A stretch of DNA of 64,000 nt, from NCBI GenBank assembly GCA_950097015.1, contig CATNEN010000037.1, positions 3,410,001-3,474,000 of the forward strand. The letters are read 5' to 3'. The DNA is from Macrostomum hystrix. Lineage: Eukaryota > Animalia > Platyhelminthes. The notes beneath the pieces were generated by a model. That model saw only the letters and a list, made by a program, of their open reading frames with translations. It searched no databases and was not told the DNA's origin. Positions 1-64,000 of the stretch are shown piece by piece; the first letter of the stretch is position 1, and the number at the start of each line of letters is the position of its first letter. Position numbers and translations under genes: made by a program.

Positions 1-150
1 GCACTCAAACAGGATATTATTACACTCAAACAGGATATTATTACACTCAAACTGGGTAATACTACACTCAAACTGGGTAATATTACACTCAAACTGGGTA
101 ATACTACACTCAAACTGGGTAATACCACAATCAAACCGAGAAATATTACA
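1..150 (+). repeat. 21-bp minisatellite (TACACTCAAACTGGGTAATAC), continues from before the window
   Basis: Direct tandem copies. Confidence 0.85.
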
Positions 151-206
151 CTTTAGCAGGTAATACTACCGTCTCAAAGTACATGCACCTGTCATTTTCA
201 CCGCAG

Positions 207-3200
207 ATTCGCTAAGTGGTCTGCACGGCTGGCAGAAGTTGGCAAAATCGGCCACAATGTCCGGCTTCCGCGCTCTGTCCGCCAGCCTCGGCTCCGGGGT
301 TTTCCAGCTGCCCGGCGCCCGACTGGACGAGCAAGACGAAGATGGCGACGACAGTGCTGCGGGCTGCGCCGGAGCGTCCGGGCCGACTGGCGGGCCGTCA
401 ATTGGAGGAGCTGCCAGCTCAGTTTGGATCACACCGAAAAAGTACTCGCCGACTCACCAGAGTAAGCGATCATGGGACTCAAGTAGAATCAAGTAGACTC
501 AAGTAGACTCATGTAGACTTGAGTCAACTGAATTAGACCCGAGTAGACTCATGTAGACTTGAGTAAACTCAATTTGACTCGATTATACTCAAGTAGACTT
601 GAGTAGAGCCAATTGACTCGAGTAAACTCAATAGACTCGAGTAGACTCAATAGACTCGAGTAGACTCAATAGACTCGAGTAGACTCAATTGACTCGAGTA
701 AACTCAATAGATTCGAGTAGACTCAATTGACTCGAGTAGACTCAATTGACTCGAGTAAACTCAATAGACTCGAGTAGACTCAATAGACTCGAGTAGACTC
801 AATAGATTCGAGTAGACTCAATAGACTCGAGTAGACTCAATTGACTCGAGTAGACTCAATAGACTCGAGTAGACTCAATAGACTCGAGTAGACTCAATAG
901 ATTCGAGTAGACTCAATAGACTCGAGTAGACTCAATAGACTGGAGTAGACTCAATAGACTGGAGTAGACTCAATAGACTCGAGTAGACTCAATAGACTTG
1001 AGTAGACTCAATAGACTGGAGTAGACTCAATAGACTCGAGTAGACTCAATAGACTCTAGTAAACTCAATAGACTCGAGTAGACTCAATAGACTCGAGTAG
1101 ACTCAATAGATTCGAGTAGACTCAATAGACTCGAGTAGACTCAATAGACTCGAGTAGACTCAATAGACTGGAGTAGACTCAATAGACTTGAGTAGACTCA
1201 ATAGACTGGAGTAGACTCAATAGACTCGAGTAGACTCAATAGACTCGAGTAGACTCAATAGACTTGAGTAGACTCAATTGACTCGAGTAAACTCAATTGA
1301 CTCGAGTAGACTCAATAGACTCGAGTAGACTCAATAGACTCGAGTAGACTCAATTGACTCGAGTAGACTCAAGTAGACTTGAGTAGAGCCAATTAGACTG
1401 AAGTAGACTCAAATTAAGTAGACTCAAATAAACTCAAGTAGAGTCTCACAGGGCCAAATCCAAGTTGTCCCACCAAAACTGCTCAGTGAAATCCCGAGCC
1501 CTCGGCCAGCTGGACCCTTCGCTCTATCTCAATGAGGACGCCGAGGAAATGTATGAGCACGCTCCGGGTCACGTCGGCCGGCTCTGGTTTGTACTCAACT
1601 ACACACCCGAGATTGAGCAGTTAGCTGTGACGGTCAGGAAAGCCAGAAATTTGCGAGTTCGCAAAGAGGCCAACAGCGGACAGCCGGGCGACTGCTATGT
1701 CAGGTCAGTTTCCATGGCGACGCATTAGCTTAGCAACGGAGCAGTTTCGCAGGAAAAAAATAAACAATGTCTCTGAAAAAATGCGAATGAAACTAGTGAC
1801 TAAAACTGACTTGCAATTAATCAACAGACTGGCCCTTGAGAATGACGAGAGGCGAGTGCACACGACTTCGGTGAAAAAGAAGACAAACAATCCTAACTTT
1901 GACGAGAAATTCTGTTTTCAGGTAAGTAGCACTTAGCTCAACATAATTAGCAGAATCTGAATCAGAATAGTAAATTTAGAATCTGACTTTTAAATCAATT
2001 CCGTGATTAGCAATCCATTCTATTCCTTTATGCATGGGATTGATAAGCAATCCATTCTATTCCTTATGCATGGGATTGATAAGCAATCCATTCTATTCCT
2101 TTATGCATGGGATAGATTAGCAATCCATTCTATTCCTTTATGCATGGGATAGACTAGCAATCCATTCTATTCCTTTATGCATGGAATAGATTAGCAATCC
2201 ATTCTATTCCTTTATGCATGGATTGATAAGAATCCATTCTATTCCTAAACAATGGGATAGACTAGCAATCCATTCTATACTTTATCCATGGGATAGACTA
2301 GCAATCCATTCTGTTCCTTTATGCATGGATTGATAAGAATCCATTCTATTCCTAAACAATGGGATAGACTAGCAATCCATTCTATTACTTTATCCATGGG
2401 ATAGACTAGCAATCCATTCTATTCCTTCATGCATGGGATAGATTAGCAATCCATTCTATTCCTTTATGCATGGGATAGACTAGCAATCCATTCTATTCCT
2501 TTATGCATGGGATAGATTAGCAATCCATTCTATTCCTTTATGCATGGGATAGACTAGCAATCCATTCTATTCCTTTATGCATGGGATAGATTAGCAATCC
2601 ATTCTATTCCTTTATGCATGGATTGATAAGAATCCATTCTATTCCTAAACAATGGGATAGACTAGCAATCCATTCTATTCCTTTATCAATGGGATTGATT
2701 AGCAATCCATTCTATTCTTTCATCCATTGGATAGATTGGCAATCCATTATATTCCTTCATCCATGGGATAGATTGGCAATCCATTATATTCCTCCATCAA
2801 TGGGATAGATTAGCAATCCATTATATTCCTCCATCAATGGGATAGATTAGCAATCCATTATATTCCTCCATCAATGGGATAGATTAGCAATCCATTATGT
2901 TCGTCCATCAATGGGATAGATTAGCAATCCATTATATTCCTCCATCAATGGGTTAGATTAGCAATCCATTATATTCCTCCATCAATGGGATAGATTGGCA
3001 ATCCATTATATTCCTCCATCAATGGGATAGATTAGCAATCCATTATGTTCCTCCATCAATGGGATATATTAGCAATCCATTATATTCCTCCATCAATGGG
3101 ATAGATTAGCAATCCATTATGTTCGTCCATCAATGGGTTAGATTAGCAATCCATTATGTTCCTCCATCAATGGGATAGATTAGCAATCCATTATATTCCT

Positions 3201-6200
3201 CCATCAATGGGATAGATTAGCAATCAATTATATTCCTCCATCAATGGGATAGATTAGCAATCCATTATGTTCGTCCATCAATGGGTTAGATTAGCAATCC
3301 ATTATATTCCTCCATCAATGGGATAGATTAGCAATCCATTATGTTCCTCCATCAATGGGTTAGATTAGCAATCCATTATGTTCCTCCATCAATGGGATAG
3401 ATTAGCAATCTATTATGTTCCTCCATCAATGGGATAGATTGGCAATCCATTATGTTCCTCCATCAATGGGATCGATTAGCAATCCATTATGTTCCTCCAT
3501 CAATGGGATATATTAGCAATCCATTATATTCCTCCATCAATGGGATAGATTAGCAATCCATTATGTTCGTCCATCAATGGGATAGATTAGCAATCCATTA
3601 TATTCCTCCATCAATGGGATAGATTAGCAATCCATTATATTCCTCCATCAATGGGTTAGATAGCAATCCATTATATTCCTCCATCAATGGGATAGATTAG
3701 CAATCCATTATATTCCTCCATCAATGGGATAGATTAGCAATCCATTATATTCCTCCATCAATGGGATAGATTAGCAATCCATTATGTTCCTCCATCAATG
3801 GGATAGATTAGCAATCCATTATATTCCTCCATCAATGGGATAGATTAGCAATCCATTATATTCCTCCATCAATGGGATCGATTAGCAATCCATTATATTC
3901 CTCCATCAATGGGATTAGATTAGCAATCCATTATATTCCTCCATCAATGGGATAGATTAGCAATCCATTATGTTCCTCCATCAATGGGATAGATTAGCAA
4001 TCCATTATATTCCTCCATCAATGGGATAGATTAGCAATCCATTATATTCCTCCATCAATGGGATAGATTAGCAATCCATTATGTTCCTCCATCAATGGGA
4101 TAGATTAGCAATCCATTATATTCCTCCATCAATGGGATAGATTAGCAATCCATTATATTCCTCCATCAATGGGATAGATTAGCAATCCATTATATTCCTC
4201 CATCAATGGGATAGATTAGCTATCCATACTGAGACTGATACTGAGTGCAGCTCTTACAGATAATGAGAAAATCAGGAAGGCTCGTCAACTTGGTTGGTGA
4301 TTAGTTAAAACAGTAGGCTCTATTGCCATCTTTAATGCCATCCAATCGATCCAGATTGCCACAGCCAGTCTGGATCACCAGACCCTGCTGATGACCGTGT
4401 TCCACGTGGACAAGCAAAAGCGACAGAAGGCGGTGGGTCACGTGGCTTTCCCGCTGCGTGAGCTGCTCTCTGTGGACAAGGACTGTCGGATGTTTCGCGA
4501 CCTGGACTCTGAGACTGGAGATGTGAGTCTTCTGTGAGACTTCTTAATTCTTAGAAATTGACCTAGTAGATTCTAGGTGAGATTCGAGTAAATTCTAGTA
4601 GATTCTAGGTGAGATTCTAGTAGATTCTAGGTGAGATTCGAGTAAATTCTAGTAGATTCTAGGTGAGATTCTAGTAGATTCTAGGTGAGATTCTAGTAGG
4701 TTCTAGGTGAGATTCTAGTAGATCTAGGTGAGATTCTAGTAGATTCTAGATCAGATTCTAGTAGGTTCTAGGTGAGATTCTAGCAGATTCTACGTGAGAT
4801 TCTAATAGATTCTAGGTGAGATTCTAGTAGGTTCTAGGTGAGATTCTAGTAGATTTTAGGTGAGATTCGAGTAGATTCTAGTAGATTCTAGGTGAGATTC
4901 TAGTAGATTCTAGGTAAGATTCTAGTAAATTCTAGGTGAGATTCTAGTAGATCTAGGTGAGATTCTAGTAGATTCTAGATCAGATTCTAGTAGGTTCTAG
5001 GTGAGATTCTAGCAGATTCTAGGTGAGATTCTAATAGATTCTAGGTGAGATTCTAGTAGATTCTAGCTAGGTGAGATTCTCGTAGATTCTAGCTGGGTGA
5101 GATTCTAGTAGATCTAGGTGAGACTCTAGTAGATCTAGGTGTGATTCTAGTAGATTCTAATCGAGATTCTAGTTGAGTTATTTATAACAAACAAGAGTCT
5201 TAAGTCACAAGAAACATAAGGATTGTAATGAAAGATTTTCACGTTTCTACAGCTCTCGAAATACAAAGAAGCAGATGCTAATATTCACTAATATTCACAA
5301 GAAAGATAAATAGACATTTTCTTTTGATGTTTTCTGACATCGACAAATATGCTAACAGGATATCCCGTTTAAGCTACGAATTTATCGATTAGGTATTTCA
5401 CAATACCTAACAAATTGTGATATCGACTAGTGTGGTATGTCGAGTGTAGTATCGACTACCGCAGATGATGGCGTCAAAACCCTAACTGACTTTCAGAGCT
5501 CGCAGAACCCGGAGGTGAAGATCGCCCTGACCTATCACGCCCAGCTCGAGCGCATCACGGTCGGCCTTCACGAGTGCAGGAATTTGCCAACTAAAAATGA
5601 AACAGACGAGTGCATTGGTGGGCATGAGAGACTCGTTCGATATACCCGTTCATTGCGCATTGATAAGCGATTAGTGCAAATAGAATAGAACAAATAGAAT
5701 AGAATAGCTTAAACCGGTTAAACTGTTCTCGATAATATTGCTCCGATTATTGTCCACTACCTCTTCTACTCACTCTTGTTCTCATTCTCATTCATATTGT
5801 CCTCTCTCCTCTCTCTATTATCCTCTCTCCTCTCTCTATTATCCTCCATCCTCTCTCTATTATCCTCTCTCCTCTCTCTATTATCCTCTCTCCTCTCTCT
5901 ATTATCCTCTATCCTCTCTCTATTATCCTCTCTCCTCTCTCTATTATCCTCTCTCCTCTCTCTATTGTCCTCTGTCCTGTCTCTATTATCCTCTCTCCTC
6001 TCTCTATTATCCTCTCTCCTCTCTCTATTATCCTCCATCCTCTCTCTATTATCCTCTCTCCTCTCTCTATTATCCTCTCTCCTCTCTCTATTATCCTCCA
6101 TCCTCTCTCTATTATCCTCTCTCCTCTCTCTATTGTCCTCTGTCCTGTCTCTATTATCCTCTCTCCTCTGTCTATTATCCTCTCTCCTCTCTCTATTATC

Positions 6201-9200
6201 CTCTATCCTCTCTCTATTATCCTCTCTCCTCTGTCTATTATCCTCTATCCTCTCTCTATTATCCTCTCTCCTCTCTCTATTATCCTCTCTCCTCTCTCTA
6301 TTATCCTCTCTCCTCTCTCTACTATCCTCTCTCCTCTCTCTATTATCCTCTCTCCTCTCTCTATTATCCTCTCTCCTCTCTCTATTATCCTCTCTCCTCT
6401 CTCTATTATCCTCTCTCCTCTCTCTATTATCCTCTCTCCTCTCTCTATTATCCTCCATCCTCTCTCTATTATCCTCTCTCCTCTCTCTATTATCCTCTCT
6501 CCTCTCTCTATTATCCTCTCTCCTCTCTCTATTATCCTCTCTCCTCTCTCTATTATCCTCTCTCCTCTCTCTATTATCCTCTCTCCTCTCTCTATTATCC
6601 TCCATCCTCTCTCTATTATCCTCTCTCCTCTCTCTATTATCCTCTCTCCTCTCTCTATTGTCCTCTGTCCTGTCTCTATTATCCTCTATCCTCTCTATTC
6701 TATTATCCTCTCTCCTCTCTCTATTATCCTCTCTCCTCTCTCTATTATCCTCTCTCCTCTGTCTATTATCCTCTATCCTCTCTCTATTATCCTCTCTCCT
6801 CTCTCTATTATCCTCTCTCCTCTCTCTATTATCCTCTCTCCTCTCTCTATTATCCTCTCTCCTCTCTCTATTATCCTCTCTCCTCTCTCTATTATCCTCT
6901 CTCCTCTCTCTATTATCCTCTCTCCTCTCTCTATTATCCTCTCTCCTCTCTCTATTATCCTCTCTCCTCTCTCTATTATCCTCCATCCTCTCTCTATTAT
7001 CCTCTCTCCTCTCTCTATTATCCTCTCTCCTCTCTCTATTATCCTCTCTCCTCTCTCTATTATCCTCTCTCCTCTCTCTATTATCCTCCATCCTCTCTCT
7101 ATTATCCTCTCTCCTCTCTCTATTATCCTCTCTCCTCTCTCTATTATCCTCTCTCCTCTGTCTATTATCCTCTATCCTCTCTCTATTATCCTCTCTCCTC
7201 TCTCTATTATCCTCTCTCCTCTCTCTATTATCCTCTCTCCTCTCTCTATTATCCTCTCTCCTCTCTCTATTATCCTCCATCCTCTCTCTATTATCCTCTC
7301 TCCTCTCTCTATTATCCTCTCTCCTCTCTCTATTATCCTCTCTCCTCTCTCTATTATCCTCTCTCCTCTCTCTATTATCCTCTCTCCTCTCTCTATTATC
7401 CTCTCTCCTCTCTCTATTATCCTCCATCCTCTCTCTATTATCCTCTCTCCTCTCTCTATTATCCTCTCTCCTCTCTCTATTGTCCTCTGTCCTGTCTCTA
7501 TTATCCTCTATCCTCTCTATTCTATTATCCTCTCTCCTCTCTCTATTATCCTCTCTCCTCTCTCTATTATCCTCTCTCCTCTGTCTATTATCCTCTATCC
7601 TCCCTCTATTATCCTCTCTCCTCTCTCTATTATCCTCTCTCCTCTCTCTATTATCCTCTCTCCTCTCTCTATTATCCTCTCTCCTCTCTCTATTATCCTC
7701 TCTCCTCTCTCTATTATCCTCTCTCCTCTCTCTATTATCCTCCATCCTCTCTCTATTATCCTCTCTCCTCTCTCTATTATCCTCCATCCTCTCTCTATTA
7801 TCCTCTCTCCTCTCTCTATTATCCTCTCTCCTCTCTCTATTATCCTCTATCCTCTCTCTATTATCCTCTCTCCTCTCTCTATTATCCTCTCTCCTCTCTC
7901 TATTATCCTCTCTCCTCTCTCTATTATCCTCTCTCCTCTCTCTATTATCCTCTCTCCTCTCTCTATTATCCTCTCTCCTCTCTCTATTATCCTCCATCCT
8001 CTCTCTATTATCCTCTCTCCTCTCTCTATTATCCTCTCTCCTCTCTCTATTATCCTCTCTCCTCTCTCTATTATCCTCTCTCCTCTCACGGATAATCGGA
8101 ACACTTTTACCTAGAACAGTTGAATACGAGATTTGCTTGCCACCAAGGTCAGAGCTGATGCAGTAACAACTACATTGAGTTCTTTAGTTTTACATTTTAA
8201 ATAGGCCACGATGATTCCGTGGGAAACCCGCAGAAGTCTACCTGAGGGTGTCCATGCACACCGGACTGCAAGGCAAGGAGGTGAAGAGCAAGCGCACAGA
8301 GACAGTGACTGGCTCCTTGGCCATCAATCAGTCGCTCATTTTCAACCGGGTGACGGACCTGAGCCAGACCATCATCAAAGTGACCATGATGCACCACGCC
8401 ACGGGCATTGGAAGCCTTTTTGGTATGCTCCGACTTTATCCGCCAAATTCTACATCAGATTTTCACCCGCTATACATCATAAATATTAAATACTTACATT
8501 GTGCTAATCATCTATTAGTGGCAAATATTATCTATTTATTTCACTACGCCATCAATCGGATAGATTAACGAGACATTCTGTTCCTCCATCCATGGGATAG
8601 ATTAGCAATCCATTCTATTCCTTCATCCATGGGATAGATTAGCAATCCATTCTATTCCTTCATCCATGGGATAGATTAGCAATCCATTCTATTCCTTCAT
8701 CTAGGGGATAGATTAGCAATCCATTCTATTCCTTCATCCATGGGATAGATTAGCAATCCATTCTATTCCTTCATCCATGGGATAGATTAGCAATCCATTC
8801 TATTCCTTCATCCATGGGATAGATTAGCAATCCATTATATTCCTTCATCCATGGGATAGATTAACGATACATTCTGTTCCTTCATCCATGGGATAGATTA
8901 GCAATCCATTCTATTCCTTCATCCATGGGATAGATTAGCAATCCATTCTATTCCTTCATCCATGGGATAGATTAGCAATCCATTCTATTCCTTCATCTAG
9001 GGGATAGATTAGCAATCCATTCTATTCCTTCATCCATGGGATAGATTAGCAATCCATTCTATTCCTTCATCCATGGGATAGATTAGCAATCCATTCTATT
9101 CCTTCATCCATGGGATAGATTAGCAATCCATTATATTCCTTCATCCATGGGATAGATTAGCAATCCATTCTATTCCTTCATCTAGGGGATAGATTAGCAA

Positions 9201-9927
9201 TCCATTCTATTCCTTCATCCATGGGATAGATTAGCAATCCATTCTATTCCTTCATCCATGGGATAGATTAGCAATCCATTCTATTCCTTCATCCATGGGA
9301 TAGATTAGCAATCCATTCTATTCCTTCATCTAGGGGATAGATTAGCAATCCATTCTATTCCTTCATCCATGGGATAGATTAGCAATCCATTCTATTCCTT
9401 CATCCAGGGGATAGATTAGTAACTTCACCCAGGGACTGAGTATTTAGTAGTGCCTAAGCAATCCACTCTATTATTATGGGATCTGATATTGTCTCTTTCT
9501 TTAGTGGAAATGAAGAACTAAATTTACAGATGAAAAAAATATCTTTTTTTCCAGTGCAGCAGATACAGATAGTCACAGTGTCTTACTCAAAGTAGCAGTA
9601 AAAGCTAATTTGAGCTTAAAGACAGTTTTCGTATTATATAAATTTCAATCGGATGAAAGCAGACAAAAGCGGAAGTAATATTAGAAGCTAGCTTTAATTA
9701 CTTGTTTGCTCAACTCAAAATTGTAACTCGAAGATCAGAAAAGAATCGTAGCACTGTAAAAGTGCAAATCCGCATTTGTACCTGGCATCCTAGACAAGCC
9801 ACTCGGCAGTGTTGTCCTCGGCTGCGAGCTGTTCGCCAAGCGCCGCGAGCTGGAGCACTGGAAGGCGATGTCGGCCAACCCGGAGCAGACCATCACCTAC
9901 TGGCACTCGCTCAGCGCTGCAGTTTGA
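207..9927 (+). CDS. SYT15: Synaptotagmin-15-like tandem C2A/C2B protein, spliced, 5' part (TM region) outside the window
   Basis: Hand-joined exons: 207-461, 1442(or 1452)-1703, 1828-1921, 4355-4522, 5497-5617, 8234-8422, 9794-9927 (TGA). Boundaries are GT-AG and phase-compatible from exon 2 on. Translation gives GQLDPSLY, C2A (RLWFVLNY...CYVRLAL...KKKTNNPNFDEKFCFQ...VFHVDKQKRQKAVGHVAFPL, resembling the SYT15 HVDRQRKHQLLGQVLFPL segment as I recall it) and C2B ending LGSVVLG...HWKAMSANPEQTITYWHSL. The canonical Ca2+-binding Asp set is not evident. AATAAA at ~9967-9976. Confidence 0.85.
475..1440 (+). repeat. 19-bp minisatellite (GTAGACTCAATAGACTCGA), SYT15 intron
   Basis: About 45-50 tandem copies with a CTCGAG core. 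Confidence 0.95.
2008..4225 (+). repeat. 37-bp minisatellite, two variant blocks (GATTAGCAATCCATT...ATGGGATA)
   Basis: Variant TTCTATTCCTTTATGC up to ~2790, then variant TTATATTCCTCCATCA. Confidence 0.95.
4560..5170 (+). repeat. 22-bp minisatellite (TAGATTCTAGGTGAGATTCTAG)
   Basis: Tandem copies in a SYT15 intron; same family at 10690-11730. Confidence 0.95.
5795..8086 (+). repeat. 21-bp polypyrimidine minisatellite (TATTATCCTCTCTCCTCTCTC)
   Basis: About 108 copies; source of the three spurious 740-800 aa ORFs. Confidence 0.97.
8555..9420 (+). repeat. 37-bp minisatellite (GATTAGCAATCCATTCTATTCCTTCATCCATGGGATA)
   Basis: Same family as 2008-4225, third variant. Confidence 0.95.
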
Positions 9928-9966
9928 ATTGGCGCCAACAGAAACACACCGGAAGAAAACGCCGGA

Positions 9967-9976
9967 AATAAATAAA
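9967..9976 (+). terminator. Polyadenylation signal of the SYT15-like gene
   Basis: Two overlapping AATAAA about 40 nt after the stop. Confidence 0.7.
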
Positions 9977-10453
9977 CGCTTGTTTTCCATTGAAATTCGC
10001 TGTGTCACTTGTTCTCCCCTAATTAACCTGTCCAGTATGATTTTTGTCACTTTTTCCAATGGCGTCATTTCTTTGATTATTTATAGTAAAAAGCGCTGCC
10101 CTTACAAACTACGGGAACTAGTAACTAAGGGCGCAAAATCCTACTCGTTAGTAGGGTAGTTGAGTTCAAAACGCAATCCAATTCGAATGCATGAACTCAG
10201 CTAATGACAGTCTTTTGTCCATTAAATAGAAAATATATTTGTGCGACAAACCACCAAGTTAAAAGCCTATCGTGTTTTTAATCTATTTTAGTGCCTTCAG
10301 CCAAACAAGTTACTCGTATAATATAAGTCTAGGTAAATTAGTTCTTCTGAAAATCATTACAGGTTTAGTACTCGTGTACATGTTTTCGTATGTCAAGGCT
10401 TGAGAAAAGCATTCCATCGACAACGTTGCATTCTTGGGGGTGACTCACTCTCA

Positions 10454-10690
10454 GGGGGGTGAGTGGCAGAGCGGTCTAAACCATTTGCCTCTCTCTCACC
10501 AAGGTCCTGAGCTCGATTCCGCGGCAAGGCCGCAAATATTAAGACGAGCTTAGAGCTTGTCTTGCATCCTTTACGTCCCTGAGGGCCGATCTCCAAGCCA
10601 CAGTAAAAGTGCACAGTCATTTAGACACGGACATTGTCGACTTCACAGTATCCAGGTAGTTCTTGGCTGACTCGATGAGGCGCTAGAATT
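10454..10690 (+). mobile_element. SINE (second family), 5' part
   Basis: TGGCAGAGCGGTCTAA A-box-like; CCAAGGTCCTGAGCTCGATTCCGCGGCAAGGC nearly identical to the segment at ~33726-33757. Confidence 0.65.
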
Positions 10691-11725
10691 GAGATTCTAG
10701 TAGATTCTAGGTGAGATTCTAGTAGATCTAGGTGAGACTCTAGTAGATCTAGGTGAGACTCTAGTAGATCTAGGTGAGATTCTAGTAGATTCTAGGTGAG
10801 TTTCTAGTAGATTCTAAGTGAGATTCTAGTAGATTCTAGGTGAGATTCTAGTAGATTCTAGGTGAGATTCTAGTATATTCTGGGTGAGATTCTAGTAGAT
10901 TCTGGGTGAGATTCTAGTAGATTCTAGGTGAGTTTCTAGTATATTCTAGGTGAGTTTCTAGTAGATTCTAGGTGAGATTCTAGTAGATTCTAGGTGAGAT
11001 TCTAGCAGATTCTGGGTGAGATTCTAGTAGATTCTAGGTGAGATTCTAGTAGATTCTAGGTGAGATTCTAGTAGATTCTGGGTGAGATTCTAGTAGATTC
11101 TAGGTGAGATTCTAGTAGATTCTGGGTGAGATTCTAGTAGATTCTAGGTGAGATTCTAGTAGATTCTAGGTGAGATTCTAGTAGATTCTAGGTGAGACTC
11201 TAGTAGCTCTAGGTGAGACTCTAGTAGATCTAGGTGAGATTCTAGTAGATTCTAGGTGAGATTCTAGTAGATTCTAAGTGAGATTCTAGTAGATTCTAGG
11301 TGAGATTCTAGTAGATTCTAGGTGAGATTCTAGTATATTCTGGGTGAGATTCTAGTAGATTCTGGGTGAGATTCTAGTAGATTCTAGGTGAGATTCTAGT
11401 ATATTCTAGGTGAGTTTCTAGTAGATTCTAGGTGAGATTCTAGTAGATTCTAGGTGAGATTCTAGTATATTCTGGGTGAGATTCTAGTAGATTCTAGGTG
11501 AGATTCTAGTAGATTCTAGGTGAGATTCTAGTAGATTCTGGGTGAGATTCTAGTAGATTCTAGGTGAGATTCTAGTAGATTCTGGGTGAGATTCTAGTAG
11601 ATTCTAGGTGAGATTCTAGTAGATTCTAGGTGAGATTCTAGTAGATTCTAGGTGAGATTCTAGTAGATTCTAGGTGAGATTCTAGTAGATTCTGGGCGAG
11701 ATTCTAGTAGATCTAGGTGAGATTC
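10690..11725 (+). repeat. 22-bp minisatellite, same family as 4560-5170
   Basis: Tandem copies with a ~460-bp internal duplication. Confidence 0.95.
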
Positions 11726-12289
11726 TTTAACTTTGCTGAATCTATTCTAGTAGACTGTCAAATTCCCGCAACTGATGTTACTGAACGCGCCCAATATAAA
11801 TGCAACGTAGATACAGAGAGACATTGTTTGAGAACGCACGTTTCTATTCAGTTTATGCTTATTGTATTTCTAGTGTTTAGTGTATTATAAGTAAAACGTG
11901 CACATTCAAGCATTATTTTCATGGTAGCTGAGGCGCTAGCTATATGAGAAGGGATGTTTATACGCTCGTATAATAAAACCAGTTCTCTTCTCTCTCCGGA
12001 TGGTATTTGGCCAGTTTCCGAGTAGCTTGGAAATATTGCATTACAAAACTAAGAAAGATACTGCTCTAGTATAGAGAGATGAGCATAAGGATGTGGACAT
12101 AGAAATATATGCAATGCTTTTTTTAGAGAAAACCTAATAAGCTGTTAACAATCATTGTGCTACGAGTATAATGTAGGAAAAACGAAATTTGAAAGCTACC
12201 TTATTAAGTTTATTAAGTTTATTATTAAATACGATCTAAAAATGGCTATTTTGTGCTAAAGAGAGCCTGACTGTTCAAATATTTAAGAT

Positions 12290-13456
12290 TCATAGCATGG
12301 CCTGCAGCTCCTGCAGTTGTTCATCAATTCGTGGATGATGATTCCGGTAATATTTGCCGACTAAGAATGCCAAGGCAGACAAGGCTGCGGTGATTGCGGC
12401 ACAGACCAAAACGGTCAGCACAAACCGACAGTCTTCCTCAGCCTGTGGATAAGAATTCAATTGCGCCGTTGTTCCTGCGCTGAGGCAGTTAAATTGGAAC
12501 TGAATTAGTGCGACATCGCGAACCTCCATGCTGTCGGCTGCCTCCTTGATACTGAAGGCTTCCACCAGCGCTTGGTTGTGTGGGCCGCGCCACAGAATGC
12601 TCATCCGGCCGACGGGTGACTCAAGCAGGGATGCCTGCCTGACTGCATCGAGCAGCTGGGTGTCATTGTCCAGATGGCAGATGTCGCTAATCGGCAGGTC
12701 CAATTTGGCTTGACGCCAGAGTCGAAAGATTTTCAAATCGACGACGACCTCAGGTGATTCGGTGCATTTCAACGGATCGCGCACGCGAATGCGAACCGAC
12801 AGACTTGATGGCGAGTCCGACGGAAGCTCGTGGGCGAGTGTCAATTGGCCGCTACCGGCTGTCAAACCCAGCCAGTAAGGCGCGTCGCTGGACAGAAGGA
12901 ACCTCATCTCGGCTTCCTCGGCTCCCATTGGCGGTTTGGCACGGAAAATGTGAAGCAGGCTGCCCGCCGTCGCGTGTCGCCAAATGCTCAGTCGCAGTGG
13001 AGACAACTCCAACAGGCGGGGCACGTCGTTTAAGGCGATCACCTCCAGGTTGAACACGACCACCAGGGGAAGCTCCTTACTAGAGTCGGCTCTGTTCTCG
13101 TAGCACAGGAACCTTTGCCGGGTCAGGCCAGCACTGCCTAGCGCTGCTACTGATTGGTTGAGGGTCAGGGCCATGTCAGTGTAGCTGAGGTAGTTCGCTC
13201 TACCCGCACTACTGTCTATGGCCTGCAGATGCAGCTGCCTGGCCACAGTTACCAGCCTGGTGCCGACCGAGACGTCCTCAGGAACTCGCAGGGTCTGCGG
13301 CCCAGACCTGCAGCTGAGTAGCTGAATGAGCTGACGCGTGGCTGGCATTGAGTCTGGCGGACACGCACTCGGCGACGCAGTCTGGGCTTGAGTACCTTGA
13401 GAACAGACCACTGTGCTCAAAGCTATAATAGTTAATGCGATGCTAAAGGCGCGCAT
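12290..13456 (-). CDS. Intronless type I membrane protein with about two degenerate cadherin-like repeats (388 aa)
   Basis: Signal peptide MRAFSIALTIIALSTVVCS; cadherin-like motifs VPEDVSVGTRLVTV, LEVIALNDVP and VRIRVRD; C-terminal TM FVLTVLVCAAITAALSALAFLVG with a ~21 aa tail; minus-strand AATAAA at ~12209-12214. Confidence 0.75.
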   Translation of the reverse strand: MRAFSIALTIIALSTVVCSQGTQAQTASPSACPPDSMPATRQLIQLLSCRSGPQTLRVPEDVSVGTRLVTVARQLHLQAIDSSAGRANYLSYTDMALTLNQSVAALGSAGLTRQRFLCYENRADSSKELPLVVVFNLEVIALNDVPRLLELSPLRLSIWRHATAGSLLHIFRAKPPMGAEEAEMRFLLSSDAPYWLGLTAGSGQLTLAHELPSDSPSSLSVRIRVRDPLKCTESPEVVVDLKIFRLWRQAKLDLPISDICHLDNDTQLLDAVRQASLLESPVGRMSILWRGPHNQALVEAFSIKEAADSMEVRDVALIQFQFNCLSAGTTAQLNSYPQAEEDCRFVLTVLVCAAITAALSALAFLVGKYYRNHHPRIDEQLQELQAML

Positions 13457-14419
13457 TGGAATTAGCTATTAGCTAGCTTTTACGAACCACTTTGCTTCGT
13501 CTTATAGAGAACCTTTGTAGCTTAGCCTTAGGAAGCTAATTGACAGATCATTAAGCTATGAAATTGGTGAGTGTTTTGTGGTTGCCATTCGGCAGCTATA
13601 AGTAGGAACGGAAAGGACCAATTAGAGAAGAGCATACTCAACCCACCCCTGCATTTGACTGGGTGTTTGAGCGTTGCTAAAAATAGACTACAGCCCACGG
13701 GCTTCTGGTCATTATGCAAAACAAGGGACAACCTGGTAAGGTAAATTCTTAGAGATTTAAAACCCGGACTTCTATTTTTAGCTATAGTTCTGCTCAGAAA
13801 AAAGAAAAAACGTGGATAGAAATATCCCCGACACTCGGAAATAGAAAATCACTCTAACTATTTAGCAGTTCACTAATGCCTATAAAATAAATCGGTAAAC
13901 GTGAAAAACAGGTTAGGAATTTTTTTCGAAGTTCGATGTTTCAAAATAATGAAAATTTTTGTATCTACGTAAAACAGGTCTGGTCGTATCGAAATTCGAA
14001 AAGTCGTATCACGCCCATACAACAAAAAGTGAATTATTATCAAATTACTGAACATGTGAGTTCAAATATACTTTTTTGTTTATGTTAGCACAAAATATAA
14101 AAAACTAATTCGTCATTTTTACGTTTCTGGTGTCGTGTAAAACTGAGTCTTACGTAGAACAATAATCTACGAGCTATTTTAATTTGCATTTTTTAAGTTC
14201 CGAGTAGTTCTACTACTCTACTTGTAAGTAGCATCCGTGGGTAAGTAGCAGTCCAATAAGAGACTAATTCTTTTTTACAGCAAAGTAATTAATTCTTAAC
14301 TCTTCTCGTGATCTAAAGTAAGGTCTCACCTTACTACGAAAAGTAAGTCACGATTGACGAACCAGAAAATAAATTTAATACTAATGTAAAACAGTTCCTT
14401 TTTTCACCCCCATATAATT

Positions 14420-14685
14420 CATCACACACCCCATCCGATTCGTCACCCACCCCATCCGATTCGTCACCCACCCCATCCAATTCATCACCCACCCTTCGAT
14501 TGGTCACTCACTCCCGCTGATGAGTCAGCCATCTTCTCTGATTTGTCATCGAGCCTAGCTTCGATTGGTCACCAACCCCATCCAATTTGTCACCCACCCC
14601 ATCCAATTTGTCACCCACCCCATCCGATGTGTTACCCACCCCATCCGACTTGTCACCCACCCCATCCGATTCGTCACCCACCCAA
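14420..14685 (+). repeat. 21-bp minisatellite (CACCCACCCCATCCGATTCGT)
   Basis: Degenerate tandem copies. Confidence 0.85.
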
Positions 14686-14929
14686 TTCTTCACGCCCATC
14701 GATTTCTCGAAAAAATATTCTTATATTTGCCAAGTCACCAAACTAATTCCACTTCAGTACCTTATAAGAAGAATTGAACAACCCAAGAGTGAACATGTCT
14801 ATCACTTGTTTATCCAGTCCAGAAAATAGACTTGAATGAAAATGGTCTAAAAAGTAGGTCAAAACACTTTTCGATCATCTCAAGCCTTTTCCTGTCTCTC
14901 CAGTTACCCCACCCCTCATCTTCGTGTCT

Positions 14930-15742
14930 CTGCAATTATCTCACCCCTTCTCTTCCCCTATCTCCAATAATCTCACCCCCTCTCTTCCCCTATCTCCAAT
15001 AATCTCAACCCTTCTCTTCCCCTATCTCCAATAATCTCACCCTTCTCTTCCCCTATCTCCAATAATCTCACCCTTCTCTTCCCCTATCTCCAATAATCTC
15101 CCCCCTTCTCTTCCCCTATCTCCAATAATCTCACCCTTCTCTTCCCCTATCTCCAATAATCTCGCCCCTTCTCTTCCCCTATCTCCAATAATCTCACCCC
15201 TTCTCTTCCCATATCTCCAATAATCTCACCCCTTCTCTTCCCCTATCTCCAATAATCTCACCCCTTCTCTTCCCCTATCTCCAATAATCTCACCCTTCTC
15301 TTCCCCTATCTCCAATAATCTCACCTCTTCTCTTCCCCTATCTCCAATAATCTCACCCTTCTCTTCCCATATCTCCAATAATCTCACCCCTTCTCTTCCC
15401 CTATCTCCAATAATCTCACCCATTCTCTTCCCCTATCTCCAATAATCTCACCCTTCTCTTCCCCTATCTCCAATAATCTCAACCCTTCTCTTCCCCTATC
15501 TCCAATAATCTCACCCCTTCTCTTCCCCTATCTCCAATAATCTCAACCCTTCTCTTCCCCTATCTCCAATAATCTCAACCCTTCTCTTCCCCTATCTCCA
15601 ATAATCTCACCCCTTCTCTTCCCCTATCTCCAATAATCTCACCCCTTCTCTTCCCCTATCTCCAATAATCTCACCCCTTCTCTTCTTCTATCTCCAAGAA
15701 TCTCACCCCTTCTCTTCCCCTATCTCCAATAATCTCACCCCT
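14930..15742 (+). repeat. 32-33-bp minisatellite (CCCTTCTCTTCCCCTATCTCCAATAATCTCAC)
   Basis: About 25 tandem copies. Confidence 0.95.
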
Positions 15743-16833
15743 TGTGCTCCTGCAGGTGTAGCCAGGTAATTTTTTGCAGAGCTGAAGAAATCTAAGAAAG
15801 AGTAGAAAAAACCTATTCTTAGCTGTTTTGTATGCCTTTGGAAGAGTTGTAGCTGGGTGGTTGGGTACGAAATTTCATCTCATTACCCGGGAGCCCTCGC
15901 ACTTACTGCCATCCTGTTCATTTTAGGATTCTTTCACCTACTCTTTCACTTTAGTTTTTTGTCTTCCTTCCCTTCGTGCTCAGACTGCTCAACTGCAACT
16001 GGGGCGTGGAGAATATTGATCGATTTGTGGCCTAGAGCAAGCTGTTTCCGAGAGTCTGAGCTTAAAAATAGAACAATTTGACTGTCAAACACCTTGGGTT
16101 CTCGATTTTTTGCTGAATTTCTGCTACCGTTCTTCTTCCTCCGAAAGCAGATTAATTTTCTTTCCTCTTTTTCAAATCCTGAATCGGAATGGGACTGACT
16201 AGAGCTGCACGCGACCCGGAGTAATCAGTGCATTCGGAATCTGAGTCCAACGGGAGAAGCGACTCCGTATGAGTTGACGTTAAGAAAGCAGACAGCGCGC
16301 AGGGCAGGGCGGTTGAACTGATGCGTGCTCAGGCGATAGAAATCAGACCGCTAAACGGTGGGGCTGAAGGAGGAGAGAAAAGAGCAAGCCAGGATATGGG
16401 GATCGGGTGCACGCCTGATGTTTCAAAAGTTGTACTCAGCCACCTCTTCCTCCACCTGTCTTTCGCACCCACCCAGCGGGCCAATCGGTTCAGGCGCACT
16501 CGGCTATAGAAGGCTATTATTAACGGGGCTCGCGTTGCCATGGAAACCGAGCAATCGGGGAAGAGAAAAGCGGATAGAAGATAGACGGAAGAGTCATTGG
16601 AGAAAGAGAGGAACACGAGTTTGAGGTGTCGCGATTGGGAGCCTGAGGGGAGAGGCGGAAAGATGGGAGATGGAGGCTGCTGCAGGGATAGAAAGCTTGT
16701 GACGGGGCAGCCCTTCGTGGAGCCCAAGCCAGAAGCAGCCAAGACAGCAGGCCAGACTTTCATAGAAAGCATTTTCTGCTTCTCCTTAGCGAAAATTCTA
16801 ACCACAGATTGGCGAGACATTCTCAAATCGTCA

Positions 16834-18548
16834 ATGACCACGGTAACTACCTTGGTGCCGGCATGGGTGTCAGCAGATGCCGCCGCTGCTCTGCCATTTG
16901 ACATTCCCACACTGCCTATGGGTGCTCGAGTGCTCATCATTCTGATCCTGTCCGCCTGTGGCCTTGTCTGCCTGCTGGGCAACGCGGTTACCTGTCACGT
17001 GATCTTACACTCGCGCCGGCTGCAGAGTACCACAAATTATTTCGTCATCGGTTTGAGCGGCTCGGCCATGACCTTCACGGTGTGCCTGGCCATGGCTCTA
17101 GTGAGCCTGGTCGGCCTGTCTTGGCCGCTGGGAGACCCGGCCTGCCGTCTGGCCGGGCTGCTGCTGCACAGCCACCTGGGCTGCAATGCTTGCCTGCTGC
17201 TGTCAATCCAGGCTGATCGCTACTATGCCATTGTGTGCCCGTTGAGCTCGAAGATTAGCCGAACGGTTGCTAAGCGACTGATTGGGGGCAGCTGCCTGCT
17301 AGGCCTTGCCCTGGCCGCTCCGATGGCCGCCTTCTATGGCCAGCAGCGTCTGCCGCAGGCCAGTGAAAGCAGCCGATTTGTGTGCGCCCCCTTGGCTTGG
17401 TCAGGCCTGCCGCTGATCTACATTTGTCCGTACCTGGCCCTGGCCTACCTGCTGCCAGCTTGCGCCTCACTGGGACTGTTTGGCCGGGTTTGGACCTACT
17501 TGTGGACTATCAATCAGCAGAGGGGGGCCCTGCGTGGCGGCAGAATGCTGCAGCGGACGGCCAACCAGGTGAGACAGACAGACTGGTCCGAATAAGTCAC
17601 TTTCCATTCACGCTGTTCAACTCCAAGCTAAACTCGCAAGTGCTTACGCTAAATTGCAAATTACAAAATTTAATTGATGCCTTATACTCCGCTTGCTAAG
17701 CGATGCGCAGGTCACCATACTACGCAAACCCCTTCACTCCGCCAACCACACCAATCCGCCAGCCACCTCACTCCGCCAGCGACCTCACTCCGCCAGCCAC
17801 TTCACTCCGCCAGCCACCTCACTCCGCCAGCCACCTCACTCCGCCAGCCACCCCACTCCGCCAACCACTTCAGTCCACCAACCACCTCACTCCGCCAGCC
17901 ACCTCACTCCGCCAGCCACCTCACTCCACCAGCCACTTCACTCCGCCAGCCACTTCACTCCGCCAGCCACCTCACTCCGCCAACCACTTCACTCCGCCAG
18001 CCACCTCACTCCGCCAGCCACTTCACTTCGCTATACACAAAGTTTCCAGAAAAAATAGTAGCATATCTAAAACAAATTTTAACTGCAGGTACCGCGCACT
18101 AAGGTGAAAACCTTCAAGTTAATGGCCACTGTGACACTAACAGACCTGGCAGCAATGTCACTTGCACAAATTCTCGTGCTCGCCTTTGTTGGCCTGCTGG
18201 GAGCGTCGGCTGGCACATCAGCAGGTGCCCACTTCGACAGGCTACGATCCTTTCTTGCTGTCAGCCTGTCTGTACAGCCTAGCCGGCCTATCCAAGCCAA
18301 TTCTTTACGCCTGTATGAACGCTAATTTTCGACGCGGCTGCCGCGAAGTTCTGTGTTGGTCCAAACAGCGGGTGCATCGCCAGGAGTTGTACACGGTAAC
18401 CAACGTCTCCGTGTTCAGCAAGCGGAACTATGTAACGGCTGTGGATATTCGTGGTACAGCGGAGAACCGCTGGGAGAATCCATCAATCTTCGAGATAAGC
18501 TCCTCCGCAAAGCCGTCACCAAGTGGTTATCATGACAACGCAATTTGA
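16834..18548 (+). CDS. GPR19: GPR19-like class A orphan GPCR, two exons, with an apparent 1-nt frameshift in exon 2
   Basis: Exon 1 16834-17568 (strong acceptor ending 16789 upstream of the ATG; donor GTGAGA at 17569); exon 2 18089-18548. Motifs: STTNYFV, DRYYAIVCPLSSKISRTVAKRLI, QRTANQ|VPRTKVKTFKL, SKPILYACMNANFRRG...KRNYV, all matching GPR19-family signatures from memory. TM6 and TM7 lie in different frames. Confidence 0.85.
17730..18029 (+). repeat. 17-bp minisatellite (CCACCTCACTCCGCCAG) in the GPR19 intron
   Basis: Tandem copies; reverse-complement copies at 18828-18955. Confidence 0.9.
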
Positions 18549-18827
18549 AGCGCTCAAACCATGGTTGAGTTGTATTTTCTTGCTTTACAAAATGGCTGAG
18601 CATTTTAAAAACCTCAAGCACCAAAAGACTTATAGCTCGAAGAATTTCTAGACTACGAGTATTTAGAATACGAATAGAAAAATATTTTTTGCACGCGTGC
18701 ACTTTTTTCGCAATAATAATCTATTATCGATAGTTCGACATGTCAGTTTTAGCACACTTGCACGTTGCACGTCCCATTAAAAAAGCTGGGAAAAACTAAC
18801 GTATAAATTGATGTACTGGTTCATTAG

Positions 18828-18955
18828 GGTGGCGGAGTGAGGTGGCTGGCGGAGTGAGGCGGTTGGCGGTGCGAGGTGGCTGGCGGAGTGAGGTGGCTGG
18901 CGGTGCGAGGTGGCTGGCGGAGTGAGAGGTTGCTGGCGGAGTGAGTTGCTGGGCG
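18828..18955 (-). repeat. Inverted copy of the 17-bp minisatellite
   Basis: GTGGCTGGCGGAGTGAG tandem copies. Confidence 0.85.
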
Positions 18956-19619
18956 CTCAAGTAGGCTGCCAATAGACTATTAAGCATGTCATCTTATAAT
19001 TCAGGCGTCTGGTTTTAGCCTAGCGACCTCCTTTAACTATAAATTACAGGATAGAAATTTCTATAAAAGTGCATTTAATAAATTGATATTTTTTAACTTG
19101 TTCACATGTTTATAAAGACGATTAATATAGTGTCACAATTTATATGATTTTTGCTTTTTTCTGAGCGCAATATGTAACTGCATAATCTCCTAATATCTAT
19201 AATGTTTTCTAAGCTAAGAGTACTTTGACAAGATAAATTTCGATAATAATTTTTGTATGAAAACTGACTGTTGAATTTAATTGACTATTTCCAATAAATG
19301 CTTATTGAAAGCTTATTGACTCACAGAAAAGCTGCTTTTATTAATAGAATTATATTCTCTCGTGCAATAATACTTTATCTAGAAAAAAACACAATTAAAT
19401 TTGTTTAGCTTGATTGTATCCAGGTAGACATAAACTCAAACAAAAAATCACGCACTGCTACAGTAAGTTCAACCAGTATTATATTCAGACTTTTCCAAAG
19501 TAGGAAAACAGGTATGTTATCGCTTCTTGAAGCAATCAGGCTTGCAGCAAGCAGACCAGTGTTTGCACTGGTCCCCCTGGAGTATTGAACTCAAAGTTAA
19601 GGAGATGAAAATCTTAGGA

Positions 19620-20546
19620 TTATATGTTTGTCGGGTGTAGAAGACCGTGCAATTTCCAAAACAGTTGAGCAATACCAAAGAGCCAATCTATAGCCTGTTT
19701 GTCCTGCGTCAATAGCTGCAGAGTAACTGCGGAGTTTCTCAAAGCCAAATTTAGCAACCAAATTTGGCGTCCAAATGTATCATTTTCTTCCTGTCCAATG
19801 GATCATTCAACAACAAGATGAAAATACAAAAGACAACAATCTGCTTTTTCGAATAAAAAATGATCAAACATATTTCAAAGTATCTATCAATCAATTCGAC
19901 TGTTCCTTAACTACCAATGCTTGTATTATAGAGTTAAAACGGATAGCAATGCAGAGAATGTTTGAAAATCAATAAAGTGCATAAAGTCAAGCTTGAGAGT
20001 AAGGAAAAAGATAACAGAGAAAAATAAGCTGGCAGAATGCTTTTTTTGATAAAAGGAAGTGCTAGTTGTGCAAAAAGTGGCAATGGAATAAATTAACATT
20101 TTCGCTTTCGCTTTTAACATAAAATCGGTTTGTAACTCATGTCCATATGTTTTCAGACATCATTTTGCACCATTTTGTCCCTCCTTCGTCACCTGGTCGC
20201 GCCCAGTATTAGCCAGGCCAACCAACACAGCCGGGTTGTTGCGAATCTGCCTGCGAAGACCCATTAGCAGGCTATCCAATGACTCCTCATCCTGGGCGTC
20301 CTTCCTCCCATCTGCCGTCTCCATGACAACTAGTTCATCATCTTCAGCCCCAGCATCATTGTCAGCCTGGCACTTGGCCACTGCAGCCAAGAATTCGTCA
20401 CGTGACATGCCACTGCTAGCCAACCAGGACTCGGCAGTGTTCTGCTTCAGCCAATCACTATTAGCCGTCAGGTCCGCTTTCAGTTTTCCGACCAGACCCT
20501 CCAGATTCCCTTGGCTGTTGCACTCGTTACTACTCGATTTGGCAGC
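19620..20546 (-). CDS. Last two exons of an unrecognised protein (upstream exons not resolved)
   Basis: Exon 20546-20193 (acceptor ctttacag, donor cag|GTGACG, 118 codons) joins in phase 0 to exon 19790-19620 (acceptor ggacag, 56 codons plus TAA): AAKSSS...LRRQIRNNPAVLVGLANTGRDQ|EENDTFGRQIWLLNLALRN...WKLHGLLHPTNI*. It is a GC-richer island in AT-rich DNA. Alternatively the ORF ends unspliced at 20160. Confidence 0.55.
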
Positions 20547-23500
20547 CTGTAAAGTAGTAGATTGGAATATAATTACAGCATAATACGTTATAGAGGCATA
20601 AAAGCTTCTTTTGCACAAACTTTATGCATAATCCTACTGGGCAAATTTACTGTCTGTTGTATGGCTGCAGCTGCACACAGCTATCTAAATTTCTAATACT
20701 CCTACTCTGATACACTAGCAAATATTATCCACTTTACGGCAAGGTTCAGGACCTAAACACTGCTTGGTTTTACAAACCTATTATAAAACCATTTATTTTG
20801 GTTTTATAAAACTTATTTATAGTAATATGATAATATAATATTAATATATAATATAGCTCTTATATTGTCTAGTTCTTAAACAATTGCTTCTAACACTTGA
20901 ACAATAGCTAGAAAAAAATTAATTTACAAAAATTTTAGATACCATAAACTAAAGGTACTCTCTAGCATATAATTCTATAGAATTTAAATACAGAATAGAA
21001 AATATCTTTAAAATTTCTACTTTGTTATTATCAATAAAGTAACATGCTAAATTATGCCTATACTAACTCAATAACCGATTTGACACTTATCTAATTAGAT
21101 TTTAAGTGTTGACAGCTAGTAGCAATGGACTCAAGACTATTAATTTCATTTGTGCTGAAAGTAATTTCATTTTTACTATAAAGCACAGAATGTACATAAA
21201 TATTTGCAATATATACAAATATTTGCATATTTGCATAAAACACTACAGAATGCCTGTTTGCTTTTCGAATATTGCTTACATGTTTAGATGTATATGCAAG
21301 AATTAGTTATTTGGCTATCTTAACAAAACGGAGTGCAGTCAACTGGAATTTCAATGCATTTTAAAGTGCACAGAGAAAACAATAATAACAAATTAATAAC
21401 TGAAAAGTTTCAGATTCTAAGCATCAGAATATATTAATCAATGCGAAGGATTATGCAAGTAAAAATTAGAATTTTTTGAAAAAAAGTAAAAAAGTACTAG
21501 GAAAGATATGATTTGCAAAATAATTAATCTAAAAACTAAATTGTGTTTAGTACATTTAGGAGAAATAGTACACTTCAAATGTTAAACGTCTATATAAAAA
21601 TACGTCTATATTTATAATATAAGTCTTGATTGAAGGCACAGTTGTTTTTAGTTGATGGAAAGATAAGAAATCATGTAATATCGCATGAAAGGTAACCTAG
21701 TTTAGTAATTCAAAATTCATACGTGCAATTCCTAGAAATAATTGCAGTCTAAATGGTGCGAATATATTCGTTACTTGTATGACTGATTATCGTGCATTAG
21801 GTGCGACCTAATTTATTTTCGTAATTCCTTATTATCGACTGTCAAAATTTTCAGAGTGCCGCATCTTACTAACATGATATTCCACAGAAAGCTACATTTT
21901 ACTGACCATACGTATACAATTATTCATGATGACTAGAAGAAAGAATTAAAACCGCAATATTCCACACTCTTTCCTGCTATTCCATTCCATGTCGTAGCTT
22001 TGGAAGTCTGGTTCCAGTCAAGTAGCAAACTCCAGTCAAGTCTAGGCTATTTACAAAAGGCTAGTGATCTATATGACCGAGTTAAACATATGCGAGCGTG
22101 CAAATCTCGATGAGACTACTACTCGATGAGACTATAGGTCTAAGTGTCGTTCTTGTTGGCGATATGGGCCATTTTACTAGGCTTCAAGTATTCACTATAC
22201 CGTATAATTGTAATTATCTCGGATCCGAAGCATGATCTCATGGAGAAAAAAATCTGCGCAGTTTGCTACTTTCTTAAATGAAGCTAAAAGTCACGTAAGC
22301 ATTTTTTGTCATGAACATATGAAGTATACGCTTGGATCGGCTTCGCCATGGATCAATAGAACCTGACCTGACTGCATTTTTAATGCGGTGGAGAAAACTT
22401 CATTCGCATAAACAAAAGGCCTGAAGATTCACACGTATATCTTGCGCCGATTGAATATTGCGAATGACTCAGTTAGTCTTGATTCGGGGGCAGCGACTTG
22501 CTTCCTGAGTAAATTTTAGATCTGCTTAGAAATTGATAACTTAAAAATTCTACTATACGAGAAAAATCTCACTATTTTATTCTATTCTAAACTCTGTACC
22601 AATGAACTTGCATTTCTTGTTTTTTCACTTCTAATGGTACCATATGAGTGTAAAATAAAAGAATATATTTAAATTAATACTGCTGGCCGCTCATGTTCAG
22701 GTGTAAAAAAGTTCCCCTTATGATTAAATGGAGTCACCTCGGAAGTGTAGCTTTTTTGCCGTTCACCACCCCATTCTGCGCACCAATCCGACCAGGGACC
22801 AAAAGACCAACGAAAAACCCTAGCGAGTGCACTGTTGAAATGTGCGGCATTGCCTCCAGCTGCGTCAGTTCTCACAGCCTTTTAGAAACGATATCATATA
22901 ACAATTTACTATTATAATTATTAGCATGCGCACGCTTAAAGAGTGCTGATTTTTATATTTGGCGAATATTAAAACATAATGTCGCTACTTATGGTTAGTT
23001 TTATGCAATTACGTTAAATATTTGAGGAATATAACAAAAGTAAGATTCTTAAAAACAGCTTTAATCGGATGGATCGAGTTTGTGAAAATGAATCATATGA
23101 GTACATAAATGGAAGAAAACAGCTCGCAACTTCTTTTACAATAATCTAACAATGATCTTTGTGAGTCCTTTGCAACCTTTGAGTCATAGGTTAAGCACTT
23201 TACATTTAGCTAAATTAGGAGCAAACAATTGAAGCGGAAATAGTGATTTCGTAATAAACAATTGTCTGGCCAACTCCCACGAAGGCCATTGTAAGAATTT
23301 GCCTTTGAAGACATTTTTAATTAAGAAATTATTGGTAGCAGACAAAAGAGTCGTTACCCAAATAAGCATTGCATGAAAATTCCATAAGGTGCATTTGCTA
23401 GTTTTGTGAATCTGTTGCAGCTGTTCAGTCAGTAAATACGCCAAACTCCTTCGTAATCCCTAGACTTACTTATACTATTGTGAGGCGTGGTAGCCGGAAC

Positions 23501-24348
23501 GAAGTTTTTCAAAATCTAGGAAAAGTAATTCCCAACACTCCGAGGTTTACCTGCCTGTAACAAGCTGAAACACCTAGATGATGCTAATGATTGCATTTAA
23601 GTTTTGAAGAACTTATTTACTCTTTTAGATTGAATCGTCAAGATTAGTTAACAAAAAATCCTCCCTTTCAACGATAATGATTAAAATGCACGTCATAAAT
23701 TTAAATTTATTTCCTAACACACTGTAAGGAGATAACACATGTAAGCACTAGATATTTATTTACGAGGCAACAATTTGACAAGCTAAACCGACTAAAACAA
23801 ACAAAAAATATGACTATAAATTTGTTTGGGAAGACATACAAACCAAAATAAAAATACTTTCGACTTGAAGCAAAACAAGAATTCGCAATGGTCTTTCTAT
23901 GACACCGAATAAAAAAGCAAATGAAACATTAACTTGCTTTTGTTATAATAGACCGTTCCAGTCCATTGGACAAATGGCCGGTTAAAAAATTCCATTGCAA
24001 AGCAGAACAAGAACTTGCTGGCATATTCTGCTTTGCGCATTACCAAAGAGGGGAATAAGCAACTCATGAAAGTATTCTCTGACGGATCTTTGCACAGCTA
24101 GAAATTTCTGTGTTTATATCGAATAGAGAGGAGCATATACTGTCTTCATTTCCTGTGAAAAAAATACAGTTACCATCGAGCCATCCAATAATATAGTGGT
24201 TGCTTTTTTGAACGTGCGCTGCATAGGCAATGCCACGAGTGAAACAACAGTCTCATAGTCTATAAACAACAGGGCAGAAGAAACTAGCAGAAACTTGAAA
24301 TCAAAAGGATGACCTTCGCAAACACTTAGAACCATGCGGTAAAATTAA

Positions 24349-26208
24349 TCACAGTTGAATCAAGTTCGTATTCAGCATGTAGTGCTCATAACAGCAGGCT
24401 CTATGAACTTGTGGCGAGGCAGCTGATTGATAGAACACAGAAACTGGATTTTTGTGCCACTTCCAGGTTCGAAATCCAATGCTGAAGAGACTTTGCCAGA
24501 TGCGTATGAAGCGGGCGTAGTCGCTCTTCTGACGCAAAAGCTCGCTTGTGTGCGACTCAAATAGCAGCTGCTTGACATTCTTCAGGCAGCCTTCGCTCAA
24601 CGCCTTCTCGAAGCTGACCCATTCCCAATGCTCAATATCAATCTTGAGTACATCTATCATACTGTCTTTGTATCCAAGCTCGGAAAACAATGTACACAAG
24701 GTCCGCATTTTCCAGCCATTCGACTCAACTTTATTCTCAGAAGAGAGTCCAGTTCGATAGAACCAGGATGTCTTCTTGCGCTGATGATCATTTACATTCG
24801 TCATGCTCGGATCGAACATGCAGACATTGCACTGGTACTTTTCAGCTAGTACATCGTCGTACGTCCAGATATTATTGATGCCAAATGAGAATGCAATGCA
24901 CGGCTTGCTTTTTCTGATGTTGTACTGCATGCTGAAGCAGACATCCCAGCCTCCGTCGCCAGCATCTCCGATCCGAATACTGTATGGGCAGCGTATGTGC
25001 TGCTGTTCCACAATTCCAAAGTACGCCACCTCAAGCTGAGCTGGCGTCATCGAATTCAAATTCATCGCGCGAACAACATTCGCTTGATCGTAGCTACTCG
25101 TCTTGCTAATCTTTATGCTGGCGAGGGGCGAAACCAGCTCCAAGTCAGGTGGATTCCGTGTCGGCTTACTGCCGGTCAGAAAGTTAATATTGATGTAATA
25201 CAGCTCATGGCAGCACGTGAGCTCTCGCCCATTGTTCAGACTGCTTCTAAAACTGCCGAACGTGTTCCAATTGTGATGCCACTGTCGAAAACCGAGGTCG
25301 TAAAGTGCTTTTAGGATGGAGAGGTATCGTTTTAACTCATTTGCAGTCTCGAACTTTGCAATGTGTGTCTCCAGAAGGAGTTGTTTCACATTTCTCAGTG
25401 AGCCATCGCGCAAAGCCGTTTCTAAAGCAGGCCATTCTGAGGACTCCACATCCAATTTGAGGATGTCAATAATATAGCTCTCAGCGCCGAAACGCCTCAA
25501 AAATCCAAGATAGCTGTCAACGGACCAAGAATTCAGTTTACCGTTGACTGAGTGGACTCCCTCCTTTAGGAAGGCCACATTTTCACTGTGCATGTGACTG
25601 TCCTGAGACATGCTTGGGTCGAATGTAAATACCTGGCACTTATAATTAGACGCCACCTCGTCGTCAAACTCCCAAATATTGTTTACACCGAAGGAGAAGC
25701 TAAAGCATGGCTGCTGGGGAGTGTACGGACCAACTAGGCACAAGTCCCAGCCGCCGTCATCCTTGCGTCCGAACCTGCGTGCCGTTGAGCAGTCGGCAGT
25801 AGTGTCCAGCACGGCATTCTCGTACAGGCTTTCCAGCTCAGCAGCAGTCATTCTCTCCAGCTCCTCTTCAGCGAGATTGTAGCGACTGTTACCAACGACG
25901 ATGCGGCCATTGCTGAAGCGATAAAATTTGAAATTTCTTCTACTGGTAGCCGATTCTCTGTGAGGTTCCGCGTTAACATTATTGGTCATTGATGCAAGCC
26001 GATTGTTGCTACTGTTGCTTCTTGTTCCGGGCTCCGCCATACCGTTGCTGCTGTGGCCAGATTTCTGAGAAATAATATATTCCTTGATTGCATTGTGCAA
26101 GTCTTCGTGGAAGCCATTGCGAACAGTGATCACGGCGAGTAGTGTCAGTACAAATATCACCAGCGAGCTGAAGGCACAGCGTTTGGTAATGATATTTGAG
26201 AGGGCCAT
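24349..26208 (-). CDS. METTL24: Type II membrane protein with two tandem METTL24/Methyltransf_22 (FkbM-like) domains
   Basis: Intronless ORF with first ATG at 26208 (619 aa); N-terminal TM anchor. Motif set present twice: RFGRKDDGGWDLC / RIGDAGDGGWDVC, FSFGVNN / FSFGINN, FDPS, DILKLDVESSEW / DVLKIDIEHWEW, LRNVKQLLLETH / LKNVKQLLFESH, CCHELYYIN / CCYEHYMLN. Confidence 0.9.
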   Translation of the reverse strand: MALSNIITKRCAFSSLVIFVLTLLAVITVRNGFHEDLHNAIKEYIISQKSGHSSNGMAEPGTRSNSSNNRLASMTNNVNAEPHRESATSRRNFKFYRFSNGRIVVGNSRYNLAEEELERMTAAELESLYENAVLDTTADCSTARRFGRKDDGGWDLCLVGPYTPQQPCFSFSFGVNNIWEFDDEVASNYKCQVFTFDPSMSQDSHMHSENVAFLKEGVHSVNGKLNSWSVDSYLGFLRRFGAESYIIDILKLDVESSEWPALETALRDGSLRNVKQLLLETHIAKFETANELKRYLSILKALYDLGFRQWHHNWNTFGSFRSSLNNGRELTCCHELYYININFLTGSKPTRNPPDLELVSPLASIKISKTSSYDQANVVRAMNLNSMTPAQLEVAYFGIVEQQHIRCPYSIRIGDAGDGGWDVCFSMQYNIRKSKPCIAFSFGINNIWTYDDVLAEKYQCNVCMFDPSMTNVNDHQRKKTSWFYRTGLSSENKVESNGWKMRTLCTLFSELGYKDSMIDVLKIDIEHWEWVSFEKALSEGCLKNVKQLLFESHTSELLRQKSDYARFIRIWQSLFSIGFRTWKWHKNPVSVFYQSAASPQVHRACCYEHYMLNTNLIQL

Positions 26209-26739
26209 GGCTCGCAATGCGCTGTTGGGTGTGCGGTTTTCTTGCTCCAGCCCCGATTTGCGGCTCGCACTCGGCTCTCGTAGTCACCTGCCGTGCTTGC
26301 GCTTTTATCTCGAACGAATAGAATGGAAAACCCTGACCCTCCGATAAGGAGAGCATTGGTGGCGAGGCGGGAAAGCTTATACCGAATGCCTGGTATTGGC
26401 GATAAGGTATAGTTAAAACCGAGGTTCAATCAGTTGCAATTTGCCAAGATAAAGAGGCTCGTAGCAATGGTATTAGCTATGTTTATAACGACCACTTCAG
26501 TGACCTACAGACCAATCACTTTATACTGCTAAAGTATAAAGTAAAATTACTCGCAAGCAGCTTTCTTTCTGATCGAGTAGCGTATTTTAGCTTTGCCTGT
26601 TTGAGGCGCACTGCTTGTCTTATATAAGCTTCATTTCTAATTGAGGCAAACTCCCGTTGCCATGCAGTTGCTGTCGGAACGCACTTCATATTTAGCATGC
26701 AGAAATAGTATAAAGATTGAGACACTAAATCTGACCTAG

Positions 26740-27002
26740 TTGTGTCTAATGTACAGCCAGTGGCGCATCCGCAGCTTTTGCGTGGCTGCGTACACAGCTG
26801 TTTAGTCCATGGATACTGGTCTCAATTTCTACCCAGCTAATGTTGGCAAACATTTTACAGCTGGGTGAATTGAAAGCCATGGAGAATTTAGTTGTCACAT
26901 ATGGACAACACATGGACACATCTTTTTTTCTCGGTCTCAGATTCAAACTCCAGACCTCTCGATCAGAAGTTCGCAGCTCCATCCCACTAGACATTACCTG
27001 CC
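26740..27002 (-). mobile_element. tRNA-derived SINE
   Basis: A-box-like GTAATGTCTAGTGG and B-box-like GAGTTTGAATC, central TTCACCCAGCTGTAAAATG; shares central and 3' sequence with the copy at 55370-55699. Confidence 0.65.
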
Positions 27003-27391
27003 GTAGGCTATAACTAAGGCTACATTTATGTACATGTAGTGTATTAGTATTATCTCATTACTCATTTACTTAATAAAAAGTGACTTCAACCAAAAAAGAG
27101 CTTGCAAAGCATAAAATATACAGAAACTAGGAAACTAAAGACCTTATAAAGGCTAAATTTCGTATGGTGCAAAATTATGCTGGCAAAACTCGGCCGTTTG
27201 CTGAAGATAAGTCAGCACACTTCCTGCAACGAGTCTCCACAGAGACAGCTGAAGTGTTTGTATAATCTATTTAAGTAATGCATGACAGGTTGCTCCATAG
27301 ATTTACACAGTATTTTTTATAGAAAGTCTTTGTTTGGTCATTAAATTAGGAAAATACTGTACATGCTCTCCAATCTCACCAGTGCATTTTT

Positions 27392-29316
27392 TTACGTAAA
27401 ACTACAATGGCGTTGTCCGACGCGTCGCCACAATTGAAAGCAGTCGTCGTTAATCGGCATGACAGTGTGAAGCACCCAGGCGAACACTAAAATGAACAAG
27501 AAGGGCACCAGCGTGTCCCCTCGGAGCACTCCAGAGGATGCGTCAAAAGGAGCCGATAGACCGTCCGGTGTCATAACAGCAGCTTTCGTGTCGTGGTACA
27601 TCGCAATCACGGCGGAAACCAACTGCTCTGGTACGAAATTAAGCGCGAAGCACAAATGATAGCGCGGCCCTCAACATGGACTTGAAAGCCTTCCATAAAT
27701 CAATGAAGATCAGTATGAAGGTCAACAGGCGGATACGCGCTTACCCGATGACTCGGCGAAGAGCTGCGATCCGCGCCACTGTGCCGCGATGGGGCCGGAA
27801 CCCGTTCTGCTCAGGCCGGAGGTACGGATTCAGCACCAAATGCAATCGGACCTGCAATAACAGGGATCCGCTTAAACAACTTCGCTGCGCAGGAATGCAG
27901 GCAGATGCCTCGGTGCTCCTCCAGCCTTGTGGTGCCCGGCTTCTTAGGAATGGCGATGACGTACCTCGATGATGGTCTACGCCATGGTCCACTCCTTGGC
28001 TGCCACCATGCCGAAAAGCACGCGGTTCATCACGCAGTGTAGCCGCAGCGCTTCGGTGGGCACTTCGCCCAGCGCTTTGCCACCTGATGACTTTTAGGCC
28101 AGGCCACATCGTCTTTGATGACCGGTGCCACGCTAAAACTCTCTGTCGACGGGCAGCCGAAGTGGCGCACGTTGACAGCGGCGGCGAAGAACTCGCTTGT
28201 TGCGGCGCTCGTCCAGAGTGTCGTCAGCCAAGTTCAAGTGAAGGCACAGTTTTTTCCTGTCAGAGCATTAATGGCGGACCAGGGCAGTCGACCTTTAGTC
28301 TCGGGACCATCGGCAGAAAGCCTTGATAGCGTCGTCCACGCGGCTTGCTGTGCTGCGCGTATACAGTTGCCAAGGCCTCCTGCGCCTTCCCTCGCTTGCT
28401 GGATTGCTGGTTCGCTCTGCTGCCCTTAAGCGAGACCGCTTGCTCTGCCGCGGCTCGAACTGCAGCACTGACCTCTGCGTAATCGGCGCTTTCACGCTTT
28501 CTGCCGAGCAGGGTGATAAAAGCGCTGACGAAACGGCGCGTGTGTTAGCGTCCCTTAGCGCACTTTAGTAATGCCGCGGTGGCCGCTTTGGCGGTTGATA
28601 GAGCGAGTCTTGTAAATTGATGAGGAGCCGGTAATCGGACCGCAGGACTAGCGGTGTACGTGATGGTGCGGCAATTGGCGATGCGGCGGCGCTCACGATT
28701 GCGCACCAGCAAGTTGTTCGAGCTGTGCAGCTTGCGGACGCGCGCGTTCCACCGCCTCCGTTCGCAACATACAAAGGTCGCGAGCTTGCCCAGTGGCTTG
28801 CGCTCCTTTGTTGCCGTTCTCACGTGGCGTGACGAAAAGCGACCGCCTGGACCTCCGCAGAGCAACGTTCAGGTCTCCAAAAACGGCCACAGAGTCGCGC
28901 TGCGCCATCTCCTCCACCAGCGCAGAGGGTTGCTCAAAGAAGGCTTGAGGAGCCTCATCAGGCCGAGTGGCAGGAGGAGCTTACGCGCAGAAAAAGCAAG
29001 CATTTCGGCTGCGAAGCCTAGCATCGACATGGAGCACCCAGTCAGACAAGGAGAGACAGCGACAGCTCTGCTATAGCCTCAGCCCGATCAGCTTCGCCAA
29101 CGCTCCTCCCCGCCAGTCAGCCTTTTGAGTGCGGCAGTTCAGTGTCCCGACCCCAAGTTCGCCTTCTAGTAAAGGCTGGGGCTCGATACCGTTGAGCCTC
29201 ACGGTCCCCGGCGCCAACCGAAGGATCCGAGGGACCGACGATAACAGCATTTCGACGGGTGGCACGACGCAGCTGGCCTCGCCGACGCTCAGCTCGTCGA
29301 CGCACGCTTCTTACGT
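27392..29316 (-). mobile_element. Degenerate non-LTR retrotransposon fragment (APE endonuclease plus N-terminal RT, RTE-like)
   Basis: Frameshifted motifs in order: VGTLNCRT, VFGDLN, RSDYRLL (SDH equivalent), IPKKPG..L..HRGI, LRPEQNGFRP.RG, FIDLWKAF, SGVLRGDTLVPFLFILV. No YADD or 3' tail. Sharp GC boundaries at both ends. Confidence 0.85.
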
Positions 29317-31376
29317 TATTTAAAAGAAAAAGAAATTCGTGTATACGATTGGGCAATAAACTAAATCGACGAATTAAGAATTTTGATTCCTTAATTTTTT
29401 GGTAGTCCTTGTGTATAGTCAGAGAGAAAATGATAACTATAGATGCATGGATATAAAACCTTAGGATTACAAGCGTACGAATTTTTTTCAATGATTTTCG
29501 CCCTACAAACGCGTGGCGACAGTGAAACTCAAAAGCTGCGACGAAACAAAAGCCGCAGTGGTTGGAAACGGGCGGCCGTGACGTCGAGCTGCCTAAAGAA
29601 TTTTTTTTAATTAAGGAGAATTAAGTTGCGAATATAGCTGGAGAATATTAGTATGGGGACGGAGCTCGCTAAAGCTTGTAGTCTCTGTAACACACTAAAA
29701 GTGGGGAACGAACCTCGCGCTGGCAGACCGAGACCGGTTTCTGGCTTGTTTGCCTTCGTCAGTCAGCCATAGCCACACGCAGTCCTCTCCCACCACTCTT
29801 AGTGTGCACAGAAGTCTCTTTTAAGCTAGCCATTTTTTATGGCGATATTTTTTGTGTTATGTGAGAGTTTTGCAGCCAAGTCTTTGCTCTTCTACTGTTG
29901 TCAGTAGTCTGAATTGTATCTCTCACAGTCTCCTCGAGAATAGAAACCTCGTAATTTTTCTCGTATCCCCTTTTCTCGATTATTTTTAATAGTCGGAATC
30001 GATAGAAATTTAATCTCGCTTGTTATCCTTGTTTTCTTCTATATAATTATTCCACAGTTGGATTGGCCCATATGTAGTGTCAGCTTGTTTGCCCTTCTAT
30101 TATTCAGTACTTGTTTTTAGACGTGTTTTTGCTAAGAGTTCACCCACGCCAAGCCGGGCCGGACCAGCTGGGGGAACGGACGCCCACCACCCCGCGAGCG
30201 CTACCCCTGGGCAACGGTCCCGGCCAATCAGCGAGCGACCCGGCCTCACTACCTGTCTACCCTCGGCAAGAAGCGACCCCGGGGCTCAGAACGGCGGTCG
30301 CAAGTCTACTGTGATTTGTCGCCTTGGCTCAAGCTACAGCCAGGCATCCACCTCGCCGATCGACCTAATTTGGGGTTAAAATGACTCTATAACGAAGCGT
30401 GTTTTTGTAGTCCAAATTATCTTTTCGCAATTCGCCTCACACTGTGAGAAGCACGTGCAAACTATAGTCCACTTGTTTTGTCCCTCCCCGCCCGACCACT
30501 CTCCGCTTGTTCAGTTAGGTAGCTTTCGGCGCTACGCGTCTTGAGAGTGCGCCGCTGACAAGGGTGGTCTAGATAGGCGCTTGTTGTCGAAGTCAGTACG
30601 TGCTCTCTTCGGAGACTCCGCCGTCAGGCAGAAGGAGTGCCAACCAATAGGATCTGTCGGGGCAGCGCTGAAAGCAGAGACAACCGGAGCCTCTCGGGAA
30701 GAGTAGGGCGTGGATGTAGGCCAGTTAAGTAAAATTGTTATATCCAAATTGTTAGACCGACTTGCTTCTCACTGTGAGCGCGCTATAATTTATTTCCGTG
30801 CGAACATCTATTCTGTCAGTATACTTTTAAGTCAAGTAAACGATATTCAAAGTAATTCCTATTCGTATCTGGAATCTTAGTCACAGCCGATTAACTCACT
30901 CCTAATCAAATTATTCGAGTCTTCGCGTTCATACTGTGTTATTCTTTTTCATTGGGAGTTTCGCCGGGCCGGAGGAACACCCGGGTCTCATCGCTTATCT
31001 ATTCCGCTTCGCTCGCTAACGCAGTCTCTAACGCTATTTAATTCCAGATTTCCCTGCTGCTATTGAAACGATTGGTAGGACACCGACCCCGGTGAATAGT
31101 GAATAGTCGCTAGCTTTAAATTCCTCACGCTCCAGCTAGGACATTCATTTTATTACACATAGACCGATAAATTTATTTATTTGGCCATTGAAATTTATCT
31201 GGCCGGGACAGATGAATATATACAATTTATCTGGCCCGGCAACATTAAATAAATAAATCATTAATTACTCGCAATTAATCATCATTAATTGGTCTATGGG
31301 CCAATCCAACTGTGCAATAAATACATTATCACCCACTTGTTTTGACTTATCTATGGCCGAAAACGTCTTCGGACAT

Positions 31377-31440
31377 CGTCTCGGCTTCGTCTCGGCTTCG
31401 TCTCGGCTTCGTCTCGGCTTCGTCTCGGCTTCGCCTCGGC
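31377..31440 (+). repeat. 11-bp tandem repeat (CGTCTCGGCTT)
   Basis: About 5-6 copies. Confidence 0.8.
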
Positions 31441-32134
31441 CAATAAACGAGTCCTCAGCCGTTGCCGGCCAAAAATTATAAAAAGAGGGTGATAACTTAT
31501 ACTTATTCACTCAACCTTTTCTCCCAGATCTCATTCTTCGAGCCAATGTTGAAGTGCGTTATGATGGCTTTATTTATTCAACACAAAAAAATTAGTTTTT
31601 TGGAAAAGATAGTCTTTCAGACAAATTTTTTGAATAAGTTTATCAAGGCTTTGATAAAGCCTTGTGCTTTTAAACTCGTGCTTTTTGTTAAAATACCCGT
31701 TCAAGTTTCACAGAATCATAAAACACTTTTAAATATTACAAGTATAGAAATTGTTATTATTCATAGTGCCTACAGGAAAACACTGAAACCAATTGGGCCA
31801 GGTATCATGCTGGTGAACTATCCATTAGAAGCTTCTTGCTTAGCTGCTCACACCTAGGTCAAATACCAAGGTTCAATGGCCTGGCTCATGATGGTTAAGT
31901 TAATTTCATCGAAGTGATCTGCAGCGAAGTGATTTCATCAAATTCATAAAAGGTGCTATACTTTACCAAAAATGGAAAAAAAAATGTATAAACAAAAAAT
32001 TTTTTTTTGCTTTTTTACTTTTCTATCCCTTTGTCTTTTGCATATATGAGCTTTGTGCATGTGACATATAAGCATCTTTGTGATATTATTGTATCCATAA
32101 AGTATATGACCATCTTTGAGGGTCATAACTCCGC

Positions 32135-32275
32135 CGTTGTCTAGTCCCAAGCCCAGACTGTGAAAGGAGGAGGGTGACTATTGCATATCCCCTTTTAAGA
32201 GCCTATACCCCTGTAGTGGACTGTAAAGGAAAATACTTTTTAGTATAATACAAGCAAGCAAGCAAGCAAGCAACA
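32135..32275 (+). mobile_element. Short RTE-related retroposon-like fragment with (CAAG)n tail
   Basis: GTCCCAAGCCC...AAAGGAGGAGGG resembles the conserved RTE 5' UTR motif as I recall it; followed by (CAAG)5. Confidence 0.35.
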
Positions 32276-33006
32276 TTTTCTTTTTTAGTATATTAGATGG
32301 CTCTTGTCTTGTTTTTAGGGTAATATACTAGCTTAGGTTTGAAGTTAAAAAATACACATTCTTGTTTGGTTGATGATAGATTACCCTATAGCTATTGTTT
32401 TGCTATCAAAGCCTACCCATTATACAAATTGAGATGGTTCAATTAATTTATATTTTTTGTTGTTAAGTTCTATGCACTAGGCCTTCTGTGCATTAAAATT
32501 ATGTTACACCATTTAATTTTAAGTAGAAAAAGTTGTCATGTTTTTTCTATAAACTATTTTACTATATACATATATAAAAATAATATTTTGATAAGTTTTA
32601 CTTCTAAAAATGATACTTTTAATTCATTCAGATAACACACCATAGCATAATAACACCATAGTTGCCTTGCTAGCTACATCATTTTAAATCTACACTCGTA
32701 CAAATACAACTCAAATATTGAATATAAAAAATTTCCTTGGTGAAATGATGTTTCTTTTCATCTTAACTTTTTTAGATGGAAATGTCTATACTTAATTTGT
32801 TTGTCACCTTTAGTGATGCAAAGTATGCATTGCTAAATAAAACAAACTGCTCATATTGCATGTTTCTTAATATTTTGTCATGATAGTGAAATAAATTATT
32901 TGTTAATTTTCATTTATTTGATTTCCTCTATTAAGCAAGAGCTAGGCTCATTTCAAATAAGCTCATAATCAGATAAGTATTATTTCATCTGATAACACTT
33001 TTAAAC

Positions 33007-33018
33007 CTTGTTTTTCAG
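33007..33018 (+). promoter_or_regulatory. 3' splice acceptor in the EDC3 5' leader (cis intron or trans-splice site)
   Basis: CTTGTTTTTCAG ending 33018, 64 nt before the ATG, after long AT-rich DNA with no obvious partner donor. Confidence 0.4.
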
Positions 33019-33082
33019 ATCAGCTTAAAAACAAAAGCATTTAATTGAAAGGCTTAACACACACATTAGGAATCTGTTTATC

Positions 33083-36000
33083 ATGAGCGAGTTCATAGGC
33101 GCCCAGTTGCAGCTAGGACTGTGGCCCACTGTTGGGTACATTTATTGGCACTGTTGTGGAGGTTAGCAATGAAAAGGTGACTATGAGTGAGGCCAGTCGC
33201 AATGGCGTGCCCAGCGATACCAGCTCTGTGACATTGCACAAGTCGTCTATTGTTAGCATTGTTATGCTTCAATCTAAGGAAACTTTAGCTATGGCTAAGA
33301 ATACTAAGAAGCAGCTAGATACTTCCCAGACACAGAAGAAAGTAGCTGCAGCAGCACCAGCGGCAGCGGTGTCAGCGGCTCCAGCTGCAGCTTCAGCTTC
33401 ATCTGCCGCCATCGCCAAGCAGCAGCGAACAGCTGAGAAGCTCAAGAGCATACCGAATGCTACACCGGCCTACATCTGCACTAGTCCGCCAGTGATGGCG
33501 CCTTCCTACTTTGCAGGTAGCAATAAGAAAAAACAACAGCAGCAGGGAGGAATAACTCCAACTAGAAAGACTCCAGTGGCGGAACAGCAGCATCGAAATG
33601 TATGTACGCTGAAATTTTAGTAGTACAGAGATCTTGGCAGCTGCGAAATAAATATGGGCTAGGAGACTGTAGCTCAATCATGTGATTGGGGAGGGGGTGG
33701 GTGGCAGAGCCTCTGCCTCTCGCGCCAAGGTCCCTGAGCTCGATTCCGCGGCAAGGCAACATTAATTTGGGGCGTAGCCGCGGAGAAAAGGCTTGGGGGC
33801 TTGTCGTACAAGTTACGCCCTTGAGGGCCAACCTCTAAAGTACAGTGAGGGTGTGTTCACTGCCTGGCGATGTCAGGGCAGATGTACACACCTGTGTGAG
33901 CGAAATGGGGAGAATTGCCTCCACGCTGGCTTGGGGTCTAGTGTCACCAATTGATTCGACATCGCCCACAGCATTCCAGCAATTCTTATTATGATTATGG
34001 GCTAGGGGACTGTAGCTCAATCATGGACTTGGCGACAGCTGTAGCACAGTATTTCATGTACATTAGCATTCGACTACATTTTGCAGCAACATGCGTCATC
34101 AGATTTCAATGCGGCTAATAACAACAACAGCAATAATGGCAGCGCATTTGTTCCCTACCGTGGAAGCAAACTGCCTCAGCAGCAGCAGCAGCAACAGCAG
34201 CAGCCTAGGCACAACGCGTTTAGCATGTCTGCCGGCGACATGATGGAAGAATTTGATTTTGAAGGCAATCTCGCTCTGTTTGACAAGCGCGCCTTCTACG
34301 AAATGGTAGACAGTGGCCAGACTCCAGAGCCGGATGTGGTTCGTACCGCCCAGCCGCCTCAGCCCGAACCCAAACTGCGGCCAGATCAGAGTGTGCTGCT
34401 GCCTGGCGGTCAGGCGCCGGCGACGCCTTCCATTGAGGTTCGTTAAACCAATATTGTCAGAGTCTCTGTTGGGTTTTATAGGTTAGGTCCTTCAGGACCG
34501 GCTTTAGGTCCTTCAGGACCGGCTTTAGGTCCTTCAGGGCCGGCTTTAGGTCCTTCAGGACCGGCTTTAGGTCCTTCAGGACCGGCTTTAGGTCCTTCAT
34601 GGCCGGCTTTAGGTCCTTCATGGCCGGCTTTAGGTCCTTCAGGACCGGCTTTAGGTCCTTCAGGACCGGCTTTAGGTCCTCCAGGACCGGTTTAGGTCCT
34701 TCATGGCCGGCTTTAGGTCCTTCATGGCCGGCTTTAGGTCCTTCATGGCCGGCTTTAGGTCCTTCAGGACCGGCTTTAGGTCCTTCAGGACCGGCTTTAG
34801 GTCCTTCAGGACCGGCTTTAGGTCCTTCAGGACCGGCTTTAGGTCCTTCAGGACCGGCTTTAGGTCCTTCAGGACCGGCTTTAGGTCCTTCAGGACCGGC
34901 TTTAGGTCCTTCAGGACCGGCTTTAGGTCCTTCAGGATCGGCTTTAGGTCTTTCAGGACCGGCTTTAGGTCTTTCAGGACCGGCTTTAGGTCTTTCAGGA
35001 CCGGCTTTAGGTCCTTCTTTAGGATATGTATCCTATCCTAAATATATAAATTCATTGATTAAACTTGCAGGTACCCTGCAAAGTTGACTGCCAGTTTACC
35101 ACAGACGTTGGCCTGCCTGTGCCCTCCGTAACAGAGGAGCTCCGGGTGGCTGTTTTATCTGCGGCCGACAAAGCCGGACTGACTGCAGCTCGCTTGGCGG
35201 AGGCCTTTGGTCGGAGTGCCGCCGAGTTCTTGGTGAGACTACAGCTGTCTCTTGGCTTAGAACTGGAATTTCTCGCATTAGAACTGGATTCTGTTACTTT
35301 AGAACAGGAATCTCTTACTTTACAACAGGAATCTCTCACATTAGAACAGGAATCTCTTACTTTAGAACAGGAATCTCTTACTTTACAACAGGAATCTCTC
35401 ACATTAGAACAGGAATCTCTCACATTAGAACAGGAATCTCTCACATTTGAACAGGAATCTCTCACATTTGAACAGGAATCTCTTACTTTAGAACAGGAAT
35501 CTCTTACTTTACAACAGGAATCTCTCACATTAGAACAGGAATCTCTTACTTTAGAACAGGAATCTCTTACTTTACAACAGGAATCTCTCACATTAGAACA
35601 GGAATCTCTCACATTAGAACAGGAATCTCTCACATTTGAACAGGAATCTCTCACATTTGAACAGGAATCTCTTACTTTAGAACAGGAATCTCTTACTTTA
35701 CAACAGGAATCTCTCACATTAGAACATGAATCTCTCACATTAGAACAGGAATCTCTCACATTTGAACAGGAATCTCTCACATTAGAACAGGAATCTCTCA
35801 CATTAGAACATGAATCTCTCACATTAGAACAGGAATCTTTCACATTAGAACATGAATATCTCACATTAGAACAGGAATCTTTCACATTAGAACAGGAACA
35901 TCTCACATTAGAACAGGAATCCCTTACCTTAAAATGCGAACCTGCCCCTGTCTTGAAAATGCGGTAAGTCGAGTATTGTATAATCATATTCATAAAAATC

Positions 36001-36578
36001 ACCGATCAACCGGCCGGCAGGTGCAACAGGTGGGCGGTGCCAGTCGTCTTCAACCCGGCAATCAGCACCAACTGCCCCAGGTGGCCGTATTAGTTGGCCC
36101 CGGTAGGCGCGGCCTAATGGGCATAACAATGGCCCGACACCTGGCTAACAAAGAGGTTAGAGTGCACGTTTACTGTAGCGAACGTGAGCTGACTGTCTCA
36201 GCCGAGCTAGACCAAGAGATCCGGCTGTTTCGCTCCACCGGCTGTCCAGTAGTGCACTCTTGTCGCGACCTACCCTGGCTGCTAGACTACATTGTGCTGG
36301 CCACCAGTGAGCCGGACCATCCCGATCACACCCTGGCTCTCTGGTGCCGCTCCAACCGAGCCCCAGTTGTCGGAGTCTGTCCGCAGCAGAGAAATCCTGC
36401 TAGATTAGAGTGCAAAATCAATCTGCAATACTGCCTGCCCGTACCTGTGGATGCCGGCTACGGCGCTACCTACCTGGTTGATGCTGGTATCACCAAGTAT
36501 GTCTTTAGGCAGGTCGGCATTCTCTACTCCAGCCCGTTCGGTCATCGATCGGTTGTGCAACTGCACACCAACAATTAA
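33083..36578 (+). CDS. EDC3: Enhancer of mRNA decapping 3 (LSm, FDF and YjeF-N domains), four exons, apparent 1-nt insertion near 33116
   Basis: Exons 33083-33599, 34087-34437, 35071-35232, 36021-36578, all phase 0 GT-AG. N-terminal LSm MSEFIGAQLQL-DCGPLLGTFIG; FDF motif EEFDFEGNLALFDK; FTTDVGLPVPSV; GGASRLQPGNQHQLPQVAVLVGP...ARHLAN (YjeF-N). Confidence 0.93.
33683..33995 (+). mobile_element. SINE (second family) in EDC3 intron 1, flanked by 30-bp direct repeats
   Basis: TGGCAGAGC...GAGCTCGATTCC tRNA-like head; homologous to 10454-10690 and 55822-55998; direct repeats at 33653-33682 and 33996-34025 with one mismatch. Confidence 0.7.
34485..35020 (+). repeat. 21-bp minisatellite (GGCTTTAGGTCCTTCAGGACC), EDC3 intron 2
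   Basis: About 25 copies. Confidence 0.95.
35270..35925 (+). repeat. 21-bp minisatellite (TTAGAACAGGAATCTCTCACA), EDC3 intron 3
   Basis: About 31 copies. Confidence 0.95.
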
Positions 36579-36679
36579 TCCTTGATCTTCATTGATGGGC
36601 GAATGAGACAATTTGCTTGATAAAACTGATCATCCACTGGCCAATAACATACGAGCGCTTGATCAGACCTGATCATCGA

Positions 36680-37912
36680 CTGGCCAATTAGACAGTAAAA
36701 TTGATAGCAATAATCAGAGACTAGCCAATTAGACAGTTAAATTGATAGAAATGATCAGAGACTGGCCAATTAGACAGTTCAATTGATAGAAATGATCAGA
36801 GACTGGCCAATTAGACAGTTCAATTGATAGAAATGATCAGAGACTGGCCAATTAGACAGTAAAATTGATAGAAATGATCAGAGACTGGCCAATTAGACAG
36901 TTCAATTGATAGAAATGATCAGAGACTGGTCAATTAGACAGTAAAATTGATAGCAATGATCAGAGACTAGCCAATTAGACAGTTAAATTGATAGAAATGA
37001 TCAGAGACTAGCCAATTAGACAGTTCAATTGATAGAAATGATCAGAGACTGGCCAATTAGACAGTTCAATTGATAGAAATGATCAGAGACTGGCCAATTA
37101 GACAGTTCAATCGATAGAAATGATCAGAGACTGGCCAATTAGACAGTTCAATTGATAGAAATGATCAGAGACTGGCCAATTAGACAGTTCAATTGATAGA
37201 AATGATCATCGACTGGCCAATTAGACAGTTCAATTGATAGAAATGATCAGAGACTGGCCAATTAGACAGTTCAATTGATAGAAATGATCAGAGACTGGCC
37301 AATTAGACAGTTAAATTGATAGAAATGATCATCGACTGGCCAATTAGACAGTTCAATTGATAGAAATGATCAGAGACTGGCCAATTAGACAGTTCAATTG
37401 ATAGAAATGATCAGAGACTGGCCAATTAGACAGTTCAATTGATAGAAATGATCAGAGACTGGCCAATTAGACAGTTAAATTGATAGAAATGATCAGAGAC
37501 TGGCCAATTAGACAGTAAAATTGATAGAAATGATCAGAGACTGGCCAATTAGACAGTTAAATTGATAGAAATGATCAGAGACTGGCCAATTAGACAGTTA
37601 AATTGATAGAAATGATCAGAGACTGGTCAATTAGACAGTTAAATTGATAGAAATGATCAGAGACTGGCCAATTAGACAGTTCAATTGATAGAACTGATCA
37701 GAGACTAGCCAATTAGACAGTTAAATTGATAGAAATGATCAGAGACTGGCCAATTAGACAGTTAAATTGATAGAAATGATCAGAGACTAGCCAATTAGAC
37801 AGTTAAATTGATAGAAATGATCAGAGACTAGCCAATTAGACAGTTAAATTGATAGAAATGATCAGAGACTAGCCAATTAGACAGTTAAATTGATAGAAAT
37901 GATCAGAGACTG
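36680..37912 (+). repeat. 41-bp minisatellite (GATCAGAGACTGGCCAATTAGACAGTTCAATTGATAGAAAT)
   Basis: About 30 copies between the EDC3 stop and MED9. Confidence 0.95.
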
Positions 37913-38515
37913 GCCCGTCTAGCAGTTGCGTCTTTATTTGTTCATTTATTTTTTTAGTGAATAGTTACTTTTTATGGCTTTTAATTGCACTTCATAAGGT
38001 ATCTTTATTAATTAATGCGCATTTGGTATTACTTATTGTTTTTCATAAAAAGTAGTATCATCCGCGAATATATTTTTATCTGTATTTATTTCATATCCCT
38101 ATAAATATTGTGTGAGCTTGCAAAGCTGTACATTATCGTTTTGTTGTTCTTTCTAGAGTAGTGTTGTGAGTTGCTTACTTTGATCCGGTGCAGTGTTGTA
38201 TTTTAACAAACGTGTAGTACGAGCTAAATTTAATAAATATTTTTATTGTAAGACTGCTTGATCTGGGTGAGTTTAAAATAAGAAAATAATAAATTACTTC
38301 TTCAATCCCTTCTATAAAAATCTACAAATTAATATTTACGTCGCTTTTTTGCAATAGCCCAGCAAAACTGCAAATTTCGACCGTAAAATTCTTTGCTTTC
38401 TATTGTCCCAAGTAGGCATTTTAACAAACTGGTTTCTAAAAATTATTAAAATCTAAAAAAATATTCCAGATTTAGCAGTATCAATCTTGGTTGACAGATT
38501 GTAAAACAGCAGCAC

Positions 38516-38836
38516 ATGCATCAGCATCAGCAGCAGCAGCAGCAGCGCCAACAGCCGGAGGAATCAGCCACACCCATCGAGCAGGTTGACCTAGTTTTTG
38601 CGCCGCTAATTCGCGACATTTTCATTCACTACGCCAGCGACTCACCGGGCACAACTAGCAAGATTCAGGAGCTGCGGCTCAAACTAGAGACCGCCAGGCA
38701 CCAGATTGAACAGGCTGAAGGCATCGAGCTTGATCCTGAGACCCAGCGTCAACTGCTGGACTGCTTGGCGCACAAGTACAAAGAGAAGAGCGACCTGCTA
38801 GCCCGGCTGCGCCAGTGGCATGAGCCTGGCCAGTGA
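38516..38836 (+). CDS. MED9: Mediator complex subunit 9
   Basis: 106 aa single exon: poly-Q N-terminus, FAPLIRDIF...DSPG, LRLKLETARHQI...GIELDPETQRQLLDCL...KSDLL, matching the Med9 pattern (FLPLV...DSP...GI.LSPEQQ..QL..L...K.ELL). Confidence 0.85.
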   Translation: MHQHQQQQQQRQQPEESATPIEQVDLVFAPLIRDIFIHYASDSPGTTSKIQELRLKLETARHQIEQAEGIELDPETQRQLLDCLAHKYKEKSDLLARLRQWHEPGQ

Positions 38837-39341
38837 ATCTCGCGACTGTTCGACCATTGCGTCGCAGCTCTACCAGCTTCACCGGGTCTCCTGCTCGAAC
38901 GGCCGCGAGTACACCGGCTGGTTGTACACAGTCGATCCGGTCAGCCAGACCAGAGTGCTGGTAGACCTTGAGCACAGTCTGCTTCACTTCCTACCATCTG
39001 GCGGCATTGTTGAAGCTGGCCCGGTGCCCGGAGCTCCGCCTGCCAGCTCCCAGCAGCGGCTTGACATTGACCGGCTAGCCGAGGGCGATGTTCTCGCCGA
39101 CGCTACGTCTAGTCGTCCCGAAGTTGATAGCGATACGGCCGTCCAGCGTCGAGATCGGGTGCGCGCCTGGTTCGCTAAGAATCGCGTCGATCTTGGCATC
39201 GACGGCGAGGATTCATTGACGCTGACCCTTGGCGACAGTCTGGCAATGCGACCGCCCTACTTGGCCCGCACCTGCTTCTGCAACAATGAAATTGTATTAG
39301 CCAGGTGCACGACTCTTCTGGCCTCCATGCCGCTTGATTGA
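38820..39341 (+). CDS. GEMIN6: Gem-associated protein 6 (SMN complex)
   Basis: 173 aa single exon: EYTGWLYTVDPVSQTRVLV (Sm fold), RDRVRAWFAKNRV, RPPYLARTCFCNNEIVLARC, matching Gemin6 (GWVLTTDPVS...W.EKN.I...PPY...C...NEIILSR). AATAAA at 39342-39347 directly after the stop. Confidence 0.9.
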   Translation: MSLASESRDCSTIASQLYQLHRVSCSNGREYTGWLYTVDPVSQTRVLVDLEHSLLHFLPSGGIVEAGPVPGAPPASSQQRLDIDRLAEGDVLADATSSRPEVDSDTAVQRRDRVRAWFAKNRVDLGIDGEDSLTLTLGDSLAMRPPYLARTCFCNNEIVLARCTTLLASMPLD

Positions 39342-39347
39342 AATAAA
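39342..39347 (+). terminator. Polyadenylation signal shared by MED9/GEMIN6
   Basis: AATAAA immediately after the GEMIN6 TGA; none between 38516 and 39341. Confidence 0.7.
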
Positions 39348-39911
39348 TGCCAGCTCAGCATTGCGATTTTCCTATTATAATACTCATAGTAGCTTTAAAA
39401 AGGTCATTCGTTCTTCACTCAATTGTTTATTTTTTAATTGTGCTTGCTATAAAAAGTCGCATTCGTTTATAAATAAATTGTGCACATTCATGTTCCTACG
39501 GCACATGACTTATCGCTCACCAGCCGCTTCAGCTTGTTATTTGGCTGCGTTTCAATAACGCCAGAAAATTAAGACAGTGTCTTAACTATGTTCTTTGCTT
39601 TCCTGCAGAAAAGCACAAATTTGGAAATACGACTAAGGACGCATACGCGTGCCCAGTTGGTCTCGTCAATTAAAACTTATCGGCTTTTCTTGAAGCGTGG
39701 GAACGTCCTTAGGAAGCATTTGGTGCTATTTTTATACTCCAGCCAATCAAACTGGTAACAGTCCAACAGTTGGTTTAAATCTGATTTATATCTACGGATA
39801 TTTAAATAAACGCTTCGACTAACATTTTTAATGATTCACCTTCACCCATTGCATTCATTTGCTGCACAGCAAATAGCTCATTTCAAAATAGCAACATAAT
39901 CAGTCGCTGAT

Positions 39912-41550
39912 TTCCTTGGACTACGCACTCTTCACGATATCCTTGGACTATGCACTCTTCACGATATCCTAGGACTACGCACTCTTCACAATATCCTTGG
40001 ACTATGCACTCTTCACAAAATCCTTGGACTATGCACGCTACACAATATCCTTGGACTACGCACTCTTCACAATATCCTTGGACTATGCACGCTACACAAT
40101 ATCCTTGGACTACGCACTCTTCACAATATCCTTGGACTACGCACTCTTCAAAATATCCTTGGACTACGCACTCTTCACAATATCCTTGGACTACGCACTC
40201 TTCACAATATCCTTGGACTACGCACTCTTCACGATATCCTTGGACTACGCACTCTTCACAATATCCTTGGACTATGCATTCCTAAGTTCTACGCACTCTT
40301 AAGGACTACTCCTCTTCAGGTCTACGCACTCTTCACGATATCCTTTGTCTATGCACTCCACACAATATCCTTGGACTACGCACTCTTCACAATATCCTTG
40401 GACTACGCACTCTTCACAATATCCTTAGACTACGCACTCTTCACAATATCCTTGGACTACGCGCTCTTCACAATATCCTTGGACTACGCACTCTTCACAA
40501 TATCCTTGGACTACGCACTCCACACAATATCCATGGACTACGCACTCTTCACAATATCCATGGACTACGCACTCTTCACAATATCCTTGGACTACGCACT
40601 CTTCACAATATCCTTGGACTACGCACTCTTCACAATATCCTTGGACTACGCACTCTTCACAATATCCTTGGACTACGCACTCTTCACAATATCCTTGGAC
40701 TACGCGCTCTTCACAATATCCTTGGACTACGCACTCTTCACAATATCCTTGGACTACGCACTCTTCACAATATCCTTGGACTACGCACTCTTCACAATAT
40801 CCTTGGACTACGCACTCTTCACAATATCCTTGGACTACGCGCTCTTCACAATATCCTTGGACTACGCACTCTTCACAATATCCTTGGACTACGCACTCTT
40901 CACAATATCCTTGGACTACGCACTCTGCACAATATCCTTGGACTACGCACTCTTCACAATATCCTTGGACTACGCACTCTTCACAATATCCTTGGACTAC
41001 GCACTCTTCACAATATCCTTGGACTACGCACTCTTCACAATATCCTTGGACTATGCATTCTTAAATTCTACGCACTCTTAAGGACTACTCCTCTTCAGGT
41101 CTACGCACTCTTCACGATATCCTTTGTCTATGCACTCCACACAATATCCTTGGACTACGCACTCTTCTCAATATCCTTGGACTACGCACTCTACACAATA
41201 TCCTTGGACTACGCACTCTTCACAATATCCTTGGACTACGCACTCTTCACAATATCCTTGGACTACGCACTCTACACAATATCCTTGGACTACGCACTCT
41301 TCACAATATCCTTGGACTACGCACTCTTCACAATATCCTTGGACTACGCGCTCTTCACAATATCCTTGGACTACGCACTCTTCACAATATCCTTGGACTA
41401 CGCGCTCTTCACAATATCCTTGGACTATGCATTCTTAAGTTCTACGCACTCTTAAGGTCTACTCCTCTTCAGGTCTACGCACTCTTCAGGTCTACGCACT
41501 ATTCACAATATCCTTGCTGCACGCACTCTTCACAATATCCATTGACTAAG
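39912..41550 (+). repeat. 27-bp minisatellite (ATATCCTTGGACTACGCACTCTTCACA) with recurring spacer block
   Basis: Tandem copies; the same divergent block at 40272, 41051 and 41425. Confidence 0.95.
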
Positions 41551-42982
41551 CACACTCTAACTGTACACTAGTTCTACGACAATTTAACTTTAGCCGCACT
41601 AACTGGTTGTAGCTGAAAGAAAAATAATTTTTAGAAGTTGTAAGCAGTTCAATTTAGTCGATTGAAATTATAGAGCATAATCTTCAGTTTCACACAAAAC
41701 AATAACGCAATCAGGGCGTGTATATTGATTGATAGCACAAGACGCATGGCTTGCAAGTAGCATTTATATAATTTTATGTACTCTACATGCCAGAGTTTTA
41801 ATGCAAACGGTGGCAAAATTAAGAGCTTTCAGTGTCGGAGCAGCAAGCGTTCGTATTTCCAGAAAAGAAAGCGACCAAAATGTACAATGAATTGCCTTAA
41901 AATCTTCAGTCGATTATTTATATAAATACGATTCGGGGCAATTTTACGGTAAAAAAAACACGCAGGAGTAATGTCAGCAGGTAAGAAACATGGCCGCGCA
42001 AACTATATATATAGTAAATGTAAATATAATAGCGAGCTCAAAATACAATAAATCTATGTTAATTTAAAATCGAATCAGCTCAAAAATGTCAATAGTCCGT
42101 AATTTGTTAATTAATTATGAAACAAAACATTGTCAAAGAGAAACTCGAAGCGGTTTTGCTGGTGGAAAAGTGGGTTTGAAAGACGCCGACGCGAATAGAA
42201 CACAGACAGAAATTCGCTAGGTGGTTAACGACAAGCTTAGATAAATCAGCGATTTGTTATAAGTTAGGTAAGCTCAAATCAAGCTTATACTGGCCCAGAT
42301 TCAATGCACAATGTGAACTTAATTTTCATCAAAATTTTGAAGGTGAGAATTCAAGGCAACAAGACGAATATTGAGAGATAATTAACTAAAACATCTGATA
42401 ATGGAAAGCATAGTGGGTTAAGGCACACCGCAACACCTTATAATCATCTCCGCATGCTGGGCAGGTGTACGTGTTCCCTTTAATTCCATGTTCGAAGCAT
42501 ACATTTGGTAATGATAAGGACTTAACTTAGTAACTGGTTTTGACTGAAAAAAATACGGATACGTTTGCATATAATTGGACTGAAAAAATGCCGCTGAGTG
42601 CAGCTAGTTGTGTTATCAATTCAAATGTGTGTTTTTTCTGCTCTTGGCTACATGCGGCTGCCAGGCCTGGGGGTTGGTAGCTAGGCTGGACTGTGTGCTA
42701 TTATGTACGCGCGTGTGTGCCCAGACTAATGGCTTCGTTTTCTCCCACATGAACAAAATGAGCATGAACATGAGCATGAACAAAAAAACAAACATGGCAA
42801 ACTCATCAACTGATTATCAATCTAAGCTTTATTGTGTAAAGATAGAAAATAAAATCTCTAGCAAATTCATCGTGTCGTGCGAGTTTTCTTAGAAATAAAT
42901 AAGTACTTACGATTAGACAAAACACTATAAAGGAATAATCTTAGCCTATTTATTGATCTGGTGATCCTATCTGCGTCCTAGA

Positions 42983-44988
42983 CTAGCTGGGCTGTCCGGC
43001 GGGCGACCTCGCCGTGCCCAGCACTTCAGCCGCAGCCTGCAGGTAGGCCAGAAGGTGGCTCAGCCGATCCGCGGGACCGGCCGGCCGGAAGCCGCTCAGT
43101 CGGACGGCCTCCTCTTCGAGGCGGACCAGGTCTGGCGTTTTTAATAGCAGTTTATCACGCGTGCGCATCATGTGGGACCACGTCTCTGTGGCGTGGTACA
43201 GGTGCAAGAGGTGGTCAAGAACCTGTTCGCGTTGATCGGCTGCCAGATTTCCGTTCTTCATAGCTGCGCTGTGATTGGCCAGTTCCTGTCTAGAGTTGTG
43301 AGACGGGACAGGGGAGCGAGTCAGATTAGTTCTGGCTGCACTGTGATTGGTCAGCACAAGAAAAAAAGGAGTGAGGCGGACGTAAGGTCAGTTAATACAT
43401 TGCTGCGATGTGATTGGCCACCTCCAGTATTGGGGAGTGAGATACGGCCCATGATAAGGTCAGTTAATTGATTGCAACCTGATTGGCCAGATATTTAACA
43501 ACTCGTACGAGTTCAAAGTTGCGTTTTTTAAAGAATAGCTATCATATATTTCTGTAAAATAAAAAGCAGACAATTTAGCCACGAATACGAGACTCGGTTA
43601 ATAATGCTTAACGTCCTTCAATTTTTTACGGCCTGTAATTATGACAGCAAATCAATCACATTGTAAAGTAGTAGGCACAAGTATTCGAGATAGAAAAATA
43701 ATCCCGTCCGTCAGTCATTCACGCCGAACACCTCGAGACTAGTAGAATTTTACAGTGCAAATTCTGTTGCTGCACTCCAACGAGGGTTGAAAAACAAGGG
43801 AAGAAAATATGTTGATGCGCATTCAGGTAGGATGGGGCCAGTAAAGTTCAAACTCTTTATAACCTCCAGCATCACGAAGCGCACCTATATTTGTGCAGAT
43901 GCCTTGATTTCCCTACCTGCCTATAAAAATTTCCAGCGAAAGGGGCGTGCAACAACATGTTTACAGTGCCAAAAGGTCACCGAATTAGAGGCATAACTTA
44001 AACCTCATTCTAGAATTCGACTATTTGTGTACAAGCTACTAGATCTTCAATTGGCCCCTGACACCCTCCCGATCCAGGATTTGGCGTCTGACACCCTCCC
44101 GACCCAGGATTTGGCGTCTGACACCCTCCCGATCCAGGATTTGGCGTCTGACACCCTCCCGATACAGGATTTGGCGTCTGACTACCCCGCGATCTTGGAT
44201 TTGGCATCTGACTACCCCGCGATCTTGGATTTGGCATCTGACTACCTCGCGATCTTGGATTTGGCATCTGACTACCTCGCGATCTGGGATTTGACATCTG
44301 ACTACCTCGAGATCCAGGATTTGACATTTGACTACCTCGCGATCTGGGATTTGACATCTGACTACCTCGCGATCTGGGATTTGACATCTGACTACCTCGC
44401 GATCTGGGATTTGACATCTGACTACCTAGCGATCCAGGATTTGACATCTGACTACCTCGCGATCTGGGATTTGACATCTGACTACCTCGCGATCTGGGAT
44501 TTGACATCTGACAACCTCGCGATCTGGGATTTGACATCTGACTACCTCGCGATCTGGGATTTGACATCTGACTACCTCGCGATCCAGGATTTGACATCTG
44601 ACTACCTCGCGATCTGGGATTTGACATCTGACTACCTCGCGATCTGGGATTTGACATCTGACAACCTCGCGATCCAGGATTTGACATCTGACTACCTCGC
44701 GATCTGGGATTTGACATCTGACTACCTCGCGATCTGGGATTTGACATCTGACAACCTCGCGATCCAGGATTTGACATCTGACTACCTCGAGATCTAGGAT
44801 TTGACATCTGACACCCTCCCGATCCGAGATTTGGCGTCTGACACCCTCCTGATTCATACTTTAATATTCTGCATACAAATGTGAAATCACCTGTAGCAAT
44901 AGAACTGCCTGTACTCCACCACTGACAGCAGCATGAGCATGCTTAAATCTGCCAGACTCTCATAAGCTGTCGATCGTTGTTGCCCGGC

Positions 44989-45019
<31 letters not shown>

Positions 45020-46260
45020 CCGCCACTGCCGCTACTTCGCATCAGTAGGCGCACAAACTGACGCACGTAGTTGTTAATCTCCTTGTAGGTCTGGCGCGTT
45101 GGCGCAGCGTCACCGTTCGCGGCGCCGGCGGCTCGCCTTCGCTCGTCGTCTGCCCAGCAGCCAGCCAGAAATAGGACGCCGGCGCATAGGAAATGCCGCT
45201 TAGCCGAGTCTATATCGGCCGCTTTAACCGCAGCGTCGGTGTTATGCTTGTGCGACTTGGCCCGATGAAGCAGCGCATTCAACGGAGCCGAGCGCCACTG
45301 ACGCTCGAGATCGGCGGCCCGGCTGGCCTGGGAGCGCTCGGTGAGGGCTGACAACTGCTGCAGCTGGGCAGCCTCGGTGGCGGCCGCCGGTACTGGTGGA
45401 ACTGCGGCAGTTGGTCGGCTTGCGGCAGGCTGCTGCTGCTGCTGCTGTTGCTGCATCGGCTGCTGCTGCTGCTGCTGTTGCTGCTGCAGCAGCGGTGTCT
45501 CCTCGGTCTGAACGCCGAGATCTCGGCGACGATGATTGGATGAACGGTTCCAATACTGATTCCGCTGACTTCTGCGACTATCAGCTGGCAGCCGAGACAG
45601 CCGCAGCCTCAGCTTGAGTCCATCCGAGTGAATGACTGACCCGTACACTGGCCCAGTTAGAGACGAAGGAGGCGGCGGCGGAGGAGCCTCGGCATGTCTG
45701 CGTTTTCCTAGAATCGAAGCCTTCTGATTTGCGCCATTGTGAATGTCGTCGTCTTCTTCGCCGAATAGAGACCGCATGACGGCGTCTCGCTGATTGCTTC
45801 GCGCATCCGTTCTGACTTGAGTCTGACCGCCCGGCTGAGCCGCAGACTTGGGCTCCGCTGCAACAGCGCGATTCTCTTCGCCTAGCGGCAGCAGGGGCGG
45901 CCTATCGGCGTTGCCAATCAGCTGACGGGCCTGATTGAAATACTTCAGACAGGCGCGCACTTCGTCTTCGCTGATACCGCGGCTGCCGCTGCCACTCACA
46001 CCGCCGTTACTTCTGTCAGCGTAGCTCAGCAATGTAGGCGTCAGAGCAGGCAAAGCGGTGGCTATGCGGCCATTGACCCAGGCGCTGATGCTGCCGCTAA
46101 CTGGGTCCTCGGAGCCGCTGAAGCCACCGCCGCTGCCGCCGCTGCCACCGGGACTGTCTGAGTCCGAGTCGCGCGAGTCGTCGCCGCCGCTGACAGCGTC
46201 GCTCTCCGAGTCCCTGGGAGTTTTGGTCGATCGATTTTCATTAACAGTAGAAAGACCACC
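42983..46260 (-). CDS. AF4/FMR2 family (AFF/lilliputian-like) protein, C-terminal part
   Basis: Exon 46260-44891 (acceptor ctttctccag, donor GTGATT, phase 2) joins exon 43289-42983; a possible small upstream exon is 47248-47200. Contains GLKLRLRLSRLP (AF9/ENL-binding-like), AKSHKHNTD...FLCAGVLFL (C-terminal homology domain, cf. AKRMKHKAD) and LSHLLAYLQ. Minus-strand AATAAA at 42949-42954. Start codon not located. Confidence 0.75.
44050..44850 (+). repeat. 30-bp minisatellite (GGATTTGACATCTGACTACCTCGCGATCTG), AFF-like intron
   Basis: About 26 copies. Confidence 0.95.
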
Positions 46261-47901
46261 CTGGAGAAAGTCCACGGGCTATTTCAAATACCCACTGCCT
46301 ATTTCACGATAGCTCCCAAACCGAATCACCGATTTTCGTGAAAGTCCACCATCTGAATCAAAATCTTCTATTATTAAAAATCGCCCTATATTACGATGAA
46401 CTAATTTTCAAAGCCGTCCGACTGTGCATCGTCGAGATATTCAGCGATTCTTGTAGAAGACCCTGGCGATATAGACAAATAACACTGCTCTAAATAAATA
46501 TCTTTAGCGAATCCATATTGGTTAAAAATTTGCATAATCAATACAAATTGCCGACATGAATACGTGATAAAGTGATCTAGAAACCCGCTAAAAAATAGTG
46601 ATGTTTCTTTGGGTGATTCCAGTTGGAATCTGCGGTGTTTCCAGAAAAATAAACAGCCGAACACTGGAAACATACGAATCGGATGATTCCATGCTTAGAA
46701 TCTACCCAACTGGGCGTTTTCTCGGTGCTTCTTGGTGCCGAAATGGAATCACCCAAAGAATCCTCCAGTTCGGAAGATTCCATGCTCAGAAACCGCCGAG
46801 GAATCGCCCGTAAATAATTCTCTGGTTGTTCCATGGGCCACTGGTTCGGGTGATTCTTCGGCGGTTTCCGCACAATTTACGGTTACATCGGCTGCTTCCT
46901 GGGTGGTTTCTTTAACTCTTGCGAGATAGGGGGGATTTTGGTAGATTCCACTCCTATTTTGCACAAAAAACCCGCCGAAGAAGCAGCCGATTTTTTACAG
47001 GGAAATATCTTGAAAAGCAAATTGACCATCGTTTCCTCATAGATTTATAGCTGTTTACAACAGTTGCCATTCGGCGAAAATTGCACCAGACACCAAGTCT
47101 AATTGGCCAAACCATAGCAGAAACTGAATCCAACAAAGCGAAAACAACTTGGAAACTAAAAAATAGAAAAATAATATAGGATTCGTTTTTCGCATTTACT
47201 CCAGGGTCTCGGCCAGGCACCACCTCACTCCCCCACCAGTCTAGTCGCCTAAAAAGGTATGGCAGCAGGTACATAGAAAGCGAAGTGGACCATGGTCCGA
47301 TGTATCGCATCGCTTTTCTGTTCTTCTATCGCTCGCTCTTCTCTCTATACCATTCTCTCCCTCTTGCCGCTCACTCCCGCCCACCTCGCTGCGTCTGTTT
47401 CAGTCTCACATTTTTTTGTTTAATGCCTACTGCAAACACGTGCCCGCCTAAATGCATGCGCTTAGGCAGTTGCAGAGATTAATAATGTGGACAAGTGAGC
47501 TGACAGGACTTGCAGCGCCGCTTACTGCAATACGAAATCTTAATAGTCTTAATAGTTGCTGGAAGACTGACCGCAAGTTAAAGGGGCCGCCGGGTGCATT
47601 TTCTAGCTAAAGACGCGCCTGAATGACATAACAGCCGTGCTAGCTTAACTCATTTTGCATCGCTTCTTGTTACTGGAGACTTCTCTCATTGCCAGGTAAA
47701 CTTGGCAACACCGTACTGTCTCAATTATATCCTGTCTTCTCTACCAGCCTATTCTTTGAGCACAGTAAAAGCTCTGGGGCTATCCAAACTCTCTGAACTG
47801 TCTGACAAATGAAATAGTCAGAAATCTGATTGAGACTAAGCGAAGTTTAAAAAACCGATTAACAGTAGGACTACCAAGCCATTTTGCCGCCCGTTTTTAT
47901 A

Positions 47902-49094
47902 CCAAGGGGGGAATTCCCCCCCCCTGAAAATGTTTTTTGCCAGCGCCTGAATGCTTTGGGGGTGACTGATTGGTTGACAGACTAGTCGAGGGTGTCCTGT
48001 GTTTGAGCTGCGCCTTATAGTTAGGCTTGAACAGTGAAATTGGAGAAATTCGCGTCAGGGTGTCCATAGTGGCTTAGTTCCACCTGTTGTAGCTCTTGAA
48101 GGTCTAGATCAGGGGTCGGCAAACTCCGGCCCGCGGGCCAGATGCGGCCCTCGAAGCTCCCAAATCCGGCCCGTTGCCACTTCCAACACCTACAGTATCC
48201 TGTCTCAACTCTCCCGTGTCTCATCTCCCCCGTGTGTCATATCTCCCATGTCTCAACTCTCCAGTGTCTCATCTCTCTCATGTCTCATCTCTGCCGTGTC
48301 ACATCTCTCCCCTTTCTCGTCTCTCGCGTTATCTCTGTCTCAACTCTCCCGTCCCATCTCTCCCCTTTCTCGTCTCTCGCGTTATCTCTGTCTCAACTCT
48401 CCCGTCCCATCTCTCCCCTTTCTCGTCTCTCGCGTTATCTCTGTCTTAACTCTCGCATGTCTCATATCTCCCATGTCTCAACTCTCCAGTGTCTCATCTC
48501 TCCCATGTCTCATCTCTCCCGTGTGTCATATCTCCCATGTCTCATCTCTCCCGTGTGTCATATCTCCCATGTCTCAACTCTCCAGTGTCTCATCTCTCCC
48601 ACGTCTCATCTCTCCAGTGTCTCATCTCTCCCGTGTCTCATCTCTCCCTCATATCATATTTCTATAATCAAAGCGGCCCGCTGTCGCCTTTTAGATTCTC
48701 TCTTTGGCCCGCCAGCAAATAAGTTTGCCGACCCCTGGTCTATATAGATAATAGAGATAGATCTAGATAAAGGTCGGTGACCGCCGAAGTCGGAGATGAT
48801 GCAAGCACACTCGGGTGACATGCTGATAAAGTTTGAAGGTCTGGAAAGGCCGCACTGAGGCGCAGTGCAAATTCGTGTATAGGGGTGTATGGAATACACT
48901 AGCTCTTATGGGAAAAATCGGACCTTCGGCCAGAAACATTGAATATCTCGACGGTCTGAAGAGCTGGCGACTTGTTTCTTGTTTCAGAAGATGCGCAACA
49001 AAAAGTTGGCCCGTGTTCTTGAGTTTCGTGTGCTTGCATTGTTCCGTTCGGGTGCAGCAAAAATATTGTCGGGGGGGGGAAATTCCCCCCATTG
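47902..49094. mobile_element. Older TIR element interrupted by the hAT MITE
   Basis: About 38-bp imperfect inverted repeats: CCAAGGGGGGAATTCCCCCCCCCTGAAAATGTTTTTTGC (47902-47940) versus GCAAAAATATTGTCGGGGGGGGGAAATTCCCCCCATTG (49057-49094); TA close to both outer ends. Confidence 0.5.
48110..48737. mobile_element. hAT-type MITE with internal pyrimidine-rich tandem repeats
   Basis: Perfect 16-bp TIR CAGGGGTCGGCAAACT / AGTTTGCCGACCCCTG; 8-bp TSD GTCTAGAT / GTCTATAT with one mismatch. Confidence 0.9.
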
Positions 49095-51773
49095 ATAGTT
49101 CTACTGTTAATGAAATATAGTCATTACTCTCTAGTGTAGAAGGTATTCCTTTCATTCGTAGAAATAAAATCCTTGTTGGTGTCAGCGGATAGGACAAAAA
49201 TAATCAAATAGATGTTTCAATTTAGAAACTCAGAAAATATTTTTAAAGTTCATTTAAATGCTTTTTAACACCCTATCTGTCTGTCTGTCATCAAATGTGG
49301 GGTGGGAAATGCTATGAAATTAATTCAATGTCCGTCCAGATAATTTAAAAGCTAAACAGTGTACTATTAAGTGAAACTTTAGCCTCACATGTTACTAAAC
49401 AGTGGCGAATGCATCAGGTCGGCAGCCATTTCCAAGCTGTTGAACTAGACAGAGAAAGTTGCCTCTGCACCAGGTAGCTTTCTGGCGACCCCCAGGACTG
49501 AGTGAAGCCTGGCTATTGGTATTCACACAGTTGTCAATGGCAGGCAGTTTTTGGTTGCGTTACTGGGAAAAAATCAGTTCACTTGATGATAAATGATAGC
49601 TGTAATAGAAAAATATATATTTACAATCACGCATCTGTTAAAAGTAATAATTTAACTTCATTTTGAATTTTCTAATTGTACATTTGCAAATTTAACAAGA
49701 CAACATTGTTACAAGCAGATATACAATACAAGAATACAAGCAGATTCAAAGCTGCTTTAACTTTTTGTTAGAATTTTATAAGTAAAGGTGAATCCAAAAT
49801 ATGTTTTGGATTTTTAAAACAAGCCTTTTAATCAAAAAAGTCTCATATTCTCTTTGCTAAAACCACCAAAACTTATTACACAATGAATCATACCATTATA
49901 TTTATTGAAATTAGTTTGATGAAAAATTGAAGCAAAATGTCATAAATCTATTAATCTAAGAAGATATACATAAAAATTGATTGAAAAACTAAATCAAATC
50001 TAAGAGTGTAAAAAACAAAGACATTATAAAATATTGTTTTGTAAAAAAAGATCTTTTCAATCTAAATCAGCAAATTAAGGTATACTTAAATAAATAATAA
50101 TAATATTAGAAGTTAAACAAAAGACATATATATCATTAAGAAAAAACTGATTGAGAAGAAATAGGTTAGAAATAAGACATTATTATTATAGTGTAGCACT
50201 CTATTCAGGGCAACATATTTATAATAAAAAAAGAAGGAACGCAAGAAGCAAGTCGAAAAACTTTATTGGAGACAACATTCTGATAATGACTAAATATTGC
50301 TGACTGGTAATCTTTTCTCGAAGCTTCTTAGCCTGCTAGCTTTTGTGCTTTATAATTTAGTTGTATTTGAATGCCTACTGAAAGGTTTATGTAGCGGGGC
50401 TCATCTCATAATTATCTATAAAATTCAAATAGCTACAAATAAAACCAAAGAAGCAATCAGAAAGCCTCATATTTACTGAAAATGTCTCTGGTTAAAATAG
50501 CTTATTTAAGGTGAAAACGTATGACAAATGGCAAAAACCACATTGTACACACAATATTTTTGCTTTAGGGCTGGTTGCGTACTGTGTTCGAGAAAATTTC
50601 TGCTGAGAGTAGCAAAACGAAAAAATTAGGATTGCAAATAATTTTAAATTAACATTGAGAAGGATTTATTACTCAGGAATAAATATAGAATTTGTGTGCT
50701 AAACATAAAAGCATATATTAGCACAACTAAAATCATCAAATAACTGGCTAAATTATTATATTTAAAATTTGCCTAAGCTCGAGGAATTAACCCACCGTAT
50801 TTTGTTTATTTTATTTAAAGCATTAATTTAAATTAAGCAGCAATTTTAAATTTTGTTTGTATTATCGTGACAGTCCTTCTTAAAAGTATGAGACTATGAG
50901 TTCTAATCGAAATGTAAATAATGTTTTTTAATCGTTGGAAGTCTACAATTCTTTTAGTTTGCTTTAAGGCTATTTTTTACACTGCCTTCAAAAGTGGTCA
51001 GAACAAACGATTGGCTTTTTAATGATCATAAACGACCATGGTAATTGTAGTCGTATTTATTTTAGCTTGCATGATATTAAAATATATATATATAACTTTA
51101 CACTATTAACTTGCAAATTGATGATTACGTGAACACACCTTGTGCTTATGATCTTTTAATCAATCATGTTGAGGTTTCATTAGAGATTTCTTTTCATGAA
51201 TTACAAATATAATATCCATAATTGTGCCACTTCCTGATCACCTTCCTGTACTCTTAAACACCGCTTTCAGAGAAGAGAGTGCTTAAGAAGAAGCTGCACG
51301 CAACATTTTAAGAATGGTTCAACTGCAAATATTATTAGTAGTTAAAAGAAATATACACTACTAGTTATTTGACCACACATCATAAGGATGCGTGGTCAAA
51401 CGCGCGAGAGGATTTATAAGAGGATTGTAATACCCTTACGGGCAAAAAATCTTAAAATCACGCAGTAATTAATCGACCAACCCCAAGATAAAACAGCTGA
51501 GATGTATGAAAGTACTTGTACGCATTATTGCTAAGAGTTTTATATCTGTCAGATTGGGATTTCTTTTTTTGACGGTTGATGATGGTTGAAATCGAGAAAT
51601 TATATTTATCTGTGAGGAAGCTGTTTGGTTTTATATTTAAAATTGTGTATTCCCAAGTTATTTATTATTGATGCTTTTGGCAACGAAAATAACAGTTTTA
51701 TTGTAACACGATTGTCCATTCATTTACCTTTTGCAAGTTTTTAGCTATGAATTAGCTATTTTTTTTAGCTATA

Positions 51774-52175
51774 GGGGCGGATAGCTCAGTCAGTAAGGTG
51801 TCGGACTCTGGATCAGATGGTCCTGGGTTCGACTCCCGACCTAGTCTAGAACTATTCGTGCAGCCTTTGGCAAGCTGCTTTGCCCTGATTTGCACACAGT
51901 CTACTCAGCTGCAAATGAGTACCGACATTTCATCGGGTAATAATAATTCCGGCTGGCGTGGAATAAAGCAGTTCTGTGCGGCAATTCTGTGGGGTTTGGA
52001 TGCTGCCGATATGTTTGGAAAAATAAATTCCATTGCTGACACGCGGCTGTCAACCGGTGTCCGAGAGAGCCGGGGAGTACAATAGGTGTGCAGTCCCCAC
52101 CTGCTAGTGTGCCTGACACACAACACCTGCACTGGCCCTTGGGTCTAGTGTCAATTATTATATTATATTATTATT
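51774..52175 (+). mobile_element. tRNA-derived SINE
   Basis: A box TAGCTCAGTCAG, B box GGTTCGACTCCC, core CCTTTGGCAAG...CTACTCAGCTGCAAATGAGTACC, ends GGGTCTAGTGTCA plus an ATT-rich tail. Confidence 0.75.
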
Positions 52176-52541
52176 AGCTATGAATGTTTTTAGCTGTACC
52201 ACGCATTACAGTTTGTTACGAACCCAAGATCACACTCGAGTGATCAACACATAGAAGGGCTAAGTACTTTAGTAGTTATAACTTTTGATGACATTTTTTA
52301 GTTGGAACGTATATTTTTTTAACTATGAACATGAAAAGCGAACTTTAAAGTCATTATTGCGTCTTATTGCATTTTTTTAACATTTTCACTATTACCGTCC
52401 GTCAACGAAAGTAAAACTGTATTTTCGTTGACATTTTCTATTACTAATCCGACTACGGTTGAATGTTAAGGTACCCTTGATGAATCTTTGATTGCCGTTA
52501 TTTTCAGACAACCGGCACAGTTGACTGGTCAGACAGTGTTG

Positions 52542-54176
52542 TTACAGAACTGTAGACTGTTCGTTGGTTACCGTACCAGATAATATAGACTGGTCAGGAG
52601 ATGCTGTCGATTGTTCAGTGGGCGTTGTCACTGAGACTTTTAGCTGGTCAAGCAGTGTAGTACGAGACGCTGAAGACTGGCCAGGCGAAGTTGGAAAGTT
52701 CGTAGTCGACTGATCAGGCGGTGTTGTCAAGGTCACAGTCGACTGATCATTCGGTGTTGTCAAGGTCACAGTCGACTGATCATTCGGTGTTGTCAAAGGC
52801 ACAGTCGACGTATCACTTGGTGTTGTCAAGGTCACAGTCGACGTATCACTCGGTGTTGTCAAGGTCACAGTCGACAGATCATTCGGTGTTGTCAAGGTCA
52901 CAGTCGACGTATCATTCGGTGTTGTCAAGGTCACAGTCGACGTATCACTCGGTGTTGTCAAGGTCACAGTCGACTGATCATTTGGTGTTGTCAAGGTCAC
53001 AATCGACGTATCATTCGGTGTTGTCACAGTCAAAGTCGACGTATCATTCGGTGTTGTCAAGTTCACAGTCGACGTATCATTCGGTGTTGTCACAGTCAAA
53101 GTCGACGTATCACTCGGTGTTGTCAAGGTCACAGTCGACTGATCATTCGGTGTTGTCAAGGTCACAGTCGACGTATCACTCGGTGTTGTCAAGGTCACAT
53201 TCGACGTATCACTCGGTGTTGTCAAGGTCACAGTCGACTGATCATTCGTTGTTGTCAAGTTCACAGTCAACGTATCACTCGGTGTTGTCAAGGTCACAGT
53301 CGACTGATCATTTGGTGTTGTCACAGTCAAAGTCGACGTATCATTCGGTGTTGTCAAGGTCACAGTCGACGTATCATTTGGTGTTGTCACAGTCAAAGTC
53401 GACGTATCATTCGGTGTTGTCAAGGTCACAGTCGACAGATCATTCGGTGTTGTCAAGGTTACTGTCGACTTGTTCGCTTGTGTAGTTGACATCAATGACA
53501 CGGATGTTGTTCCAGATGATGTTGACCGCTCCGTAGTCCTGTAGCTCGAAGATGAGCCTTTTGCAGACTGGGAGCTCATGAAAAGGTCTGCTAGAGTAGT
53601 CCTGATGGCTGTCGATAGTTTTTCTGTTGCTATCGACGCTGTTGTCATTCCTTTGTCAGTTCGCAGCGCCGTTGTTACGTCAGTACTTATTGCTAGGAAG
53701 GTCACGCAACGGCCAATGGCACAACCGGTAGTCGAGTCGATCCAGGTCTCCAGCTGCTCCTGGGGCGCGCAGGTCTCCAAAGCGGGGCATGACCTGTCGG
53801 TACAATTCACGCGAGGACAGCCCTGCGGATCTGTCCAATGAACGGCGTCACTTAGTTTCGCTGGCCAATCATTGCAGTCGGTTGTTACTGGCGGGCATGA
53901 GGACAATTTCAAGTCGATTGTGGGACCATCGACTACTGACTGCTGCTCGTCAGTCAGAAGGCACAATCGAAACGGGCATTCCGGAGAATCGGGATCGGAC
54001 AGCCATAGTGCTCGCATCCCAGCTGAGCAGATGATCAACGGTGGACAAACCGACTGCTCATGTCCGGATGTGACTTCAATAACTACTGGCAACGGAGCGG
54101 CGTGCGCGCGGTGTGGTGGCAAAGCTGCTGTCACAGTCGCTGCAACAATCAAGATTGTTCTTCCTAGTGTTGTCAT
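52542..54176 (-). CDS. Secreted mucin-like protein: signal peptide, three 4-Cys repeats, Thr-rich 11-aa repeats
   Basis: In-frame TGA directly before the ATG; hydrophobic N-terminus; repeats C-P-x-C...D..[GE]C...C three times; about 22 copies of TTP[NS]D[TQ]STVTL (33 bp, 52720-53460). Repeat-like coding continues in another frame to 52504. Confidence 0.75.
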   Translation of the reverse strand: MTTLGRTILIVAATVTAALPPHRAHAAPLPVVIEVTSGHEQSVCPPLIICSAGMRALWLSDPDSPECPFRLCLLTDEQQSVVDGPTIDLKLSSCPPVTTDCNDWPAKLSDAVHWTDPQGCPRVNCTDRSCPALETCAPQEQLETWIDSTTGCAIGRCVTFLAISTDVTTALRTDKGMTTASIATEKLSTAIRTTLADLFMSSQSAKGSSSSYRTTERSTSSGTTSVSLMSTTQANKSTVTLTTPNDLSTVTLTTPNDTSTLTVTTPNDTSTVTLTTPNDTSTLTVTTPNDQSTVTLTTPSDTLTVNLTTTNDQSTVTLTTPSDTSNVTLTTPSDTSTVTLTTPNDQSTVTLTTPSDTSTLTVTTPNDTSTVNLTTPNDTSTLTVTTPNDTSIVTLTTPNDQSTVTLTTPSDTSTVTLTTPNDTSTVTLTTPNDLSTVTLTTPSDTSTVTLTTPSDTSTVPLTTPNDQSTVTLTTPNDQSTVTLTTPPDQSTTNFPTSPGQSSASRTTLLDQLKVSVTTPTEQSTASPDQSILSGTVTNEQSTVL

Positions 54177-55369
54177 TCAAGAATAGTCAAGAGAAATATG
54201 AAAGCTTCTCAATTAGGATTGTGTATAATATCGTTTATTTACGCACAGTTTTTTATATAGCCGACTTTCTATGCTTTGCTAGCCAAACTTTGTCTCTCAA
54301 TTCTATCACTAATCACTTTGTTCAGTGTTGATATTTTTTATGATAACAGCCAATGAGAGATAAGGAATCAAGAAAAAGTTTATAGAGAGGCGCGGAGTTG
54401 AGGTGGCTGTCAGAGTAAGGACTGGCGTGGCGAAAGGGTGGGGCGGGTGTTTGAATACAAAACAAATGTACATTCTGTGTACGTAGGAGTGAGTTTTTTA
54501 TCCACCTTGTGCTTGCCAAACAAACAACCAATCAAGTTTAAGTGACTTACTTTAACTTTAAAAGTTATTTATAGCGAATAAGAGAATCAATTTCGACCTT
54601 ACTTTGAAAATGAAAAAGCAAATTAATTCCGAGTCCAAAATTAGGTTGGTGTGAATTGTCACAGAAAATCTTTCATTGGATTGAAAAAAATCCTTACATT
54701 TCTACAGTGTTTTTAATTTGTTTTATTGCATCGTCATTGCTCGTAACAATACAAATAAAGTGTAAGGCAAGTATCCGTAAATAATGATATTAGGTGAGAG
54801 GAACAAGCTTTCACATTCACATTCACATTAATATTCACAGGTCTGTGAGGCAGTTTTGCTTGTTTATGTACTTTAGGTAGAATGCTTTTTACATTTTCAT
54901 CAAACAAAATTGAAGCACAAATATCTATAAAAAGCAGTCTCGATTCCAAGAAGTGCATAGCGAAATGTTTACACAATATAATCAACAAGCCTGTCTAGCT
55001 GAGGATTTTTACATCATGTGCAATTGCAAAGTAAACAGCACCTTAACATTGAACTTCGTGAATAAGCCTGGCATGCACAAAAAGCTGTTCATTGAAAATA
55101 AAAAAACATATTAATGAATTTTAATCCGATTCACAAGAAAACTCTAATAGTCTACTAACAGTAGGGTAGAAGGGGTGTGCAGATTCTCCAGACTAGATTA
55201 GTCGATTTCAGTCACACGACTACCTCGTACACAATGCGCTTTGGTCGAGTCTGGTACTGGCCTTCGAACCCATACGGATCTGTGTCTGGGGTGGATTGAA
55301 AACAAAAAATTACTCTGCGTAAAGGCTTAACTTTGGGTTAACAAAATGTGAGCATAATCCATTTTAAAG

Positions 55370-55699
55370 AAGAAGAACAATAATAAAAAAAATAATAATA
55401 ATTGATTACACCTGCCCCAATTGGGCCAGATGTGCAGCCAACAGCACAGCCACAGCTCTTGCGCGGCGCATCTGAAGGCTGCGTACGGCTGTTCAGTCCA
55501 TAGACTGGGGGGACGCCACACCCAACTTCAATTATCCCAGATAATTCTGGTTCCCATTCTGATAACAGCTGGGTGAACTAAAGCAATGCAGAGTTAAGTA
55601 TCTTGCAAAAGGGCACAAATTGTTCCAGTGGAGTCGGGAATCGAACCGCCGACCTTCAAGTCGTGAATTGACGCTCTAACCACAAGACTATACAACCTC
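55370..55699 (-). mobile_element. tRNA-derived SINE with ATT/TTC-rich tail
   Basis: Head GTATAGTCTTGTGGTTAGAGCG...GGTTCGATTCCC, core GTGCCCTTTTGCAAGATACTTAAC...TTCACCCAGCTG, simple-repeat tail. Confidence 0.75.
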
Positions 55700-55821
55700 A
55701 ATTGATTTCAAATAACAAAGAGCTTACTTCTGTTATCGTCGGCAAAGTCTTCCGGAGCATAGCTGAACATACCGGGATTAGATGTGGAAGCTGAAATGGT
55801 CGGCAGAAAATTGAATCCGAA

Positions 55822-55998
55822 TTGAAAGGCTTGGGGGCTTGTCGTGCAATTTTCGCCTATGAGGGCCAACTTTCAAGGCATTACACTGGCTGACGATGAG
55901 AAAGTCAGGGCAGATGTACACACCTGCGTGAGCGTGTGCTCAGGAGTCAGCGAAATGAGCAGAACTGCCTCCTCGCTGGCTGCGGGTCTAGTGTCACC
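55822..55998 (+). mobile_element. SINE (second family), 5'-truncated copy
   Basis: AAAGGCTTGGGGGCTTGTCGT...TCAGGGCAGATGTACACACCTG...GGGTCTAGTGTCACC shared with 33787-33948. Confidence 0.65.
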
Positions 55999-56039
55999 TA
56001 ATGATGTGCCATTGCCCCTAACATTGAGTTTGAACTTAC

Positions 56040-59024
56040 AGTCCAACGGATTGTGAGCACTTCTCAGCGTGGCGAACACTGTGCTACGCCGATCGGCACT
56101 GGTCTCCATGACAACAGCTTCGTCCTTCTGCATTGAACTTCGTCGCGAATCGACCGTCGGCTTGCCGTCTGGCCCAGAGACCGAGGCGGAAGCTGTAGAC
56201 GATGGCGGATGCGGTGGAACCAGAGCGTAGGGTTTGCCGTCAGAGGTCTGGTACTGGGGCACCGCGGACGCTGCTCCGGCCCGGTGTCTGGGGGAGGATT
56301 TTTAAATCGGGATTGATTTTTTTTCCTAGCACAAAATTGATTTCTAACTTTCTACTAATCTCTACTTCTCAATCATCTCCCCATTGCTCAATCTACTCCC
56401 TACTTCTCAATCTACTCCCTACTTCTCTATCCACTCCCTACTTCTCTATCTTCTCCCTACTTCTCTATCTACTCCCTACTTCTCTATCTACTCCCTACTT
56501 CTCTATCTACTCCCTACTTCTCTATCCACTCCCTACTTCTCTATCTTCTCCCTACTTCTCTATCTACTCCCTACTTCTCTATCTACTCCCTACTTCTCTA
56601 TCCACTCCCTACTTCTCTATCTTCTCCCTACTTCTCTATCTACTCCCTACTTCTCTATCTACTCCCTACTTCTCTATCTTCTCCCTACTTCTCTATCTAC
56701 TCCCTACTTCTCTATCTACTCCCTACTTCTCTATCTACTCCCTACTTCTCTATCTACTCCCTACTTCTCTATCTTCTCCCTACTTCTCTATCTACTCCCT
56801 ACTTCTCTATCTACTCCCTACTTCTCTATCCACTCCCTACTTCTCTATCTTCTCCCTACTTCTCTATCTACTCCCTACTTCTCAATCTACTCCCTACTTC
56901 TCAATCTACTTCCTACTTCTCAATCTACTCCCTATTTCTCTATCTACTCCCACTTCTCAACAACTGATTTTCAAAGAAAAAGTACATTTTACAATCGTTT
57001 TATCGCTTTTCCAGCCGAGTTATCGACTTTTTAAATCGAGTTACTGATTTTATACTTCATTTCATTTAATTTTTATATTATCCCCAATAGGGCTATATAT
57101 ATTCACTTATCGAATAAAAATACTGTTATCGAAATAAATTCTGTGTACCGATATTGTTGAAAACGTATCGTACAAAATATTTTTTCCAATTTTTTTGACG
57201 AGACAAATAGTAATTTCCAATGCCTACCCAAAGATCATAAGCTTCGTAGGATAATCTTTTGAGTTTGAGCATTTCTTCCCTATTTATATCTCCCTCTCCC
57301 TCACTAAGTGTGGGATATTTGATGAGTAAATCTAGCCTGACAGGTCCGATCCCGGCATCTCTGATCCTCATCCGTCCAGAGCCCGATCCGGTGCTACTTC
57401 ACTGTAGTTAGTGGGAGATTTCTCCCCGAGCATATGAGATCGCCAATCTGGTTGAACAGCTTCGCATCCTTGCCGATCTGCTAGTAGCATCAGCTCTATC
57501 CAAAGCAGTCAGCCGCCCTCTAGCGATTTGCGACCTGGCTAGGGAAAAATGATTACGCAATCGACTCTGCGCCTCGGCGCTTCTTGAAGAGGAATCCGGG
57601 CGGCATTGCGTAGACCGAGGGTGAGACTGAGAAATTCGATAATTCCGAGATCTATTCCTTAACGCCATGTTTTCGCTTCTCGCTGTTGCATCATCTTCGG
57701 CGATTCTCAGCTTGTTAAGAAGGCTGCCGCGACAGCCGCCGCCGTGGGGGGCGGAGGAGGAGCTGAGAGGATGGTTTGCGCATGAGGGGAGCTGGAGTGC
57801 GGTATGAACCCGCTGCGCATTTCCTGTGGACCGATTTCTACAGTCGAGATTTAGATAATCTGACTAGGAAATTTCTCGTGCTCATTGAAGCTGCGATCGC
57901 ATGGAAATCTGTGTTAGGCCCATTGAGTAATGACTGCTTGATGGGGCAAATCTGTTGGGGAAAATCTATAGCAACATAAATAGAATTTTTTGTTTATTTC
58001 CTTATCTTTATAATTATTTAATTCGCCAGTTTGATGGGAGTGAGGTGGGTGTCGGAGTGAGTTGAGTTAGGCAGTGAGGTGGGAATTGAGGTGGGTGTGG
58101 GAGTTGAAGTAGGTGTGGGAGTGAGGTGGGTGTCGGAGTGAGGTGGGTTAGGCAGTGAGGTGGGTGTCGGAGTGAGGTGGGTTAGGCAGTGAGGTGGGTT
58201 AGGCAGTGACGTGGGTTAGGCAGTGAGGTGGGTTAGGCAGTGAGGTGGGTTAGGCAGTGAGGTGGGTTAGGCAGTGAGGTGGGTGTCGGAGAGGTGGGTT
58301 AGGCAGTGAGGTGGGTTAGGCAGTGAGGTGGGTTAGGCAGTAAGGTGGGTTAGGCAGTGAGGTGGGTTAGGCAGTGAGGTGGGTTAGGCAGTGAGGTGGG
58401 TGTCGGAGAGGTGGGTTAGGCAGTGAGGTGGGTTAGGCAGTGAGGTGGGTTAGGCAGTGAGGTGGGTTAGGCAGTGAGGTGGGTTAGGCAGTGACGTGGG
58501 TTAGGCAGTGAGGTGGGTGGGTTAGGCAGTGACGTGGGTTAGGCAGTGAGGTGGGTTAGGCAGTGAGGTGGGTTAGGCAGTGAGGTGGGTGTCGGAGAGG
58601 TGGGTTAGGCAGTGAGGTGGGTTAGGCAGTGAGGTGGGTTAGGCAGTAAGGTGGGTTAGGCAGTGAGGTGGGTTAGGCAGTGAGGTGGGTTAGGCAGTGA
58701 GGTGGGTTAGGCAGTGAGGTGGGTTAGGCAGTGAGGTGGGTTAGGCAGTGAGGTGGGTTAGGCAGTGAGGTGGGTGTCGGACTGAGGTGGTTAAGGTGGT
58801 TCAGGTCAGGATCTTGAGCGGTGCATTGATAAGCAAAGTATAATAGAGTAGAAAGTCGGCTCACTGTCCAGCAGCTGCCAGCCGTCTGGCATCCATGTCC
58901 TTGTACTGGGTGGGCTTCTTGCAGCAGAAGTAGACCAGTACCGAGCAGAGCAGCAGGATGAGGGCGCTGCACCCGGCGCCGACAATTATGATGGCGCTGC
59001 TGGGAATCTCCGGCAGCGTGGCCA
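56040..59024 (-). CDS. Two exons of a single-pass membrane protein (TM and cytoplasmic region); other exons unresolved
   Basis: Exon 59024-58865 (acceptor cctccgcag, donor GTGAGC) encodes IIIVGAGCSALILLLCSVLVYFCCKK. It joins in phase 2 to exon 56287-56040 (acceptor cctcccccag, donor GTAAGT): HRAGAASAVPQYQTSDGKPYALVPP...AHNPLD. Confidence 0.7.
56360..56960 (+). repeat. 19-bp minisatellite (TACTCCCTACTTCTCTATC)
   Basis: About 30 copies; degenerate relative at 61520-61740. Confidence 0.95.
58035..58795 (+). repeat. 17-bp G-rich minisatellite (GAGGTGGGTTAGGCAGT)
   Basis: About 44 copies. Confidence 0.95.
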
Positions 59025-60245
59025 CTGCGGAGGAGGGTGGGGTTGTTTATTTTAAATCAGAATGATTTACTGCAATTAGAATTACTTCAAAGAGACTCAG
59101 AACTTCCATTCCTAAGAGACAGTCGAGATGGAAGTGAGGGCGAATGACATCCAAGCTGTCATTTATGACGTGGAAGTTTACTACTAGAATTTATAGCCAA
59201 ACCGGCTCTGTGAAATCGGACATAAAACACTATGCCAGGGCTAATGATGGCTAATGATGGTTAATGACAGCCTGTGCCACAGTCACTTACTAAGTCCCCT
59301 AATCCCCACAACGTGACGCATTTTTTTCTAAAACCGTTAGAAACGATGCCTCACAAAGCAGAAATATTCTTTTTTTCCTGTCGTGCCGGTACGGACGACC
59401 CTAGATACACTAGGGCTTGTATCTCCTGAGCCTAAGACATTGTTAGCAGGGGAGGGGGTGGTTCGGTGAAGCGTGGGCCACTGTCACTGGTCAGATGGAC
59501 TCAGCAGGCACACATTACTCACAGCTACTGACTGGGGAGCAGTGATGCACAGCTCCGTATGATATTATTTATACATGCAATGATAGATGAATTATTGCTC
59601 AACATGCCTATTGTATTATCCTTTGCGGTAAGCTATGGCTGCATTATTTAAAAGCATAGGAGGAAAAAATAGTTATGAACAATGAACGATTTCTTCTACA
59701 GTGATTCTACCCCGTCACTTGCGACACTTACTAATAAAAAGTTAGGGATAGAAATAAGGTGATTGGGAATACTTTGATTCTGCATTTTTTAGGATTTCAA
59801 GCTACAGTCATTTTCTACAGTCAGCTTCTGGTCTATAGTTGAAGGTAGGATGGGCCTAGGCCATAGACAACCAATCTGTGGGGGTATTATAATATTAAAT
59901 TCTCAAATGCAAACTTTAGATTTTCTGCTAATGCGTTCTAAGCTGATTTTGCCATAGACGATGACAATTAAATAATGTAGAATCCGATTGCTTATTCATT
60001 AGATGCTTACTGCTCGCTTTTAGTATATAAATGTCTATAGTCTATGGGCGAGACCATCTTTGACAGATTTCGTGATTGCAAGGCTACCCAATACTTGGTT
60101 TTCCTTGCATATATCAACAGAAGTTTAGTCTATGAACTCGAGTGTCAGTTAAAAGCCTCTACAGTTACAAATTTCCTAGGTCTAATTGCTACCGAGTTAA
60201 AATCTAATAAAATGTTGTACTTTAACTATCTTTGTTGTTAGTTGA

Positions 60246-60984
60246 CCGATGCCGCTGCTTAAGCAGCCATAGACTGTTCTGACCGATGCCGCTGCTTAAG
60301 CAGCCATAGACTGTTCTGACCGATGCCGCTGCTTAAGCAGCCATAGACTGTTCTGACCGATGCCGCTGCTTAAGCAGCCATAGACTGTTCTGACCGATGC
60401 CGCTGCTTAAGAAGCCATAGACTGTTCTGACCGATGCCGCTGCTTAAGCAGCCATAGACTGTTCTGACCGATGCCGCTGCTTAAGCAGCCATAGACTGTT
60501 CTGACCGATGCCGCTGCTTAAGAAGCCATAGACTGTTCTGACCGATGCCGCTGCTTAAGAAGCCATAGACTGTTCTGACCGATGCCGCTGCTTAAGGAGC
60601 CATAGACTGTTCTGACCGATGCCGCTGCTTAAGCAGCCATAGACTGTTCTGACCGATGCCGCTGCTTAAGAAGCCATAGACTGTTCTGACCGATGCCGCT
60701 GCTTAAGAAGCCATAGACTGTTCTGACCGATGCCGCTGCTTAAGGAGCCATAGACTGTTCTGACCGATGCCGCTGCTTAAGAAGCCATAGACTGTTCTGA
60801 CCGATGCCGCTGCTTAAGGAGCCATAGACTGTTCTGACCGATGCCGCTGCTTAAGAAGCCATAGACTGTTCTGACCGATGCCGCTGCTTAAGAAGCCATA
60901 GACTGTTCTGACCGATGCCGCTGCTTAAGAAGCCATAGACTGTTCTGACCGATGCCGCTGCTTAAGAAGCCATAGACTGTTCTG
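60246..60984 (+). repeat. 37-bp minisatellite (GACCGATGCCGCTGCTTAAGCAGCCATAGACTGTTCT)
   Basis: About 20 near-identical copies with no spacers. Confidence 0.97.
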
Positions 60985-61519
60985 TACCCCACCTAACAAG
61001 TGCGCGAGGCCCAGCCCCTCGCAAATATATTCACCTTCTTGCGTTCCCTTCTGCATCTCGCAATAACGACTTAGTTACATAAAATACTATCGATATTATA
61101 AAGAAAGCTTGAATATCATGAAAAAAATAGGTTTCCTTGTTTGCAGTTGCAAGCAAATACGCTCGTAGAAATTACGCAAAACCACTTTGATCATCATTTT
61201 GTGTAACACTGATGCTAGCATGCAGGTCATGTTTCAGTAGAAACATTTTTAGTGAAAATTTACAAACTGCGCACAATGCGCCTCGTAATCTTGTTGTTCG
61301 TTTAAAAAACTCTTGCCAAAACCCTTGTCTTGCGAATAATTGCGAGAATCAAGTTAAACAACGAATTTTAGCTAAGTACCTAAGTGCGGTGCAAATAATT
61401 GATACTACATTTTTAACTGGGAATTTGTTATTGTTTTAGAATTGCTAAATCAGCACTTTCAGCACTGATCTTTTATTGAATATAAAATTCAATAAACTCT
61501 ATTCTCAAGACTTTATTCT

Positions 61520-61740
61520 CTTTACTCCTCCATCTAATCCCTACTTACGAGTATCTATCTACTCCCCACTCATCTATCTACTCCCCACTTATCTATCTAC
61601 TACCTACTTGTCTATCTACTACCTACTTATCTATCTACTCTCTACGTCTCTATCTACTTCCTTCTTCTCAACCTAGTCGCTACTTATCAATCTACTCCCT
61701 ACTTCTCTATCTACTCGCTACTTATTAATCTACTCACTGC
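61520..61740 (+). repeat. Degenerate 19-bp minisatellite related to 56360-56960
   Basis: TCTATCTACTCCCTACTTC-like units. Confidence 0.7.
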
Positions 61741-62214
61741 TTTTCAATACTCTAATCAAAATTTCTTAAAGCTTTCAATTTTTTAAGCGTAAAATCTTTC
61801 TTCACAAATTTAATCACGCAATGCTTTACAGCTCTCTCTGCGCTGACCATCATGAGAGTCAAAGGCAACTGACGACAAGAAATTTTCTTCTCTCCTTCCA
61901 TTCTATTCACTTTCTGTTGGCAGCAACCAGCAAGTACTGCAGGCGGTAAAAGTAGGCACTTCAAAGAGAAATGCTGAAAGTCCACAGACTGCCGGACAGG
62001 AGCAGTGCTCAAAATGCTAGTGGGAGGAGCCAGGAACACTTCTAGCTTCCCTGTGGCATTGCTCTGATTTCAATGAAGGTATGCTGGATTTTTATACATT
62101 TAACTTTTTAGCTTTTTGTTCAGCGGATTGGTGGAAAATTAGTCTGAGAAAGAGGCATTTAGAGTTACATTTAGCGATTGCTTGACAATCTAGATTGGGC
62201 TAGATTTGTGATAC

Positions 62215-63232
62215 ATTTGGGTAGATGTAGGAATTTCTAGACTATCTAGACTGGGTAGATGTAGGGATTGCTAGACTATCTAGACTGGGTAGATGTAGGA
62301 ATTTCTAGACTATCTAGACTGGGTAGATGTAGGAATTTCTAGACTATCTAGACTGGGTAGATGTAGGAATTTCTAGACTATCTAGACTGGGTAGATGTAG
62401 GGATTGCTAGACTATCTAGACTGGGTAGATGTAGGAATTTCTAGACTATCTAGACTGGGTAGATGTAGGAATTTCTAGACTATCTAGACTGGGTAGATGT
62501 AGGAATTTCTAGACTATCTAGGCTGGGTAGATGTAGGGATTGCTAGACTATCTAGACTGGGTAGATGTAGGAATTTCTAGACTATCTAGACTGGGTAGAT
62601 GTAGGAATTTCTAGACTATCTAGACTGGGTAGATGTAGGGATTGCTAGACTATCTAGACTGGGTAGATGTAGGGATTGCTAGACTATCTAGACTGGGTAG
62701 ATGTAGGAATTGCTAGACTATCTAGACTGGGTAGATGTAGGGATTGCTAGACTATCTAGATTGGGTAGATGTAGGGATTGCTAGACTATCTAGATTGGGT
62801 AGATGTAGGGATTGCTAGACTATCTAGACTGGGTAGATGTAGGAATTTCTAGACTATCTAGGCTGGGTAGATGTAGGGATTGCTAGACTATCTAGACTGG
62901 GTAGATGTAGGAATTTCTAGACTATCTAGACTGGGTAGATGTAGGGATTGCTAGACTATCTAGGCTGAGTAGATTTGGGATTGCTAGGCTATCTAGACTG
63001 GGTAGATGTAGGAATTTCTAGACTATCTAGGCTGGGTAGATGTAGGGATTGCTAGACTATCTAGACTGGGTAGATGTAGGGATTGCTAGACTATCTAGAC
63101 TGGGTAGATGTAGGGATTGCTAGACTATCTAGACTGGGTAGATGTAGGGATTGCTAGACTATCTAGACTGGGTAGATGTAGGGATTGCTAGACTATCTAG
63201 GCTGGGTAGATGTAGGGATTGCTAGACTATAT
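62215..63232 (+). repeat. 34-bp minisatellite (GACTATCTAGACTGGGTAGATGTAGGAATTTCTA and GGGATTGCTA variant)
   Basis: About 30 copies. Confidence 0.95.
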
Positions 63233-64000
63233 AAGAAATTGATTATGTTTTTATCGAAGAAAGGGTCGATTTAAGGATTGCTAGACTATCTAGTCAGAGA
63301 TTCTGACAGTTAGACTTCACACTTTACACACTTTATTTTTCTTGCTAAATAACTCGGAAAGTGACAGTGAAGAATGTCACTACCAACCCATCGCTTAGGC
63401 TAGTTACGTAATGCCATTGTAATTTTGGTCCTCTTCGAGACGCGATCTGAGGACACGAAAACGGCCCGGGAAGAGAATATTCTAGAAGGCTAATGGGCAT
63501 TCCTAGACTCCAACTTCTAGTTTCCATCTAAATCCCCATGGAGACTTATACCAGTTCATCAGTCAGCTATGCTTAGTTAACCCACTTTTCCTCATTTTTT
63601 CTCCTCAAATCTTCTATCTACTTCCCACTCCCAATCAGTGTGTGAGAATTGTTCGTCAGATCTTCCGTGGATTTTAGTCGGGATGAATCTAAGGACAATT
63701 TGGGCTAAGAATGTGACAAAGAAGGTCTTTTAAAACACAAAATAGAGTATTTATACTTACTATTTTCAGCCAAAGCCGATGCACTTTCCTATACGTTATT
63801 TTTTTATCTGAACTTCCACTAGAAGAAGATGGAGTTTTTATCAAAACAAATATGCTTGGTGAAAGCTTCGTGATTATTTTGCAATTTTCCAACTGGGGAG
63901 ACTCGGGGAACAGATTCGAAAGGGAAAAAATGGAACGATGCACCTTATTTTATCTTCTTTCCACGCATGATGGGGATCCAGCAATGATGACCCCCCGGCT

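Follow-up and report, generated by a model that had tools for sequence, protein, structure and literature searches.

Overlapping MED9 and GEMIN6 reading frames on one spliced-leader-capped mRNA in Macrostomum, with predicted translation of GEMIN6 by leaky scanning

The MED9-GEMIN6 locus

The DNA analysed here (the window: 64,000 nucleotides of Macrostomum hystrix, assembly GCA_950097015.1, contig CATNEN010000037.1, positions 3,410,001 to 3,474,000 of the forward strand) contains two protein-coding reading frames that share strand and sequence, the first encoding a MED9 and the second a GEMIN6 (Table 1). An earlier note on this DNA, made from the letters alone, had set out the coordinates of the two ORFs, their common strand, their +1 frame relation and their 17-nt overlap, and the sequence agrees throughout. 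It likewise bears out the start contexts given there: the MED9 start reads cacATGc, with C at both -3 and +4, and the GEMIN6 start reads ggcATGa, with G at -3. The MED9 context is called weak here on the ground that metazoan starts generally have a purine at -3, a rule that may differ from Macrostomum's own preference. The MED9 stop is the UGA at 38834-38836, so that the GEMIN6 AUG at 38820 lies 14 nt upstream of it.

The same note had placed an AATAAA after the GEMIN6 stop, where indeed the first such signal stands, and a motif scan of the interval from one ORF's stop to the other's found neither AATAAA nor ATTAAA, in the window or in Macrostomum lignano. A second AATAAA follows at 39472. The G+C content is about 55-64% in the coding region, against about 30% in the flanks.

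Table 1. Coordinates of the features of the MED9-GEMIN6 locus in the window
Feature	Positions	Strand	Remarks
SL trans-splice acceptor TTCCAG	38464-38469	+	from the X6 contig 5' end and motif scan
5' UTR of the mature mRNA	38470-38515	+	46 nt; without an ATG of its own
MED9 ORF (ORF1)	38516-38836	+	106 aa; internal Met absent
GEMIN6 ORF (ORF2)	38820-39341	+	173 aa; +1 frame relative to MED9
Overlap of MED9 3' end and GEMIN6 5' end	38820-38836	+	17 nt, cagtggcATGagcctggccagTGA / ATGAGCCTGGCCAGTGA
First AATAAA poly(A) signal	39342-39347	+	adjoins the GEMIN6 stop
3' UTR	39348-39568	+	short form to about 39390-39397; X5 contig to 39568

Identity of the two proteins

Both proteins are recognized by Pfam with scores above the gathering cut-offs. 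The MED9 ORF matches Med9 (PF07544) at E 6.5e-9 (36.2 bits, the cut-off being 26.9), and a profile built on MED9 of both Macrostomum species finds human MED9 in a Mediator structure (PDB 7emf_I; E 4e-7, over residues 6-100). The GEMIN6 ORF matches Gemin6 (PF06372, E 2.3e-5) and Gemin6_C (PF20417, E 2.3e-8); the two domains expected of a GEMIN6, Sm-like at the N-terminus and Gemin6_C at the C-terminus, are both present. With GEMIN6 of both Macrostomum species as query, an exhaustive HMM search returned 193 Gemin6 homologues at E <= 0.001. A word-based homologue search with MED9 as query gave zero matches, and exact-protein look-ups in public assemblies with MED9 and GEMIN6 of both species, including the 196-aa GEMIN6 of M. 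lignano, gave none either.

Conservation in Macrostomum lignano

The closest match to GEMIN6, at 63% identity, is a protein of M. lignano, and the locus that encodes it (L001, NIVC01003533.1) is organized in the same way, with a MED9 ORF at 4694-5017 and GEMIN6 at 5001-5591. The overlap there (L001, 5001-5017) is identical in length, 17 nt, and in frame relation, the 304 nt separating the MED9 and GEMIN6 starts hold 0 ATG, and the start contexts are those of the window, MED9 having C at -3 and +4 and GEMIN6 having G at -3. The earlier note had pointed to related flatworms as the place to look for conserved adjacency and ATG depletion, and M. lignano keeps the adjacency, the 17-nt overlap, the ATG-free MED9 and both start contexts. 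MED9 is absent from the NCBI annotation of the M. lignano locus.

Between the two species the MED9 proteins are 80% identical, with a dS of 1.3 and a dN/dS of 0.084, while for GEMIN6 the corresponding values are 1.5 and 0.19. Purifying selection acts on both ORFs. With dS at 1.3-1.5 and dN/dS low, both ORFs must be coding, and the overlapping architecture has outlasted the saturation of synonymous sites. Selection of this kind would show only that both frames are translated somehow, the mechanism being left aside. Conservation of the 17-nt overlap itself is accounted for by protein constraint at both of the termini that it encodes (WHEP.. for MED9 and MSL.SES for GEMIN6).

The transcript and its spliced leader

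The RNA evidence consists of assembled contigs of public runs rather than of single molecules, and assembly of this kind loses rare variants and short tips. Two small runs, both of one study (X5 and X6), match the locus at an identity of at least 99%. The X5 contig has 1102 nt, covers 38471-39568 and reads past the second AATAAA. The X6 contig has 944 nt over 38469-39390 and, in addition, a loose 5' end of 22 nt, GCGAAGACTCAATTTATTGCAT. Together with the G at 38469, these letters form the 3' part of the M. lignano spliced leader (SL), which is 35 nt long and reads CGGTCTCTTACTGCGAAGACTCAATTTATTGCATG (PMC8629364). Since X6 carries SL letters, the contigs are derived from RNA and their strand is defined. 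The SL junction is TTCCAG/ATTTAG at 38469/38470 (here and below a slash within letters marks the splice point), 46 nt 5' of the MED9 AUG. TTCCAG is the sole match in 38300-38900 to [T/C]TNCAG, the acceptor motif of M. lignano, carried by 9551 of 21754 acceptor sites in that species, and it is the acceptor in use. At the other end of the transcript, X6 stops at 39390 and a contig of a further run, X1, stops at 39397. X1 and another run, X3, are labelled as other organisms, and their fragments of about 200 nt, which lie inside or just 3' of GEMIN6, add nothing more.

Across 38469-39390 the X5 and X6 contigs, which would drop minor forms, show no joints, indels or internal loose ends. That the two ORFs lie on one mRNA had been proposed in the earlier note, and the contigs do extend without a break from the SL joined at 38470 past the poly(A) signal; the base count at the junction of the ORFs, for which that note had wanted confirmation from reads, comes out without an indel in the RNA contigs of two runs. 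Its suggestion of SL trans-splicing is upheld as to the cap and not as to the place: the mRNA is SL-capped, at a junction upstream of MED9 and not inside it. The contigs support a single mature, intronless, SL trans-spliced mRNA shared by MED9 and GEMIN6. Moreover, with the two ORFs overlapping and without a poly(A) signal from one stop to the other, an mRNA that encodes MED9 must include GEMIN6 as well. We consider it very likely that the mRNA is structurally dicistronic and that this structure is conserved.

The pair in other flatworms

In three trematodes, Calicophoron daubneyi, Opisthorchis felineus and Dicrocoelium dendriticum, GEMIN6 is preceded by a co-oriented MED9-like gene. In C. daubneyi the annotated protein (CAL8102575.1, 298 aa) has a 131-aa N-terminal exon that is spliced in frame, over an intron of 6.5 kb, to the exons of GEMIN6; left unspliced, that first exon is an ORF of 138 aa followed by AATAAA. 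Among the 10 longest Gemin6 homologues this spliced gene model is the sole one with a Med9-like N-terminus (E 0.01). O. felineus and D. dendriticum have an orthologous gene of 134-138 aa immediately 5' of GEMIN6 and in the same orientation, at a distance of 4.7 kb in O. felineus and, measured to the main coding exon, of about 12 kb in D. dendriticum. The trematode GEMIN6 ATG lies right at a splice acceptor, ttttttag/ATG in C. daubneyi and ttccag/ATG in D. dendriticum.

Three weak, concordant leads bear on the nature of the upstream trematode protein. Its top Pfam match is Med9, at E 0.0095 (about 0.01) and over profile positions 18-78 of 80; hhalign pairs it with the two Macrostomum MED9 sequences at E 0.0017, with a conserved LDxExQ helix aligned; and the top three named Atlas clusters returned by a protein-language-model search are all Med9. 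On these grounds the protein is probably MED9. When the profile of the trematode MED9-like proteins was searched against PDB, nothing matched.

MED9 was not upstream in any of four non-flatworm Gemin6 loci or transcripts, and in Echinostoma caproni there is no MED9 within 4.8 kb upstream of GEMIN6, which is all the sequence there. In human, MED9 and GEMIN6 lie on different chromosomes. Judged from these sequences, which are a limited sample, the MED9-to-GEMIN6 pair appears to be common to Macrostomorpha and Trematoda without being general. A survey of operons in parasitic flatworms (PMC12582326) leaves the pair unlisted, its supplements being without gemin or Med9.

ATG depletion between the two starts

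The stretch between the two starts had been described in the earlier note as free of ATG, and the count is 0, in all frames, over the 301 nt from 38519 to 38819. The accompanying claim, that several ATGs would be expected by chance, depends on the null model, and the depletion carries less weight than that note gave it. Dinucleotide shuffles of the stretch from the MED9 start to the GEMIN6 start give 3.2 expected ATGs, with P(0) = 0.014, and the rate in the window's remaining coding sequences (43 ATG in 3411 nt, about 1 per 80 nt) gives a Poisson P of about 0.02. When codons are respected the expectation weakens: permuting the codons of MED9 gives P(0) = 0.27, and resampling synonymous codons with the MED9 protein held fixed gives a probability of 0.66 that there is no out-of-frame ATG.

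The depletion is therefore statistically modest, with P about 0.01-0.04, and is essentially that of a MED9 protein without internal Met; the aligned region of human MED9 contains 3 Met, where Macrostomum has none. Given the protein, the absence of out-of-frame ATGs is unremarkable, so the depletion rests on the missing internal Met codon, and it is kept in M. lignano largely because the MED9 proteins of the two species are so similar. The codon-aware resampling speaks against taking the depletion as strong evidence; it fits leaky scanning and, taken alone, is modest evidence.

How GEMIN6 may be translated

We infer that the dicistronic mRNA is also the template for GEMIN6, which would most likely be translated from it by leaky scanning. 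The locus would give one mature mRNA, with the SL joined at 38470 and poly(A) added after the AATAAA at 39342. A fraction of the 40S subunits scanning this mRNA would bypass the MED9 AUG on account of its weak context, with C at -3 and +4, would then scan 301 nt in which every frame is free of AUG, and would initiate at the GEMIN6 AUG, with its G at -3. As to ancestry, an old co-oriented MED9-to-GEMIN6 pair of flatworms may have had its spacer collapsed into an overlap in Macrostomum. For the whole statement, that is one SL-capped MED9-GEMIN6 mRNA with GEMIN6 predicted to be translated by leaky scanning, we would put the probability at roughly 0.5. Leaky scanning, although unproven, is the best-supported candidate mechanism for GEMIN6 translation, since the first AUG is weak, no AUG lies between, the second has a purine at -3, all of these features are conserved in M. 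lignano, and no processing signal separates the two ORFs.

The SL has an AUG of its own, at its end, which precedes both ORFs and complicates the simple leaky-scanning picture. On the mature mRNA it reads AUG-AUU-UAG, a uORF of two codons whose end lies 41 nt ahead of the MED9 AUG. One could speculate that this SL mini-uORF diverts reinitiating ribosomes past MED9 to GEMIN6. Ribosomes that start at the SL AUG would stop at once and scan onward; the nearby MED9 AUG would often be reached before the initiator tRNA had been reacquired, and the next AUG to be met, in an mRNA otherwise free of ATG, would be that of GEMIN6. The larger proposal, according to which the SL would be part of a translation switch, with eIF2-dependent, GCN4-like delayed reinitiation setting the MED9:GEMIN6 ratio in a unit kept since the macrostomid/trematode ancestor, we regard as improbable.

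Of the explanations that do without leaky scanning, the one that survives best is alternative processing, in which an additional, monocistronic GEMIN6 mRNA, made from an SL acceptor AG within MED9 or from an internal transcription start, would be translated conventionally. This is the default solution in flatworms, the position of the trematode GEMIN6 ATG against its acceptor would fit an ancestrally trans-spliced GEMIN6, and rare variants do escape assembled contigs. However, a motif scan of MED9 upstream of the GEMIN6 ATG found no [T/C]TNCAG in either species, a motif that fewer than half of the M. lignano acceptor sites carry (9551 of 21754). The TAG at 38799-38801, which would set the SL AUG in the GEMIN6 frame, is TGG in M. 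lignano, and the only conserved AG, in CAG/TGGCATG, is forced by Gln-Trp codons and as an acceptor would leave the SL AUG 4 nt upstream of the GEMIN6 AUG and out of frame with it. Neither of the two runs has a contig break or a loose end at the MED9/GEMIN6 junction. Internal trans-splicing would, moreover, destroy the MED9 mRNA. Taking both sides together, we think alternative processing unlikely, at something like one chance in four.

Calicivirus, influenza B and the M2 gene of RSV express overlapping cistrons by termination-reinitiation, and the same could be imagined here, with ribosomes that end MED9 at the UGA backing up 14-17 nt and restarting at the GEMIN6 AUG. The closeness of stop and start, 14 nt apart, would suit such a mechanism, as would the exact retention of the 17-nt overlap in two species whose synonymous sites are saturated, but that retention is already accounted for by protein constraint on the termini. 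UGGGA, the TURBS motif 1, is absent from the 130 nt or less upstream of the restart AUG in the window and in L001, the RNA structure at the junction is unremarkable (z = -0.01), and no Rfam element or hairpin was found in the junction region. Reinitiation after an ORF of 106 codons is, in addition, normally inefficient in eukaryotes, and termination-reinitiation gives no role to the ATG-free ORF1 or to the weak MED9 start. We find it quite improbable.

A MED9-GEMIN6 fusion protein, arising through a 1-nt assembly error or through a programmed +1 frameshift in the overlap, recalls the C. daubneyi model in which a MED9-like exon is joined in frame to the GEMIN6 exons, but we give it hardly any credence, since the RNA contigs of two runs have 0 inserted or deleted letters over 38469-39390, the frame offset is identical in M. 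lignano, an in-frame stop stands 21 nt ahead of the GEMIN6 ATG in the window, there is no evident slippery sequence, and 0 of the 10 longest Gemin6 homologues have Pfam Med9 at E < 0.01; the indel-free contigs and the M. lignano offset dispose in particular of the assembly error hiding an in-frame fusion that the earlier note had raised.

Significance

Clustered genes of flatworms are assumed to be expressed by the cutting of polycistronic precursors into monocistronic SL-capped mRNAs. MED9-GEMIN6 is not resolvable by such cutting, and it thus offers a concrete, conserved, mature dicistronic mRNA in an animal that practises SL trans-splicing; in the literature we found no description of a MED9/GEMIN6 dicistron. 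The locus would couple a Mediator subunit, in dosage, to a subunit of the SMN complex, the complex that assembles Sm cores on snRNAs. Transgenesis exists for M. lignano, which makes the mechanism directly testable by reporters. Overlapping architectures of this kind may cause systematic errors of annotation, as with the MED9 missed in M. lignano and the chimeric gene in C. daubneyi, and the linkage of the two genes in both Macrostomorpha and Trematoda could prove useful as a rare genomic character.

Comparison with known systems

The nearest comparison within flatworms is with the SL-resolved operons described for M. lignano (PMC8629364) and for parasitic flatworms (PMC12582326). As in these, same-strand neighbours are co-transcribed, the SL is found at the 5' end of the unit, and the gene pair is conserved across species; operons of the parasitic species are also often mis-annotated as chimeric gene models (PMC12582326). 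Unlike them, MED9-GEMIN6 has no poly(A) signal after MED9 and no acceptor motif before GEMIN6, and its intercistronic distance is -17, as against a typical value of about 100 bp. With 17 nt of the ORFs in common, one pre-mRNA cannot yield two complete mRNAs. An SL-resolved operon with MED9 polyadenylated ahead of a GEMIN6 acceptor was accordingly considered and ruled out, by the overlap and by the lack of AATAAA or ATTAAA between the ORFs in both species.

With the viral cistrons that are translated by termination-reinitiation (calicivirus TURBS, influenza B M2/BM2, RSV M2-1/M2-2) the locus shares a short overlap of stop and start in different frames. It differs from them in being a cellular mRNA and in having no TURBS-like motif, while an ATG-free ORF1 is not a viral feature.

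Dicistronic mRNAs that use leaky scanning are already known in algae, flies and mammals. Mammalian MOCS2A/MOCS2B is an animal dicistronic gene with overlapping or adjacent ORFs. The dicistronic genes of Drosophila (PMC4528330) resemble MED9-GEMIN6 in that one transcript serves two conserved proteins, and in the pair Snurportin/DNTTIP1 (PMC3771954) a factor of snRNP biogenesis is likewise coupled to an unrelated partner; the ORFs of that pair, unlike those of MED9 and GEMIN6, do not overlap, and it has two transcription starts (PMC3771954).

The bicistronic mRNAs of green algae (PMC7896298, PMC11892635) differ from the flatworm mRNA in that the latter is SL-capped and bears the SL AUG, that its ORFs overlap by 17 nt, and that leaky scanning in MED9-GEMIN6 is a prediction from sequence features. 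They resemble it in consisting of one mature mRNA for two unrelated conserved proteins, with a short ORF1, a weak Kozak-like context at the ORF1 start and depletion of AUG before the start of ORF2. In the algae this same leaky-scanning signature drives the translation of ORF2, as was shown by mutating the context of ORF1 (PMC11892635).

Sequence immediately upstream of MED9

The 500 nt directly 5' of the MED9 ATG (window 38016-38515), which are AT-rich and non-repetitive, contain no ATG on the + strand, where 8.5 would be expected from dinucleotide shuffles, and zero was reached in 0 of 3000 such shuffles. Most of this stretch lies in the outron, upstream of the spliced-leader (SL) acceptor. 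The feature is not conserved in M. lignano, whose locus (L001, NIVC01003533.1) carries ATGs at 4537, 4609 and 4653. The absence of ATGs may be due to chance, or it may reflect a translated form of the mRNA that is not trans-spliced.

Low-depth RNA contigs from both runs cover window 37950-38188, at a depth of 5-12 compared with about 30 for the MED9-GEMIN6 mRNA, and stop near 38181-38188; RNA contig coverage is absent in both runs across 38189-38468. These contigs, which carry three clustered mismatches (38134, 38142 and 38151), may derive from the upstream gene, as part of its 3' UTR, or may be remnants of the outron or come from a paralogous copy.

MED9 and GEMIN6 in other flatworms

The N-terminus of MED9 is a CAG/CAT (Gln/His) repeat (window 38507-38546, left out of the reads comparison as a repeat) that is not alike in M. 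hystrix and M. lignano. The NCBI annotation of M. lignano has no gene model for the MED9 ORF at L001 4694-5017, and its Gemin6 (P0001) is 192 aa long as against 196 aa for the genomic ORF, with four residues missing.

The trematode MED9-like ORFs hold zero or one internal Met, and those of Calicophoron daubneyi and Dicrocoelium dendriticum, in which out-of-frame ATGs were counted, have only one in 417 nt. In trematodes a splice acceptor immediately precedes the GEMIN6 ATG, and the C. daubneyi gene model joins a donor within the MED9 C-terminus, in frame, to the acceptor at that ATG. This modelled splice may be genuine, reflecting a fusion or dicistronic transcript, or may be an annotation chimera.

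Coordinates of neighbouring genes, tandem arrays and trematode loci
Feature	Location	Strand	Remarks
EDC3-like gene	window 33132-36578	+	LSm-like N-terminus, FDF motif, YjeF_N-type C-terminus
Tandem array	window 34483-35017		21 nt x 25 copies
Tandem array	window 35257-35921		21 nt x 32 copies
Tandem array	window 36670-37915		41 nt x 30 copies
Tandem array	window 39913-41436		27 nt x about 56 copies; strong C-over-G skew
MED9-like ORF; GEMIN6 ATG	L002 (C. daubneyi) 4001-4417; 10976
MED9-like ORF; GEMIN6 ATG	L003 (Opisthorchis felineus) ~18180-18596; 23268
MED9-like ORF; GEMIN6 ATG	L009 (D. dendriticum) 8980-9396; ~21310

A possible larger operon

The EDC3-like gene is the same-strand upstream neighbour of MED9 and GEMIN6 in the window, and a YjeF_N gene also lies upstream in M. 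lignano (L001 1-383). A single SL operon may comprise EDC3 and, as its downstream unit, the MED9-GEMIN6 dicistron. The genes are flanked or interrupted by large tandem arrays of 41-, 27- and 21-nt units, and the EDC3-MED9 spacer is mostly taken up by the 41-nt array, in agreement with the published report that intergenic distances in M. lignano operons are inflated by repeats.
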